DNA of 64,000 nucleotides, from assembly GCA_963664395.2 (NCBI GenBank), contig OY761159.2, positions 3,360,001 to 3,424,000 of the forward strand, given 5' to 3'. The notes beneath the pieces were generated by a model that had not been told where the DNA came from, ran no database searches, and worked only from the letters and a program-made list of their open reading frames with translations. Made by a program: the position numbers and the translations under genes. Below are positions 1-64,000 of this stretch, piece by piece. The first letter of the stretch is position 1. Each line of letters starts with the position of its first letter. The stretch comes from Candidatus Binatia bacterium (lineage in GTDB: Bacteria > Desulfobacterota > Binatia > Bin18).

Positions 1-3000
1 GACGCCGTTGCTGATAGTGAAGTCATCAGCGTCGTCTCCGGCCAGCCTCCAGGTGAGTGACTTCTTCTCCGGGTCGGTGGCGTCGTATTCAGTGACCGGG
101 AGAATGCTGTTCTCGGCATGCGAGACACTGTCTTTGCCGGTCAGCGTGGGCGATTCGTCCACGTCGGTGACTTCGATAGTCACGGCGATGGAGTCGGAGT
201 CTGCGGAGGGGTCGGTGGCCGTCACGGGGTCGGTGGCCGTCACGGTGACGGCGTAGCTGGGCTTGGTTTCGTGGTTCAGCTCCGTTCCTGAGGCTACCGT
301 CAGTTGGCCTTGGCCGGTGCTGTCGTCTATGTCAAACGAAACGGCGTCGGTACCTGAAAGCGTGTAAGTCAAAGTCTCGTTGGTGGGATCGGTAGCGACG
401 ACCGGGGCGCCAACGTTCGTGCCGGCGGTCGCATCCTCAGGGACGCTCCGGGTGGTGGTGTCTCCAGGGAAGTAGGGCGCGTCGCCTGAGGGCGTCCCGG
501 TGGCCGTGTATGACCACGCGCCGTCGCCCTGGTCGTTGACCGCCCGCACCTGGATGTCGTAGGCCGCGTCATCGGACAGGCTGGGGATGATGTGTTGCAG
601 AGCGCCGCCAGAAGTCCAGCCGGTATCAACCTCCGTCCAGTTGTCGTCGTCCGTCTCGTCCTCTGTGGTCTTGATATAGCGCACATCGTAGCCGGTGACG
701 GCGGATGCGCCAGTATTGGTCGGCTCCTTCCAGGTAACAGTGAGGGAGCCGATCCCCGGAGTCACTTCGTCGATGTCCGGTGCTCCGGGGGTGGATCGAT
801 GTCCGTAGACGGTGAGACTCCACGAATACAGCCTGCCGGGATTTCCCGCGGATACACGGTCGCTGAGGCGCAGCGTCCATGTCCCGGCCGGGTTCTCACC
901 CAGATGCTTGGCCGAGCCGAACCGGAAGCTCCCCTCTAATCCGTATGTCGCACGGTAGACGCCCGATCTGGGGGGATCGTAGGGAACAGACAAGACGGAC
1001 ACCTTACCCGCCGGGGAGACCAACTCTACCTGCAAGTCCCGGAAGGATAGGTGGTCGAAGTCGGCGTTGATTTCGACGAATTCGGTGAACTCGACCTCAG
1101 AGCCCAGGGTGAGGCTGTTCGTGACCCAGGTGCGCGAATCGGGAATTATCATGTACCCACCGGTGAAGGGCGCGGAGTATGCGCTTGCCTCTGTCAGCGT
1201 CGGAAGTTTGGTCCAGCCGTCGGCCAGATCCACAGCGGCCTTGGCGTCTACCACGCCGAAGCCGTACTCGTGGTTGAAGTGGTAGCGCTCCGTGTCAGAG
1301 CCATATTTCAGCGTGCCGTCCTCCCAGCCGGTGTTGTCCGGGTCGTTCTGGCGGGCGGACGCGGCCAGGATGAGCTTCACGTCTCGCCAAGTCAGGTTGG
1401 AGTTGGCCTTGCGTATCAGCGCAACCACGCCGGAGACGATGGGGGTAGCCGCACTGGTGCCGCCAAAACTGTTTCTATAGAAGTCGTCGTTGTCGGTAGT
1501 GGTGATGCCGTGGCGGTCGCGGGTGCGGTCATTCGACGGAGCGCAGACCCACAGGTTGGCACCCTCTTCCGAATACGCGGAGCGCTCGCCCTGGTCGTTT
1601 ACTGCGCAGACGGCGGTGACGCCGTAGTGGTTGGCGTACCCGTCGAGGTTGGAGTTGTCTCCATCATCTCCCCCGTTTCCCGCGGCCCAGGCATAGAAGA
1701 TGCCCTTACGGCCAAAACCTTCCGTGATGCCTTTCTCCACCGCCATCTCCCATATGCCGTGGGCGGCGTCCAGCCCAGGCCCGTCGTAAGGTCCCCAACT
1801 ATTGTTGGAGACGGCTGTTGTATCCAGATCGCGTTTCGCAGCGTCGGCTTCGTTTGCAGCGGTGGAATCCAGGATGAGGTTGTAGCCGTAGATTTTTGCC
1901 TGGGGCGCGACACCCCGCACGCCCAGGCTGTTATTCTGCGCCGCGATGATACCCGCCACCGCCGTGCCGTGGTCTTCGAGAGGATGAAATATGTCGTTCC
2001 TGTCGGTGTAATCGTGGTTGCGCGTCGTATCCACGTTGGCGCTCAGATCCTCGTGCGTATAATCCATGCCATCGTCAACCACGGCCACATTGATGTCTTT
2101 CCCCAGGTTGTCGGCGGTCCAGACCTCTTCGACGTTGATGTCTTCGCCTGCCGTCCCCCCTGTGAGTTGTCCCGTGTTGTTCAGATGCCACTGGCAGCCG
2201 TACAGCGGGTCGCTGACTGTGGCATCGATATCCGCACAACCGTCTAGAAAGTTGTTGTAGCCCGCGACTTCAAACGCGCGAATGGTGTACGTCCCGGTGT
2301 CGCCACTGTCGGAACTGACCTTGATGTAGTAGGTGCCCGCGTCGAGGCGGTCGTGGAGAAAAAAGGTGGACAGTCTGTCCCCGAACCCTATTCCATACAG
2401 ATTTGTGTCAACCGCGCCGCCGTCTGCATCAAGCAACTCTCCGTCAATATCCACCGTTGCACTCACGGCCCCCACGAAGATGGGCGTGGTTTCGGGGACC
2501 ACGAGGCGGAAGTAGTCCTCATCGCTTGATGGGTCTATCCGGCTCCCTTCTGCGATGCCGAGGTCCAGGGTGGTGGCGGTAGCGCGCGTGTTGCCCGGCT
2601 CATTGGCTTTGTTGACGTGCAAGGTGTAGGGCCCGGTGTCGTACTTGTCATAGCTGCTGACCTGGATGTAGTACGTCCCGGCGTCGAGTCGGGTGCGGAT
2701 CAGGAATTGAAACAGACTCGGCCACAGATACCCGTCATCGTTGAAGGCAAGAATCTCCATTCTGTCGCTGTTGAGGAGTATCCCGACCGTATCACCCACA
2801 AGACCGGTGGTATGAATGACGATATCGGTCGTTTCCGAGAGTTCTATCTTGAAGTAATCCGTATCGTCGTCCGGGCCGCCCTCTGGAGAGATAAGCCCGT
2901 TTGCAGCCCCGTTTCCAGCACTGTCGAAGGTGATCTCAACTGTGGTGGTGGTGGGAGCGCCGGGTGCGGTCTGCGCCCAGGCTTCGCCAGCAATCAGTAG

Positions 3001-3060
3001 CAGCCAACACAGTCCCCACACTGCCGTCGGCAGCAGTGTTTTCCTCACGTGCGAGTGCAT
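1..3060 (-). CDS. Secreted S8 (kexin/subtilisin-like) serine peptidase with PPC-like repeats, P-domain, fibronectin type III and cadherin-like domains; 3' end runs off the window
   Basis: Manual translation from ATG at 3060 (MHSHVRKTLLPTAVWGLCWLLLIAGEAWAQ signal peptide). Catalytic motifs VAVVDDG, DHGTAVAG, AAGN, GGTSAATP; HFNHEYGFG; YDIQVRAVND (FN3); LNHETKPSYAVTVT (cadherin-like). Absent from the ORF track because there is no stop inside the window. Confidence 0.9.
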   Translation of the reverse strand, partial: MHSHVRKTLLPTAVWGLCWLLLIAGEAWAQTAPGAPTTTTVEITFDSAGNGAANGLISPEGGPDDDTDYFKIELSETTDIVIHTTGLVGDTVGILLNSDRMEILAFNDDGYLWPSLFQFLIRTRLDAGTYYIQVSSYDKYDTGPYTLHVNKANEPGNTRATATTLDLGIAEGSRIDPSSDEDYFRLVVPETTPIFVGAVSATVDIDGELLDADGGAVDTNLYGIGFGDRLSTFFLHDRLDAGTYYIKVSSDSGDTGTYTIRAFEVAGYNNFLDGCADIDATVSDPLYGCQWHLNNTGQLTGGTAGEDINVEEVWTADNLGKDINVAVVDDGMDYTHEDLSANVDTTRNHDYTDRNDIFHPLEDHGTAVAGIIAAQNNSLGVRGVAPQAKIYGYNLILDSTAANEADAAKRDLDTTAVSNNSWGPYDGPGLDAAHGIWEMAVEKGITEGFGRKGIFYAWAAGNGGDDGDNSNLDGYANHYGVTAVCAVNDQGERSAYSEEGANLWVCAPSNDRTRDRHGITTTDNDDFYRNSFGGTSAATPIVSGVVALIRKANSNLTWRDVKLILAASARQNDPDNTGWEDGTLKYGSDTERYHFNHEYGFGVVDAKAAVDLADGWTKLPTLTEASAYSAPFTGGYMIIPDSRTWVTNSLTLGSEVEFTEFVEINADFDHLSFRDLQVELVSPAGKVSVLSVPYDPPRSGVYRATYGLEGSFRFGSAKHLGENPAGTWTLRLSDRVSAGNPGRLYSWSLTVYGHRSTPGAPDIDEVTPGIGSLTVTWKEPTNTGASAVTGYDVRYIKTTEDETDDDNWTEVDTGWTSGGALQHIIPSLSDDAAYDIQVRAVNDQGDGAWSYTATGTPSGDAPYFPGDTTTRSVPEDATAGTNVGAPVVATDPTNETLTYTLSGTDAVSFDIDDSTGQGQLTVASGTELNHETKPSYAVTVTATDPVTATDPSADSDSIAVTIEVTDVDESPTLTGKDSVSHAENSILPVTEYDATDPEKKSLTWRLAGDDADDFTISNGV

Positions 3061-3077
3061 GGTCTTGGGTCAGTCGT

Positions 3078-3689
3078 TCACTTTGTTGTATGTTCTCTCC
3101 ACCAATTGGGGCTGGAGATGAGTACCCCGTCCTGCGCGGCCAGAGTGTTAGCCAAATTCAGAGACGCAAAGCCTGGCTCGGTCTCCACGAAGAAACTGTT
3201 GGCGGCGACATCCAAGTCTGACACCCGGCCCAGCTTGATTCGGTTGCGGGCGAAAAAGGCATTGGTCTCTGCCGTGCTCCACTCCGCGTCCAGCACTAGC
3301 AGGACACCGCCGGGCAAGGTCATCAGGGTGCCCGAGGATTCGGAGCGGAACACCGGTTGCCCGGTGCTTGTTTCGGAGCGGTCCTTCGTGGAGCTGTCCT
3401 TGGTCACGATGTGCTCTCCGCTGCCTCTGGCGACGCTGCTGTCCCCGCTCACCTCCAGGTCGGACTGCAACCGCACCCGCACGGTGCGGTCGCCATCTTC
3501 GTAGGTGTAGACCGGCCCCTGATCGCTTTGGCCGGAGTCGCTTCGTGCCTGGGGACTGCGCTGTTTCAGAGCGGGAGAGCGCTTTTTTTGTGAAGGCGGA
3601 TCGATCGATTCAAACTCAAGCGGCTGCGCCCACGCGACCGGCGCCGCAACCACCGCCACAATAACCATACCGATAGCGAATGTACTCAT
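3078..3689 (-). CDS. Secreted protein, possible stand-alone propeptide/external chaperone of the adjacent S8 peptidase
   Basis: Signal peptide MSTFAIGMVIVAVVAAPVAWAQ after a GGAGG RBS; C-terminal part (PGGVLLVLD...SLNLANTLAAQDGVLISSPNW) resembles subtilase prodomains; ends 17 bp upstream of the peptidase start. Confidence 0.55.
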   Translation of the reverse strand: MSTFAIGMVIVAVVAAPVAWAQPLEFESIDPPSQKKRSPALKQRSPQARSDSGQSDQGPVYTYEDGDRTVRVRLQSDLEVSGDSSVARGSGEHIVTKDSSTKDRSETSTGQPVFRSESSGTLMTLPGGVLLVLDAEWSTAETNAFFARNRIKLGRVSDLDVAANSFFVETEPGFASLNLANTLAAQDGVLISSPNWWREHTTK

Positions 3690-3953
3690 CTCACCCTCCG
3701 GTCGTGTCTCACTGCGCCTCCTGGGCCTTTCCATCCTGGGCCTTTCCATCGAGAGCCTGGCCGGGACTCTGACTCCGCACGGACTCTCTCCTTCCAGAAC
3801 TAGCCCATCCCGCCGCCTGTGTCCCTCCTAAAATGGGAGGAATCTTCACACCGAATGACGAGGACGCCGCACTAGGCGACCGGCGCCGCCGAGAGGCGGG
3901 AAGGGCAAACGCGGCGGTGCACCGGGAGGCCGCCCCGCAGGCCGGCCTCCCTA

Positions 3954-4052
3954 TTAAGGTGGGACTGTCGATTCAAACTCAAGCGGTTGCGCCCACACGA
4001 CCGGTGCCGCAACCACCGCCACCACAACCATACCGACAGCGAATGTGCTCAT
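3954..4052 (-). pseudogene. Truncated 32-aa duplicate of the N-terminus of the 3078-3689 gene
   Basis: MSTFAVGMVVVAVVAAPVVWAQPLEFESTVPP* is nearly identical to MSTFAIGMVIVAVVAAPVAWAQPLEFESIDPP; followed by hairpin GGGAGGCCG...CGGCCTCCC (3924-3951). Confidence 0.7.
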
Positions 4053-4112
4053 CCGCGGTCTATTTATTGGATTTTTCCGGCTTTACTACCCGCCCTATAA
4101 GCGTGAAATACT

Positions 4113-4937
4113 CTAGGCCGTCCCTCCGCGTCGGCGCAGCCATTCGACGGTGAGCAAGAACAGCAGTGAGAAGACGATGAGCACGCTGGCCACGGCGAGA
4201 ATCGCCGGGCTGATCTGCTCGCGGATGCCGGTCCACATCTGACGCGGAATGGTGCGCTGCTCCAGGCCGCCCATGAACAGCACTGTCACCACTTCGTCGA
4301 ACGAGGTGGCGAACGCGAAGACGGCCCCGGAAATCACGCCTGGAGCGATCAGCGGCAGCACGACGCGCCGGAAAGTCCGCAGCGGCCCGGCGCCCAGACT
4401 GGCCACCGCGCGATACAGATTGGGGTCGAAACCGGACAGCGTGGCGGTCACCGTGATGACGACAAACGGCGTGCCCAGCGTAGCATGGGCCAGGATGAGG
4501 CCCAGGTGGGTCTGGGTCAGGCCCAGGTTCGAGTAGAAGAAAAACATGCCCGCCGCCGAGATGATCACCGGGGTAATCAGTGGCGAGATCAGCAGGCCCA
4601 TGATCGCCGCGCGACCCGGCAGAGCGGGATTCGTCAGTCCCAGCGCCGCCAGCGTACCGAGCGTGGTCGCCAGGGCGGTGGCCGACAGGCCGATGAACAG
4701 GCTGTTGAGCAGGGCCTGGACCCACTCCGGGTCGCCCATAACAGTCCGGTACCAGCGCAGCGAATAGGCGAGGGGATCCAGACGCAGCATCCCCTCGGTA
4801 AAGGTGAAGTAGGGTTCGGCGTTGAAGCTGAGCGGCACAATCACCACAATCGGCGCAATCAGAAACACGAACACCGCGGTGCAGAACGCCAGATAGGCGA
4901 TCCGACCGGCGCGCTCCCAGGCTCCCTGTGGTCCCAT
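4113..4937 (-). CDS. potC: Polyamine/opine-type ABC transporter permease (PotC-like)
   Basis: Hydrophobic ORF with EAA-like loop LYRAVASLGAGP and FATSFDEVV motif; last gene of the ABC operon. Confidence 0.85.
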   Translation of the reverse strand: MGPQGAWERAGRIAYLAFCTAVFVFLIAPIVVIVPLSFNAEPYFTFTEGMLRLDPLAYSLRWYRTVMGDPEWVQALLNSLFIGLSATALATTLGTLAALGLTNPALPGRAAIMGLLISPLITPVIISAAGMFFFYSNLGLTQTHLGLILAHATLGTPFVVITVTATLSGFDPNLYRAVASLGAGPLRTFRRVVLPLIAPGVISGAVFAFATSFDEVVTVLFMGGLEQRTIPRQMWTGIREQISPAILAVASVLIVFSLLFLLTVEWLRRRGGTA

Positions 4938-4938
4938 C

Positions 4939-6156
4939 TCAGCCCAGCCTCATCCGTTCGATGCCCACCAGGCGGTTGTACACCAGATACAGCCCGAGTA
5001 CGAAGGCCAGCAGGAGGCCGCCGAGCGCCGCGGCCAGCCCCCAGTTCAGGGAACTCTGCATGTGGTAGGCGATCATATTGGCGATGAGCTGGCCGCTGCG
5101 ACCGCCGACCAGCGCCGGCGTGATGTAGAAGCCGATCGCCAGGATGAAGACCAGCAGCGCGCCAGCGCCAACGCCCGGCAGGGTCTGAGGCCAGTAGACC
5201 CGCCAGAATGCCTGGACCGGGCCTGCGCCCAGCGAGGCCGCAGCGCTCAGGTGCAGCCGGGGGATGGTGCGCATGACCGCGTACAGCGGCAGTACCATGA
5301 AAGGCAGCAGAACGTGGGTCATGGCGACCATGGTGCCGGTCATGTTGTAGACCATGGCGAGGCGGCTGCCGTCGGCGATCAGGCCGAGCGACACGAGCGC
5401 GGTGTTGATCACCCCCTGAGTCTGGAGCAGCACGATCCAGGCGGTCGTTCGCACCAGCAAGGAGGTCCAGAACGGAACCAGCACCAGTAGCAGCAAGAGA
5501 TTCGTCCGGCGGGCATGGGCGATCAGATAGGCGACCGGATAGCCGAGCAGCAGGCACAGCCCGGTCAGACTCAGGCTCACGACCAGGGTGCGCCACAGGA
5601 GGGGCACATAGACGCGATACTCGTCCGGGCGCGGGGCGATGTGGCCGTCGCTGCGGCGTTCCAGGTCCAGGGCGTGCAAATAGTGGCGCGCGGTGAAGCG
5701 CTGGCCGGCGCGGCGAATCGCGTGCCAGGTTTGCACATCGTCCCAGGCCGCGTGGATGCCGATCAGCGCGTCGCGCCACGAACGGTCCTCCGCACCGCGC
5801 AATCGACGCGCCGTGCGGGTGATGACGCTCCGCAGTCCGCCGTGCACGCGGTTGATACGGGTGGCGACCCGTCCCAGGGTGCGCTCCTGACGCGCTGTGC
5901 GCAGTTCGCGGGCGAGCATCTCGAACACCGGCTCCGGCGGGGTGTGCGTGCCATCCCAGGCCCGCAACAGGCCGAGGGTTTCGGGCAGCGCATCGGCCAC
6001 CACCGGGTCATACACGCTGCGCGCCAGCATGGTCGCCAGCGGCGCAACGAAGGTCAGCCCGATAAAGGCGACCAGCGGGAGCACCAGCCCCACAGCGCGC
6101 AGCTGTGGGCCGAAAAGAATAAACGTGCCAACATTTGCATGTCTATTGGAGGACAC
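4939..6156 (-). CDS. potB: Polyamine/opine-type ABC transporter permease (PotB-like)
   Basis: PFWTSLLVRT, AAASLGA and LGFYITPALVGG-type motifs. Confidence 0.85.
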   Translation of the reverse strand: MSSNRHANVGTFILFGPQLRAVGLVLPLVAFIGLTFVAPLATMLARSVYDPVVADALPETLGLLRAWDGTHTPPEPVFEMLARELRTARQERTLGRVATRINRVHGGLRSVITRTARRLRGAEDRSWRDALIGIHAAWDDVQTWHAIRRAGQRFTARHYLHALDLERRSDGHIAPRPDEYRVYVPLLWRTLVVSLSLTGLCLLLGYPVAYLIAHARRTNLLLLLVLVPFWTSLLVRTTAWIVLLQTQGVINTALVSLGLIADGSRLAMVYNMTGTMVAMTHVLLPFMVLPLYAVMRTIPRLHLSAAASLGAGPVQAFWRVYWPQTLPGVGAGALLVFILAIGFYITPALVGGRSGQLIANMIAYHMQSSLNWGLAAALGGLLLAFVLGLYLVYNRLVGIERMRLG

Positions 6157-6168
6157 GTTTACTCTTTT

Positions 6169-7255
6169 TCAACGAGCCAGCCATGCGCTGAAGCGCTCGT
6201 TCATCTCGTCGCTGTGATCTCTCCACCACTCCCAGTCGTTGTGCAGGGCGCGGGCGACGTTTGCGGGGCTGTTCGGCATATGCGGCTGCATGTCCACCCC
6301 GGTTTCGAGATGGGTGGTAATCAGGGCTGTGCCCGACTGCCGGGCCGGACTGTAGGCAATATAGCGACCGACCGCGGCCAGGGACTCGGTCCGGGTTGCG
6401 AAGCTGAGAAACTTCCGCGCCGCTGCCAACTTGGGCGTGCCGGCGACAATGCCGAGGATGCCGTAGTCCAGCACCTGGCCGTCCCAGACGATGACAAAGG
6501 GCTGGTTTTCCAGGACCTGGGCGTTGAAGATACGGCCGTTATAGGCCGTGCTCATCACGACCTCGCCGTCGGCCAGCATCTGCGGCGGCTGTGCTCCGGC
6601 CTCCCACCAGACGATCTGGTCCTTGAGCGTGTCGAGCTTGCGGAACGCCCGCTTCACACCCTCCGGCGTGTTCAGCGTGGCATACACCTGATCCACCGGC
6701 ACCCCGTCGGCCATCAGCGCGAACTCCAGATTGACCAGCGGACTGCGGCGCATGCCGCGGCGGCCGGGGAATTTTTCCAGGTTGAAGAAGTCGTCGATCG
6801 TGGTCGGTTTGGGACCGGGCAGGTGTTTGGGGCTATAGGCATACACCGTGGAGTAGAACAGCATGCCGATGCCGCATTCGGTGAGCATACCGGGGAAGAA
6901 ATCCTCCAGCGCGGGTGTCCCGTCCGGCGCCGGGAGCAGGTCGGCGCTGGAGAAAGGTTCCAGCAGACCCTCATCACAGCCCCGCACCGCATCGGCCATT
7001 TCCAGGTCAATCAGGTCCCAGTGCACCTTGCCGGTCTCCACCTGAGCGCGGACCTGGGCCAAGCCGCCGTTATAGGCATCCAGGCGAATGGTGATACGCC
7101 TTCTGGCAGGCGCGGGCGTAGGAGCCTCCCCAGGAGACCACGGTGAGCGATTCGCTGCCGACGGCCGGGCGGCTCCAACTCAGCGTTGCCAGCAAAACGA
7201 TTGCCGCGACGTGGACCGCCGGGCGGATTCGGCTGCAATGTAGGCGGGATGTCAT
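6169..7255 (-). pseudogene. potD: ABC transporter substrate-binding protein (PotD-like), frameshifted near 7091
   Basis: N-terminal ORF 7070-7255 (signal peptide, VVSWGGSY) continues in another frame as IRLDAYNGGLAQVRAQVETG (6169-7062). Confidence 0.8.
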
Positions 7256-7325
7256 GCTGTCTGCTCCTCAAAGAGTAAACGTGGAGTAAACGTGTCCGGC
7301 AGCTCATGTCTATTGGAGGACACGT

Positions 7326-8426
7326 TTACTCTTTCTCATCCGGCGCCATGGCCCGGCAATCGATCGGCGTCCAGCCGATCCGGACTCGGTCTCCCTCCAG
7401 CACGGCGCCGTGACCGACGGTATTCGGAATCTTGATGATGAAGTCCGTGCTGCCACACACGGCCACCCGCAGGCGCAGGTGATCGCCCAGGAAGGTAATG
7501 TCCTCGATGCCGGCCTCAAACCGGTTGCTGTACAGCTCCGGCTTGGGCGCGAGGCAGACCCGTTCCGGGCGGATGGCCAGGGTGACCGGGTCACCCGGTT
7601 TACACGGCCCGACCTGGAAGGCCTGGACGATTTGGTCACCGACCTCTACCCGCGAAATATCGTGCTCAAGGCTGAGGACCCGCCCGTGCAGCAGATTATT
7701 TTCGCCAATGAAGCTGGCAACGAACGGGCGTTCCGGCTCTTCGTACAGCGTTTCAGGCTGGGCGATCTGCTCAATCCGGCCGCGGCGAAAGACGGCCACC
7801 CGGTCCGACAGTACCATGGCCTCCTGCTGGTCATGGGTGACGTAGACGACCGTGACCCCCAGGCTGCGCTGGATGCGCCGGATCTCATACTGCATTTCCT
7901 CACGCAAACGGCGGTCAAGGGCGCCGAGCGGTTCGTCCATCAGCACCAGGCTGGGCTCAAACACCAGCGCCCGGGCGATGGCCACGCGTTGCTGCTGGCC
8001 GCCGGACAGCTCGGCCGGACGCCTCTCCTCAAGTCCTTCCAGGCGCACGAGTTGCAGCGCGCGCCGGACGCGCTCTCGGATCTGCTCCGAGTCGAGCCCG
8101 CGTACTTCGAGCGGAAACGCCAAGTTGCCGCCAACCGTCATATGCGGAAACAGCGCGTAGTTCTGAAAAACCACGCCGATGCCGCGCTTGCGCGGCGGCA
8201 GGTCATGCACCGAGTGGCCGTGGATGCGGATGGTGCCCGAGGTGAGCGGCTCAAAGCCGGCCGGCATCATCAGGCAGGTAGTCTTGCCCGAGCCGGAAGC
8301 GCCGAGCAGGGTCAGGAACTCTCCTTCGTACACGGTCAGATCGAGATCGCGCACGACTTGAACCCGCCCGTCATAGCTCTTGCACACGCGCTCGAATTCG
8401 ACGTGGGCGTTATGGGTTGCCTCCAT
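7326..8426 (-). CDS. potA: ABC transporter ATP-binding protein (PotA-like)
   Basis: Walker A GASGSGKT, signature LSGGQQQR, Walker B LMDEPLGALD, C-terminal TOBE-like region. Confidence 0.9.
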   Translation of the reverse strand: MEATHNAHVEFERVCKSYDGRVQVVRDLDLTVYEGEFLTLLGASGSGKTTCLMMPAGFEPLTSGTIRIHGHSVHDLPPRKRGIGVVFQNYALFPHMTVGGNLAFPLEVRGLDSEQIRERVRRALQLVRLEGLEERRPAELSGGQQQRVAIARALVFEPSLVLMDEPLGALDRRLREEMQYEIRRIQRSLGVTVVYVTHDQQEAMVLSDRVAVFRRGRIEQIAQPETLYEEPERPFVASFIGENNLLHGRVLSLEHDISRVEVGDQIVQAFQVGPCKPGDPVTLAIRPERVCLAPKPELYSNRFEAGIEDITFLGDHLRLRVAVCGSTDFIIKIPNTVGHGAVLEGDRVRIGWTPIDCRAMAPDEKE

Positions 8427-8521
8427 GTTGATCCTGTGTCGCCCGCCTGTCGGGCCTTCAAATCTAGGCGGCTCGCCTCAAAACAAGTGGGGGGTATCCT
8501 GACGTATTCGAGCGAGTGGTG

Positions 8522-9847
8522 TCAAGTTCGGTACGCTGAGGCGTCACCGGGTAGTTCCATCTGCTGACCCGTTCTGATGCCGCGCCGCTCGTCCACCGTC
8601 AGCAGCAGCAAGCCGCCAAGGACAAAAAAACCGACCACCGTTGCCACGCCCAGGCGTTGACTGCCGGTTGCCTGGGTCACTATGCCCAGCAGCAGGGGCC
8701 CGGCGAAGGTGGTAATCTTGCCGGAAAAGGCGAATAAACCGAAAAAGCTGGCAGTGTGCTGCTCTGGTATGAAGCGGGCCATCAGCGTGCGGCTGGCCGA
8801 CTGATTCGGCCCCACGAACAGCCCCAGGCTCAGGCCGGCCAGCCACAGCCAGCCGACGCTGGGCGCCCAGACCGCCAGCAGGCTGCACGCCGTCAGCGCT
8901 ATCAGCGTAACCAGGATGGTGCGCTTACCGCCCAGCCGGTCGTCCACAAAGCCGAACACGCCGGCGCCGATGCCGGCCGTGACATTGAGGGCGATACCGA
9001 ACTGGATGACCTCCGGCAGGCTCATCCCGAACGTGCCCGCCGCGTAGATGCCGCCGAACGCGAAAATGGTGACCAGCCCGTCGTTATACAACAGCCGGGC
9101 GGCCAGCAGCCGGGCGATGTCTGGATAGTGGCGCAGCCGCCCGAAGGTGCGGCCCAGCTCGCGGTAGACCCCCGTACGGGGAGAGGCCGAACCGCTCCCG
9201 GATGGCTGGCGCGGGGCGAACATGAATAGCGGCAGGCTGAACAGCGCGAACCAGCCGGCCGCCAGCAGGCAGACCGCCCGGTAGTTGAAACCGGCCTCGG
9301 TACTGATGCCGAACAAGGGCTGCTCACGCGCCAGCACGGCCAGGGCCAGGACGAGGCTCAGCAGGCCGCCGGCATAGCCCAGCCCCCAGGCCCAGCCCGA
9401 CAGCCGGCCGACCCGCTCGGCCGGGGCCAGTTCGGGCAGAAAGGCGTTGTAGAATACGGTGCTCAGCTCGAATCCGACATTGGCGATCACGAACAGGGAC
9501 AGCGCCGTCAGTCCGGCCCAGGCCAAGTCCGGATGCACGCCGGTCATCCCCGCGCTGGCGATGCAGCACACCAGGGTACACACTCCCAGACAGGTCAGCC
9601 GCCGGCCGCTACGGTCGGCCAGCGCGCCGAGCGGCGGGGCCAGCACTGCCACCAGTATGCCGCTCAGGCCGACCGCACGAGACCACTGCGCCGTACCGGT
9701 CACCTCGTCCGCGGCAATGGCAGTCGTGAAATACGTGGCGTAGACAAAAGTCACCACCAGGGTGGCAAACGCCGAATTGGCCCAGTCGAACATCGCCCAG
9801 GCGACCAATGTCCTGCGGGGTGGAGGCTGGGCGATAGTGGCTCGCAT
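8522..9847 (-). CDS. MFS transporter, UMF1/Atg22-like family
   Basis: WAMFDWANSAF, VFYNAFLP and QSASRTLM motifs; many hydrophobic segments. Confidence 0.85.
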   Translation of the reverse strand: MRATIAQPPPRRTLVAWAMFDWANSAFATLVVTFVYATYFTTAIAADEVTGTAQWSRAVGLSGILVAVLAPPLGALADRSGRRLTCLGVCTLVCCIASAGMTGVHPDLAWAGLTALSLFVIANVGFELSTVFYNAFLPELAPAERVGRLSGWAWGLGYAGGLLSLVLALAVLAREQPLFGISTEAGFNYRAVCLLAAGWFALFSLPLFMFAPRQPSGSGSASPRTGVYRELGRTFGRLRHYPDIARLLAARLLYNDGLVTIFAFGGIYAAGTFGMSLPEVIQFGIALNVTAGIGAGVFGFVDDRLGGKRTILVTLIALTACSLLAVWAPSVGWLWLAGLSLGLFVGPNQSASRTLMARFIPEQHTASFFGLFAFSGKITTFAGPLLLGIVTQATGSQRLGVATVVGFFVLGGLLLLTVDERRGIRTGQQMELPGDASAYRT

Positions 9848-9905
9848 GGCCGATCACATAGCAGGCAGGCGGCGCGGTGACGAGAGACGACGACGCGGGT
9901 TCACT

Positions 9906-9943
9906 GTTTCAATCCTTACCGACCTATTAAGGCCGGCAGCTAC
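9906..9943 (-). CRISPR. Solitary CRISPR-like repeat of a second family (37-38 bp, ends ATTGAAAC)
   Basis: Reverse complement GTAGCTGCCGGCCTTAATAGGTCGGTAAGGATTGAAAC, with a hairpin and canonical 3' handle; highly similar to 24779-24815. Confidence 0.6.
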
Positions 9944-9987
9944 TGATGAATGGTTTGACCGTATCGCAGATTCCAACTAGTCTACCA

Positions 9988-10131
9988 CTAGCGCAAATCA
10001 CGATTCTGTGTAGCCGTCCGTCATTCCTGCGGAAGCAGGAATCCAGGCCCTCGCCGCCCGCTGGATGCCGGATCACGTCCGGCATGACGGAAGCCCCCTG
10101 AACGGCTACAGTCTAACGTGAAACGCTCTAG
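9988..10131. mobile_element. MITE, CTAG-bounded, with internal GTCATTCC/CCGGCATGAC palindromes (copy 1 of 3)
   Basis: Imperfect terminal inverted repeats CTAGCGCAAATCACG...TGTAGCCG / CGGCTACA...CGTGAAACGCTCTAG; related copies at 43486-43632 and 55888-56039. Confidence 0.7.
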
Positions 10132-10155
10132 TCTGAAATTCTGGAGGTATGTTGC

Positions 10156-10398
10156 ATGCCTGAAATCGGTGCTTTCGAAGCAAAAACCCACCTGCCGAAG
10201 CTGTTGCGGCGCGTTCAGGCGGGGGAGCGATTCATCATCACCAAACATAATCGGCCCGTGGCCGAGTTGATTCCTTTTCAGCCGCACGATTCCGACAAGG
10301 TACGTGCAGCGATTGCCAGGCTGAAGGCGTTTCAGGAAACGCACAGTCTGGAAGGATTATCGGTTCGCCAGATGATCGAGGAAGGCCGCAAGTACTGA
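10156..10398 (+). CDS. Phd/YefM family antitoxin
   Basis: EIGAFEAKTHLPKLLRRVQAGERFIITKHNRPVAEL; stop overlaps the toxin start. Confidence 0.9.
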   Translation: MPEIGAFEAKTHLPKLLRRVQAGERFIITKHNRPVAELIPFQPHDSDKVRAAIARLKAFQETHSLEGLSVRQMIEEGRKY

Positions 10399-10814
10399 TG
10401 GCATTCGTCCTGGATTGCTCGGTCACCATGGCCTGGGTCTTCCCTGACGAAGCGACGGACACCACCGACTGGCTGCGAGACTCGCTGGTGGAAGGTCGGG
10501 CGTTCGTCCCCTCCCTCTGGCCAGCGGAGGTTGGCAACGTGCTGCTGACTGCCACTCGGCGGGGCCGAATCCGTGTTGACGAGTGGCCGGAGATTCGCGC
10601 GAATCTTGAGGCATTGCCTATCGAAATCGACCCAGTGACTACATCCCGGGCGTGGGGTGTGTCGCTGGAACTGGCGCAGACGCACCAGCTTTCCGTCTAC
10701 GACGCGATGTATCTGGAACTCGCCATGCGGCTGCAATTACCGCTGGCTACGCTGGACCGCGCGCTCCGTAACGCCGCGCAAGCCGTGGGCCTTGAACCGC
10801 CGCCGGTCAAGTAG
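10398..10814 (+). CDS. vapC: VapC PIN-domain toxin
   Basis: FVLDCS, EVGN, LSVYDAMYLELA and LATLD PIN motifs. Confidence 0.9.
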   Translation: MAFVLDCSVTMAWVFPDEATDTTDWLRDSLVEGRAFVPSLWPAEVGNVLLTATRRGRIRVDEWPEIRANLEALPIEIDPVTTSRAWGVSLELAQTHQLSVYDAMYLELAMRLQLPLATLDRALRNAAQAVGLEPPPVK

Positions 10815-10822
10815 TCTTCGAC

Positions 10823-10850
10823 GGCCTATCCCCGCGTGTACGGGGGAACC
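10823..10850 (-). CRISPR. Orphan type I-E repeat, probably the detached trailer-end repeat of the array
   Basis: GGCCTATCCCCGCGTGTACGGGGGAACC matches 27/28 positions of the array consensus, same orientation, 2319 bp from the array. Confidence 0.9.
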
Positions 10851-10945
10851 GGTTGTTATCTCAGAAATAAGATTCGCGGGGGCGGGTACATCAGGAAACC
10901 TCTGTGCCGGGCTTGACCCCGCCCGGCTGGGGGACTTGGTAGGGA

Positions 10946-11242
10946 CTAGGCGGTGCGCCGTAACAGCTCGGCTAAGACTTCGCCTTGCCGCTCTAGCGCC
11001 TGGCCCTGCTGTGTGAACGCCTTGGTCATGGCTTCGCCTCGCCGGTCCAGGGCCTGGCCGATTTTGCCCAACGCTTCCGACTGCGCTCGGCTCTGCTCGC
11101 GTTGGCCGGCCTCCATTATGTCCAGCTGCCGGTTGCGCTCCTCTGAGGCTTTCTTCATCTGCCACAAGCCCCAGCTAATCAAGATCAGCTGCCCGAGCCC
11201 AATCCCGACCTGCGCCGATGTGGCTATGATTTGATGTTCCAT
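10946..11242 (-). CDS. Small single-TM, coiled-coil hypothetical protein
   Basis: MEHQIIATSAQVGIGLGQLILISWGLWQMKK... preceded by AAGGAG RBS; repeated GQAL[DE]R[RQ]GE motif. Confidence 0.65.
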   Translation of the reverse strand: MEHQIIATSAQVGIGLGQLILISWGLWQMKKASEERNRQLDIMEAGQREQSRAQSEALGKIGQALDRRGEAMTKAFTQQGQALERQGEVLAELLRRTA

Positions 11243-11437
11243 ATCTGCTCCTTTCCGGACAAAATTTGCGCACCCACCCAGCAAAAAAAGAGGCTCCGCA
11301 GTCAAGGGCCGACCGGAGGGAGGGGAGCGCAGCGACTGTACCCTTGACGTGGGATTCTTTTTGCTACCATCGGACAAGCAAGGCAGGAGGCGTCTTTCAT
11401 CAAAAACAGCGCCCGGAGGGCCACTTTTAGCCCCGCG

Positions 11438-12430
11438 TTAAATATGAATCCGCTCGATCTCATCAAGGGATACCTCATCCTGCAAGCGGTTGTATAATTG
11501 CGTCGTGCGGGTCGATTCATGGCCGGCGATACGCGCCGCCGTCTCCAGCGTTCCCCCCGCGCGGAGATATTCGGTAATGCCTGTTCCCCGGAAGCTGTGG
11601 GCGCAGATCTCACCAGGCAAGCCCGCGCTCTTCGCGCGGCGCTTAATCATCTTCAAGGCGTCGGTCCGTTTGATCGGGCGGCTGCTGAGCTGGTCGAGCC
11701 CCCGTTGTGTGCCAGCAGAGGGAAACAAGGGGCCTTTCGGGTCGGCCGTCAGGCCGGCGCGCTCGATGTATTCATCCGTCCAGGCCTGCGCCATATGGTG
11801 AGCGGGAATGACCAGATACTTACCGCCCTTCTCGTGCAGCCGGAAGTAGGACCGCTTGCCCTGGGTGTAATAGTCGGCCACCCGCATCGCCAGCGCCGCG
11901 CTCACCCGCGCAAAGCCGTACACCATCAGGCCCATCAACGCGCGATCCCTCAGCCCTATGAGAGTTGAAGGGTCTATACTGTCGAGCAAGCCCCGCGCTT
12001 CTTCCGCCGTTAAAATGGGGGTCTTGCCCGTTTTGATGATCTGCTTCGGGCCGCGGACCGCGCCGGCCGGATTACTGCGCATGACCTGGCCCACTACGAG
12101 CCAGTCAAAGAGCTGCCGCAAGGCGGCCGGATTTTGCTTGACTGTGGACGGCGCATAAGCCCGCCCAAGCTGCTCGATGTAGCGGGCGACATGCAAGGGC
12201 TCGACCCGGGCCAAGGTGAGGGCCTGCGCCGCGCACCAGTCCGCGAAGCGGTAGGCCGCCGTGACGTAGGCCATCCGGGTATTGGCATTGCGGATGTTCG
12301 CCCCAAAGAACTCCCAAAACCGCTGCTGCCCCTGCCTGGTGTCCGCAAAGAGCTGCGGGGGGCGTCCACCCGCAATGCGGGCCGGAATCGGCTCACTCGC
12401 CGGGCGGCGTTCCGCTATTTGCATCTTCAT
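11438..12430 (-). CDS. Tyrosine recombinase/integrase
   Basis: Catalytic residues FARVS (R), HEKGGK (K), HSFR, AGH, TTQLY (Y); N-terminal NIRNANTRMAY SAM-like domain. Confidence 0.92.
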   Translation of the reverse strand: MKMQIAERRPASEPIPARIAGGRPPQLFADTRQGQQRFWEFFGANIRNANTRMAYVTAAYRFADWCAAQALTLARVEPLHVARYIEQLGRAYAPSTVKQNPAALRQLFDWLVVGQVMRSNPAGAVRGPKQIIKTGKTPILTAEEARGLLDSIDPSTLIGLRDRALMGLMVYGFARVSAALAMRVADYYTQGKRSYFRLHEKGGKYLVIPAHHMAQAWTDEYIERAGLTADPKGPLFPSAGTQRGLDQLSSRPIKRTDALKMIKRRAKSAGLPGEICAHSFRGTGITEYLRAGGTLETAARIAGHESTRTTQLYNRLQDEVSLDEIERIHI

Positions 12431-12451
12431 CCCCGCCCTCCTGCCATAAGG

Positions 12452-12475
12452 CAGTCATAACAACGTTTATGACTG
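12452..12475. other. dif/res-like tyrosine recombinase core site
   Basis: Perfect inverted repeat CAGTCATAA-CAACGT-TTATGACTG (9-6-9) directly upstream of the integrase start. Confidence 0.65.
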
Positions 12476-12553
12476 ACAGACAAGACGCCCCCACCCCCGC
12501 CGCGTTTTTCGAGCCCTATCTTTCTCCTGTCGTCGGCCAGCACCCGACCTCAT

Positions 12554-12582
12554 TTGACGCATATACGATCTGTATATATAAT
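12554..12582 (+). promoter_or_regulatory. sigma70 promoter of brnTA with overlapping operator palindrome, probably leaderless
   Basis: TTGACG-N17-TATAAT; ATATAC-N5-GTATAT between the boxes; GTG start 6 bp after the -10 box. Confidence 0.7.
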
Positions 12583-12588
12583 TTTGGG

Positions 12589-12858
12589 GTGCAATTGACC
12601 TGGCACGAAACGAAGCGCCGCACCAACCTGACCAGCCACGGCTTAGATTTCGGGGATGCCGAGGAGGTCTTTGCTGGTCCGACGTTCACCTTCGAGGACG
12701 ACCGATTGCACTATCCTGAACAGCGGTTTGTGACACTTGGCCTCCTGAGAGGGGTGTGTGTGTCGCTTGTGCATACCGAGACGCCGGCGCGTATTCATGT
12801 CATTTCCTTCCGAAAGGCAACCAGAAATGAACAGATCATCTTCTTCCAAAACGTCTAA
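12589..12858 (+). CDS. brnT: BrnT family toxin
   Basis: WHETKRRTNLTSHGLDF...EQRFVTLG...IHVISFRKAT; GTG start inferred from the promoter. Confidence 0.88.
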   Translation: MQLTWHETKRRTNLTSHGLDFGDAEEVFAGPTFTFEDDRLHYPEQRFVTLGLLRGVCVSLVHTETPARIHVISFRKATRNEQIIFFQNV

Positions 12859-13105
12859 GACGGATTGGCCGCGGCTCAAGGCGATGCAAGAGCAAGACAT
12901 TCGGCTCACCGACGAGCATCCGGCCACCGAGGTGGACCATATTGTGCGCGGCATTGCCCGCCAGGGCTTGCGGCCCATTCCCCCCAAAACGCTGATTTCC
13001 CTGCGGGTGGATGCGGACGTGCTGGCGTGGTTCAAAGCGCAGGGCGCCGGCTATCAGACCCGGATGAACGCCGTGTTACGGGCCTTCAAGGAAGCCGCCG
13101 GCTAA
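12827..13105 (+). CDS. brnA: BrnA family antitoxin
   Basis: SKTDWPRL and ISLRVDADVLAWFKAQGAGYQTRMNAVLR motifs. Confidence 0.9.
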   Translation: MNRSSSSKTSKTDWPRLKAMQEQDIRLTDEHPATEVDHIVRGIARQGLRPIPPKTLISLRVDADVLAWFKAQGAGYQTRMNAVLRAFKEAAG

Positions 13106-13169
13106 TCCTTTCATTGTGGCTTTCACCCCCCCCCCCCCCAGCGCGCGCCTTGACGCTGTTGAGGCAGCC

Positions 13170-14125
13170 GGTCTATCCCCGCGTGTGCGGGGGAACCGTT
13201 CGGGTTAGGGTGATGCTATGCCTGTACTGGGGTCTATCCCCGCGTGTGCGGGGGAACCTAACCTCCCCAACTCTTCACTATGTGTGACTAAGGTCTATCC
13301 CCGCGTGTACGGGGGAACCGCGGCCCAACGTTTGAAGTAAAGGTGAGGCTCAGGTCTATCCCCGCGTGTACGGGGGAACCTCCTGGCTCAGCGTCGGAGG
13401 CTGGCTAACTGTCGGTCTATCCCCGCGTGTACGGGGGAACCGAGTTGCAGCCCGCTGTACGGCTCTGGCCGCAGTTGGGTCTATCCCCGCGTGTACGGGG
13501 GAACCGACCAGATTGGCGATACGGCCCTGGCCGAGTTGGGTCTATCCCCGCGTGTACGGGGGAACCTGTTAACTTTCTTCGTGGGTGAACTGGATATTGG
13601 GTCTATCCCCGCGTGTACGGGGGAACCCAAGAGCGGGGGTAGGCGTGTTGATCGTGAGGCGGTCTATCCCCGCGTGTACGGGGGAACCGGCACCACGTCT
13701 CGCCATCGCTGGCCTGCCGAGTACGGTCTATCCCCGCGTGTACGGGGGAACCATCGCCAGAAGCTCCTCCATAGAGCAGGAGGCGGGTCTATCCCCGCGT
13801 GTACGGGGGAACCCGACCACCGTTGTTCCGCCACCACCGGCTATAGGGTCTATCCCCGCGTGTACGGGGGAACCCATGTCGGTTGCTCCCTTCGTATCGG
13901 TTAGGGGGGTCTATCCCCGCGTGTACGGGGGAACCGTGGCAAGCCGAACCGGGACAAGCCGACTGGGCGGTCTATCCCCGCGTGTACGGGGGAACCCTTC
14001 CCATATTGCCCATGCCGCCCCATAGGTGCGGTCTATCCCCGCGTGTACGGGGGAACCGCAGGGGCAGATCTTTACTCCTTTGCGCTTTCGTGGTTAGGGT
14101 CTATCCCCGCGTGTACGGGGGAACC
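13170..14125 (-). CRISPR. Type I-E CRISPR array, 16 repeats / 15 spacers
   Basis: 28-bp repeat GGTCTATCCCCGCGTGTACGGGGGAACC (reverse complement GGTTCCCCCGTACACGCGGGGATAGACC). Twelve spacers of 33 bp, two of 36 bp, one of 40 bp. The two leader-distal repeats carry GTGTGCGG. Confidence 0.98.
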
Positions 14126-14206
14126 TCTACTGAGTTTATTAGACTTTTTGCCGCCGTGAGTCTATTCTCCGGCATGTAGAGGGATGCCGTTCAGATTATC
14201 AAAGAG
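14126..14206 (-). promoter_or_regulatory. CRISPR leader
   Basis: AT-richer stretch between the cas2 stop and the first repeat, on the side expected from repeat orientation. Confidence 0.7.
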
Positions 14207-14513
14207 CTATTTGTCCTGAGTTTGGCGGGTTCGCCGCGACAAGATGAGGCCCTCTTGGTCCACTAACTCGACCGGTGGTGACCCCAGGACTCGAACGCCT
14301 TGTCCCCCCGGCTCACGTGGGTCCTGCCATGTCATGACAATAGATTGGCCGCCCAACTCCAGGAACCATTCCTCTATCACCGTCCATACCCGCTCTCTGA
14401 CGCTACGAGACAGCCTCGGGGCAGTGTACACCCCAGGGGGCAATCTCAATCATGCAAGAGGCCAAAAACCCACGGGTGCGTGGGGCAACGTCACGTGTCA
14501 CTACTACTGTCAT
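14207..14513 (-). CDS. cas2: Type I-E Cas2, with a +1 homopolymer frameshift near 14436-14440
   Basis: MTVVVTRDVAPRTRGFLASCMIEIAP continues as GVYTAPRLSRSVRERVW after one extra C; the 307-bp span is 3n+1. Confidence 0.88.
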
Positions 14514-15372
14514 CGTCGTCCATCAATTTTATTATGCGATCAATCATTTTCGATATGATCTTCTTCTCTCTGAATCGGCGTCCCGCCAATCGCCGGACAT
14601 GCCGTTCGAGCGGAATATGTCCATTTTTGTGATGCTGGCTCACTGCCTCAAATGCGACCGGGATGGTCACTTCAGTCCGGTACAGGTCCGCAATATCCAG
14701 ACAAAAGGCAATAGACGCATCCTCGTGAATAAAGCCCAGAGGAGGCAGCGTTCCGGTTGCGGCCACGGCAACAATAGCCGCGGCTTCGATTGCCGTGGCC
14801 GCGTGGTTAATGGCCTGGTTCGGAGCGTCGGCAATGTCCGGGTTTTGCCGGTCATAGTGGCGGCCATGCCACGCAATGCCATACTTCTGTGCCAGCAGGC
14901 CGTAGGCCGTTTTCATCCGCGCTCCCTCGATACCGCGCAGGATGGATATGTCCTGTTCGGGCAGCACCTCACCCAAACGCCAGGCGTACATGCGCCGGGC
15001 TAGGCGAAGCCGGGAGCGCATGTCGTTCCAGAGTTTTGCCTGACGGCGCGCTCTTCTCGAATCGTTCGGTCCAAAGGGCTGGGCGCTATACATCCGCACG
15101 CCGTCTTCCCCAACCGCGACAAGGCCGGTCCCGTGGCGGGCGAGAAGACGGAACACGTCATGGCTCACGGTTGAGCCCGGCCCCAGCAGGATGAACGAGA
15201 TATTCTGAAACGGAATGGCGTAATCGCCGGCAGCCATATCCGGCGACCCGGCGGTCCGAAAATGCAACGTGCCGTCCTCCACGCTGAGATTCCCACGCGC
15301 CAACCACAGCAGCCCATGACGGTCGGCGTGCGGAATCCGCGCGGCCTCAAGCCCTAATCTTCCTTTCAACAT
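14491..15372 (-). CDS. cas1: Type I-E Cas1
   Basis: LLGPGSTVSH, VGEDGVRMY, LRGIEGARMK, PPLGFIH and LDIADLYR motifs. Confidence 0.97.
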   Translation of the reverse strand: MLKGRLGLEAARIPHADRHGLLWLARGNLSVEDGTLHFRTAGSPDMAAGDYAIPFQNISFILLGPGSTVSHDVFRLLARHGTGLVAVGEDGVRMYSAQPFGPNDSRRARRQAKLWNDMRSRLRLARRMYAWRLGEVLPEQDISILRGIEGARMKTAYGLLAQKYGIAWHGRHYDRQNPDIADAPNQAINHAATAIEAAAIVAVAATGTLPPLGFIHEDASIAFCLDIADLYRTEVTIPVAFEAVSQHHKNGHIPLERHVRRLAGRRFREKKIISKMIDRIIKLMDDDDSSSDT

Positions 15373-15392
15373 AGCTCACCCTGGAGTCCGTC

Positions 15393-16178
15393 TTATCCGT
15401 CTTGCATGGCGGCCAGGCGTTCGGTCGGCCCAACGCAGGCCGGCCGCAGCAGCAACATCCCGTAGCCGTAGGCGCGGTGCCGTCCAATACCCTGGGTCAG
15501 CAAGGCGGTGAAGGCAGCGGCATCAGTAATGGTCAGGACGCCCCGCATGACCGCGTCCGGCCCTTCGCTGTGACGGGCACGGAGCTTACGCACGGCGCGG
15601 GTACGCTGGAATGAGCGTAACTCCGCCGACTCCAACCGCGCGCCGCCTCTGCGGGCAAACTGATCGGCCAACCACTCACGATACACTTCTTCACGACTGC
15701 ACGGCATCCCGTTCTTCGGATACTGCATTGCCTTGAGTTGGAAGGCGTCCCATTCCCTACCGGGGTGGCCTTCCGCGTTGCGACTGCGGCGCACGATGGG
15801 GCGAATCCGTGTCTCAAAGCCGAGCTGCTTGTCTGACCGCCATTCAGTCGGCATTGGTTTGCTGTTGATCGTATGACCGGGGATGATTTTTGCCTGCAAG
15901 GGATCGGCGTATATGCCAGCCGCGTCACGCAAAGAGTCGGCCTCGGCGTATCCGTATCCGTACCATACGCCACATACCGCGCCGCGCGGCACAATCAGAC
16001 GAAAGGGTTTGGGTGCCAGGTCGCCGAAGCATTCGGTGAGCAGACAGTGCATGGCGTGGTCCGCGTCCTGGAGGCGCTTACCGCCCATCCAGCGCTGAAA
16101 ATCGCGTACCCTGACATCGGCGCGGATCAGTTGAAGCGGAGCCGCAGGCGAATCGGTTGATGTGGCAGTATCCATCAT
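15393..16178 (-). CDS. cas6e: Type I-E Cas6e (CasE/Cse3)
   Basis: C-terminal GIGRHRAYGYGML glycine loop; start moved to MMDTATST, just after the cas5 stop. Confidence 0.93.
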   Translation of the reverse strand: MMDTATSTDSPAAPLQLIRADVRVRDFQRWMGGKRLQDADHAMHCLLTECFGDLAPKPFRLIVPRGAVCGVWYGYGYAEADSLRDAAGIYADPLQAKIIPGHTINSKPMPTEWRSDKQLGFETRIRPIVRRSRNAEGHPGREWDAFQLKAMQYPKNGMPCSREEVYREWLADQFARRGGARLESAELRSFQRTRAVRKLRARHSEGPDAVMRGVLTITDAAAFTALLTQGIGRHRAYGYGMLLLRPACVGPTERLAAMQDG

Positions 16179-16179
16179 T

Positions 16180-16926
16180 TTACTCGTCCTTTGCCGTGGA
16201 AAACCGGTCGTGTTCGATAGCGCCTTCACACACCAGTCGCCCGCCGCCGTGCAGCCCGGACATCCAGTTGCGCTGGTCGGTGAGCATATAGCTGCGACTG
16301 GGAGTGATCTCCGCTCTGCCTTCGCCGTCCGGCCAGAGCGCTCGTATGGCGACCGCAGGCGGTATATCAGTAGCCAGAGGCGTGGCCAGCAGTGCTGCCA
16401 GGGCCGTGTCGCCCTGACTGAAACCGCCGAACAGGGTGCCCGACGGCAGGCAGGGCTTGCGTCCGATGAACAGCGGTCGGGCCGGTTCCTGCAAGGCACC
16501 GGCCAGGTCGTCCAGCGTCGGGGGCTCATCAGCCGGCTCCAGACGCAGTGCAACGGTGACGCGCATATCCGCGAAGTAGTCGCGATAGCGCAGATGGGGG
16601 GCGTCATATGTGGCCGCTCCACCGGCGCGGCCTTCGGGGACTCCCCGCGTGGTCCAGCCTTGGTCTTTTTTACTCAACTGTGCCGTCTGAAAATCGGTGA
16701 GCCTCACACCGGTCGCCGGCTCGCGGTCAATACGTGCGGCGAATACCAGGCGGTCTTGTAGGCGTTGATGCAGGTCCCGTTCGATCCGTCGCCAACCCAG
16801 AGCGTTGGCCAACAGCCCGGTCAGCATGGAGACGGACGGGAACCAGCGGATGACGCCGTAATTGTCAATGGTTTCCCCGCCAAAGGCCATGAGTGGGGAT
16901 TCGAGAGACAGAATCAGATGGCGCAT
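16180..16926 (-). CDS. cas5e: Type I-E Cas5 (CasD)
   Basis: MRHLILSLESPLMAFGG, SMLTGLLANALGW, LTDFQT, RYRDYFAD and PLFIGRKPCLP motifs. Confidence 0.95.
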   Translation of the reverse strand: MRHLILSLESPLMAFGGETIDNYGVIRWFPSVSMLTGLLANALGWRRIERDLHQRLQDRLVFAARIDREPATGVRLTDFQTAQLSKKDQGWTTRGVPEGRAGGAATYDAPHLRYRDYFADMRVTVALRLEPADEPPTLDDLAGALQEPARPLFIGRKPCLPSGTLFGGFSQGDTALAALLATPLATDIPPAVAIRALWPDGEGRAEITPSRSYMLTDQRNWMSGLHGGGRLVCEGAIEHDRFSTAKDE

Positions 16927-16928
16927 CT

Positions 16929-18147
16929 CTATGCCTCGCCGCTCAGCACTGCCTGTGACGCCCATTCTGCCAAATCGTCCAGACCGAGGCGTTCGGCGTT
17001 GGGAATGTCGCAGTCCTCAACCGACAGCACCCGTCGGGCTTCCTTTGCTCCATAGGCGACGTCCAGTTTACTCAGGTATTGGGATAGGGCGTTGGTGGCA
17101 TCGGATACCTGCGCCTTGGTCGGGTTGCGAAACGTATTGGCCAGGCTGCGCGGCTGACGTATTCCAGCCTCAATGAGCATCAGGTCGGCGCAGGAATAAG
17201 GCGCGGTGGAACCGAGTTTGGCACCGGGCGATACGGTGGCAATCAGATGAACGAGGTGGTCAACCACCTTACCGGCGAGGTCTTTATCCGCGCTCAGGTT
17301 GGACACCAGCCCCGGTACGTCCACCACGACATAGCCGTAGAACAGCCCCGCAGTCAGTTCCATGTCTCCGATGTGTGCGGCGCCGGCGTCTTCGTCAGCC
17401 TGCTGCAAGTCGTCTACCACGGAAAAGTAATCGCTCTCGCTTTCTTCCTGATGCACGGTGAAGGCGTGGGCGACATGGATAGCGGCGTCAATATTGGCTG
17501 CGGGGTCGGAGGTGACCATCCGTCCGAACAGCGCCCCGACAAGCCCACCGGGCAGACTCGTGCTTTTGCGGAATGCCTCGAAATTCGGGATTTCATCACC
17601 GAACATCTCAGTAGCGGCATTTCTGGCATCTCTCCGCGGTCGGTCTTGGCTTTTCCAGTGGCGGTTTTAATTTGTTCGTCAGTCACCAACAAGCCAGTAG
17701 CCACTTTCGTGCGGCAATTTCGTCCTCGGAGTGTTTCTCACAGATCGCTTTGGCTTTCTCACGCATAGATATTCCACTTCGGGCAGACCCAACAGCAAGG
17801 GTTGGCGACCCTTTTCCGTGTCACCTGTCTTGCCGTACACTCCTATGTTGAAAGCCTTTTCAACTGCTTCAAGCACATCGCCAGAAGTCTCTCCGGCATT
17901 GCGCAATGGCTGCATGACCGTGCGGTCAACAACATTTCGAGAGCGGAACGCATCCGGCCCAATGTGAGTGATGAGAAAATTCGTCCTCTGCCATGCGCCA
18001 GTGCCGCTTGAGGCACTGCGACGAGATACGGGTCCGTACCGCGTCACCGAAGGGCAGGCGCTTGGCCAGGCCGCTGTCGTCGCGGTTCAGCAGCGCGGCG
18101 GGATAGGAATGAAGGGTGTGGATTTGCAGAAAACGTGGTGTGGTCAT
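16929..18147 (-). pseudogene. cas7e: Type I-E Cas7 (CasC/Cse4), split by at least three frame changes
   Basis: Fragments FLQIHTLHSYPAALLNRDDSGLAK/RISSQCLKRHWR (17926-18147), RQPLLLGLPEVEYL (17679-18047) and ALFGRMVTSD/VAHAFTVH/DYFSVVDDL/PGAKLGSTAPY (16929-17606). Confidence 0.9.
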
Positions 18148-18203
18148 GGTGAAAACTCCTTGGTGCTTTTGTCTTCTTGTCGTCCCTATGGGCGAAATTG
18201 TCT

Positions 18204-19154
18204 TTACTCGTCGGTCGAGGAAGAACGGTGCTGCTCCGCCCGGTAATACTCACGGGCAATTTTTATTCGAGCCTCATCAGCCCGCTCTTCGTTGTATCCG
18301 TCGTTGAGGATGAACCAAGCCATTTCCCGCCAGTTGAAGGCGCAGCCTTTGCTCGCCAGCATCCGAAACAGCCGTGCCAGCAGACGATGGAGCGTTGGTC
18401 CTCTGGCGGCAAGTAACGTCGCTAGTCGGTCCTCGCTGTAAAAGGCCGTTCCCGGTTGGTCTTGATTGCCCTCATATAATACCCGCCCAACCGGCCTTCT
18501 TGGATTATGAGCCAAGCCAGCAGTATGGGACATCAGGGCTATGCCGTGTGTGATAAGCCCCCATTTTTTAATATCCGGGTTTCTGGACATTCCGCGTTGG
18601 CTCATGAGCTTCCAGAACACAGCGCCGCCAGGATTGCTCGGGTCCATGCGTCGGAGGCTGGCTTTTTCTCCTGTTGTCATTTCCTTGGATTCAATCGACT
18701 CGATGGTGTTCGCCATAACAACACCAAAGTTGGCAGGTATCGGACTGCTGGGCAGTCCAGGCAAGAGTTTGGTCACGCTGTTGTGTCCAGCAGTGCCATT
18801 TTCGATAATGTCGTACAGTTCGCGTCGGTGATCTGAGTTATCACCACGCCAAACCTTTGTAGTGATACCCATCTGTTTGAACGCTTCCAGCCAGTCTTCC
18901 TGTCCTTCTCCGAATGGGCTGTCAGCCTCGCGCTTTAACTCTGCTACCAGCATTTCAAACAGACCTGACTCTGGGTGCTGCCGAAACATAACGAGGTCGG
19001 GAAATCCCCTGCCGCGCACTATGCGAAAACCATCAACATGGAACGGTCTCCATCCATGATGAATAGCTTCTTCATGCACCTCTTTGTTAAAGAACCACTC
19101 CCTATCCGTAACAGCGGAATCTGGAGCTTTGTTGACTGGTTGTTGCTCTGACAT
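18204..19154 (-). CDS. cas11: VRR-NUC nuclease-Cas11 (CasB/Cse2) fusion protein
   Basis: Occupies the cas11 slot between cas8e and cas7. The C-terminal ~170 aa are Cse2-like (GEKASLRRM, FWKL, YSEDRLATLL, FNWREMA, IAREYYR). The N-terminal ~120 aa carry E19...GFPD53L...AE72LK74...Q85xxWL...VWR. Confidence 0.85.
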   Translation of the reverse strand: MSEQQPVNKAPDSAVTDREWFFNKEVHEEAIHHGWRPFHVDGFRIVRGRGFPDLVMFRQHPESGLFEMLVAELKREADSPFGEGQEDWLEAFKQMGITTKVWRGDNSDHRRELYDIIENGTAGHNSVTKLLPGLPSSPIPANFGVVMANTIESIESKEMTTGEKASLRRMDPSNPGGAVFWKLMSQRGMSRNPDIKKWGLITHGIALMSHTAGLAHNPRRPVGRVLYEGNQDQPGTAFYSEDRLATLLAARGPTLHRLLARLFRMLASKGCAFNWREMAWFILNDGYNEERADEARIKIAREYYRAEQHRSSSTDE

Positions 19155-19156
19155 AC

Positions 19157-20746
19157 TTAACTCTCCTTCTGTCCTTCATCGAAAAGAAACGGGAGCCCCT
19201 TCGCGCCGCATATCCGACCCTCAAACAGTCCCTCAGCGTTGACACGGGCGCGGTAGCGGTGAATGGCCGGGCAGGGCAGGGAATCCTCGGCAGCGTGCAA
19301 AGTCCGACGAGCGAGGTCAACTATGCCGTCTTTGCCGTTCATTAACCACTCGTTGCGAACACGCTTCCGCTCTGCCTCATCGTCAACCTCGAACTCATCC
19401 TGTAGGTCGTTAAAAAAGCGGGCGTCTACGATTTCGTCTAACTTGTTCAGCCAGGGATGGGCTAGGGCACGATGTTCAGGACTCACCTTATCGCCGTCGC
19501 CTCGGGCGGCGAACACCTGGATGGCGTGGCTGAGAATGCGCTGAACGGTGCCGACCTGTTCAATGCGCTGTTGAGCAATGTCGCCGAGTTCGGCAGTACC
19601 TCCCACTCTTCCGAAAACCTGTATTGTTTTGGAGCGTAGTGGGATGACTCGTTCGTGATAGCCTTCGGTCATGCCTTGTTTATTCGTATTGTTCTTTGTA
19701 CTTCGCGCTACTAGTTGCATTGAGGTGTTTGAATCACGGTCTTCTGAAGACCTTGATAACAATGGAGGCCACTCCCAATCAGCGGACGTGAGATAGGTCG
19801 TTATGCGTTTATAGCTAAAACCTGCCGGTCCGATGTTCAGGGCTTTGCCTTCTTTTTTGTTGATCGGAGTCCAAGGGTCTCCAGTCCGTCCGTTAATATT
19901 TTTTGCCTCAATACGACTGGATTCAGAGTTTGCCCTGACGCCGTACAGATTTCCCTTTTCGTTTGTTTGAAGCCGGACGCGGCGGCAGATTTCTATGTAG
20001 AAGGGGTCCAGTTGGTCAAGTCGTATTCCTTCTTTCTTGTTTCCGTCCCACGGTATGGCCCACAATAAATCCGCCCCACCATCGGTCATCGGATAATCGG
20101 CCAAAATTGTCTGGCGATGTTTCTGCAAGACTTTAATATCTCTGAGAACGTGAGCGCCAGTGCGTCCGGATGGCGCGAGGCTAAAAGCGGGCCGCCCGGA
20201 ATATGCGCTTCTGATTCTCGAAATCGGATAATTGCCTCTACCATTCTGGAGTGACATCGTTTGCAGCGTAATCAGCGCGAAGAGCCATTCATCAGGAACG
20301 GCCTGCGTCGCCACAGCGGCTTTCAGGTCGTGATTCTTGGAGGTGACGAGCATGTCCAGTTCGTCGGGTGTGGCGACAGTGCTCTTGTAATCCTTCTCGC
20401 GCTCTGCGGACGAGGCCGGGGGCTGCATGAAGGCGGGTTTGGTGATGTCGTCAACCACAAGCTGCCAGGGCTCGTCGTTGGGATAGTCAGGTGTCAGCGC
20501 GCGAATAATACGCAGCCACTCCGTGGCATCTTTAGGTGGCGTCAGTCCAGCCCGTCCCGGTGCATCGCCATTGACACCCAACTGAACCAGAAAGGCGTGC
20601 CAGGCGTGGCGCTGATGGGGCCGGAGCGCAGGAAAGGCGTCTATTTTGTCATCTATCAGTGCGGCGTAGGTTTCGGGCAGGGAGGCGGGATATGTACTTC
20701 CGGCCGCGTTAATCCGAATCAAGGGGTCAGTGAGAATGTTGAGCAT
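19157..20746 (-). CDS. cas8e: Type I-E Cas8e (CasA/Cse1)
   Basis: NILTDPLI, LRPHQRHAWHAFLVQL, PAFMQP, DMLVTSKNHDLK, EICRRVRL, TGDPWTP and TEGYHER motifs. Confidence 0.92.
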   Translation of the reverse strand: MLNILTDPLIRINAAGSTYPASLPETYAALIDDKIDAFPALRPHQRHAWHAFLVQLGVNGDAPGRAGLTPPKDATEWLRIIRALTPDYPNDEPWQLVVDDITKPAFMQPPASSAEREKDYKSTVATPDELDMLVTSKNHDLKAAVATQAVPDEWLFALITLQTMSLQNGRGNYPISRIRSAYSGRPAFSLAPSGRTGAHVLRDIKVLQKHRQTILADYPMTDGGADLLWAIPWDGNKKEGIRLDQLDPFYIEICRRVRLQTNEKGNLYGVRANSESSRIEAKNINGRTGDPWTPINKKEGKALNIGPAGFSYKRITTYLTSADWEWPPLLSRSSEDRDSNTSMQLVARSTKNNTNKQGMTEGYHERVIPLRSKTIQVFGRVGGTAELGDIAQQRIEQVGTVQRILSHAIQVFAARGDGDKVSPEHRALAHPWLNKLDEIVDARFFNDLQDEFEVDDEAERKRVRNEWLMNGKDGIVDLARRTLHAAEDSLPCPAIHRYRARVNAEGLFEGRICGAKGLPFLFDEGQKES

Positions 20747-20884
20747 ATCTTCTCCGAGCTACTGATGCAGAGCGAGGTTCGTCCAAATCAACGGATCATT
20801 TAAGGCGTTTAACGTGTGAAAATCTCCTTTCGGGTTTTTTACCCGACTATGGTGAGGCATGTCAGGATGGTGCTCGGAAATTTG

Positions 20885-21108
20885 GGTAGTGTCTCAGTTT
20901 GAATCCTTTGGATTTCGCTCTCGTATGGCGGACCTTGACTCCGCCTGCCGCAGTGTTTTGGCCTCGCTGATAAAGGGATACTGTGCATAATTTGCCGCCC
21001 TTGTCCCTACCAAGATTAGTAGGAAGTGAAGAAAAATGACGAGGGCGTCGAAAAAAGTGGGCAGGCAATCAGCGGCGAGGAGAAGCAATTTCAAAGTGAG
21101 ACACTACC
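20885..21108. mobile_element. IS1-like MITE, 224 bp (copy 1 of 2)
   Basis: TIRs GGTAGTGTCTCA.../...TGAGACACTACC; 8-bp target duplication GAAATTTG (20877-20884, 21109-21116); near-identical inverted copy at 35259-35481. Confidence 0.9.
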
Positions 21109-21246
21109 GAAATTTGAAATTCTATCCTTGTGCATAGCGTCCGCACCTCCAATGAACACGGTGATTCAGCGAGCGCAGCTTGTACAACGGCTGTATTTGG
21201 TATTGCGATTCTGACCAGAGCGGTCTTTTGAGAAATGGGACGGACT

Positions 21247-21480
21247 ATGCAAGCAGACTATGCTGGAATTATCACGGTCGAACCGGGCAAGCGCGGCGGG
21301 AAACCCTGCATTCGTGGCCTGCGCATCACGGTCTACGATATTCTGGAGTATCTGGCGTCCGGGATGACCGAGTCTGAAATTCTGGCCGATTTTCCCGACC
21401 TGACCCGCGAGGATATCCGGGCGTGTCTGGCATTTGCCGCTGAGCGGGAGCGTCGCTTGGTAGCCATTCCGCCAGAATGA
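21247..21480 (+). CDS. DUF433 family antitoxin-like protein; partner toxin truncated
   Basis: ITVEPGKRGGKPCIRGLRITVYDILEYLASG...DIRACLAFAA; overlapping ATGA begins MRLL*, like the start of a DUF5615 PIN partner. Confidence 0.85.
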   Translation: MQADYAGIITVEPGKRGGKPCIRGLRITVYDILEYLASGMTESEILADFPDLTREDIRACLAFAAERERRLVAIPPE

Positions 21481-21520
21481 GACTGTTGTAGCCGGCGAAA
21501 CAGCGCGGCGAGCAGGCTGC

Positions 21521-24199
21521 CTATACCCGGCGCAGTCCCAGCCGGTCGTACCGGAAACGGGACTCGCCCATACGGAATGTAAAACCGCTGTCCTCCAGGT
21601 CGGGAACGACCGGCTTGTCGTCGGTCGCCTCGTCGGACAGACGGGGGGCCAGATGATGGGGGATGGTCAACTGCCCAATGGCTTCTGCCCCGAACGGGCT
21701 TGGCGCTGGTGGGTCCAACTCCACTTCAATGCCCTCGTCACCCAGCCGAGTGCGTATGCGTTCTTCGTCACTACCGAATACAACCTCACGGTTGTCATCG
21801 CCAAAAAAGGATTTGTCGTAACGAACGAGGGCACTCCGCGCGGTCAGGGCTCCGGCCAGGGTTGCCCCGGTCATACGATTGGCGTGGATTTGCCAGGCGT
21901 CGCCCAACTCGTCGGTTATGGCTTTCAGGGCGTCGGGGTGGGTCGTTCGCTCCACCAGTTCCCGGTTCATTGCCGGGATACGCCATTCCGGGTGGTGGAG
22001 AATCAGCCGGCGCGTCGCCTCAAGCACACGCAGATCCTCGTAGACGAACCCGTGCGGTCCCAGCCCGTTCCGACCGGGACCTTTGGATAATAAGGGTGAG
22101 AGGTCATCCCTCTCCGGCATCAGCACGATACACGCGGGCGTCGCGTAGCCTTCGGGCCGGTCAGCCCGTTGGTGGCGGTGCAGCCGACCGATGCGCTGGA
22201 GCAGTACGTCCATCGGGCACAAGTCGGTGATTAACAGGTCCGCGTCTATGTCCAGCGATTGCTCCAAGGTCTGCGTCCCCACAATAATGCATCCGCCGGA
22301 CGGACGGTCTTTACCGATCTGATCTTCCACCGCTTTGTCCAGCACGAGTCGGTCTTCACGGGCGAACCTGCCGTGGTGGAGGGTGAGAATGCCGCGACAG
22401 GCGTAGAGCAGGTGGCTTTCGTCCTGGGCAATCATTGCTTCCACCGTCTGTTGGGTGTCAATGGCGTATTGCACGGTGTTCCGTACCACCAGAACCTTGG
22501 CTCCGGCACGGGTCGCGCGCAGAGCGCGTTGGGCTACCTGGGTGAAATCTCCCATGTCCGAGATGGCCTCAACCCGAACCGTTTTCTCCCTCCCGTTTTC
22601 GTTCACGGCGATGGTGGTTTTGCCGGTACGCGTCGAGACCGCAGGGTAGGGGGTCTCGATGGCGTCGTTCAACGACGGTGGAGTATTGGTAGCAGAGGAA
22701 GATTTTTCGGACAGCCAGCGAGAGCGTGCCGCAGAGCCGAGCGTGGCAGACATCAGGAGGGCGTAGCCGCCAGTCCCGATATGGACACGTAGTAAGGCTT
22801 CGAGAATGACGCGCATATAGGGGTCGGAGGCGTGCACCTCGTCCACTACCAGAAGATTGCGCGACAGGCAGGCGGCGCGCATATGGGCGTGCTTGACCTG
22901 GAGGGCGGCCAGCATGGCTTGGTCAACCGTACCGACGGCGATTTGGGCTGCCAGGTAGCGCTTGGCGCTCTCGGCTGCCCAGCGGCGTTTTTCGGTGAGG
23001 ATGTCGGGATGATCGTCCCACCACACCTCGTATTTCGGCAGATGCTTTCCTGTGGCGGCTCCGGCACGGACATAGCCGGGGACTGCCAGCACGGGCTCCG
23101 GGCCGACTCCTTCGGGGAACAGCTTGTCAATGAAGCGTGTGATGCGTCTGTGCATCTGGCTGGCTGCCGCACGGGTAGGCAAGGCAAAATACAGTCCGTC
23201 TACCCGTCCGTCTTGATACATATGGGCAAAGCGCCAGAGCGCGGCCTCGGTTTTCCCAGAGCCGGTTTCGGACTCGATGATAACCAGGCGCTCGTCCAGC
23301 GGAACCGCTATCGCCGAGTGCTGAATGGGGTTGGGCGTTGCGTTGGGGATGCCGAATAGGGCGTCGAAATTCGGCAGGGCGGGCAGTACGTGAAAAGCGC
23401 TCCGCTGGCTTTCGATATTCAACCCGATTTCCAAGAGCGCATTGTGGGCGTTGTGCCGTGCGGTCTGCATGTAGTCGTCACGAGGCTCGTCGCAGAATGG
23501 GAAGTGGGTTTCGTCAGAACCAATCCAGTCGGCCAGCATGCACAGGCCCAGAAACATATGCTGAAAAGCGGGAGTGGACGGCAGAGGAAGCGCACGAAGT
23601 GTCCAGGCTGCAGGAAACCAGTCTCGCACCAGCCGCCCGATGCGCTCTACACCACGCCGGGGGTGCAGTGCACCGAAGGAGCGCCAGATGGCGGGATTCT
23701 TGGACCGACTATCCTGCATGTTAAGTGGCCGACCGTGGTGAGACAGCGCAGCCACGAACAAGGCGCAGACCGTCTCTCCGCCGCAATCGTCCCAGGTCAG
23801 AAAATCCTCCCACCAGCCCAGCGTACTGAAGAACCAGTCCGCGGTTTCGGTGTCATCGTAGTTCAGAACCGGTGTCAGGTCGGCGATATGTCCGGCAGGG
23901 CGTGGGTGGCGCGTATCTGTGGGAAAGTCGGATTCCTGCCATATCCGTGTCTGAAAGCCGATGTTGACTTTGCCTATGTCGTGCATAGCTGCCAAGACTG
24001 CCAGCCGTGCTGCAATCACAGGGTCAATGTCGTCCAGCTTGCCAGCCCGTGCTAGTCGTTGTCGGATAGTCGGCTGTGCCAGCAGAGCCTCAAAGCAGGC
24101 CCCCACATCAGCCATATGGTGTTCCAGCAGATGGATACGTTGTGGGTTTTCGCGGTCGGATTTTGCCCAGAAGACCTGGGTATATGCTGCGGGTAGCAT
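21521..24199 (-). CDS. cas3: Cas3 HD nuclease-helicase
   Basis: HD domain (WAKS, HMADV, HDIGK, HHG, ADWIGS) plus SF2 motifs ETGSGKTE, DEVH, SAT, HHGRF, QRIGRLHRH; start at MLPAAY after a GAGG RBS. Confidence 0.96.
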   Translation of the reverse strand: MLPAAYTQVFWAKSDRENPQRIHLLEHHMADVGACFEALLAQPTIRQRLARAGKLDDIDPVIAARLAVLAAMHDIGKVNIGFQTRIWQESDFPTDTRHPRPAGHIADLTPVLNYDDTETADWFFSTLGWWEDFLTWDDCGGETVCALFVAALSHHGRPLNMQDSRSKNPAIWRSFGALHPRRGVERIGRLVRDWFPAAWTLRALPLPSTPAFQHMFLGLCMLADWIGSDETHFPFCDEPRDDYMQTARHNAHNALLEIGLNIESQRSAFHVLPALPNFDALFGIPNATPNPIQHSAIAVPLDERLVIIESETGSGKTEAALWRFAHMYQDGRVDGLYFALPTRAAASQMHRRITRFIDKLFPEGVGPEPVLAVPGYVRAGAATGKHLPKYEVWWDDHPDILTEKRRWAAESAKRYLAAQIAVGTVDQAMLAALQVKHAHMRAACLSRNLLVVDEVHASDPYMRVILEALLRVHIGTGGYALLMSATLGSAARSRWLSEKSSSATNTPPSLNDAIETPYPAVSTRTGKTTIAVNENGREKTVRVEAISDMGDFTQVAQRALRATRAGAKVLVVRNTVQYAIDTQQTVEAMIAQDESHLLYACRGILTLHHGRFAREDRLVLDKAVEDQIGKDRPSGGCIIVGTQTLEQSLDIDADLLITDLCPMDVLLQRIGRLHRHQRADRPEGYATPACIVLMPERDDLSPLLSKGPGRNGLGPHGFVYEDLRVLEATRRLILHHPEWRIPAMNRELVERTTHPDALKAITDELGDAWQIHANRMTGATLAGALTARSALVRYDKSFFGDDNREVVFGSDEERIRTRLGDEGIEVELDPPAPSPFGAEAIGQLTIPHHLAPRLSDEATDDKPVVPDLEDSGFTFRMGESRFRYDRLGLRRV

Positions 24200-24336
24200 G
24201 TCCTCTCTCGATAAAAGCGCCGACTGCTGGAAACACGCAGGTATAGCAATCGACATTGAGGGGTCAAGCTCGCCTGCCCCGCCGCTCAGCTCTTCCTGCT
24301 CAAATACGAATGCGTTGACGCAGAGCCGTGAGGAGA

Positions 24337-24373
24337 CCCCTCACCCTAGCCCTCTCCCCCAAGGGGAGAGGGG
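24337..24373. repeat. REP-like hairpin (CCCTCACCC...CCCTCTCCC...GGGAGAGGG family)
   Basis: Palindromic stem; related copies near 29613-29645 and 62389-62423. Confidence 0.6.
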
Positions 24374-24445
24374 ATAATCAGAACAGGAACGAGGGAGACA
24401 TATCAAACGGCCGCCGGACAGTCGTGAACCCGAGCCGTCGGCGTA

Positions 24446-24766
24446 TCAGGCTCCCGGCGGCCGGTAGGGTACGCTTTTGCCGACCGCTTCGTCCACGGTT
24501 TCCGGTGTAACGAGGACGGTGACGCCGATGTTGAGGGCGCCGGCGGCACCGATCGTCAAGGACACGGCCGTTGCCGTGGCGTCGTCTGGAAGATCGGCAA
24601 TGATGTACAGGTCGGGCTCCCCGAAGGCGTAGTACAGCACCTCTACGCTGCCGCCCATGCCCTCAATGGTCGCGGTTAAGGCCTCCCGCCGGCGCGTGCC
24701 GCCTTCCTTCAGCAAACCGGTCAGTCCCGACTGCGTGTACGTTGCGTGAAACATGTATTTGCCCAT
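24446..24766 (-). CDS. GYD domain protein
   Basis: YMFHATYTQSGLTGLLKEGG, GGSVEVLYYAFGEPDLYII and YRPPG motifs. Confidence 0.85.
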   Translation of the reverse strand: MGKYMFHATYTQSGLTGLLKEGGTRRREALTATIEGMGGSVEVLYYAFGEPDLYIIADLPDDATATAVSLTIGAAGALNIGVTVLVTPETVDEAVGKSVPYRPPGA

Positions 24767-24778
24767 TGGCTTCCCTCC

Positions 24779-24875
24779 GTTTCAATCCTCACCGACCTGT
24801 TAAGGCCGGTGTTTCCGCTGAGTGGATTATATGCCAGTCGGATCAAGTGTTTCAATCCTCATCGGCCCGTTGAGG
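24779..24875 (-). CRISPR. Mini/relic CRISPR unit of a second repeat family: 37-bp repeat, 33-bp spacer, partial repeat
   Basis: GTTTCAATCCTCACCGACCTGTTAAGGCCGGTGTTTC (24779-24815), spacer 24816-24848, GTTTCAATCCTCATCGGCCCGTTGAGG (24849-24875). Confidence 0.65.
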
Positions 24876-24979
24876 AGGGAACGTAAACTGAGGGAGCCCT
24901 GAATGCGTGAGTCGTCGCGCCTCAGTTGCATTCGCGGGATGGGCTGACGTATGATTCCGCAAAAAGAAGGAGGCTGCCT

Positions 24980-26491
24980 ATGCCCGTGCGTATGCCTAGC
25001 CCGCAGGATCTGCGTGACGCCGGTCGGCGTTTCGGTTTTGATGTGAATGACGAAGAGGTTGACGGCTTCTCGCAGTATATCCGCGAGATGCTGCCGGCCT
25101 ACCGGCGCCTTGACGAATTGGTTGCGCCCACCGTTCCAGTCAAGTATCCGCGGCGGGATTTTGGGGCGCGACCGGCGACCGAGGACAATCGGGACAACGG
25201 CTGGGCGTGGCGCTGCTCCATTCCCGGTGCGCCCAATGGCCCGTTGGCCGGCAAGAAGGTCGGGCTGAAGGATCACGTGCGCGTTGCGGGCATTCCGCTG
25301 CTGAACAGCTCCAGCGTCATGGAAGGCTATGTGCCGACCGAAGACGCCACGATTGTCACCCGTCTGCTCGACGCCGGCGCCGAGATCATCGGCAAGGTGG
25401 TGAATGGCTCGCACTGTTTCGACGCAATCGGGCTCAGCATCTACCCTGGGCCGCAGCCGATCAATCCGGCCGGGCCGGCCACGGGCCGCCACTGTGCCGG
25501 TGGGTCGTCAAACGGCAGCGCGGTCGTGGTCGCCAACGGCGACGCGGATATCACCATGGGCGGTGACCAGGGTGGCTCGATTCGCTGCCCGGCTGCGTGG
25601 TGCGGCATCGTTGGGCTCAAGCCGACCTTCGGCCTGGTTCCGCATACCGGGCTGGCCGGCCTCGATCATAGCGTCGATCACACCGGGCCGATGACGAAAA
25701 CGGTGCGCGACTGTGCGCTCGCCTTGCAGGCCGTGGCCGGCGCGGACGGCCTGGACCCGCGCCAGAAAGACGTTCAGGTCAAAGATTACACCGCCCGCCT
25801 CGAAGATGGCGTCGGCGGCTTGCGGATAGGCATCCTCGCCCAGGGCTTCGGCCACGCCCAATCGATGCCCGCGGTGGACGCGGCCGTGCGTGAGGCGGCG
25901 CGGGTGCTGGAGCGCGCGGGTACGACGCTGAGCGAGGTGTCGGTCCCGCTGCATCTGGACGGCAACGCGATCCTGTGGCCGCTCATGATTCAGGGCGGAA
26001 ACGAGACGACCAAACAGGATGGCTGCGGACACGGCTGGTCGGGCCACTACGCCCTGGATCACGTGAACTTCATGCACCGGGCCGTGAAGGCGCGCTCGAA
26101 CGATCTGCCGCTGGGTCTGAAGCTCGTACTGCTGCTGGGCGAATATACCCATCAGCGCTACGGCATGCACTACTATGCCAAGGCGCAGAACCTCACCCGC
26201 ACGCTGCGGGCCGCCTACGAGCAGGTCTTCAAAGACGTCGATGTGCTGCTTATGCCGACGGTCCCGTTCACCGCGCCGGCCATGCCCCAAGAGGAGCTTT
26301 CGACGTATGGCTTTCTGTCGATTTTTGCCAACATGATCCACAACACCGGGTCGTTCAACGTGACCGGCCATCCGGCGCTGAGCGTTCCCTGCGGCACGCA
26401 CGAGGGGCTGCCGATCGGCCTGCAACTGGTCGGCCGCCACTTCGACGACGACGTGCTGCTGCGGGCGGCGTATGCGTATGAGCAGAGCTGA
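24980..26491 (+). CDS. Amidase signature family protein
   Basis: GLKD, AGGSSNGSA and GGDQGGSIRCPA (Ser-cisSer-Lys triad); AGGAGG RBS before MPVRMP. Confidence 0.93.
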   Translation: MPVRMPSPQDLRDAGRRFGFDVNDEEVDGFSQYIREMLPAYRRLDELVAPTVPVKYPRRDFGARPATEDNRDNGWAWRCSIPGAPNGPLAGKKVGLKDHVRVAGIPLLNSSSVMEGYVPTEDATIVTRLLDAGAEIIGKVVNGSHCFDAIGLSIYPGPQPINPAGPATGRHCAGGSSNGSAVVVANGDADITMGGDQGGSIRCPAAWCGIVGLKPTFGLVPHTGLAGLDHSVDHTGPMTKTVRDCALALQAVAGADGLDPRQKDVQVKDYTARLEDGVGGLRIGILAQGFGHAQSMPAVDAAVREAARVLERAGTTLSEVSVPLHLDGNAILWPLMIQGGNETTKQDGCGHGWSGHYALDHVNFMHRAVKARSNDLPLGLKLVLLLGEYTHQRYGMHYYAKAQNLTRTLRAAYEQVFKDVDVLLMPTVPFTAPAMPQEELSTYGFLSIFANMIHNTGSFNVTGHPALSVPCGTHEGLPIGLQLVGRHFDDDVLLRAAYAYEQS

Positions 26492-26506
26492 TACCCCGGC
26501 GGCGAA

Positions 26507-27691
26507 TCAGGCGGGGTCTGACTGACCGGCGAGTTCTCGGGCGAGCCAGCGGTAGAACTGGGCAATCGTCTGCTCGAACGGACTCAGCGGCCCGCGCGCG
26601 GCCTTGCTCGAATGCATCGCCTTGGCGAGTTCGGTGGTCGCCAGCCGGTCCTGCTCGTTGACGCGCTGCATGATCCCACGGCGTTGCTCGCCGATATCCG
26701 GGGCGACTTCAAGCAGGTCCGGTGACACCAGGTAGCCGCCCAGGATGCCGGTGCGCTCGGCTGCCTGCGGGTGGAAGCTCAACCAGTTGTTACCGTTGGG
26801 CCGCATCGCCATGGTAAACGCCGGCCAGATATAGACCATATAGCCGGTGGTGAGGTCTTCTTCGGTGAACGTGTCCAGGCGTCCTTTGGGTGTCATGGTA
26901 TGGCCGCCGGATTTGAACGCCTCGTTCATGCGGCAGCGCATATGGGTGAAGGATAAATCCGCGGGCGGCGGCGGGGTATACGAATTCTGGCCCGGCATAG
27001 CGTCCTGCACCGTGTCGCTGTGCAGCCCGATGTGGTGGTAATACTCCATCGAATTCTCCGCCGAGAGTTTCCAGTTACCGTTCCAGACGGATTCGTAATG
27101 AAAAATCTCTTTCTGCTCGGCCACGCGATAGTTGGCGATATAGCCTTCGAGGGTTTGCATCCGGGCGGCGAGTGGGGGCGCGTCTTCATCGAGGTTGACG
27201 AACAGAAATCCGAACCATTCTTCGAGCCGATAGCACGGCAGGCCGCATTGATCACGGTCGAAGCGGCGCGATCCTTCCATATACGGTGCGGAAAGCAGGC
27301 GGCCGTCGGTCGCATACGTCCAGGCATGATAGGGACAGACGAAGCGGCGCGTGCTGCCCGAGTCCTGTACGAGCGGCATGGAACGGTGCCGACAGATGTT
27401 TGACAACGCCCGGATCTCGCCGTCGTCGCCGCGTACGATGATGAGCATATCACCCAGGACCTCGCAGGCATAATAGTCGCCGGGATTGGGGATATATTCC
27501 GCGCGCCCGACACACAGCCAGGCGGTCTTGAAAATTTTCTCGACCTCCAGTGTGTACAGCTCGGACGACCGGTACGCCGCGGGCGGCAGGCTGAGGCAGT
27601 CGGTGTCGTCGAGCGCAAGATACTCGCCGAGCACCGCGAGCAATTGTGCCAGCGTCGGCGGTGGTGTTACATCGACCATGCGGGCATTCAA
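26507..27691 (-). CDS. Rieske non-heme iron oxygenase alpha subunit
   Basis: CRHR...CPYH Rieske motif; NWK..ENSMEYYH..LH iron-binding motif. Confidence 0.92.
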   Translation of the reverse strand: MNARMVDVTPPPTLAQLLAVLGEYLALDDTDCLSLPPAAYRSSELYTLEVEKIFKTAWLCVGRAEYIPNPGDYYACEVLGDMLIIVRGDDGEIRALSNICRHRSMPLVQDSGSTRRFVCPYHAWTYATDGRLLSAPYMEGSRRFDRDQCGLPCYRLEEWFGFLFVNLDEDAPPLAARMQTLEGYIANYRVAEQKEIFHYESVWNGNWKLSAENSMEYYHHIGLHSDTVQDAMPGQNSYTPPPPADLSFTHMRCRMNEAFKSGGHTMTPKGRLDTFTEEDLTTGYMVYIWPAFTMAMRPNGNNWLSFHPQAAERTGILGGYLVSPDLLEVAPDIGEQRRGIMQRVNEQDRLATTELAKAMHSSKAARGPLSPFEQTIAQFYRWLARELAGQSDPA

Positions 27692-27734
27692 TCACGAAAC
27701 CGGACACAGGGGAAAGTCCTGTGGACGCAGTGTG

Positions 27735-29564
27735 TCAGCGGCTTTGTCGATAGAAGAACAGCAGCGCGGCCAGTGCGGCAATAATGCTCAGCCCGGTTTG
27801 CAGCCCGTCCGACAGACCAAGCTGGAGTCGAGAGAACCCCAGGCTGGCGGCCAGTGCAATGCCTACGCCGGTCAGGGCTTCGCCCGCAATGGCACCCGAG
27901 GCCAGCAGCACGCCGGGCTGCTGGGTTGATGCCGTGCGGTGGAGGAGCGCGGAGAGAATGCCGCCCAGAAAAATCGGGACGCTCAACCCGAAGGGGAGGT
28001 ATATGCCGACCGCAATCGGCATGAGGTGCAGCCGGAAAGCAGCTCCGCGCTTTTCGAGTGTACGATCCACTGCGACCAGCGCGAGACCGAGCACGGCACC
28101 GCTCCCGACCAGATTCCAGGGCAGATGCCCGTCGCCAAAAAAGCCACGCGCCAGGCTGGCAAACAGTTGCGCCTGGGGAGCGGCGAGTTCCTTGCCGCCA
28201 ATACCGCCTGGGGTGTAGTCGTGCAGCAATTGCAATACAGGAGCCATAATAAGCGCGGCCACTGCCACGCCGCCTATCTGCATCATCTGCTGGCGGCGCG
28301 GAGAGGCTCCGACCAACTGGCCGGTCTTGAGATCGTTACACACATCACCGGCCGTACACGCCGTACAGCACACCACCGCGGCCACGCCCAGGGTTGCCAG
28401 CATGCCGGTCGTGCCCGTAAAGCCAAACAGGACGAGCATGACCCCGGTAGCCAGCACGGTGGTGATGGTCATACCTGAGACCGGGCTGTTGGAGTTGCCA
28501 ACCAGACCAACGATATAACTGGCCACCGCGGTAAAAAAGAAGGCCATGACAACCATGATAGCCGTTGCGGTCAGGGTGACATCCAGCCGTCCGGTAAAGA
28601 GAAAATAGACACTGCCGATGAGGGCAACGCACACTAGGCTGAGGACGATAATCCAGGTCCGGGGAATGTCTTCCTGAGTGGGGTCGGCCTGAAACAGTTC
28701 TCCTGTTTTATGCGGAGTCCGGGTCAGCGCACGGACGGCTTCCAGCAGGCCATGCCGCACGTGCATAATGGCCACCAGGCCGCCCACGACCATGGCGCCG
28801 ACGCCGATATAGCGTACCTGCTGTGACCAGACGGCATAGGCGCGTTCAATCGGATTTTCGGGAATGGAGGTGCCCGCACTCAAAATGGGCAGCGCCACCA
28901 GCCAGCCGAGTGCTCCGCCCAGAAACACGAGGGCGGCGATATTGAGCCGGACGATCATGCCCACGCCTAATAGGGCGACTGACATATCGCTGCCCAGATA
29001 CACCACACTTTTGCCCACGATCCAGGCCCCTTCGAGTGTGCCTTTGAGTACGCCGACAAAACTCATCAGCGCCTTGAAGACAAAACCAAACAGGGCTCCC
29101 TGGATGACCTGACGGGCGTCCCGGTCGTCGGCCTGTTGACCGGTCCGCAGCACTGCGGCACACGCCACGCCTTCGGGAAAGGGCAGGGTGTCGGCAGTGA
29201 CAAACACCCGCCGCATCGGAATCATGAGCACAATCCCCAGCAGGCCGCCGGCCAGGGCAACCAGCGTGGTCAAGACCAGGTCAAACTCGTGCCAGACGCC
29301 GACCAGGACCAGGGCCGGCATGGTAAAAATAATGCCGGCGGCCAAGGACTCCCCCGCGGACGCCGCGGTCTGGGCCTGGTTGGCTTCAAGCACAGAGCCT
29401 CTACCGAGCATGACGCGCAAGAGCAGCATGGAGACCACCGCAGCCGGAATAGAGGCCGACACTGTCATGCCGACCTTCAGGCCCAGATAGACGTTGGCCG
29501 CGCCCATGATCACGGCCAGGGCCAGCCCTATGGATACGGAGTAGACCGTCAGTTCCTGCCGCAT
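27735..29564 (-). CDS. OPT family oligopeptide transporter
   Basis: ANVYLGLKVGMTVSASIPAAV, LPFPEG, NSPVSG, DLKTG and APQA motifs. Confidence 0.93.
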   Translation of the reverse strand: MRQELTVYSVSIGLALAVIMGAANVYLGLKVGMTVSASIPAAVVSMLLLRVMLGRGSVLEANQAQTAASAGESLAAGIIFTMPALVLVGVWHEFDLVLTTLVALAGGLLGIVLMIPMRRVFVTADTLPFPEGVACAAVLRTGQQADDRDARQVIQGALFGFVFKALMSFVGVLKGTLEGAWIVGKSVVYLGSDMSVALLGVGMIVRLNIAALVFLGGALGWLVALPILSAGTSIPENPIERAYAVWSQQVRYIGVGAMVVGGLVAIMHVRHGLLEAVRALTRTPHKTGELFQADPTQEDIPRTWIIVLSLVCVALIGSVYFLFTGRLDVTLTATAIMVVMAFFFTAVASYIVGLVGNSNSPVSGMTITTVLATGVMLVLFGFTGTTGMLATLGVAAVVCCTACTAGDVCNDLKTGQLVGASPRRQQMMQIGGVAVAALIMAPVLQLLHDYTPGGIGGKELAAPQAQLFASLARGFFGDGHLPWNLVGSGAVLGLALVAVDRTLEKRGAAFRLHLMPIAVGIYLPFGLSVPIFLGGILSALLHRTASTQQPGVLLASGAIAGEALTGVGIALAASLGFSRLQLGLSDGLQTGLSIIAALAALLFFYRQSR

Positions 29565-29759
29565 ACGCTGTCACTTAGCCTGTTCTTGGCAATGTCGAAA
29601 GACTGGCCGTGTTCTCCTCCCTCGCCCCCGAGGGGAGAGGGGGAATAGCCCTACTGAGATGCGCTCATCCTGTCGAACGTCTTGTCAGCGCAGGGCAAAG
29701 CTTCTACAAGCATTTCCAGGGAGCACCGGCCCGTTATGGCCAGTGAGAATTGAAGTCTG

Positions 29760-31814
29760 ATGTCCTACCGTCTTGGTGTTGATGTGGGCGGCACTTTTAC
29801 CGACTGCCTGCTGATTGACGAAGAACGTGGCAGCGCCGTCACAGCCAAGGTGCCGTCAACGCCGGCCGACCCGTCTCTTGGGGTGCTCAACGGGATTGCG
29901 CTGGTGTGCGAACGGGCCGGGGCGGACGCCCGCAATATCGCTCACGTGCTGCACGGCACGACCGTTGCGACCAACGCCATCCTGACCGGCAGTGGCGCGC
30001 GGGTTGGCTTGGTGACAACCCAGGGCTACCGCCAGGTGTTACAGATTGCGCGCTCCTTTGTCCCCGGCGCGCTGAGCGGTTGGGTGCTGTATGACAAAAG
30101 CGAACCGCTGGCGCCGCTGGAATGTACGGTTGAGGTGTCCGAACGCATCAGTGCCACGGGCGAGATCATTGAACCTTTGGATGAAGCCCAAGCCCGCCGG
30201 GCGTTGCGGAGCTTGCGGGCACGTCAGATCCAAGCCCTGACGATTTCTTTAATCAATGCGTATGCAAACGGCAGGCATGAACACCGTTTACGTACGCTGG
30301 CAGAGGAAGAGCTGCCCGGCCTGCCCGTTTCTCTCTCGTCCGAGGTCATTCCGGAAATGCAGGAATATGAGCGGACCATTACCACGGTGGCGAATTCCTA
30401 CGTCCGTCCTGTTGTCGAAACCTATGTGCAGAACCTGAAGACTGAGCTGGCCAAGACCATGCGGGAGCCTAAGCTCCACATCCTGCGCTCGGACGGCGGG
30501 CTGGCCTCGGCTCAGGCCGCCGGCCAGTATCCTGTCAATTTGCTGATGAGCGGACCGGCCGGCGGGGTCTCGGGAGCCATTTGGGTGGCGGGGCAGGCCG
30601 GCTATCGGAATCTGCTGACGTTTGATATGGGCGGCACTTCGACCGACGTTGCCCTGGTTCAGGATGGGAAAGCCCAACTCCGGCGTGAGACCACGGTTGG
30701 AGATATCACGGTCCGGGCGTCCTCCGTTGATGTCCGCTCCGTTGGCGCCGGCGGTGGCTCGATTGCCCATGTGCCGGAGTTGACCGCCGCACTCCGGGTG
30801 GGGCCGCATAGTGCCGGCGCTGATCCTGGTCCGGCCTGCTATGGCAAAGGCGGCGGTGAGCCCACCGTGACGGATGCCAACCTCGTGCTCGGCTATTTGC
30901 CGGCCGTGACCCGACTGGGTGGAGAAATGGTCCTCGATCACGCCGCGGCCGAGCAGGCTGTCGGCACGGTCGCGCGCGGTCTGGGCCTGTCGGTCAAACA
31001 GGCTGCGGCCGGCATCATTGATATTGTGAATGAAAAAATGTTCAGCGCTCTGCGCCTCATATCGGTTCAGCAGGGCATTGATCCGCGCGACTATGCCCTG
31101 ATTGCCTTCGGCGGGGCAGGTCCTTTGCATGCCAATGCCTTGGCTAGGTTGTTAGGGGCCTGGCCGGTGATGATTCCGAGAGGACCGGGCGTGTTGTGCG
31201 CCTACGGTGACGCCACAACCCGGCTGCGCAACGAAACCTCCCGAACCCTGTTGCGTCCTTTTTCACAGCTTGAGACCGCGGAAGTGGTTGCCGTGTGCGA
31301 CGAACTCGCCCTGGACGCGGCCCGAGCGCTTGACGCCGAAGACGTGCCGCGCGCAGAACAAACGACCAGCTTTGAGATCGACGTCCGCTATCACGGTCAG
31401 GGCACGCTGCTCACCCTGGAACTGGAGCGCCGGGAGTTGCAGCGCACGGGCCTGCCGGCCGTGGGAGAGCGGTTTGATCGCCTGCACGAGCAGTTGTACA
31501 CCTTTGCGCTCGACTCCGACCGTGAACTGGTGAATATCCGGGCCGTCGTGCAGGGCACGGCTACCACGGTGACGCCCTATCGCGCCGAGCCGGGAGACGG
31601 CAATCCGGCCCGCGCGGCAATGGGGGAACAGCCGGTGTTCCTCGACAATACGGATCGGCCGGCTGTGATCTACGACCGGGCGCGGTTGCGGGCACGGGAT
31701 GTCATACGCGGTCCGGCCATTGTCATGGAAATGGACTCGACCAGCTTGATTCTGTCCGACCATGTCGGACAGGTCGATGCGTCCGGCAATATTCTTATCA
31801 GACCGGACTCCTGA
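29760..31814 (+). CDS. hyuA: Hydantoinase A / 5-oxoprolinase family subunit
   Basis: GVDVGGTFTD, HGTTVATN, SGPAGG, DMGGTSTD and GAGGGS motifs. Confidence 0.93.
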   Translation: MSYRLGVDVGGTFTDCLLIDEERGSAVTAKVPSTPADPSLGVLNGIALVCERAGADARNIAHVLHGTTVATNAILTGSGARVGLVTTQGYRQVLQIARSFVPGALSGWVLYDKSEPLAPLECTVEVSERISATGEIIEPLDEAQARRALRSLRARQIQALTISLINAYANGRHEHRLRTLAEEELPGLPVSLSSEVIPEMQEYERTITTVANSYVRPVVETYVQNLKTELAKTMREPKLHILRSDGGLASAQAAGQYPVNLLMSGPAGGVSGAIWVAGQAGYRNLLTFDMGGTSTDVALVQDGKAQLRRETTVGDITVRASSVDVRSVGAGGGSIAHVPELTAALRVGPHSAGADPGPACYGKGGGEPTVTDANLVLGYLPAVTRLGGEMVLDHAAAEQAVGTVARGLGLSVKQAAAGIIDIVNEKMFSALRLISVQQGIDPRDYALIAFGGAGPLHANALARLLGAWPVMIPRGPGVLCAYGDATTRLRNETSRTLLRPFSQLETAEVVAVCDELALDAARALDAEDVPRAEQTTSFEIDVRYHGQGTLLTLELERRELQRTGLPAVGERFDRLHEQLYTFALDSDRELVNIRAVVQGTATTVTPYRAEPGDGNPARAAMGEQPVFLDNTDRPAVIYDRARLRARDVIRGPAIVMEMDSTSLILSDHVGQVDASGNILIRPDS

Positions 31815-31906
31815 GTACGCCATGCGGGCGCAATGCAGAACAGATGAGCGAATCGTCAAACAGACCTTCAGACCTTCGACTTTCAACCTAATAAGGAGCA
31901 CCTACC

Positions 31907-33817
31907 ATGCCGGCCACGATTATTGAGCCTCACCCCAAATCGCTCACTCGCGTTCGGGTTGATCCGATTACGCTCGACCTGATTGAAAACGGCCTGGTTG
32001 CGGCCCGGGAACAAATGGACGCCCTGCTGTTTCGGACCGCCATGTCGCCGATTATCCGCGATCAGCGCGATGGCTTTCCGGTCATTACCGACCGAGACGG
32101 CAGGCTGCTGGCCGGACAGTTTGGCTCGCCGGTGCATGGTTTCACCGAGTTTTATGACGGCAGGATTGAAGCGGGCGATATTTTTCTGACCTCCGACCCC
32201 TATTCGTGTAACGGCGCCATCAGCCACGCCAATGACTGGCTGGTGTGCATGCCCGTGTTCAGGCATGGCCGGCTGATCAATTGGTCCGCCATGTTTGGTC
32301 ATATGGCTGATATCGGTGGCAAGGTGCCGGGCAGTATGCCGACCGATTCCGAACAAATATTTGAAGAAGGGATTTGTATCCCGCCGGTCAAAATTTTCAG
32401 TCAAGGCCAACTCCAGGAGGACGTCTTGCGCGTTATCCTGCATAACTGCCGCATTCCGGAATGGAACCGGGGAGATTTCCATTCCATTGTGGCGGCGTGT
32501 CGGATTGGCGGCAGCCGCTGTGTTGAAATGGCCGAGCGCTTTGGTGAGGAGGTGTATGTATCGGCGCTGCACGATCTCCTGGAGCGCAATCGGCGCGCCA
32601 TGCGGAAGCTCATTGGTGAGACCATCTCGGAAGAGAAGCGGTATTTTGAGGACTATATCTGTGATGACGGCATGGGCATGGGCCCGTACAAAATTGCCTG
32701 TAGCCTGTGGCGTGAAGGCGAGCGGATTATTTTTGACTTCACCGGCACCGACCCTCAGTCGGTTGGCTCGATTAATTTTCTCCTGAGCGAGCAGATGTTT
32801 CGTATGTTCTGCGGCCAGTTCATGATTAACTTTTTTGATCCGCAGATTCTCCTGAACGGCGGGTTTTTCGATCTGGTTGATGTGCGTATTCCTGAGGGCT
32901 GCCTGCTCAAGCCGCTCAAGCCGGCGGCCTTGACGAGCCGCACCCACGCCCTGGCCCGTATCTTTGATGTCTTGAGTGGCTTGTTAGGCCAGTCCAACCC
33001 CGACTATATGTGCGCGGCAGGATTCTCGGACAGCCCGCACCTGATGTATTCGGGCTACGACCACGACGGGAACTGGTTCCTGCTCTTCCAGATTGGCTTT
33101 GGTGGTATTCCCGGCAAGCCCGGCGGTGACGGGCCGGACGGCCACTCTTTATGGCCGAAGTTCATGAATGTCCCGAACGAATTCATTGAGAGCTATTTCC
33201 CGGTGCGGATTGAGTGTTACGAGACCATCCCGGATAGTGGCGGTCCGGGCCTGCACCGGGGCGGCAACGCCATGAACGTGGGCTATCGGTTCCTGGCCGC
33301 GGGTGTGATTTCCGTACACGACGATCGCTGGTTGACCTATCCGTGGGGAGTACGGGGCGGCCTGCCGGGTGGCCGGAGTGTGAAAATAGTAGAGCGCACG
33401 GACGGCAGGCGTGAGCTGCTGCCGTCCAAGTGTGATCGGGTTCGGGTTGAAGTTGGAGACAGACTGCTGTTCAAGACCTGGGGCGGCGGCGGCTGGGGCA
33501 ATCCGCTGGAACGTCCAGCCCATAAAGTCGCCACCGACGTGGACCGGGGACTGGTGACGCGGGAAGGGGCCAAACGCTACGGCGTGGTCCTACGGGAAGA
33601 CCTGAGTGTGGATGAGCCGGCCACAACCGCGCTCCGCACCGAGCTGGCGCAGCAACGGGGTCCAGCCCCGACAACCTTTGCCGCCTGGGTGCAGGCTCGG
33701 CAAGGGAAGACACCGGTTGTGAGCCGCGCCAAAGTCAGGCAGCCGGTATCCGCATCAACGGAAACGGAGTCTCCAGGCAGGACTTTTCTACCGGAGCAGC
33801 GGGCGCAGGATGTCTGA
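31907..33817 (+). CDS. hyuB: Hydantoinase B / 5-oxoprolinase family subunit; C-terminus rearranged
   Basis: RTAMSPIIR, SDPY...HAND, GHMADIGG, DSGGPG and TWGGGGWG motifs. Confidence 0.92.
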   Translation: MPATIIEPHPKSLTRVRVDPITLDLIENGLVAAREQMDALLFRTAMSPIIRDQRDGFPVITDRDGRLLAGQFGSPVHGFTEFYDGRIEAGDIFLTSDPYSCNGAISHANDWLVCMPVFRHGRLINWSAMFGHMADIGGKVPGSMPTDSEQIFEEGICIPPVKIFSQGQLQEDVLRVILHNCRIPEWNRGDFHSIVAACRIGGSRCVEMAERFGEEVYVSALHDLLERNRRAMRKLIGETISEEKRYFEDYICDDGMGMGPYKIACSLWREGERIIFDFTGTDPQSVGSINFLLSEQMFRMFCGQFMINFFDPQILLNGGFFDLVDVRIPEGCLLKPLKPAALTSRTHALARIFDVLSGLLGQSNPDYMCAAGFSDSPHLMYSGYDHDGNWFLLFQIGFGGIPGKPGGDGPDGHSLWPKFMNVPNEFIESYFPVRIECYETIPDSGGPGLHRGGNAMNVGYRFLAAGVISVHDDRWLTYPWGVRGGLPGGRSVKIVERTDGRRELLPSKCDRVRVEVGDRLLFKTWGGGGWGNPLERPAHKVATDVDRGLVTREGAKRYGVVLREDLSVDEPATTALRTELAQQRGPAPTTFAAWVQARQGKTPVVSRAKVRQPVSASTETESPGRTFLPEQRAQDV

Positions 33818-33967
33818 TTCTGTTCCTCTCTTGGCTTGGTTGATTTTAAGAATAGAATAATGCTAGGACGAGGCCGGAATCAAAATTACTACCCTAATAC
33901 TACCTCTTAGCGCGGAAGGTGAACCATGCGTATTACGACGTTTGAGAGGAAGATAAAGCATCTCGAT

Positions 33968-34214
33968 CGCGCTCCGCACCGAGCTGGCGCAGCAACGGGG
34001 TCCAGCCCAGTTGTTCGATTTCGGCGGAACCATTGCCGAGTTGAAAGCGCGCTGCAAAGCGGAGACCGGCTTCGATCCCCCTCAGCCGCCAACCTTTGCC
34101 GCCTGGGTGCAGGCTCGGCAAAGGCATACTGGACTGAATGGCAAGGCAAACGGAGTGCAAGCCGTTGTACCCCGGTCCGGTCATGGCAGCTCTTCGGCTG
34201 AAGCAGAGGTTTGA
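33968..34214 (+). pseudogene. Detached, longer copy of the hyuB 3' end
   Basis: 33968-34008 repeats 33628-33668 and 34090-34121 repeats 33672-33703; reads ALRTELAQQRGPAQLFDFGGTIAELKARCKAETG... Confidence 0.75.
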
Positions 34215-34253
34215 GCAATTCTTCAGATTCCCCTCACCTTACTCAGGCCGGAC

Positions 34254-35129
34254 TCAGGGTTGGTTCAGGCTCCAGTCGTACTCGTAGTCCACTGACCCGG
34301 CAAAGTCCTTGAGCCGGGCCGCGAGTCCTGCCTCGGCGTACTGCATGAGGTGTGCAAACACGGTCTCTTGGCTGTTGCCGAAATCCTCCGCGTACCAGTC
34401 ATAGATGCTCGAAATCATCAGGAAGTCGTCGTCCACGAAACCCACACCGCGCGGGTGATTGATATAGGCACGCGCGGCGGCGTCAAGCAGCGCCTCGGTG
34501 TTGGCGGCGGTAAAGACGGTGGCTGACTGATTCGGACAGCCGTAGCTGGCGCAGTTCGCCGCGTAGTGAATCCGGTTGTCGCCCCAGATGGGCCGCAGGA
34601 TGCCGTGCTCGATATGGTTGAGTGTCAGCTCCTGGCCGGCGACCGTAGCGTGGACGTCGTCCCAGGGGCCGGATAAGGGTATCCAGCTCTCGTGGATGTC
34701 GCGGATGGAATCCACGGGATAGGCGTTGACGACCACCTGTACGGTGAGCGCGTTATAGAAGTTGATCCAGTAGGCCTTCTGTTCGGCCCGGGCATAGGCG
34801 CGCGGGTCATGGGCCTGCAAATGGGCTAAATAGCCGACCAGCTTGGCGGCATCCTCGGCGTTTGCCTTGAGCGCGGCATAGTCGAAGCGGCTGACGCCCG
34901 ACGGATGGGAGCTGAGGTAGGTGGTCAGGAGGCTCTGCCAGGCGCTGTGATCGATGGTTTCGGCATTGGTCTCGTCACTCGCGTTCCAGAAATCGAGCAG
35001 GGCCGATGTGGGCGCAGCCAGGGCGATGGTGGGAGCGACGACGAGCAGGGCTGCGCCGATCAGACCCGGCACCAGCCGACCGCGGCGTCTCGCCCGCGCA
35101 GTGGGTTTCTCGATCCAGGTTTGCTTCAT
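34254..35129 (-). CDS. DUF547 domain secreted protein
   Basis: AYWINFYNALTV, LNHIEHGILR, RIHYAANCASYGCP and SSIYDWYAEDF motifs. Confidence 0.9.
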   Translation of the reverse strand: MKQTWIEKPTARARRRGRLVPGLIGAALLVVAPTIALAAPTSALLDFWNASDETNAETIDHSAWQSLLTTYLSSHPSGVSRFDYAALKANAEDAAKLVGYLAHLQAHDPRAYARAEQKAYWINFYNALTVQVVVNAYPVDSIRDIHESWIPLSGPWDDVHATVAGQELTLNHIEHGILRPIWGDNRIHYAANCASYGCPNQSATVFTAANTEALLDAAARAYINHPRGVGFVDDDFLMISSIYDWYAEDFGNSQETVFAHLMQYAEAGLAARLKDFAGSVDYEYDWSLNQP

Positions 35130-35258
35130 AGCCGTTTCTCCGTCATTTTGCGGGTATTTGTCTTTATAGCTGAGTCTCTTCATAGCGAAAGGCCGGTAGC
35201 CCGAACTCATAGGGCGACTAGGCTCCGGCACCGCAAGCATCCACCCATGCCGACACTA

Positions 35259-35481
35259 GGTAGTGTCTCACTTTGAAATTTCTTCCCCTCGCTGCTGATT
35301 GCCTGCCCATTTTTTTCGACGCCCTCGTCATTTTTTTCACTTCCTACTAATCTTGGTAGGGACAAGGGCGGCAAATTATGCACAGTATCCCTTTATCAGC
35401 GAGGCCAAAACACTGCGGCAGGCGGAGTCAAAGTCCCCCATACGAGAGCGAAATCCAAAGGATTCAAACTGAGACACTACC
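35259..35481. mobile_element. IS1-like MITE, 223 bp (copy 2 of 2)
   Basis: Same TIRs as 20885-21108, inverted; 8-bp target duplication CGACACTA (35251-35258, 35482-35489). Confidence 0.9.
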
Positions 35482-35583
35482 CGACACTAGGGGAGCTTGC
35501 GCTGCTTTTCGGCTTCACACTGGAGTGTTCGGTTCGCTCTCGAAATTATGAAAACGCGCAACAACTTTGTGGGAGGAATCCAA

Positions 35584-35952
35584 ATGAAAGAGATTATCGG
35601 TGTACTGGCCCTGGTCGTCCTTGGGGCACTGTGGCAGGCATCGGCGTCCGCATCCGGCTCCATTTCGATAGGCGGCGGCATAAGCCCCCGAGACGCGTAT
35701 ACGCAGGGCAAGGTGCTCACCTTCAAGAAGTTGGTGTGCACCTCCTGTCCAATCCAGAGGGGCGATTTGGATCAGGCCCGGGCCCTGAGCCTGAAGAACA
35801 GCCTTGAGGCGCGTGATACGGAAAACAAGCCGGGCACACCGGACGACGAACATATCCAGGTGCTGTGTCCGGGCAGCCAGGGGACCGATTGCGGCAGTGT
35901 GGACGAACAGGAACTCGTCCATTATTACCTGATGCGCCGCTACAAGCTGTAA
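35584..35952 (+). CDS. Secreted cysteine-containing hypothetical protein
   Basis: GGAGG RBS, signal peptide MKEIIGVLALVVLGALWQASASA, CTSC motif. Confidence 0.65.
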   Translation: MKEIIGVLALVVLGALWQASASASGSISIGGGISPRDAYTQGKVLTFKKLVCTSCPIQRGDLDQARALSLKNSLEARDTENKPGTPDDEHIQVLCPGSQGTDCGSVDEQELVHYYLMRRYKL

Positions 35953-35997
35953 CTGTGTGATCCGGCGGCCACACCGAGCACGTCCTGGCCGCCCCCA

Positions 35998-36924
35998 ATG
36001 AAGTGGGGAGATCGATACTATGCGACTATCCTGTGTTCCGCGACCTTTGCTCTAGCCACCGTGGCCACGCTACTCCTGACCGCCGTGCCAGCACGCGCGG
36101 GTTCGCCCTGGCTCCCCGCGCCGGGGGCGGGTAACGTCAACTTGTCCTATACCTACCAGACCGCGGACGAATTTTATCGCAACACCACAAAAGTCCCGAC
36201 ACCGGGGAATGTCGGAGAAGATCTCGTCCAGCACACGACATATGTGGAGGTGCGCTACGGATTGTTGGATAATATCGCCATAGATGGGCGTATCGGATAT
36301 GCGCAGAGCCACTATGGTTTTGACCCTTCGCGTGGGAACGGCGCGATCAGTGATAAGAGTCCTGACGGTTTGGCCGATGTGAACCTGGGAATCACCTATC
36401 GTTTCCTTGACGAGACGATCACCGAGAGCCCGCTACTGCCCACTCTCGCCATACGTTTCGGCGGGATCATCGCCGGAGACTACGAAAGCGGTGACATCAA
36501 TTCGATTGGTGATGGCGGTGACGGGTTTGAGATCTCGGGGATGGCCGGCAAGTTTCTGGGCGATATGTTCGTCGTGTCCTCGGAGTTCGGATACCGGAAC
36601 CGCAGCAACGACGTCCCGGACAACCTCTTTTTGAACCTGTCCGGCGGGATAGTGCTTTTCAATCGCATAGTACTGAACATCAGTTACCAGCGCGTTGACA
36701 CCCCGTGGTCCAGCTTCGACATTGGCGATCCCGGATTCTCTCCAATCACAGGGGTCTTTCCCGAACTGAAAGAGGAGATGGAACTCATCGGTGGTGGGTT
36801 CAATGTTGCGGTAACGGACAGCATGAACCTCGGGTTTCAGTATGCGTCGGTCATCGAAGGCCGGAATACCGCGGCGTCCGACGTTTTCAGCGTATCGCTC
36901 GGTTATTCGTTCGACACCTATTGA
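35998..36924 (+). CDS. Putative outer-membrane beta-barrel protein
   Basis: Signal peptide, amphipathic strands, C-terminal FSVSLGYSF. Confidence 0.7.
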   Translation: MKWGDRYYATILCSATFALATVATLLLTAVPARAGSPWLPAPGAGNVNLSYTYQTADEFYRNTTKVPTPGNVGEDLVQHTTYVEVRYGLLDNIAIDGRIGYAQSHYGFDPSRGNGAISDKSPDGLADVNLGITYRFLDETITESPLLPTLAIRFGGIIAGDYESGDINSIGDGGDGFEISGMAGKFLGDMFVVSSEFGYRNRSNDVPDNLFLNLSGGIVLFNRIVLNISYQRVDTPWSSFDIGDPGFSPITGVFPELKEEMELIGGGFNVAVTDSMNLGFQYASVIEGRNTAASDVFSVSLGYSFDTY

Positions 36925-38277
36925 TTCGCTTGATCCGTTTGTTTGATCCGTTTGATCCGTGCGCCGCTCGCGCCGAAACACGGGCCAGGCCAGCGCCAGC
37001 AGGATCAGGCCGAATTCCAGCAGACGCGCCCATGTCGGCTGTTGATAGGGTTGCAGACTGTAGTCATTCACATTGAGCCCGGTGATGTACGAGATGAGGA
37101 TCGCGCCGGAAGCCGTCCACGCCCATAGGCTGGGGAAGACCGCCGCAAAGGGCAGCAACCAGAGCAGATACCATGGATTGATGACCGGCGACGCCGCCAG
37201 CAGCAGGCCGTACACCCAGTCTCCGCGCGGAACGGGCTGCCCCTCGTCCCGGCGATAATGCCAATAATACCACCCCCAGCAGGTGGCGCATGCCAGGCCC
37301 AGCACGAGCTTGGCCTCGAACGCCGGCAGCGCCGTTGTCAACAGCCCGAAGGCGGCGGAGTTGAACTCCCACTCCCGCGCGAAGACCAACAGCGAATTCA
37401 GGTCGGTGCCGCCGCCCAGGACGAACGGCGCGTACAAGGCCGCCAGCGTGGCGCCGAACAGGGCCCAGTGCCGGATTTTGGCGCCAACCAGCACGAACGG
37501 TACCAGTACCAGGGCGAATATCTTAGCCCCGGCGGCAACGCCCAGACACACCGCGGCGCTCCGCCAGCGCTTGTCCCGGGCCAGAACGAGCGCGGCCAGC
37601 AGCAGGCAGACGCCGATGCCGTCCGGGTGGGCGGTGAAGGCGACTTCCTTGACGACCAACGGACACCAGGCGTAGAGCATGACGTTCCGCGCCGGCGCCA
37701 GACGCAGCAGCAGTGCCACGCTGGCGAGATCGACGAGAATCAGCAGGCATTGCAAGGCCGTGATGCTGCCCGGCCGCAGCCAGTAGCCGAGCAGGAAGAC
37801 GAACTGCGTCGCCGGGCCGTAGATGGTCGGCAACTCGGGATGGTTGATCCCATCCAGCACGTCGTGAAACGCCGCGGGAATGCTGGCGTCAACGAAAAAC
37901 GCTTCCGGGATGGCAGCGTAGGGCGTGCCGGTGGTGGCAAAGCGGTAGCCGTCCCACAAGTAGCGATGGAAGTCGTCTTCGAGCAGCGGCCCGCCGACCA
38001 GCCCGCAGATTCTGAAGGCGACGGCCCAGAAGAGCAGGCGGTCCAGCGGGAACGGTTCGTCGCGCCGCCGGAAGTACAGAAAGAGGCCGAATACCGGCAG
38101 GCCGGTCCAGGCCATCAGGCTGAAGAAGGCCGCCAGATCGGGTTCGCCAGGTGGCCGCGCCAGAAAGGCGAGTACGGCGTAGCCCAGGGTGCAGCTCAGG
38201 CCGACCGCGTCCACCAGCCGGCGCGTCGCCGCGCTCGGCTGCCCACTCCCGTTTGCGCCGGCTATAGTCTCAAGCAT
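36433..38277 (-). CDS. GT-C type (family 87-like) membrane glycosyltransferase; true C-terminus probably near 36940
   Basis: LEDDFHRYLWDG, TIYGP, YAWCPL, HPD and INPWYLLW motifs; the last ~165 aa overlap the opposite-strand barrel gene. Confidence 0.75.
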   Translation of the reverse strand: MLETIAGANGSGQPSAATRRLVDAVGLSCTLGYAVLAFLARPPGEPDLAAFFSLMAWTGLPVFGLFLYFRRRDEPFPLDRLLFWAVAFRICGLVGGPLLEDDFHRYLWDGYRFATTGTPYAAIPEAFFVDASIPAAFHDVLDGINHPELPTIYGPATQFVFLLGYWLRPGSITALQCLLILVDLASVALLLRLAPARNVMLYAWCPLVVKEVAFTAHPDGIGVCLLLAALVLARDKRWRSAAVCLGVAAGAKIFALVLVPFVLVGAKIRHWALFGATLAALYAPFVLGGGTDLNSLLVFAREWEFNSAAFGLLTTALPAFEAKLVLGLACATCWGWYYWHYRRDEGQPVPRGDWVYGLLLAASPVINPWYLLWLLPFAAVFPSLWAWTASGAILISYITGLNVNDYSLQPYQQPTWARLLEFGLILLALAWPVFRRERRTDQTDQTNGSSESIGVERITERYAENVGRRGIPAFDDRRILKPEVHAVRYRNIEPTTDEFHLLFQFGKDPCDWRESGIANVEAGPRGVNALVTDVQYYAIEKHYPAGQVQKEVVRDVVAAVPVSELRGHDEHIAQKLAGHPRDLKPVTAITNRIDVTAFVVSGDDPAETYGESGQ

Positions 38278-38345
38278 CCGCGCTGTCTATCCTGCCCGGC
38301 CTATCCTGCCCGGCCTATCCCGCCCGGCAATACGCCGACAGACCG

Positions 38346-39017
38346 TTATGACCCGTCGCGTTTCTGTCCCCAGGTGTCCCAGTGAGTCAGTTGGGCGGCC
38401 GGAATACGCCGGGCTGCTTTGAAATCCGTGCCCGTATAGTAGGCTACGGGCAAAAGCACGCACTGTGTCACGCTATCGGGAATATTGAGCAGCTTGGCTG
38501 CTTCGTCGGCATGTTTGAGATGAACTGTGGTCCAACAGCAGCCAAGACCCCGCGCGCGGGCGGCCAGCATAAACGACCAGGCCGCCGGCAGAATTGAGCC
38601 ATAGGCCGTGGCCTGATCGAAAAGTGGCACGTCGCGGACGTGATCCTCGATGCAGAACAGCACCTGGACCGGAACTTCATGCAGATGGTTGACCAGATAG
38701 GCGGCTGAGTCGATCATGCGTTGGGCTTCGGTCGAGGCGGGTCCTGTGGTCCCATACGTTGCCTCATCGGCCTGCTCCCAGTAGGACTCAAAAGCGTGTT
38801 TGTAGAGTCTGGCGATACCAGCCCGTTTGTCCGCATCGCGAATAACCACAAAGCGCCATTTCTGTGTATTGGTTGCCGAGGGGCTCTGCAACGCAACTTC
38901 CAGGCATTCCTCGATCAACTCCGGTGGGACCGGACGGGCGAGATCAAGGCGTTTTCGTATGGAGCGCGTGGTGGTTAAGAGCTTGTCACACATACCCAGG
39001 TCCAAATCCGTCTTCAT
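38346..39017 (-). CDS. Nitroreductase family protein
   Basis: TTRSIRKRLD, SPSATNTQKWRFVV and ARARGLGCCWT motifs. Confidence 0.92.
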   Translation of the reverse strand: MKTDLDLGMCDKLLTTTRSIRKRLDLARPVPPELIEECLEVALQSPSATNTQKWRFVVIRDADKRAGIARLYKHAFESYWEQADEATYGTTGPASTEAQRMIDSAAYLVNHLHEVPVQVLFCIEDHVRDVPLFDQATAYGSILPAAWSFMLAARARGLGCCWTTVHLKHADEAAKLLNIPDSVTQCVLLPVAYYTGTDFKAARRIPAAQLTHWDTWGQKRDGS

Positions 39018-39161
39018 ACGTCACCTCTGGCCGGAGAGAATCACAAAGCGTCCGGGGGAACAACTCGCTTCCTCCTAGAAGCGTGGCCATGTGACGGACT
39101 TGGCCGCGCTTATTTGCGGGCTGGAAGCCCATGCTCCTACAGGAATGATGCGTTACTGGTG

Positions 39162-39198
39162 TTGACAAATGAAATTGAAAATGATTTTCAATTTCATT
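39162..39198 (+). promoter_or_regulatory. Fur-box-like operator next to a TTGACA box
   Basis: Perfect 15-1-15 palindrome AATGAAATTGAAAAT-G-ATTTTCAATTTCATT (39168-39198) containing 7-1-7 TGAAAAT-G-ATTTTCA. Confidence 0.8.
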
Positions 39199-39405
39199 AT
39201 GAGTTCGGGTATTCATCCTTCTCCTAACCTGGTCTTAAACCAAAAGGGCCGGGAAAGTCGCTGCCTGTGCGGCAATTTGCTTGCTCGCCTGGGCCCCGAT
39301 GGCGTGGAACTCAAATGTCGCCGTTGCAAGCGGGTAGTAGTCATTCCCTGGGGAAGCTCTTCAACTTGGCACGGCGTAACACTTCAGCTCCCTGAGTCAC
39401 ACTGA
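39199..39405 (+). CDS. Small Com-like zinc-ribbon protein
   Basis: RCLCGNLLAR...VELKCRRCKR, four-cysteine pattern like phage Mu Com. Confidence 0.65.
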   Translation: MSSGIHPSPNLVLNQKGRESRCLCGNLLARLGPDGVELKCRRCKRVVVIPWGSSSTWHGVTLQLPESH

Positions 39406-39564
39406 ACGGCTTAAACCCACCAAGGCAGTTGAATCAAATCCGGAAGGAGGTGAGGACGGAGGCGACCTACCGGCAAACAGTATGAGACACAAGCGGCCCG
39501 AGGAAAACAGCCCAGCGCCCATCCACAATCGATGACACAATCGATGACATAGAGGAGACGCGTA

Positions 39565-40995
39565 ATGATACGGCAAACAGTATGGACGCTGGGCATATGG
39601 GCACTCGTCCTGGGCATTCCCACGGGCGGCCATGCCGCGGATGAAGCCCGGATGCTGCAACTCGAACAGCAATTGCAGACCATGCAGAAGGCTATGACAT
39701 CAATGCAGACAGAGTTGCAAAGCCTGCGGTCCGCACACAAGCAGGAACGGGAACAGGAGCAGGAACAGACCCGCCGACGGGATGTGTTGGCCGAAGAAGT
39801 GGACAAGCTGCGCACCAGCCTGACCTTGCCCGACTTCACACCCCTCAGCATGGAAGACAGAAAATACGGCCTGGGACCGGCAGCGTCCAAGGTGTATGGC
39901 GTTGCGCAGGGCTTATCGATCGGTGGCTATGGCGAAGCCTATTACCGCAAGGACGTGAGTGACAAGACGCGCAGCGACCGCGACACCACCGACTATCTGC
40001 GCTTCGTGCTCTACACTGGCTATAAGTTCTCCGACCGCATCATTCTCAACGCCGAGTTGGAGTTCGAGCACGCCTCGACCAGCACCGGCGGGTCGGTGTC
40101 AGTCGAGTTCGCCTATCTGGATTTTCTGATGTACGAGTGGGCCAATTTTCGGGCCGGCATGTTGCTGGCACCCATGGGTATCGTCAACGAGTTGCACGAG
40201 CCGGTGTTTTTCAACGGCGTGGAGCGGCCCGAGGTCGAGCGGCGCATCATCCCCTCGACCTGGCGCGAGAACGGCGTCGGCATCTTCGGTGAGCTGCTGC
40301 CCGGCCTGGAATACCGTGTCTACGGCATGAATGCCCTCAAGGGGGTTTCGGAATCCAGCGGCGGTGCGTCGCTCAATTTCAAGGAGCACTATCGCAGCAC
40401 GCGCCAGAAGGGCGGCGAGGCCCTGGCCGAGGACATCGCCTTTGTGGCCCGCCTGGATTACTCTCCCATATTGAACGCCACGTTCGGCGGCTCGGTGTAT
40501 ACCGGCAAGTCCAGCCACGACCAGCAGTACGTAGACGACTCCGGCAGCAAGGTCGATTACCCGGACGCGCGGCTGACCATCTGGGAGCTGCACGCCCTGT
40601 ACAGCCTGCGAGGGCTGGAGGCGCGCGCCCTGTTCGCCATGTCGCATCTGAACGACACGGACGAACTCAACCGCATCGGCGGCGGCGGCAAGATCGCCAA
40701 GGAGATGTACGGCTTCTACACCGAGCTGGCCTACGACGTCATGCCTTGGCTGCTGGGGACTACCGAACAGCAAGTGTCGCCCTTTGTGCGTTTCTCCTAT
40801 ATTGACCAGCACGCCGAGATGGCCGGCGACTGGGACGCCCAGGGTCGGTACGAGCACCGCATCTGGACCACCGGCGTCAGCTATAAACCCCACCCGAACG
40901 TGGTGCTCAAGGTGGATTATCGCAATTTTGACACCGTGGATAACGACCACGAGCGCGAAGACGAGGTGAATTTTGGTCTCGGATTTGTCTTTTAG
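39565..40995 (+). CDS. Outer-membrane porin with N-terminal coiled coil
   Basis: Signal peptide, GLGPAASKVY, IGGYGE, ELEFEH, IIPSTWRENG, terminal FGLGFVF. Confidence 0.85.
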   Translation: MIRQTVWTLGIWALVLGIPTGGHAADEARMLQLEQQLQTMQKAMTSMQTELQSLRSAHKQEREQEQEQTRRRDVLAEEVDKLRTSLTLPDFTPLSMEDRKYGLGPAASKVYGVAQGLSIGGYGEAYYRKDVSDKTRSDRDTTDYLRFVLYTGYKFSDRIILNAELEFEHASTSTGGSVSVEFAYLDFLMYEWANFRAGMLLAPMGIVNELHEPVFFNGVERPEVERRIIPSTWRENGVGIFGELLPGLEYRVYGMNALKGVSESSGGASLNFKEHYRSTRQKGGEALAEDIAFVARLDYSPILNATFGGSVYTGKSSHDQQYVDDSGSKVDYPDARLTIWELHALYSLRGLEARALFAMSHLNDTDELNRIGGGGKIAKEMYGFYTELAYDVMPWLLGTTEQQVSPFVRFSYIDQHAEMAGDWDAQGRYEHRIWTTGVSYKPHPNVVLKVDYRNFDTVDNDHEREDEVNFGLGFVF

Positions 40996-41025
40996 GGCCG
41001 GTGCGCCGGCCCTTGCCTGGGTGCT

Positions 41026-41565
41026 ATGCGTCGAGCAGTGATTATCTGTGCCGCGGTATTGCTGTGCAGTACCGCCAGCGTCCACGCCCTGGTGTTGTAT
41101 TCAAAGGAGGAAGCTTTGCAGATCGCGTTTCCCCAGGCCGACCGTATTGAGACGCAAACGTTCTACCTGACGCAGGAGCAGGTCGAGCGGGTTGAGGTGC
41201 TGTCCCGCGCGCCGGTCGATTCCAAGCTGGCCACCTTTCACGTCGGCCATACGGCCGGCGCTGTGCAGGGCTATGCCTTTATTGAGACGCATACTGTTCG
41301 CACCTTTCCGGAAACATTTCTGATTGTGGTCTCGCCCGACGGCCGGCTGCAAAAACTCCTGGTCCTGGCCTTTTATGAGCCGCCCGAATACCTGCCGTCG
41401 GAGCGCTGGTTGCAACAGTTTTACCAGAAGCAACTGACGCCCTCGCTGCGATTGCGCCAAGACATCCACGGTATTATGGGCTCCACCCTGACCGCTCAGG
41501 CCGCTACCCGAGGCGTGCGGAAAGTCCTGACCCTTTTTCGGATTTTGATTCAGGAGAAAAAATAG
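41026..41565 (+). CDS. Extracytoplasmic FMN-binding protein
   Basis: HTVRT, AFYEPPEY and DIHGIMGSTLT (variant of the DxxSGAT flavinylation motif); lies in an apbE operon. Confidence 0.8.
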   Translation: MRRAVIICAAVLLCSTASVHALVLYSKEEALQIAFPQADRIETQTFYLTQEQVERVEVLSRAPVDSKLATFHVGHTAGAVQGYAFIETHTVRTFPETFLIVVSPDGRLQKLLVLAFYEPPEYLPSERWLQQFYQKQLTPSLRLRQDIHGIMGSTLTAQAATRGVRKVLTLFRILIQEKK

Positions 41566-41566
41566 C

Positions 41567-42139
41567 GTGCGCTTTGTGATTACCGGCGAGTGGTCCAAAA
41601 ACCGGCTGCTCCAACTCATCATCGTCATCTTCATCATCTATGTCATCGGCCTGTGGCTGACGAACGCACTTTTATATTTTCAGAAGATGGACCTGACCTA
41701 TGTGTCGGTGACGGAATACTATCTGGGGTCGGAAGAGCGTTTTCTTCAGCCGCGCAGCTATCAGGGCATGCTGGAAGTCTCGCACTTTCATTTATTCGCG
41801 ATGGGGCTGCTACTGCTCACGCTGACCCATCTCATGCTGTTTGTGCCTGTCTCCTGGAACCTGAAGGCCTGGCTGATTATCATTCCTTTTTTTTCCGCCC
41901 TGACCGATGAGGGCAGCGGCTGGCTGGTGCGCTTTGTCCATCCCGGCTTTGCCTATCTGAAAATTGCGGGTTTTCTCGCCCTGGAAATCAGCCTGGCCGT
42001 GCTGGTCGTGATCTGCCTGTGGTCTATCTTTCGTGGTTCGCCAGAGCACTACCGACAGTCGAAGCCGGCCGCCGGGCGAGGGGACACGACCGATGAGGAA
42101 AATGTCGGCCTGGGGGCCGCAGGGGAGTTGGTGGAATGA
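41567..42139 (+). CDS. Inner-membrane protein, possibly heme-b binding
   Basis: About four TM helices; LEVSHFHLFAM...LTHL histidines. Confidence 0.7.
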   Translation: MRFVITGEWSKNRLLQLIIVIFIIYVIGLWLTNALLYFQKMDLTYVSVTEYYLGSEERFLQPRSYQGMLEVSHFHLFAMGLLLLTLTHLMLFVPVSWNLKAWLIIIPFFSALTDEGSGWLVRFVHPGFAYLKIAGFLALEISLAVLVVICLWSIFRGSPEHYRQSKPAAGRGDTTDEENVGLGAAGELVE

Positions 42140-43140
42140 TGAGGGGTTGGGGATTGGGGGTTGGGGGTTGGACGATTGTTGGGATCGTCAGCCTCCTGGT
42201 TTTGGGCGGTCCTGTCCGGGCGTGCGAGACCGATGGCCGGTATATTATGGGTACGGTCTTCCAGGCAACGCTGTGTCAGGCAAAACAGCCGGATGTGAAC
42301 CCTGTTTGGCACGACGTTTTTACAACTACGCAGCGCTTTGACGCTCTCTTCAGCACCTATGCTCCGCACAGCCCACTGAGCCAACTGAACGCGCGGGCCG
42401 GACAAGGACTTCAGGCTGTTCCGGCCGAAGTGGTCGATATTCTTCGTCTCTCGCAGCGCTACGCGGAACTGACCAACGGGGCGTTTGATATTACGGTTCG
42501 GCCCCTCCTGACCTTATGGCGACAGGCGGCAACGCGGCCAACCGCGGCGACTATTACCCGTACCCTGCTGTCCGTTGGGAGTCATAAGCTGCAATTTGCC
42601 GCGCCCCATCAAGTTGGCCTCTCTGCTCAGGGCATGGCGCTGGACCTGGGGGGTATCGGCAAAGGCTATGCGCTCGATCAGGTCGCAAAACAACTCCGCG
42701 AACAGCGGGTGACAAACGCCTTGCTCAACTTTGGGCAGAGTAGTCTGTGGGCGCTGGGTCGGCCGGGCGCTGGGGAGGGCTGGCGGTTGTTGTTACGTCA
42801 GCCGAATGGAGAGGCCGTAGGGGTTGCCACGTTCTCGGATCAAGCCATTTCCGTATCCAGTAGTCTGGGCCAGAGTATGCAGGTCGAAGGGCAGCGCTAC
42901 GGCCATATTATTGATCCCCGGACCGGCCGGCCCGTACAGCGCGATCTGCTGGCCTGCATTGTGGCTCCGAGTGCGGCTCAAGCCGAGGCCCTGAGCACCG
43001 CGCTCTTGATTTTAGGCGAAAATGAAGGACTCGATCTCATTGAACGACTCGATGGGGTCGAAGGACTCTTACGCGAAGCACACGGCACACAGTGGATGAC
43101 AACGGGCTGGAGGCGGGTCAGCCGTTTTGTCGCATTATAG
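42136..43140 (+). CDS. apbE: FAD:protein FMN transferase
   Basis: MGT, GAFDITV, DLGGIGKGYALD, HIIDPRTG and AEALSTA motifs. Confidence 0.93.
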   Translation: MMRGWGLGVGGWTIVGIVSLLVLGGPVRACETDGRYIMGTVFQATLCQAKQPDVNPVWHDVFTTTQRFDALFSTYAPHSPLSQLNARAGQGLQAVPAEVVDILRLSQRYAELTNGAFDITVRPLLTLWRQAATRPTAATITRTLLSVGSHKLQFAAPHQVGLSAQGMALDLGGIGKGYALDQVAKQLREQRVTNALLNFGQSSLWALGRPGAGEGWRLLLRQPNGEAVGVATFSDQAISVSSSLGQSMQVEGQRYGHIIDPRTGRPVQRDLLACIVAPSAAQAEALSTALLILGENEGLDLIERLDGVEGLLREAHGTQWMTTGWRRVSRFVAL

Positions 43141-43171
43141 TTCTGTCAGCGTACAGAGGAGGGACAAAGAC

Positions 43172-43489
43172 ATGCGCACCAACGAAATACTGACCACCAT
43201 TCCAAGCATACCTCACGGGGCATCTCCCAATGCCCCACCCGACACGGCCCTGGAGATCGCCGTGGAGACCGCGCAACAGGATGGGCAAAATGAGCAGGAA
43301 GACGGACAGCCGAGTATCGCTTTACGTCGTCTGACGTGGGGCTCGGGGTTGGGCTGGTGTCGGCAGCAAACCCTGACCCTGACTCCGGCGGAAGCCGAGG
43401 CGGTGCTCCGCGCCTTGCAAAAGAGCCGCCGCAAATGGCAGGGAGAATCTGCTACCCCCCAGGGTAAAGTCATTCCTTTTCCGGGCTAG
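43172..43489 (+). CDS. Hypothetical protein
   Basis: GGAGG RBS before MRTNEIL; ends GKVIPFPG; no family recognised. Confidence 0.55.
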   Translation: MRTNEILTTIPSIPHGASPNAPPDTALEIAVETAQQDGQNEQEDGQPSIALRRLTWGSGLGWCRQQTLTLTPAEAEAVLRALQKSRRKWQGESATPQGKVIPFPG

Positions 43490-43632
43490 AGCAAATGACG
43501 CTGTGTAGCCGCCCGTCATTCCTGCGAAAGCAGGAATCCAGGCCCCCGACCCCCCGGCCTCTGGATGCCGGATCACGTCCGGCATCCAGAGCGCGTACTG
43601 GCACGGCTACAGACTAACGTGAAACGGGCTAG
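43486..43632. mobile_element. CTAG-bounded MITE (copy 2 of 3)
   Basis: CTAGAGCAAATGACG...TGTAGCCG / CGGCTACAGACTAACGTGAAACGGGCTAG; same internal palindromes as 9988-10131. Confidence 0.7.
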
Positions 43633-43714
43633 ATACCTCTCTCCCGCGGCACTACCGCCTGATGTATTGCTTTGTCGGCCCAGGCGTGGTCAGGAGGTCT
43701 GAAGTCTGAAAGTC

Positions 43715-44068
43715 ATGGAGGCCGGTGTGAAGAGCCCGGTTGTCATTATCGGCGCGGGACCGGCCGGGCTCACCGCCGTGTATGATCGATCCTATCAGGA
43801 GCATGTGGCCCTGATCCGTCACTATCTGGCAACGTTCCCCAATTTTCAGACGATTGGTCGGAATGGACTGCATCGCTATAATAATCAGGATCATTCAATG
43901 CTGACCGGGGTCTATGCCGCTCGCAATATTGTCGGCGGGCAGCATGATGTCTGGACGGTCAATACCGAAACCACCTATCACGAAGAAGGACAACATCCTG
44001 ACGCGCAGGCCGGAGACCGCTCGGTTCCGGTGCGGAAAGTATCCTCGCCAGGCCGGCTGTCTCCATAG
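43715..44068 (+). pseudogene. Internally deleted NAD(P)/FAD-dependent oxidoreductase
   Basis: N-terminal IIGAGPAGLTA joined directly to the C-terminal VYD...IGRNGLHRYNNQDHSMLT...WTVNTE of a normally much longer enzyme. Confidence 0.8.
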
Positions 44069-44087
44069 TGCTGAAACGCCGCAGCCC

Positions 44088-44903
44088 ATGTCCGAACGCA
44101 GGTTTGGCCACATTCCAGGCTATCCGGTTGGCAGTTGTTTCGCCTCTCGCCGTGATCTCTCCAGGGCCGGGGTGCATCGAGTGCGCATCGCCGGTATTTC
44201 CGGCAGCGGGCGGGAGGGCGCGGACTCGGTTGTCCTGGCTGGCGGCTATGAAGATGGAGAGGATTATGGGCAGATGATCTTCTACACCGGCCACGGCGGT
44301 CGCGACCCGCAGACCCGCGAGCAGGTTCGTCACCAGGCACTGACCCGTGGGAATTTGTCTTTGGCCCGGAACCGATTGCACGGCCTGCCTGTTCGCGTTA
44401 TCCGTGGTGCCGGTTTTCGTTCTCCCTACTCGCCCGATTCCGGCTACCGCTATGACGGCCTGTATACGGTTGACGACTATTGGCGGGGCATTGGGCGAGC
44501 GGGCTTTTTTATTTGGCGTTTTCGGCTGGTCACAATGGGTGAAGACACAGCGCAGCAGGAACGAGTCGTGCAAGAAACACTCCATGCCCAGGAACTCAAG
44601 CAGCTCTACCACTACCACTGTCAGATATGTCGCGTCCAACTCAAAGGCCCTGCCGGGCCGTATGCCGAAGCGGGGCATATCCGCCCGCTCGAAATCCCGC
44701 ACAACGGCCCTGACACGCCGGAGAATATGCTGTGTCTATGTCCGAATTGTCATATCCTGCTGAGCATCGGCGGGGTGGGTATTGCTGATGATTTTGAGCT
44801 GATCGGGCGATCGGGGACGTTGTACGTTGATTTTCGGCACCGGATCAACATCGAGCATATGCGTTATCGGCGGCAACATTATCCGGTTGACTCTGATATG
44901 TGA
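44088..44903 (+). CDS. SRA(YDG)-HNH modification-dependent endonuclease
   Basis: FGHIPG, AGVH, GISG, SVVLAGGYED, YTGHGG, YRYDGLY (SRA) plus CQIC...AGHIRPL...NMLCLCPNCH (HNH). Confidence 0.9.
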   Translation: MSERRFGHIPGYPVGSCFASRRDLSRAGVHRVRIAGISGSGREGADSVVLAGGYEDGEDYGQMIFYTGHGGRDPQTREQVRHQALTRGNLSLARNRLHGLPVRVIRGAGFRSPYSPDSGYRYDGLYTVDDYWRGIGRAGFFIWRFRLVTMGEDTAQQERVVQETLHAQELKQLYHYHCQICRVQLKGPAGPYAEAGHIRPLEIPHNGPDTPENMLCLCPNCHILLSIGGVGIADDFELIGRSGTLYVDFRHRINIEHMRYRRQHYPVDSDM

Positions 44904-44931
44904 GGAGTGCCGGCTCGAAGCCCGTAAGAAA

Positions 44932-45060
44932 TCCCCTCCTCGGAGGGGTGACGCAAAAAGGAACCCACCCCGGCCCTTCGGGCCACCCTTCCCAAGAGGG
45001 GAGTTTTTCCTATCCCCTCCTCGGAGGGGTGCCGCGGAGCGGTGGGGTGGGTTCCCCCAG
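44932..45060. repeat. Cluster of REP-like hairpins (CCCCTCC-N-GGAGGGG)
   Basis: Repeated TCCCCTCCTCGGAGGGGTG and AACCCACCCCGGC units; related unit at 45921-45955. Confidence 0.65.
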
Positions 45061-45090
45061 GTAGGAAAGAAAAAAAGGGAGAGACCAGCG

Positions 45091-45906
45091 ATGCAGGGAA
45101 ATCTACGCAAGATGAGAACGCAGCCGGGTCCGCCCGTGGGTTATCGCTTGCCGGTCGGAGAACAAGAAGTCGCCTTAAACCCTTTGCTGGGAGAGACCGT
45201 ACGTTTGACGTTTTCCGGGGAGATTCACTGTGTTGCCTGCGGGCGCAAGACCAAGAAGAGTTTCAATCAGGGCTATTGTTATCCCTGCTTTCAGAGCCTT
45301 GCGCAGTGTGACCTGTGCATCGTGAAACCTGAGCTATGCCATTATGCTCAGGGCACCTGCCGTGAGCCGGCATGGGGCGAAGCACACTGTATGCAGCCCC
45401 ACTATGTGTACCTCGCCAACTCATCCGGCCTGAAAGTCGGCATTACGCGCGGGAGTCAGATTCCGACCCGCTGGATGGATCAAGGTGCGGTACAGGCTTT
45501 GCCGATTTTTCGGGTGCAGAGCCGTTATCAGGCCGGACTGCTTGAGGTGATATTCAAGCAGCATATAGCCGATCGCACCAACTGGCAGCGCATGCTCAAG
45601 GGCGAGCCTGAATTGGCGGACTTGGCAGCCAAGCGAGACGATCTCCTTGGGCTGTGTCAGGCGAAACTGCACGACCACACACAGGCCGCCGGGGAAAGCG
45701 CACTCACGCTGCTTGAGGAGGAGGACAGCCGTTCTTTTACCTACCCCGTGCTGGAGTATCCAACCAAGGTCAAGTCACGCAATTTTGAGAAGACACCCGA
45801 GATCGAAGGCACGCTGCTGGGTATCAAGGGGCAGTACCTTATTTTTGATACCGGCGTGCTGAACGTGCGCAAGTTTGGCGGGTATGAGGTGCGGTTCGAG
45901 GGATAA
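45091..45906 (+). CDS. DUF2797 domain protein
   Basis: CVACGRKTKKSFNQGYCYPC, CIVKPELCH, VYLANSSGLKVGITR, RWMDQGA and GIKGQYL motifs. Confidence 0.88.
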   Translation: MQGNLRKMRTQPGPPVGYRLPVGEQEVALNPLLGETVRLTFSGEIHCVACGRKTKKSFNQGYCYPCFQSLAQCDLCIVKPELCHYAQGTCREPAWGEAHCMQPHYVYLANSSGLKVGITRGSQIPTRWMDQGAVQALPIFRVQSRYQAGLLEVIFKQHIADRTNWQRMLKGEPELADLAAKRDDLLGLCQAKLHDHTQAAGESALTLLEEEDSRSFTYPVLEYPTKVKSRNFEKTPEIEGTLLGIKGQYLIFDTGVLNVRKFGGYEVRFEG

Positions 45907-46055
45907 ACGGGCCGGGAGAAAACCCACCCCGGCCTGCGGCCACCCCTCCTAAGGGTACTGTTCTAATTTCCTCCCAAACAGCTCACTTTCTGCGCGGACG
46001 GCCTAATTTGGGTAATAATGGGCAGCCCGCCCATGGGGAGCGCGTATCAAGAGTC

Positions 46056-46463
46056 TTAATATCTGCACCAGCGTGCATGTTTGGCGAGTTCAAGCGCGTG
46101 CTGAGTCTGTTCTTCTTCAGACGGTAATTCGGACGGTAAGATAATATCAGCGTGATAGAGATTGTCATCTTGAGGAGAGGCAACCACTCGGCGCTTATTT
46201 GTTGTAGCCTGCCCAACCGTGATAATTGCCCACCCGTAGAATGATCTGTTTGGACCGCGTTCTTCTGCCCGTTTCTCGGCAATCCGAATGGCCTCATGTT
46301 GTGGGGCGATAGTCAGCCTGTCAGAAGACAGATGAGAAATACCCTCTCTTTCTAAAAACACTGACAGGGGAATCTCGTTCCGGTCTGCGCGTTTTGCATC
46401 CCTACTTGAAAACACACTACGACCAAGCTCCTCATTGGGAGCAATCTCTGAGGGTATGGGCAA
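46056..46463 (-). CDS. Hypothetical protein, possible ADP-ribosyltransferase-like toxin
   Basis: Pattern LGR...F...LSSDR...NLYHADI; last gene of a lower-GC three-gene operon. Confidence 0.5.
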   Translation of the reverse strand: MPIPSEIAPNEELGRSVFSSRDAKRADRNEIPLSVFLEREGISHLSSDRLTIAPQHEAIRIAEKRAEERGPNRSFYGWAIITVGQATTNKRRVVASPQDDNLYHADIILPSELPSEEEQTQHALELAKHARWCRY

Positions 46464-46468
46464 AGCGT

Positions 46469-47176
46469 TTAGCCCTCAAACTGCCCGAGGGCGCTGAGAG
46501 CTTCGTACAGAAATCCGTCGGGCAGAATATTCGCCGTGGAATACCAAGCACGGCGAGAATGATCTGGAGCGCTGACAAGACAGAGCGCCCCTCCATCCGG
46601 CTCGCATAGTACGGATATCGCAATCTTGGGAGCCTTTGAGGCTTGTATAGTAATAGCACCGTTCGGCATAGGATAGACTTCAAAGCGACGTGGCAAGATA
46701 TTGAACATTGTTTTTAGTAACCGTTCCGCGTTGTTTAAGGCGGTCTCTGTCGGTATCGGAAAATCTTGTTCACGCGCTTCGTCTTGGCATTCTCTCAAAT
46801 CCTCCAAGGCATCGTTGAGCTCAGGGACAGATTCGGGAGGTGTTAAAATCCATTCTTGTGGGGAGTGGCCTCGTTTGCTGGGGAACACAGAAAACGTACT
46901 CGAAATTGGGCGATAGTAGGCGGCTACAATCGCAGGGTCATAGATTTCTTTTAGGGATTGGTCCCCGCCGTGTGAGGAGACCCATCGCTCCATAATCTTA
47001 AAGGCAGACTCGGCAAGTATATCTTTGTCAAAGGACACCCAAGCCGTGTTCCAAATTGAGTGTGGGTCTATGGCCACAGTAGTATCATCTACCTCCCTGG
47101 CTGCTCGTAGCTTATTAAAATACTCGAGGTCAGATAATCCAATGTTACTCATCGTGTATGTGAACTCTTCACTCAT
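46469..47176 (-). CDS. Hypothetical protein, possible antitoxin
   Basis: Acidic N-terminus; C-terminal FPIPTETALNNAERLL...VYPMPNGAI domain; coupled to both neighbours. Confidence 0.5.
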   Translation of the reverse strand: MSEEFTYTMSNIGLSDLEYFNKLRAAREVDDTTVAIDPHSIWNTAWVSFDKDILAESAFKIMERWVSSHGGDQSLKEIYDPAIVAAYYRPISSTFSVFPSKRGHSPQEWILTPPESVPELNDALEDLRECQDEAREQDFPIPTETALNNAERLLKTMFNILPRRFEVYPMPNGAITIQASKAPKIAISVLCEPDGGALCLVSAPDHSRRAWYSTANILPDGFLYEALSALGQFEG

Positions 47177-47478
47177 GACGATTTACCTGGAAGGTGAGTT
47201 AATTGTTGTTGAATCATATCTATGAGCCGTCGAGCGAGCGCCGGGGTGATGTGGAACTGGCCGACACATTTGCGATAGGCTGGTGTCAAGGCGGACCCGT
47301 CTTGGTCGTTGAGAACAGGAGGGGTCGTCGAGAACATCTGTAAGATGAATGACTCATCTGGCACCAGAAGAGCGCTGACATGGTCGCAGCCATAGACGGG
47401 CACGTCTTTCGTATCATAGGTGACAGGGAGCGTGATTTGCTGCGGTTTTCCTGATGGTACGGTTGTATCGTCTGCCAT
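47173..47478 (-). CDS. Small DUF3467-like protein
   Basis: PVYGCDHV...FILQMF...PP...FHITPALARRLIDMIQQQL; ATGA overlap with the next gene. Confidence 0.5.
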   Translation of the reverse strand: MADDTTVPSGKPQQITLPVTYDTKDVPVYGCDHVSALLVPDESFILQMFSTTPPVLNDQDGSALTPAYRKCVGQFHITPALARRLIDMIQQQLTHLPGKSS

Positions 47479-47630
47479 GCTGCTTCCTTTCTTTGAAGGG
47501 GCACTTGCACCAATAGGGCACTAAGCCGGCCCCTTTGGAGCACGAACGTCCTAGAGCTGTCAACCATGTGGGTGTAGGTAAATAGGTATATTCCCTCCCA
47601 AGAAGGGATTTGTAAGATCAAAAAACCATC

Positions 47631-49148
47631 TCAGCGCGTCCAGGCCAGCCACTTGGTGAAGAGCGATTTGACCCTGGGGGTCAGTCGGGTGCGATTATAG
47701 GCGTCGGCGGCCCGTTTTATTGCTTCGGCCTGGGTCGGATAGGCATGAATGGTTCTGGCCAGGGTGCCGAGCCCCAGGCCGCCAACCATAGCCAGGGTCA
47801 GCTCCGAGATCATCTCACCCGCATGGCGGGTCACCATCGTTGCGCCCAGAATGGTATCCTTGCCGGCCTGGGTGTGGATTTTCACAAAGCCTTCGGTATC
47901 GCCTTCGAGCACGGCCCGGTCTACCTGCCCCATCTCCTGGTAAAAGGTCCGGATGGCAATGCCCTGTTTTTCCGCCTCATGTTCATACAGACCGACATGC
48001 GCGATTTCAGGGTCGGTATAGGTACACCACGGCACGGTGAGGGCGCTCGCCTTTGCCCGTCCGACGAACAAGGTGTTTTGGATCACAATACGGGCCAGGG
48101 CATCCGCCATATGGGTAAATTTATACGGCGAGCAAATATCACCCGCGGCATAAATACGTGGGTTGGTCGTCTGGAGGCGGTCATCGACCTTCACTCCTTG
48201 TCTGGTATCAAAATCTACCCCGACGGCCTCCAGGTTCAGCCCTTCGACGTTGGGCGCGCGGCCTACTCCGAGCAGGACGGCATCTACGCGGACCTCCTCA
48301 CGCTGCCCATCTTTTTCAACCTGAATTACCTTGTCCTGATCGTCTCGTGCCACCCCGGTGATCTGACAGCCAAGGACGAGCGAGACGCCGTCTCGAATCA
48401 ACGCGGCCTGGATGAGGGCTGCGGCGTCCTTGTCTTCGCGGATGAGGATCTGCGGCATCACTTCCAGGAGGGTGACCTGCGACCCGAAGCGGGCAAACGC
48501 CTGGGCCATTTCACAGCCGATCGGGCCGGCGCCGATGATGGCCAGCCGTTCGGGCAGCTCGGTTAAGGAGAAGACGGTTTCGTTGGTTAAATAGCCGGCT
48601 TCCGCCAAGCCGGGAATCGGCAGGGGCATGGCCCGCGCGCCCGTGGCGATGACCGCCCGACGGAAACGCAGTTGCCGGCCGTCGACCTCCACGCTGTCCG
48701 AATCGACAAAACGTCCCTCGCCCAGAAAGACATCCACGCCAAGTTCGTCACGATAGCGCAGCGCGGAATCATGCGGGCTGATTTCCGAGCGGAGCCGCCG
48801 CATCCGTTCCATCACCGCCGGGAAATTCACTCGGGTTCCGGGTGGCACTTCGACTCCATACTGACCAGCGTCCCGGACATCCGCATACGCCCGGGCCGCG
48901 CGGAGGAGGGCTTTGGACGGCACGCAGCCGACATTCAAGCAGTCGCCACCCAAATGTTCCCGTTCAACCAAGGCGACTTTGGCCCCGAGTCCCGCCGCGC
49001 CGGCTGCCGTAATCAGACCGGCAGTACCTCCACCCAGGACGACCAGATTGTAACTCGGGGCGGGCTCCGGGTTCGTCCAGTCATGGGGGTGGACGTTGGC
49101 AACAAGGGTCTGGTTATACGCGTCTTCAGGGAATGCAACGGTCGTCAT
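47631..49148 (-). CDS. Pyridine nucleotide-disulfide oxidoreductase (mercuric reductase-like, no C-terminal Cys pair)
   Basis: GGGTAG, GGDCLNVGCVPSK, GAGPIGCE and HAYPT motifs; AGGAGGAG RBS before MTTVAFP. Confidence 0.9.
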   Translation of the reverse strand: MTTVAFPEDAYNQTLVANVHPHDWTNPEPAPSYNLVVLGGGTAGLITAAGAAGLGAKVALVEREHLGGDCLNVGCVPSKALLRAARAYADVRDAGQYGVEVPPGTRVNFPAVMERMRRLRSEISPHDSALRYRDELGVDVFLGEGRFVDSDSVEVDGRQLRFRRAVIATGARAMPLPIPGLAEAGYLTNETVFSLTELPERLAIIGAGPIGCEMAQAFARFGSQVTLLEVMPQILIREDKDAAALIQAALIRDGVSLVLGCQITGVARDDQDKVIQVEKDGQREEVRVDAVLLGVGRAPNVEGLNLEAVGVDFDTRQGVKVDDRLQTTNPRIYAAGDICSPYKFTHMADALARIVIQNTLFVGRAKASALTVPWCTYTDPEIAHVGLYEHEAEKQGIAIRTFYQEMGQVDRAVLEGDTEGFVKIHTQAGKDTILGATMVTRHAGEMISELTLAMVGGLGLGTLARTIHAYPTQAEAIKRAADAYNRTRLTPRVKSLFTKWLAWTR

Positions 49149-49307
49149 GCGGCTCCTCCTGCTGTGCTCCAGGCTCCTCAGAACAGGGTACGCGGGATAG
49201 GACGCTTTACAAGGAGGGGAGGGCAGCGAAAGGGCCACACTCGACTCTGACCTTCCCCTCTCGGGAGGGGATATGGGCAGGCTGCCCCGTCGTGCCTGAG
49301 CCGGTTT

Positions 49308-49751
49308 CTACTTGGCCCAGCCGTCTTTGAGCGGCACAAAATAATAGGCGTTGAATTTTCGTGAGCGGAACTTCCAGGCTCCGTCGATTTTGGCATACAC
49401 GTCATCGTAATGCCCGGCGGCAATCACACTCTGGCCATCCTGCGTGGCGCGCAGCTCCAGATAACACGTTCCTGTGGCCCGGTCGCCCTCAAGGTCAATG
49501 ACGTGATTGTGGATAAAGGGACGTGGATCAAGAGCGGCCAGCCCCTGCGTGTAGGCTGCCAATAACGCCTCGCTCCCCTTTGCCGTAGGCTGTGCTCCAC
49601 CGGCATCAAACTCGCCATCTGGGGTAAAGAGACTGACCACGGCAGGAACGTCCTGCTGCCACACATAATGGCAGTACCGCTGTGGAAGGTCTCGAATCGC
49701 CTCTCGGTCCAACATCCCCTGTACCTGTGTTTCCAGACTTTTGTCGGCCAT
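49308..49751 (-). CDS. SnoaL/NTF2-like protein
   Basis: DREAIRDLPQRYC, LFTPDG, HNHVI and GHYDD...WKF motifs; start at MADKSLE after AGGAG. Confidence 0.85.
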   Translation of the reverse strand: MADKSLETQVQGMLDREAIRDLPQRYCHYVWQQDVPAVVSLFTPDGEFDAGGAQPTAKGSEALLAAYTQGLAALDPRPFIHNHVIDLEGDRATGTCYLELRATQDGQSVIAAGHYDDVYAKIDGAWKFRSRKFNAYYFVPLKDGWAK

Positions 49752-49828
49752 GGCTTTCTCCTTTTTCGGTTCGCTGTGTGGCCGTCTTACCAAAAGTCTG
49801 GCGCTCGGGATATGGCAGATATGGCCAA

Positions 49829-49928
49829 GAGCAGACTTGAGCAGATTTGAGCAGATTTGAGCAGACTTGAGCAGATTTGAGCAGACTTGAGCAGATTTGA
49901 GCAGACTTGAGCAGACTTGAGCAGACTC
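49829..49928. repeat. Tandem repeat, 10 x 10 bp GAGCAGA[C/T]TT
   Basis: Directly visible in the intergenic region between divergent genes. Confidence 0.95.
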
Positions 49929-49996
49929 GGGTTGCATGCAGACAATAAGAGCTTATAGGATGCGCCAGTGATATCGCTGACGCTCAGGAGGCGGTT

Positions 49997-51175
49997 ATGA
50001 GCCACACGGCGGATGTCGTGATTATCGGTGCCGGGGTGACGGGGGCGAGTATTGCGTTCAATCTCGCCCAGCGGGGCATCACCAATGTTGTCGTCCTGGA
50101 GAAAAATTTCATTGCCTCCGGGGCAACCGGCAAAAGCTCGGCCTGTATCCGCCAACACTATTCGACCGAGGTCACCGCGCGCATGGTCCGGCGCAGCCTG
50201 GACGTTTTTGAGCACTTCAGCGATGCGGTCGGTGGCTCAGCCGGCTTTACGAGAACAGGCTATTTGATGGGCGTGCCGGAGCGGGATTTCGAAGCGCTTA
50301 AAAACGTGGTGGCCATGCAGCAGCGTGTCGGGATCGATACCCGCTTGATCTCGCCCGAAGAAATCCGGGAAATCGAACCGCGCACGCGCGTGGAAGACTT
50401 TGCCTCAGGCGCTTGGGAGCCGGACTCCGGCTACGCCGACCCGTCGGACACAACGTCGTCCTTTATACGACGGGCAAGAGAGCAGGGCGTTCAAGTCCAT
50501 CAAGGGACTGAGGTCGTCGGACTCCAACTGGCTGGCGGAGCGGTGACGGAGGTCGTTACCAATCAGGGCAGCTTTTCCACCCCGACGGTCATTGATGCGG
50601 CCGGAGCCTGGGGCGACCGTATTGCGGCAATGGTAGAAGTGGCGATTCCGCTCACCGTTTGCCGCCACAATATCTGCTTTGTCAAACGGCCGGCCGAGGC
50701 GGCCGAGCGGCATCCCATGGTGTACGACTTGGTGAGCCAGATCTACACGCGGCCCGAGGGTGCAGACCTGACCCTGGTTGGCTCACTTGATCCCATTGAA
50801 ATCAACGACCGGGTCGATCCCGATCAATACGATCACGGCGTGAGCTATGACAAGACGGTTGAGATGACGGGCCATGTCACCCATCGCTTTCCGCGCTTTG
50901 AGACGGGTTATTTTCACAGCGGCTACTCGGGATTTTTTGATGTCATGCCCGACTGGCACCCCATTCTGGACGCCGTGCCGGGGATTGGCGGATTTTACAT
51001 GGCCGTCGGATTCAGCGGCCACGGCTTCAAGCTCGCCCCGGCGGTGGGCGAAATGATGGCTGAGCTTATTCTGAATGGCAAGCAGCCGGGCACGGATATT
51101 GACGCCTTTCGCTTTAGCCGGTTTGCGGAGAAACAACCCATTCGGGGCATGTATGATGAAGGCTTGATGGGCTAG
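49997..51175 (+). CDS. FAD-dependent oxidoreductase (DAO / sarcosine oxidase beta family)
   Basis: IIGAGVTG, GATGKSSA, PDWHPIL and GFSGHGFKLAP motifs. Confidence 0.92.
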   Translation: MSHTADVVIIGAGVTGASIAFNLAQRGITNVVVLEKNFIASGATGKSSACIRQHYSTEVTARMVRRSLDVFEHFSDAVGGSAGFTRTGYLMGVPERDFEALKNVVAMQQRVGIDTRLISPEEIREIEPRTRVEDFASGAWEPDSGYADPSDTTSSFIRRAREQGVQVHQGTEVVGLQLAGGAVTEVVTNQGSFSTPTVIDAAGAWGDRIAAMVEVAIPLTVCRHNICFVKRPAEAAERHPMVYDLVSQIYTRPEGADLTLVGSLDPIEINDRVDPDQYDHGVSYDKTVEMTGHVTHRFPRFETGYFHSGYSGFFDVMPDWHPILDAVPGIGGFYMAVGFSGHGFKLAPAVGEMMAELILNGKQPGTDIDAFRFSRFAEKQPIRGMYDEGLMG

Positions 51176-51210
51176 AAGAGAGGAAGAAAAGAGAGCAAGA
51201 GGAAAGAGCT

Positions 51211-52377
51211 ATGACACAACTATCCCAACCCGTTCGTGAGGGAGCCGCCCGGACCCAGCAGCCGCTTTCCCAGGCGCGACATATGCCAGCCCATTTTTAC
51301 ACCTCAGCCGAGATATACGAGCGAGAGAAAGAACGCATCTTTCAAAAAGAATGGCTGTGCATGGGCCGGGTCGAAGAGCTGGACCAGCCGGGCAGCTATC
51401 TGACCTTTCGGGTGGCCGGCGAGCCGATTGTCATCTGTAAAGATGGCCAGGGGGAGCTTCGAGCCTTCTCCAATGTGTGTCGCCACCGGGGGACGCAGGT
51501 GGCGTTTGGCGAGTCCGACAACGGGACGCCTTTTGGAAAAGGCTGTGACAAGGCGTTTTCGTGTCGGTACCACGGCTGGACGTATGACCTGGACGGCCGG
51601 CTGCTCAACGCGCCGTACTCTGCGGAAATGGAGGGCTTTGACCCCAAGGATTTCGGCCTGATTCCATTACAGGTCGATACCTGGGCCGGGTTTCTGTTTG
51701 TCAACTTCGACCCGGCCGCGCGGAGTTTGATGGATGTCCTGAACGAGGTCGATTTTCCCCGGACCTATCAGCCCTACCGCTATGAAGACTTTCGGCTGGC
51801 GAGCAAGTTCTCGTTCGAGCTGGACTGTAACTGGAAGTTCGTCAACGAAAATCTGACAGATATCTACCATATTGCGGTGCTCCACGTGAACACCTTCGGC
51901 CCCTGGCAGCCGCTGGAGTCCTACGAGTTTCGGCCGGTGCGGGGTGGCTATCACGGCTATTTCAAGGGCAAGACCCTGGCCCCGAACGGTGACTCGCTGT
52001 TCGGCACGATTCCCTGGATTTCGGGCAAACTGGCCGAGGGCGGCTATTCCAGCCATCTGCGGCCGAATATCCCCTGGTTTCCGCGGCATGACTTTCTGTG
52101 CTTTATGTCGGTCTGGCCGGGGGAGAGCGTTGATAAAACGGTCGGCGTTTCGTATCAGCTCTTTCCCAAGCAGCATTTTGAGCTGCCCGATTTTCAGGAC
52201 AAGGTGCGGGTCTATGACGACTTTCTCAAGGAGTTCCTGGCCGAAGACATCTCGATGATCAAGTCGCTCCAGCAAGGCATGGATTCCAAGTATTTCCAAC
52301 CCGGACCCATGTCCCGTTATGAGGTCGCCATTCATAGCATTGCCAACTATTACCTCGAACGCCTCGAAGCCGAGTAG
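51211..52377 (+). CDS. Rieske non-heme iron oxygenase alpha subunit
   Basis: CRHRG...CRYHGW; NWK..ENLTDIYH..LH. Confidence 0.92.
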   Translation: MTQLSQPVREGAARTQQPLSQARHMPAHFYTSAEIYEREKERIFQKEWLCMGRVEELDQPGSYLTFRVAGEPIVICKDGQGELRAFSNVCRHRGTQVAFGESDNGTPFGKGCDKAFSCRYHGWTYDLDGRLLNAPYSAEMEGFDPKDFGLIPLQVDTWAGFLFVNFDPAARSLMDVLNEVDFPRTYQPYRYEDFRLASKFSFELDCNWKFVNENLTDIYHIAVLHVNTFGPWQPLESYEFRPVRGGYHGYFKGKTLAPNGDSLFGTIPWISGKLAEGGYSSHLRPNIPWFPRHDFLCFMSVWPGESVDKTVGVSYQLFPKQHFELPDFQDKVRVYDDFLKEFLAEDISMIKSLQQGMDSKYFQPGPMSRYEVAIHSIANYYLERLEAE

Positions 52378-52416
52378 GCATACTACGGTACGGGCCAGAC
52401 ACAGGAGGGTAGCAGA

Positions 52417-53454
52417 GTGATTACCAATCTCGGACCGGAACTCACCCAAGCCGTGGACGCGATGATCCGCGAGGTTCTGCTGGTACAGTCAGGCGAAACC
52501 GTGCTGATCACCGCGGATACGGCCTCGGATATGCAGACGGTTGAGGCCATCCAGAACGCGGCCCGCAATCTTGATACGCCGGTGGCCCTGCTCATCTCTC
52601 CGCAGTTGCCCTTCCAGGGCGCGCTGGGCGACCCCTATATTTCCGATCCGGTCCGGGCTGCGGTTACAAACTGTGATGTATGGATAGACCTGACCTTCCC
52701 CTATATGGCCGGCTCGCAAGCCTTCGACGCCGCCATGCAGAACAAGCGCACCCGCTATTATCTGGCCGCGGGTCTGAACGCGGAGTCCACGGTCAGACTG
52801 TTTGGCAAGGTCAACCTGGATACCCTGTTTACCGTCACCGCAGCCTTTGACGCTTTGCTGGTGGAGAAAAAAGGTGCCCAGGGCCGGATTACCAATCCGG
52901 TCGGGACGGATGTCACCTTCACCATGGGTGAACCCATGGCCATGGGCACGGGTCGCGCCAACGGGCCGGGTGCCCTGTTCGTTCCAGGCACGGTCATGAT
53001 TATGCCCAAGGAAGACTCGGTCAAAGGCGTGGTGAAATTCGACACCGTTTTCCACGAGTACTACACCCCGCTGGAAGAGCCGATCAGCCTGACCGTAGAC
53101 GGTACCGTGCAGGACGTTTCGGGCGGTGTGGCCGAGGGAACCGTGCTCGAACGCTCACTACGGCGGGCCAGCGGTGAGGGCTTGGGCTATATCATTCACT
53201 TCACCTGCGGCATCCATCCGGCCGCGCGCTACACGGGAACCTGTTTTCTTGAGGACCAGCGCGTGCTGGGCTATAACGCGGTCGGCCTGGGCCTGCCGTT
53301 CTGGATGCCCGGCGGCGGCGAGAACCATCCCGACGCCGTGCTGTCCAAGCAATCGCTCTGGCTCGACGGCGAGCAGATTGTCAAAGACGGCATCATTGTC
53401 GGCCCGCCCGACCTGGCCGAGCTCGCCCAGGACCTGCAACCGCTGTATCGCTAG
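52417..53454 (+). CDS. M29 aminopeptidase-fold protein, possibly NicX (2,5-dihydroxypyridine dioxygenase)-like
   Basis: GETVLITADT, GTDVTF, IIHFTCGIHP, NHPD and LWLDGEQIVKDG motifs. Confidence 0.65.
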   Translation: MITNLGPELTQAVDAMIREVLLVQSGETVLITADTASDMQTVEAIQNAARNLDTPVALLISPQLPFQGALGDPYISDPVRAAVTNCDVWIDLTFPYMAGSQAFDAAMQNKRTRYYLAAGLNAESTVRLFGKVNLDTLFTVTAAFDALLVEKKGAQGRITNPVGTDVTFTMGEPMAMGTGRANGPGALFVPGTVMIMPKEDSVKGVVKFDTVFHEYYTPLEEPISLTVDGTVQDVSGGVAEGTVLERSLRRASGEGLGYIIHFTCGIHPAARYTGTCFLEDQRVLGYNAVGLGLPFWMPGGGENHPDAVLSKQSLWLDGEQIVKDGIIVGPPDLAELAQDLQPLYR

Positions 53455-53654
53455 GGCCGGTCGTCTCAAGAAGTGTGGGCTTCCAGCCCGCACAGGCTGC
53501 GGCTAGGCTGAGAAAGCTGGCTGCCGCCTCTACCCATCCCTAAGTGTTGGATTTCCGCACCCTGAGCGCGTATATGAAAGCGGCTCCTGAAGCGGACATA
53601 TTGTAGGCCATGCGAGAGTTGGTAAAAAGTGTAAGTATCTGTTGTATATTGATT

Positions 53655-54887
53655 ATGGGCGATACGGAAGTGGACATAAAACAGGACATTCATACGGCGG
53701 ACCGGGGTGAATCAATAGCACTGATGGAGCCCTTGGTCGTGAGCGAAAGCTCAAGGTACCGTACGCCACTGACGGACTTGGCTGTCGAGCTTGCGGCCAA
53801 AGCGGCCGGATTCCGCCGCAGCCTGCCCGCCGGGGTGCGTACCGCCCTGGCCGATCTTGTCCGAGCCATGAACTGCTACTACAGCAACCTGATCGAAGGC
53901 CACGATACCCACCCGGTCGATATCGAGCGCGCACTGAAGAACGATTACAGCGCTGATACCGCTAAGCGGAATCTCCAGCTCGAGGCCAGAGCCCATATTA
54001 CCGTCCAGAAATGGATCGATGAAAACGGTCTGCGGGGCCGCGCTACCACTGCGGACGGGCTCATCGAGATTCACCGGCGGTTCGGTGAACTGCTTCCGAA
54101 AGAGCTGCTGTGTGTAGAAGACCCGGAGACCGGCGAGAAGATCAGGGTGATCCCCGGTGCACTGCGCGAGCGCGACGTGAAGATTGGTCATCACATCCCA
54201 GTCAGCCCCGGCTCCCTGCCCCGCTTTCTGGGGCGCTTCGAGACCGTCTACACCAAGCTTGGCAGAACGGACAGTATCCTGGCTGCCGCCAGTGCGCATC
54301 ATCGCCTGCTCTGGGTCCACCCGTTCCTGGACGGTAACGGGCGCGTCGCCCGCCTGATGTCCTATGCCATACTGCTTGAGACCCTGGATACGGGCGGCAC
54401 CTGGTCAAGCGCCAGGGGCCTCGCCCGCAATGAAGGAACCTATAAAAGCCAGCTCATGGCCTGCGACGTGGAGCGCCGCAACGATCTCGATGGCAGGGGC
54501 CATCTGAGCGAAGAGGCGCTCGCCGCGTTCACCCACTTCTTTCTCACCACCTGTATCGACCAGGTGGACTTCATGGAACGGCTGGTACAGCCTGACCGTT
54601 TGTACGACCGTATCCTGCGCTGGACCGAAGAAGAAATCCGGGCAAATGCCCTGCCGCCAAAATCCGGAGCCGTTCTCGGGGCCGTCCTTTACCGCGGCGA
54701 ACTGCCCCGCGGCGAAGTCGCGCAAATCACCGGCACCGGCGAGCGCCAGGCAAGGCGCGTGACCTCAGCACTTATCGGACGCGAAGTACTCGTCTCCGAA
54801 AGCTCGCGCGCTCCCCTCCGCCTTGCCTTCCCCGCCAAGCTCGCCTCCCGATGGGTGCCAGGGCTCTTTCCGGAAAGGGCGGTGTAA
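53655..54887 (+). CDS. Fic family protein
   Basis: HPFLDGNGRVAR Fic motif; NCYYSNLIEG inhibitory helix; start uncertain. Confidence 0.9.
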   Translation: MGDTEVDIKQDIHTADRGESIALMEPLVVSESSRYRTPLTDLAVELAAKAAGFRRSLPAGVRTALADLVRAMNCYYSNLIEGHDTHPVDIERALKNDYSADTAKRNLQLEARAHITVQKWIDENGLRGRATTADGLIEIHRRFGELLPKELLCVEDPETGEKIRVIPGALRERDVKIGHHIPVSPGSLPRFLGRFETVYTKLGRTDSILAAASAHHRLLWVHPFLDGNGRVARLMSYAILLETLDTGGTWSSARGLARNEGTYKSQLMACDVERRNDLDGRGHLSEEALAAFTHFFLTTCIDQVDFMERLVQPDRLYDRILRWTEEEIRANALPPKSGAVLGAVLYRGELPRGEVAQITGTGERQARRVTSALIGREVLVSESSRAPLRLAFPAKLASRWVPGLFPERAV

Positions 54888-54916
54888 TGACGCTGGCCTT
54901 GAAAGAAAGCTAGCCG

Positions 54917-54990
54917 TGTAGGTCGGGTGAGCCGCAGGCGTAACCCGACAGCCCGGACTTGTCGGATTACGCTCCGCTAATCCGACCTAC
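54917..54990. repeat. GTAG-family REP pair
   Basis: GTAGGTCGGGT...ACCCGAC and inverted GTCGGATTA...TAATCCGACCTAC. Confidence 0.7.
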
Positions 54991-55043
54991 TGAACTAACC
55001 GTTCGCGCAATGTTACCGCTCGACGCTCCGGCGCGGATGCCGC

Positions 55044-55349
55044 TCAGACGGACTCATAGCGCTGAACGTTGATCTCATGTGCCCGGGCGCGCATCTGCGC
55101 CGCGTCATACCAGGCATGCATCCGCAGGAGCAGGTCCATGCTCACGTCAAATGCCTGTTCGATACGAAATGCCATCTCCGGCGATAAGGTGGCTTTGGCG
55201 TTCAATACCACCGAAAGCGTTGCCCGTCGTACCCCCAGAATTACGGCAGCTTTTGTGATGCTCAGCCCCAACTCTTCAATGACCTCGGTGCGGATGAAGT
55301 CGCCCGGATGCGAAGGGGTCATGTTCACTTTGATGCCGTTGGCCTCCAT
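55044..55349 (-). CDS. higA: HigA family antitoxin, preceded by a HigB remnant
   Basis: PSHPGDFIRTE...LGVRRATLS...LSPEMAFRIEQAF; upstream 55349-55373 encodes only LNLEDYH*, a typical HigB C-terminus. Confidence 0.88.
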   Translation of the reverse strand: MEANGIKVNMTPSHPGDFIRTEVIEELGLSITKAAVILGVRRATLSVVLNAKATLSPEMAFRIEQAFDVSMDLLLRMHAWYDAAQMRARAHEINVQRYESV

Positions 55350-55584
55350 CAGTGGTAATCCTCCAAGTTCAGGGGGATAGAGCGTACGGTTTGAGCGTAG
55401 ACTCTTCAAGGTCTTTCTTGAGAGGCGGCCCGTTCCCTTTCCGCTCTGGACATCCATAGAGGGGAAAGGGAACGGGCTCCTGAACGCAGTTCTGACGGAC
55501 GTGCCGTATCGAACCTGCAATTATCTTGACCACGTTATCCACGGGAGAGTACTTTATGTATCTTGGTGTATGGGGAGTCACACA

Positions 55585-55785
55585 ATGGCGACAAACTTGT
55601 CGATAGATTCGGAACTGCTCGATAAGGCGCTCGAAGTTGGCGACGAGAAAACGAAGATCGCGACCGTCAATAGGGCCTTGCGGGAGTTCATTGCGCGGCG
55701 AGAGCAGGGACGGCTGCTTGAGCTGTTCGGCAAACTCGACTGGGACAGCCGATACGATTACAAGCGTGAACGGATGCGTCGGTGA
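55585..55785 (+). CDS. vapB: VapB-type antitoxin, orphan
   Basis: MATNLSIDSELL...TKIATVNRALREFI...LFGKLDWD.YDYKRER; no PIN toxin follows. Confidence 0.82.
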   Translation: MATNLSIDSELLDKALEVGDEKTKIATVNRALREFIARREQGRLLELFGKLDWDSRYDYKRERMRR

Positions 55786-55887
55786 TGAACCCGTGGTTCA
55801 GCGCAGTCTGATGTAAAAGTGAGTTACGGGCGAATGGCGGGTGGATGTGGAGGGCACAGAGTTGAGTGACTTTTCCGGCTATATCGT

Positions 55888-56039
55888 CTAGCGCATTTCC
55901 CGTTAGGCTGTAGCCCCGCCGTTCCGCTCTCGTCATGCCGGACTTGATCCGGCATCCAGCGGGCGGGGGCCTGGATTCCGGCTTGCGCCGGAATGACGGA
56001 AGGGACCGGCTGGCTATACTGCATCGTGAAACGCGCTGG
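55888..56039. mobile_element. CTAG-bounded MITE (copy 3 of 3, inverted and diverged)
   Basis: CTAGCGCATTTCCCGTTAGGCTGTAGCC...GTCATGCCGGAC...GGAATGACG...CGTGAAACGCGCTGG. Confidence 0.6.
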
Positions 56040-56201
56040 CGAAGCCGGAAAAACAAAAGGGCTCCAGAATTTCCAGAGCCCCTTTGTCGATCGGGTAATT
56101 CCCGGTCCTTTTTTTAATCTACAGTCTTGAAGCTTCTGAGTGTCAAGACGAATCGAGCGAATATTGCACATACCAGTTGACCCCCTGGCGGGTAGCACCT
56201 T

Positions 56202-64000: not shown

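Follow-up and report, generated by a model that had tools for sequence, protein, structure and literature searches.

Locus and fusion gene

A CRISPR locus from a Candidatus Binatia bacterium raises the question of what a nuclease domain carried on Cas11 might do in a type I-E system that encodes Cas3 as well. The locus lies within a stretch of DNA of 64 000 nucleotides, referred to here as the window, and the gene at issue (P0001; 18204..19154, minus strand) encodes a protein of 316 amino acids plus stop and is located between cas8e and cas7. Its ATG, at position 19154, was found 2 nt past the TAA of the cas8e open reading frame, with GAAGGAG ~ 9 nt upstream of the start. The 2-bp spacing and the AAGGAG ribosome-binding site had been described in an earlier reading of the window from its letters alone (the sequence-only reading); both were correct, and the reading frame, for which no strand had been given there, lies on the minus strand. 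All residues quoted in that reading, and the linker, match the translated gene.

Three parts can be distinguished in the product. The VRR-NUC domain, of the PD-(D/E)xK nuclease type, is encoded by 18792..19115 (minus strand; approximately residues 14–121) and contains the catalytic candidates E19 (in REWFFNKEV), D53 (in GFPDL), E72 and K74 (in VAELK), and Q85 (in GQEDW). It is followed by a Pro/Ser-rich linker, LPGLPSSPIPA (18723..18791, minus strand; approximately residues 122–144), which falls in a variable, gappy region of an alignment of 41 relatives, and then by the Cse2/Cas11 body (18207..18722, minus strand; approximately residues 145–316). The protein thus differs from the Cas11 of canonical type I-E systems in having ~ 145 extra amino acids at its N terminus.

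The genes around the fusion follow the canonical type I-E arrangement of E. coli and T. fusca, cas3-cas8e-cas11-cas7-cas5-cas6-cas1-cas2, with Cas7e, Cas5e, Cas6e, Cas1e, Cas2, and Cas3 all represented. The cas3 gene (21521..24256, minus strand) encodes 911 amino acids comprising an HD nuclease and an SF2 helicase. The protein matched Cas3_HD (E 1.8e-30), Cas3-like_C_2 (E 7.7e-29), and TIGR01587 (181.6 bits against a cut-off of 102.45), as well as an NCBIfam HD model, likewise over its cut-off, and solved type I-E Cas3 chains from T. fusca and other sources (E 5e-46). The HD, Walker A, and DEVH motifs were present, in agreement with the claim that an intact Cas3 stands beside the fusion. The putative large subunit, encoded by cas8e/cse1 (19157..20746, minus strand; 529 amino acids), is divergent: it reached 42 bits with TIGR02547 casA_cse1 (E 5.7e-11), below the cut-off of 70.05, and had no Pfam match. 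Its position and length fit a large subunit, and its counterparts at the equivalent place in 20 related loci share 51–82% identity with it.

Downstream of the fusion, cas5e/casD (16180..16965, minus strand; 261 amino acids) scored 180.2 bits with TIGR01868 (cut-off 68.95), and cas6e/casE (15393..16136, minus strand, with an approximate start set from related loci) scored 59 bits with TIGR01907 (cut-off 45.2) and matched PF08798 (E 3e-27). The cas1e gene (14491..15372, minus strand; 293 amino acids) gave 291.7 bits with TIGR03638 (cut-off 215.6). Next to cas2, at 13170..14125, lies a CRISPR array that has 16 repeats and is read on the minus strand; its 28-nt repeats at a 61-nt period, with 33-nt spacers, are those expected of, and found in, canonical type I-E systems.

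Integrity of the assembled fusion

Two genes of the locus are broken as assembled. The cas7/casC gene (16929..18147, minus strand) scored over the TIGR01869 cut-off, its match being divided into pieces of 204.6 and 76.3 bits. Comparison with two related loci (L003 and L004) placed four frameshifting indels near 17974, 17765, 17708, and 17635; a further 27 nt and 3 nt are missing in frame. The cas2 gene (14207..14513, minus strand) is split over two frames by one frameshift near 14430–14450, with PF09707 matched on an 80-amino-acid piece (E 1.6e-12) and the N-terminal piece in another frame. In contigs from four public runs cas7 was unbroken at the indel positions. The frameshifts in both genes look like assembly errors.

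It could be asked, given the four indels in cas7 and the one in cas2 of this error-prone assembly, whether the fusion too arose by a frameshift or misassembly that linked cse2 to a VRR-NUC gene originally distinct from it. This origin of the fusion is refuted, and its probability is now negligible. Contigs from three other public runs (X1, X2, and X3) spanned the whole gene with 0 gaps, and a contig from a fourth (X5) covered 18497–19160, including the domain junction, also with 0 gaps. The domain junction, across which the sequence-only reading had proposed mapping raw reads, is thus confirmed by independent short-read contigs. Moreover, full-length fusions recur in 19 further genomes, which belong to several phyla, and among the 120 homologues listed, 97 align over 90% or more of the query.

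Identity of the two domains

The assignment of the C-terminal body was straightforward. Pfam CRISPR_Cse2 (PF09485) matched residues 164–304 (E 2.3e-10; 41.5 bits against a cut-off of 24.6), as had been anticipated for residues 145–316, and NCBIfam casB_cse2 (TIGR02548) matched residues 159–306 (52.8 bits, cut-off 28.5), so that the Cse2/Cas11 signature is present.

For residues 1–125 a VRR_NUC match had been predicted. One was indeed found with hmmscan (PF08774, residues 47–104, E 1.6e-4), but its score of 22.2 bits fell just below the curated cut-off of 23.8. In a six-frame genome search the domain scored 23.4 bits, or 24.2 bits with neighbours in frame, the latter being reported over the cut-off. 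Among 41 relatives, VRR_NUC was detected at E ≤ 0.01 in 24 (best E 4.3e-5) and Cse2 in 38.

Alignment of the N-domain profile with six stand-alone VRR-NUC proteins, a target set chosen partly by weak similarity to the query, returned a probability of 99.2% (E 2.4e-19, 100 columns) using hhalign; with three bacterial VRR-NUC proteins alone the probability was just 42%, in the motif region. The best phage match to residues 14–113 in a tblastn search was Arthrobacter phage Kovu gp21, annotated as a 'VRR-Nuc domain protein' (E 7e-4), and three of four such phage proteins passed the Pfam cut-off for VRR_NUC. PDB profile searches with the whole protein and with the N-domain returned no VRR-NUC chain, and the matches obtained (EncC, RNase H, and ketol-acid reductoisomerase) were at chance level.

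The residues of the PD-(D/E)xK set (E19, P52-D53, E72-x-K74, Q85, and W88) were all present and occupy the same columns as in stand-alone VRR-NUC proteins. The ~ 100-residue motif set of the domain, consisting of a helix Glu, G-x-PD, E-x-K, and Q-x-x-W, is likewise that of the stand-alone proteins and of the VRR-NUC domain of FAN1 (PF08774). The domain in the window differs from these in being tethered to a CRISPR subunit and in its Pfam score below the cut-off. Taken with the hhalign result, the conserved catalytic residues bear out the identification of the N terminus as a VRR-NUC-type nuclease domain, and the extra domain of Cas11 is apparently an active DNA-cutting domain.

Conservation and spread of the fusion

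At least 259 homologues were found at E ≤ 1e-3, and after clustering at 50% identity VRR-NUC domains occur in no fewer than 18 clusters. In the 41 aligned relatives, which extend down to 28% identity, E19, G50–D53, A71–K74, Q85, and W102 are conserved in at least 90%. The five catalytic positions proposed from the sequence (E19, D53, E72, K74, and Q85) all fall in this group, and the size of the match set together with this conservation indicates more than chance similarity. In a separate alignment of 18 sequences, D53, E72, K74, Q85, and W88 were invariant, with E19 outside the invariant or nearly invariant columns. The active-site residues are thus under strong conservation, and the fusion is real and widespread; the original observation of a VRR-NUC/Cas11 fusion in a type I-E locus is confirmed by the reading frame, the domain matches, the homologues, and the independent contigs.

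The remaining 23 of the 120 homologues listed are 249–373 amino acids in length and cover less than 90% of the query. In the eight short homologues that were read, the sequence begins with a Met that lies within the domain, and such proteins are probably start-codon calls or truncated reading frames. Only five short proteins matched the N-domain; they end inside or just past it, may be cut reading frames, and include no clear stand-alone ancestor of the domain. A tree of the Cse2 body was also prepared from 130 representatives, some of whose 'plain' rows are fragments. The VRR state requires 12 changes on the best tree, but the starred branches force far fewer. Of the 127 forks 63 are open, a resolution too poor for single or multiple origins to be argued.

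Related loci with and without cas3

The sequence-only reading had recommended recording whether cas3 is kept at other fusion loci, and this was done for 20 loci including the window, the genomes of the related loci being mostly metagenome-assembled. In 14 of the 20, cas3 adjoins the locus and its HD and helicase motifs are intact; one more locus has cas3 13.6 kb upstream, so that 15 keep the gene. This distribution indicates that the nuclease is not simply a replacement for Cas3. In the remaining five (of the 19 related loci) cas3 does not adjoin the locus, and four of these five also have no cas1-2, the array following directly after cas6. The Cascade genes of the loci without cas3 are whole save for one frameshift, and the nuclease motifs are kept in the 18-sequence alignment. 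Two of the five genomes contain a second, canonical type I-E locus, a possible source of Cas3 in trans; searches of the L022 and L009 genomes gave no Cas3 scoring above the family cut-off. One pair of loci, L006 and L036, is 94–95% identical over cas8e and cas7-cas5, with L006 carrying the VRR-NUC-cas11 fusion and no cas3 and L036 carrying cas3 and a plain cas11. The pair may represent two co-binned strains. Together, the loci suggest that the VRR-NUC fusion can exist without Cas3.

The same loci bear on a possible role of the nuclease in adaptation, namely trimming or generating prespacers for Cas1-Cas2, in a manner like that of Cas4 and coupled to Cascade in primed acquisition. Cas4 is a PD-(D/E)xK nuclease that acts on prespacers in other subtypes and shares its fold class with VRR-NUC; type I-E systems are not known to carry Cas4. 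The locus in the window does contain cas1-cas2, and the repeats of its array are uniform. However, four loci (L008, L009, L014, and L022) keep the fusion but have no cas1-cas2 within the locus, with intact nuclease motifs in the three that are part of the motif alignment (all but L009), which makes prespacer generation less likely. In addition, the L009 genome yielded no Cas1, and the only cas1 genes detected in the genomes of L014 and L022 are not of the I-E type. A role in adaptation is accordingly considered quite improbable.

A proposed paired nuclease on Cascade

Canonical type I-E Cascade has two Cas11 copies along its belly, and the VRR-NUC enzymes of phages and bacteria are homodimers. 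It had been suggested that the two Cas11 copies could juxtapose a pair of VRR-NUC domains, and this idea gains support from modeling. The domain modeled as a homodimer scored 0.59, compared with 0.16 for the best control, with a contact agreement of at least 81% and a partner pLDDT of at least 71 over the runs. Among proteins of known structure, that mark is attained by 20 of 30 solved as same-chain pairs and by one of 23 solved as single chains. Note that the pass may arise because the model has retained VRR-NUC dimers already solved.

Natural variants point in the same direction. Seven relatives have tandem VRR-NUC domains, one copy of which is degenerate, having lost PD/ExK, and the other of which keeps it. 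No genomic locus of a tandem form was found in two metagenome scans or in a 401-genome sample of the class. Considered with the homodimer model, the tandem forms suggest that the working unit of VRR-NUC is a dimer.

The degenerate copies could also be taken to mean that the domain is not catalytic at all, and merely binds branched or single-stranded DNA, stabilizing the R-loop or recruiting Cas3, since copies that have lost the motif D and E are retained, so that the fold does have a structural role. Set against this are the single-domain forms, in which D53, E72, and K74 vary little or not at all, and the other copy of the seven tandem forms, in which PDL, ELK, and Q..W are invariant. We regard a non-catalytic domain as very improbable.

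Discussion

The locus in the window is a member of published variant I-E3. The sequence-only reading had known of no described VRR-NUC-Cas11 system, and on this point it did not hold: the fusion was first reported by Altae-Tran et al. 2023 (PMC10910872) and was named I-E3 by Makarova et al. 2025 (PMC12669027). The architecture given in those brief accounts is the same as that of the window, and includes the retained Cas3. In the short I-E3 entry of the 2025 classification the role of the nuclease is "to be determined", because Cas3 is retained in some members, its HD domain apparently active (PMC12669027). What is added here is the set of loci without cas3, the L006/L036 pair, the tandem forms with a degenerate copy, and the homodimer model. 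The loci without cas3, the tandem forms, and a dimer model are absent from the brief I-E3 accounts in the two papers (PMC10910872, PMC12669027), whose supplements may already include loci of these kinds.

I-E3 resembles the HNH-Cascades I-E2 (Cas5-HNH) and I-F4 (Cas8f-HNH) in having a nuclease built into a Cascade subunit. It differs in that a PD-(D/E)xK domain is carried on Cas11 rather than HNH on Cas5 or Cas8, and in that two nuclease copies per complex are predicted rather than one. The HNH variants are typically without cas3, whereas cas3 was kept in 15 of the 20 I-E3 loci examined. In I-E2, according to PMC11794572, HNH sits where a second Cas11 would otherwise be and replaces Cas3, and double-stranded DNA matching the crRNA is cut with no Cas3 present.

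With moderate confidence, we read the locus as an I-E3 Cascade in which a dimeric VRR-NUC borne by Cas11 cuts at the R-loop, here beside Cas3. The two tethered domains would pair, giving a dimer that has two active sites. After R-loop opening by the crRNA, the dimer would cut the DNA bound by Cascade, either in the displaced strand or at a branch point. In full loci such as that in the window this cut would act alongside nicking and shredding by Cas3, and in the relatives without cas3 VRR-NUC would perhaps be the sole interference nuclease.

A stronger version can be put forward tentatively: I-E3 Cascade may be a self-contained RNA-guided cutter, with the VRR-NUC pair dimerizing over the R-loop and cleaving without Cas3. 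This would explain why two or three I-E3 lineages, if not more, have lost cas3 and cas1-2 with all five Cascade genes and the nuclease motifs intact, and it would equally explain the tandem forms with one dead copy, which would leave two live sites per complex. Full loci would then possess, in VRR-NUC, a second interference route that could survive anti-CRISPRs that block Cas3.

Alternatively, target-bound Cascade might free or activate the VRR-NUC pair for nonspecific cutting of DNA away from the R-loop, as collateral activity or abortive infection. The long flexible linker could give the domains reach past the R-loop. A precedent exists in the target-activated collateral cleavage shown by HNH-Cascades, as described in PMC10910872. 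However, stand-alone VRR-NUC enzymes are structure-specific and are not known to cut indiscriminately. On balance, such activity appears unlikely, and cutting at the R-loop itself is the reading that we prefer.

If the VRR-NUC pair on Cas11 cuts DNA bound by Cascade unaided, I-E3 would be a third route to a built-in nuclease in type I systems, after HNH on Cas5 and on Cas8, and one distinguished both by its fold and by its carrier subunit, of which each complex has two copies. In that case the five-gene loci without cas3 would offer compact natural candidates for programmable cutting. The function of the domain may also be approached through ready comparisons between loci that have cas3 and loci that do not, between cas11 genes with and without the domain, and between single and tandem domains.

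Architecture of the locus

The VRR-NUC-cas11 fusion gene (18204..19154, minus strand) encodes a protein of 316 amino acids, and its ATG was found 2 nt past the TAA of a cas8e-like ORF (19157..20746, minus; 529 amino acids), with GAAGGAG upstream. This is the spacing and ribosome-binding site described in the sequence-only reading, and the residues and linker quoted there matched the translated gene exactly. The other genes of the locus, cas3 (911 amino acids), cas7, cas5e, cas6e, cas1e and cas2, likewise read from the minus strand, as does a CRISPR array of 16 repeats at 13170–14125. Just past the array, on its distal side, lie genes for a tyrosine integrase (11438–12430, minus) and a BrnT-family toxin (12469–12858, plus), and the CRISPR locus may border a mobile island.

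The Cse2-like body proposed for the C-terminal part of the fusion protein was recognized by Pfam CRISPR_Cse2 (residues 164–304, E 2.3e-10) and NCBIfam casB_cse2 (residues 159–306, 52.8 bits). A fusion of VRR-NUC to Cas11 is already in print in Altae-Tran et al. 2023 (PMC10910872), and the architecture is named variant I-E3, a PD-(D/E)xK nuclease fused to Cas11, in Makarova et al. 2025 (PMC12669027); with these two papers the claim of novelty originally made for it falls. The window adds one more member to this named variant, and the assignment of its locus to I-E3 is nearly certain. No functional study of VRR-NUC with Cas11, Cse2, Cascade or CRISPR, or of I-E3, was found in the literature searched.

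Identity of the N-terminal domain

The Pfam VRR_NUC model matched residues 47–104 of the fusion protein (E 1.6e-4) at 22.2 bits, slightly below its 23.8-bit cut-off, and matched 24 of 41 aligned relatives (28–95% identity to the window protein) at E ≤ 0.01. Across these 41 relatives, E19, G50-F51-P52-D53, A71-E72-L73-K74, Q85 and W102 were at least 90% conserved, while VRGRGFPD, AELK, Q85, W88 and A91 were invariant across 18 N-terminal domains from the window and related loci. This conserved catalytic set weakens the case for a purely structural role of the domain. The fusion gene was the only VRR_NUC match within the window's own genome. Searching phage genomes with the domain by tblastn returned 22 records, all from Arthrobacter or Rothia phages, the best being gp21 of phage Kovu, which carries the annotation 'VRR-Nuc domain protein' (amino acids 14–113, E 7e-4), and three of the four phage proteins taken passed the Pfam VRR_NUC cut-off. 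A profile of the N-terminal domain aligned with six stand-alone VRR-NUC proteins over 100 columns (probability 99.2%, E 2.4e-19), a set whose phage members had been picked via weak similarity to the query; when only its three bacterial members were used, the probability came to 42%. Profile searches of the PDB with the fusion protein or its N-terminal domain reached no VRR-NUC chain. Taken at the level of sequence, the assignment of the domain to VRR-NUC is supported.

Reality and spread of the fusion

Logan contigs from four public sequencing runs (X1, X2, X3 and X5), belonging to four studies, were aligned to window positions 16900–19200. Record 7 of X1 spanned 17872–19200, its sole gap falling within cas7; contigs of X2 and X3 spanned 18136–19200, and one of X5 spanned 18497–19160, all with 0 gaps. 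Across the linker, where a check had been proposed, the contigs of the four runs showed no stop or indel between the VRR-NUC and Cse2 domains. Other full-length fusions, which had also been called for, were recovered: the full fusion was present in 19 of 20 loci from species-representative genomes, labeled Binatia, Dehalococcoidia/Chloroflexota, Entotheonella and, in one case, Thermodesulfobacteriota. The fusion is genuine, and an artefact is excluded.

A word-indexed search returned 259 proteins matching the fusion protein at E ≤ 1e-3; among the 120 matches listed, 97 extend over 90% or more of the query's length, with identities of 53–95%. An exhaustive search gave 677 matches among 50%-identity representatives. 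Among 130 representatives with a full Cse2 body, the N-terminal domain was detected in 14 by phmmer and in four more by motif; another 92 were plain forms and 15 presumed Cas8e-Cas11 fusions. Fifteen representatives of 450–800 amino acids (P0136, P0155, P0156, P0159, P0162 and others) carry a related Cse2 body at the C terminus and are presumably Cas8e-Cas11 fusions of related I-E systems. In a sample of the class, I-E Cas11 relatives were seen in 14 of 401 genomes, in one family only; within the window's genus, nine of 27 other genomes gave a match, and six of the nine matches run on into the query's VRR-NUC region.

As assembled, the cas7 gene (16929–18147, minus; ATG at 18147) carries four frameshifting indels within ~340 nt, its reading requiring frame changes of +1 near 17974, +2 near 17765, −1 near 17708 and +2 near 17635, and it is short of 27 nt and 3 nt, both in frame, when compared with its nearest relatives, L003 and L004. 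Contigs of all four runs had an unbroken cas7 at three of the four indel places, and those of three runs did so near 17974; in one X1 contig, for example, a single gap was the only difference from the window across 153 nt. The cas2 gene (14207–14513, minus) is split between two frames, with the N-terminal ~30 amino acids in one and the 80-amino-acid remainder in the other, which is probably one more assembly indel. Rather than decay of the system, these indels are taken to be assembly errors or changes private to the window genome. Among relatives, cas7 varies most in its middle part, with large deletions there in locus L005.

Loci with and without cas3

The window Cas3 retains the HD, Walker A and DEVH motifs and has matches among solved chains of I-E Cas3, which bears out the earlier description of it as intact. 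Each of the 13 related fusion loci with an adjacent cas3 has the same motifs, and two apparent stops both lie upstream of the start. In one further locus, L013/L037 (G151:C1:194031-210349), which is otherwise a complete I-E3 locus, cas3 lies upstream and is parted from cas8e by ~13.6 kb of inserted DNA.

Most of the loci keep cas3, but not all. It was absent from the 3–8 kb upstream of cas8e in five fusion loci (L006, L008, L009, L014 and L022), where the space held unrelated genes or genes of a housekeeping type (for VWA proteins, DUF192, LigA, an amidohydrolase and a membrane protein). In these five, cas8e, VRR-cas11, cas7, cas5 and cas6 are whole ORFs (in L006 as far as the contig reaches, as it stops within cas6), the sole exception being L022, whose cas7 has one frameshift, and the PD/ExK catalytic motifs are intact in L006, L008, L014 and L022, the loci of the five in the alignment. 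In L008, L009, L014 and L022 the array directly follows cas6, without cas1-cas2; such loci count against a role for the nuclease in adaptation, which is thereby weakened. The arrays of the cas3-less five-gene loci carry mixed or degenerate repeat variants. Only trailing spacers were common to the L008, L009 and L022 arrays, and spacers have therefore been gained since divergence.

No Cas3 above the TIGR01587 cut-off was found in the L022 genome (a 3.3-Mb chromosome) or the L009 genome, and the only cas3 of the L014 genome is of another type and 1.2 Mb distant. The genomes of L006 and L008 each contain another I-E locus, canonical in form, that includes cas3 and plain cas11; that of L008 also has cas1-2, and L006's contig does not extend that far. 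Mapped on a tree of Cas8e+Cas7+Cas5, absence of cas3 requires three changes.

The contigs L006 and L036 belong to a single MAG, in which two strains may have been binned together. L006 (5375–13559) and L036 (reverse) share 95% identity in cas8e, 94% in cas7-cas5 and 94% in a shared upstream antitoxin gene, and two segments could not be aligned: one is cas3 in L036 versus a 491-amino-acid membrane-protein ORF in L006, the other plain cas11 (~190 amino acids) in L036 versus VRR-cas11 in L006. This pair, a single case, links gain of a nuclease-bearing cas11 to the absence of cas3.

Tandem forms and probable pairing of the nuclease domain

Seven relatives of ~400–460 amino acids (P0008–P0012, P0026 and P0098) have two VRR-NUC copies in tandem ahead of the Cse2 body. 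In the N-terminal copy PDL, ELK and Q..W are invariant and the helix-1 Glu is variable, often missing; in the Cas11-proximal copy D is replaced by R/H and E by S/A/T, and the helix-1 Glu is kept.

A homodimer model of the window domain, built from two copies and the alignment of 18 domains, reached 0.59 versus 0.16 for the best of three controls, the homodimer mark being one attained by 20 of 30 one-chain pairs and 1 of 23 single chains among solved proteins. Runs agreed in at least 81% of contacts, with a partner pLDDT of at least 71. The symmetric interface comprised residues 36, 38–39, 48, 51, 55, 57, 66, 68, 87–88, 90–92 and 94–97, and includes the invariant H39, G48, F51, W88 and A91. VRR-NUC dimers have been solved, and the model may have passed due to its likeness to them. 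The modeling supports pairing of the VRR-NUC domains, short of demonstration, and the working unit is probably a dimer.

A possible Cascade-intrinsic nuclease

As described in PMC11794572, the canonical I-E Cascade core has two Cas11 copies, and in the Cas5-HNH variant the nuclease is located where the second Cas11 would be and, with no need of Cas3, cleaves first the target strand and then the non-target strand. The Cas5-HNH nuclease thus provides a working precedent for a nuclease at the Cas11 position. Since canonical Cascade holds two Cas11 copies, two VRR-NUC domains on linkers of ~25 residues could pair, so that each complex would have two active sites, a number that the tandem forms would match, as one of their two copies is dead. 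It is slightly favored that such a pair would cut Cascade-bound DNA at the R-loop, alongside Cas3 in full loci such as the window and alone in cas3-less loci. Collateral cutting by the nuclease is a possible alternative. Considered jointly, the loci without cas3, the allelic pair, the tandem forms and the dimer model suggest that the nuclease is intrinsic to Cascade.
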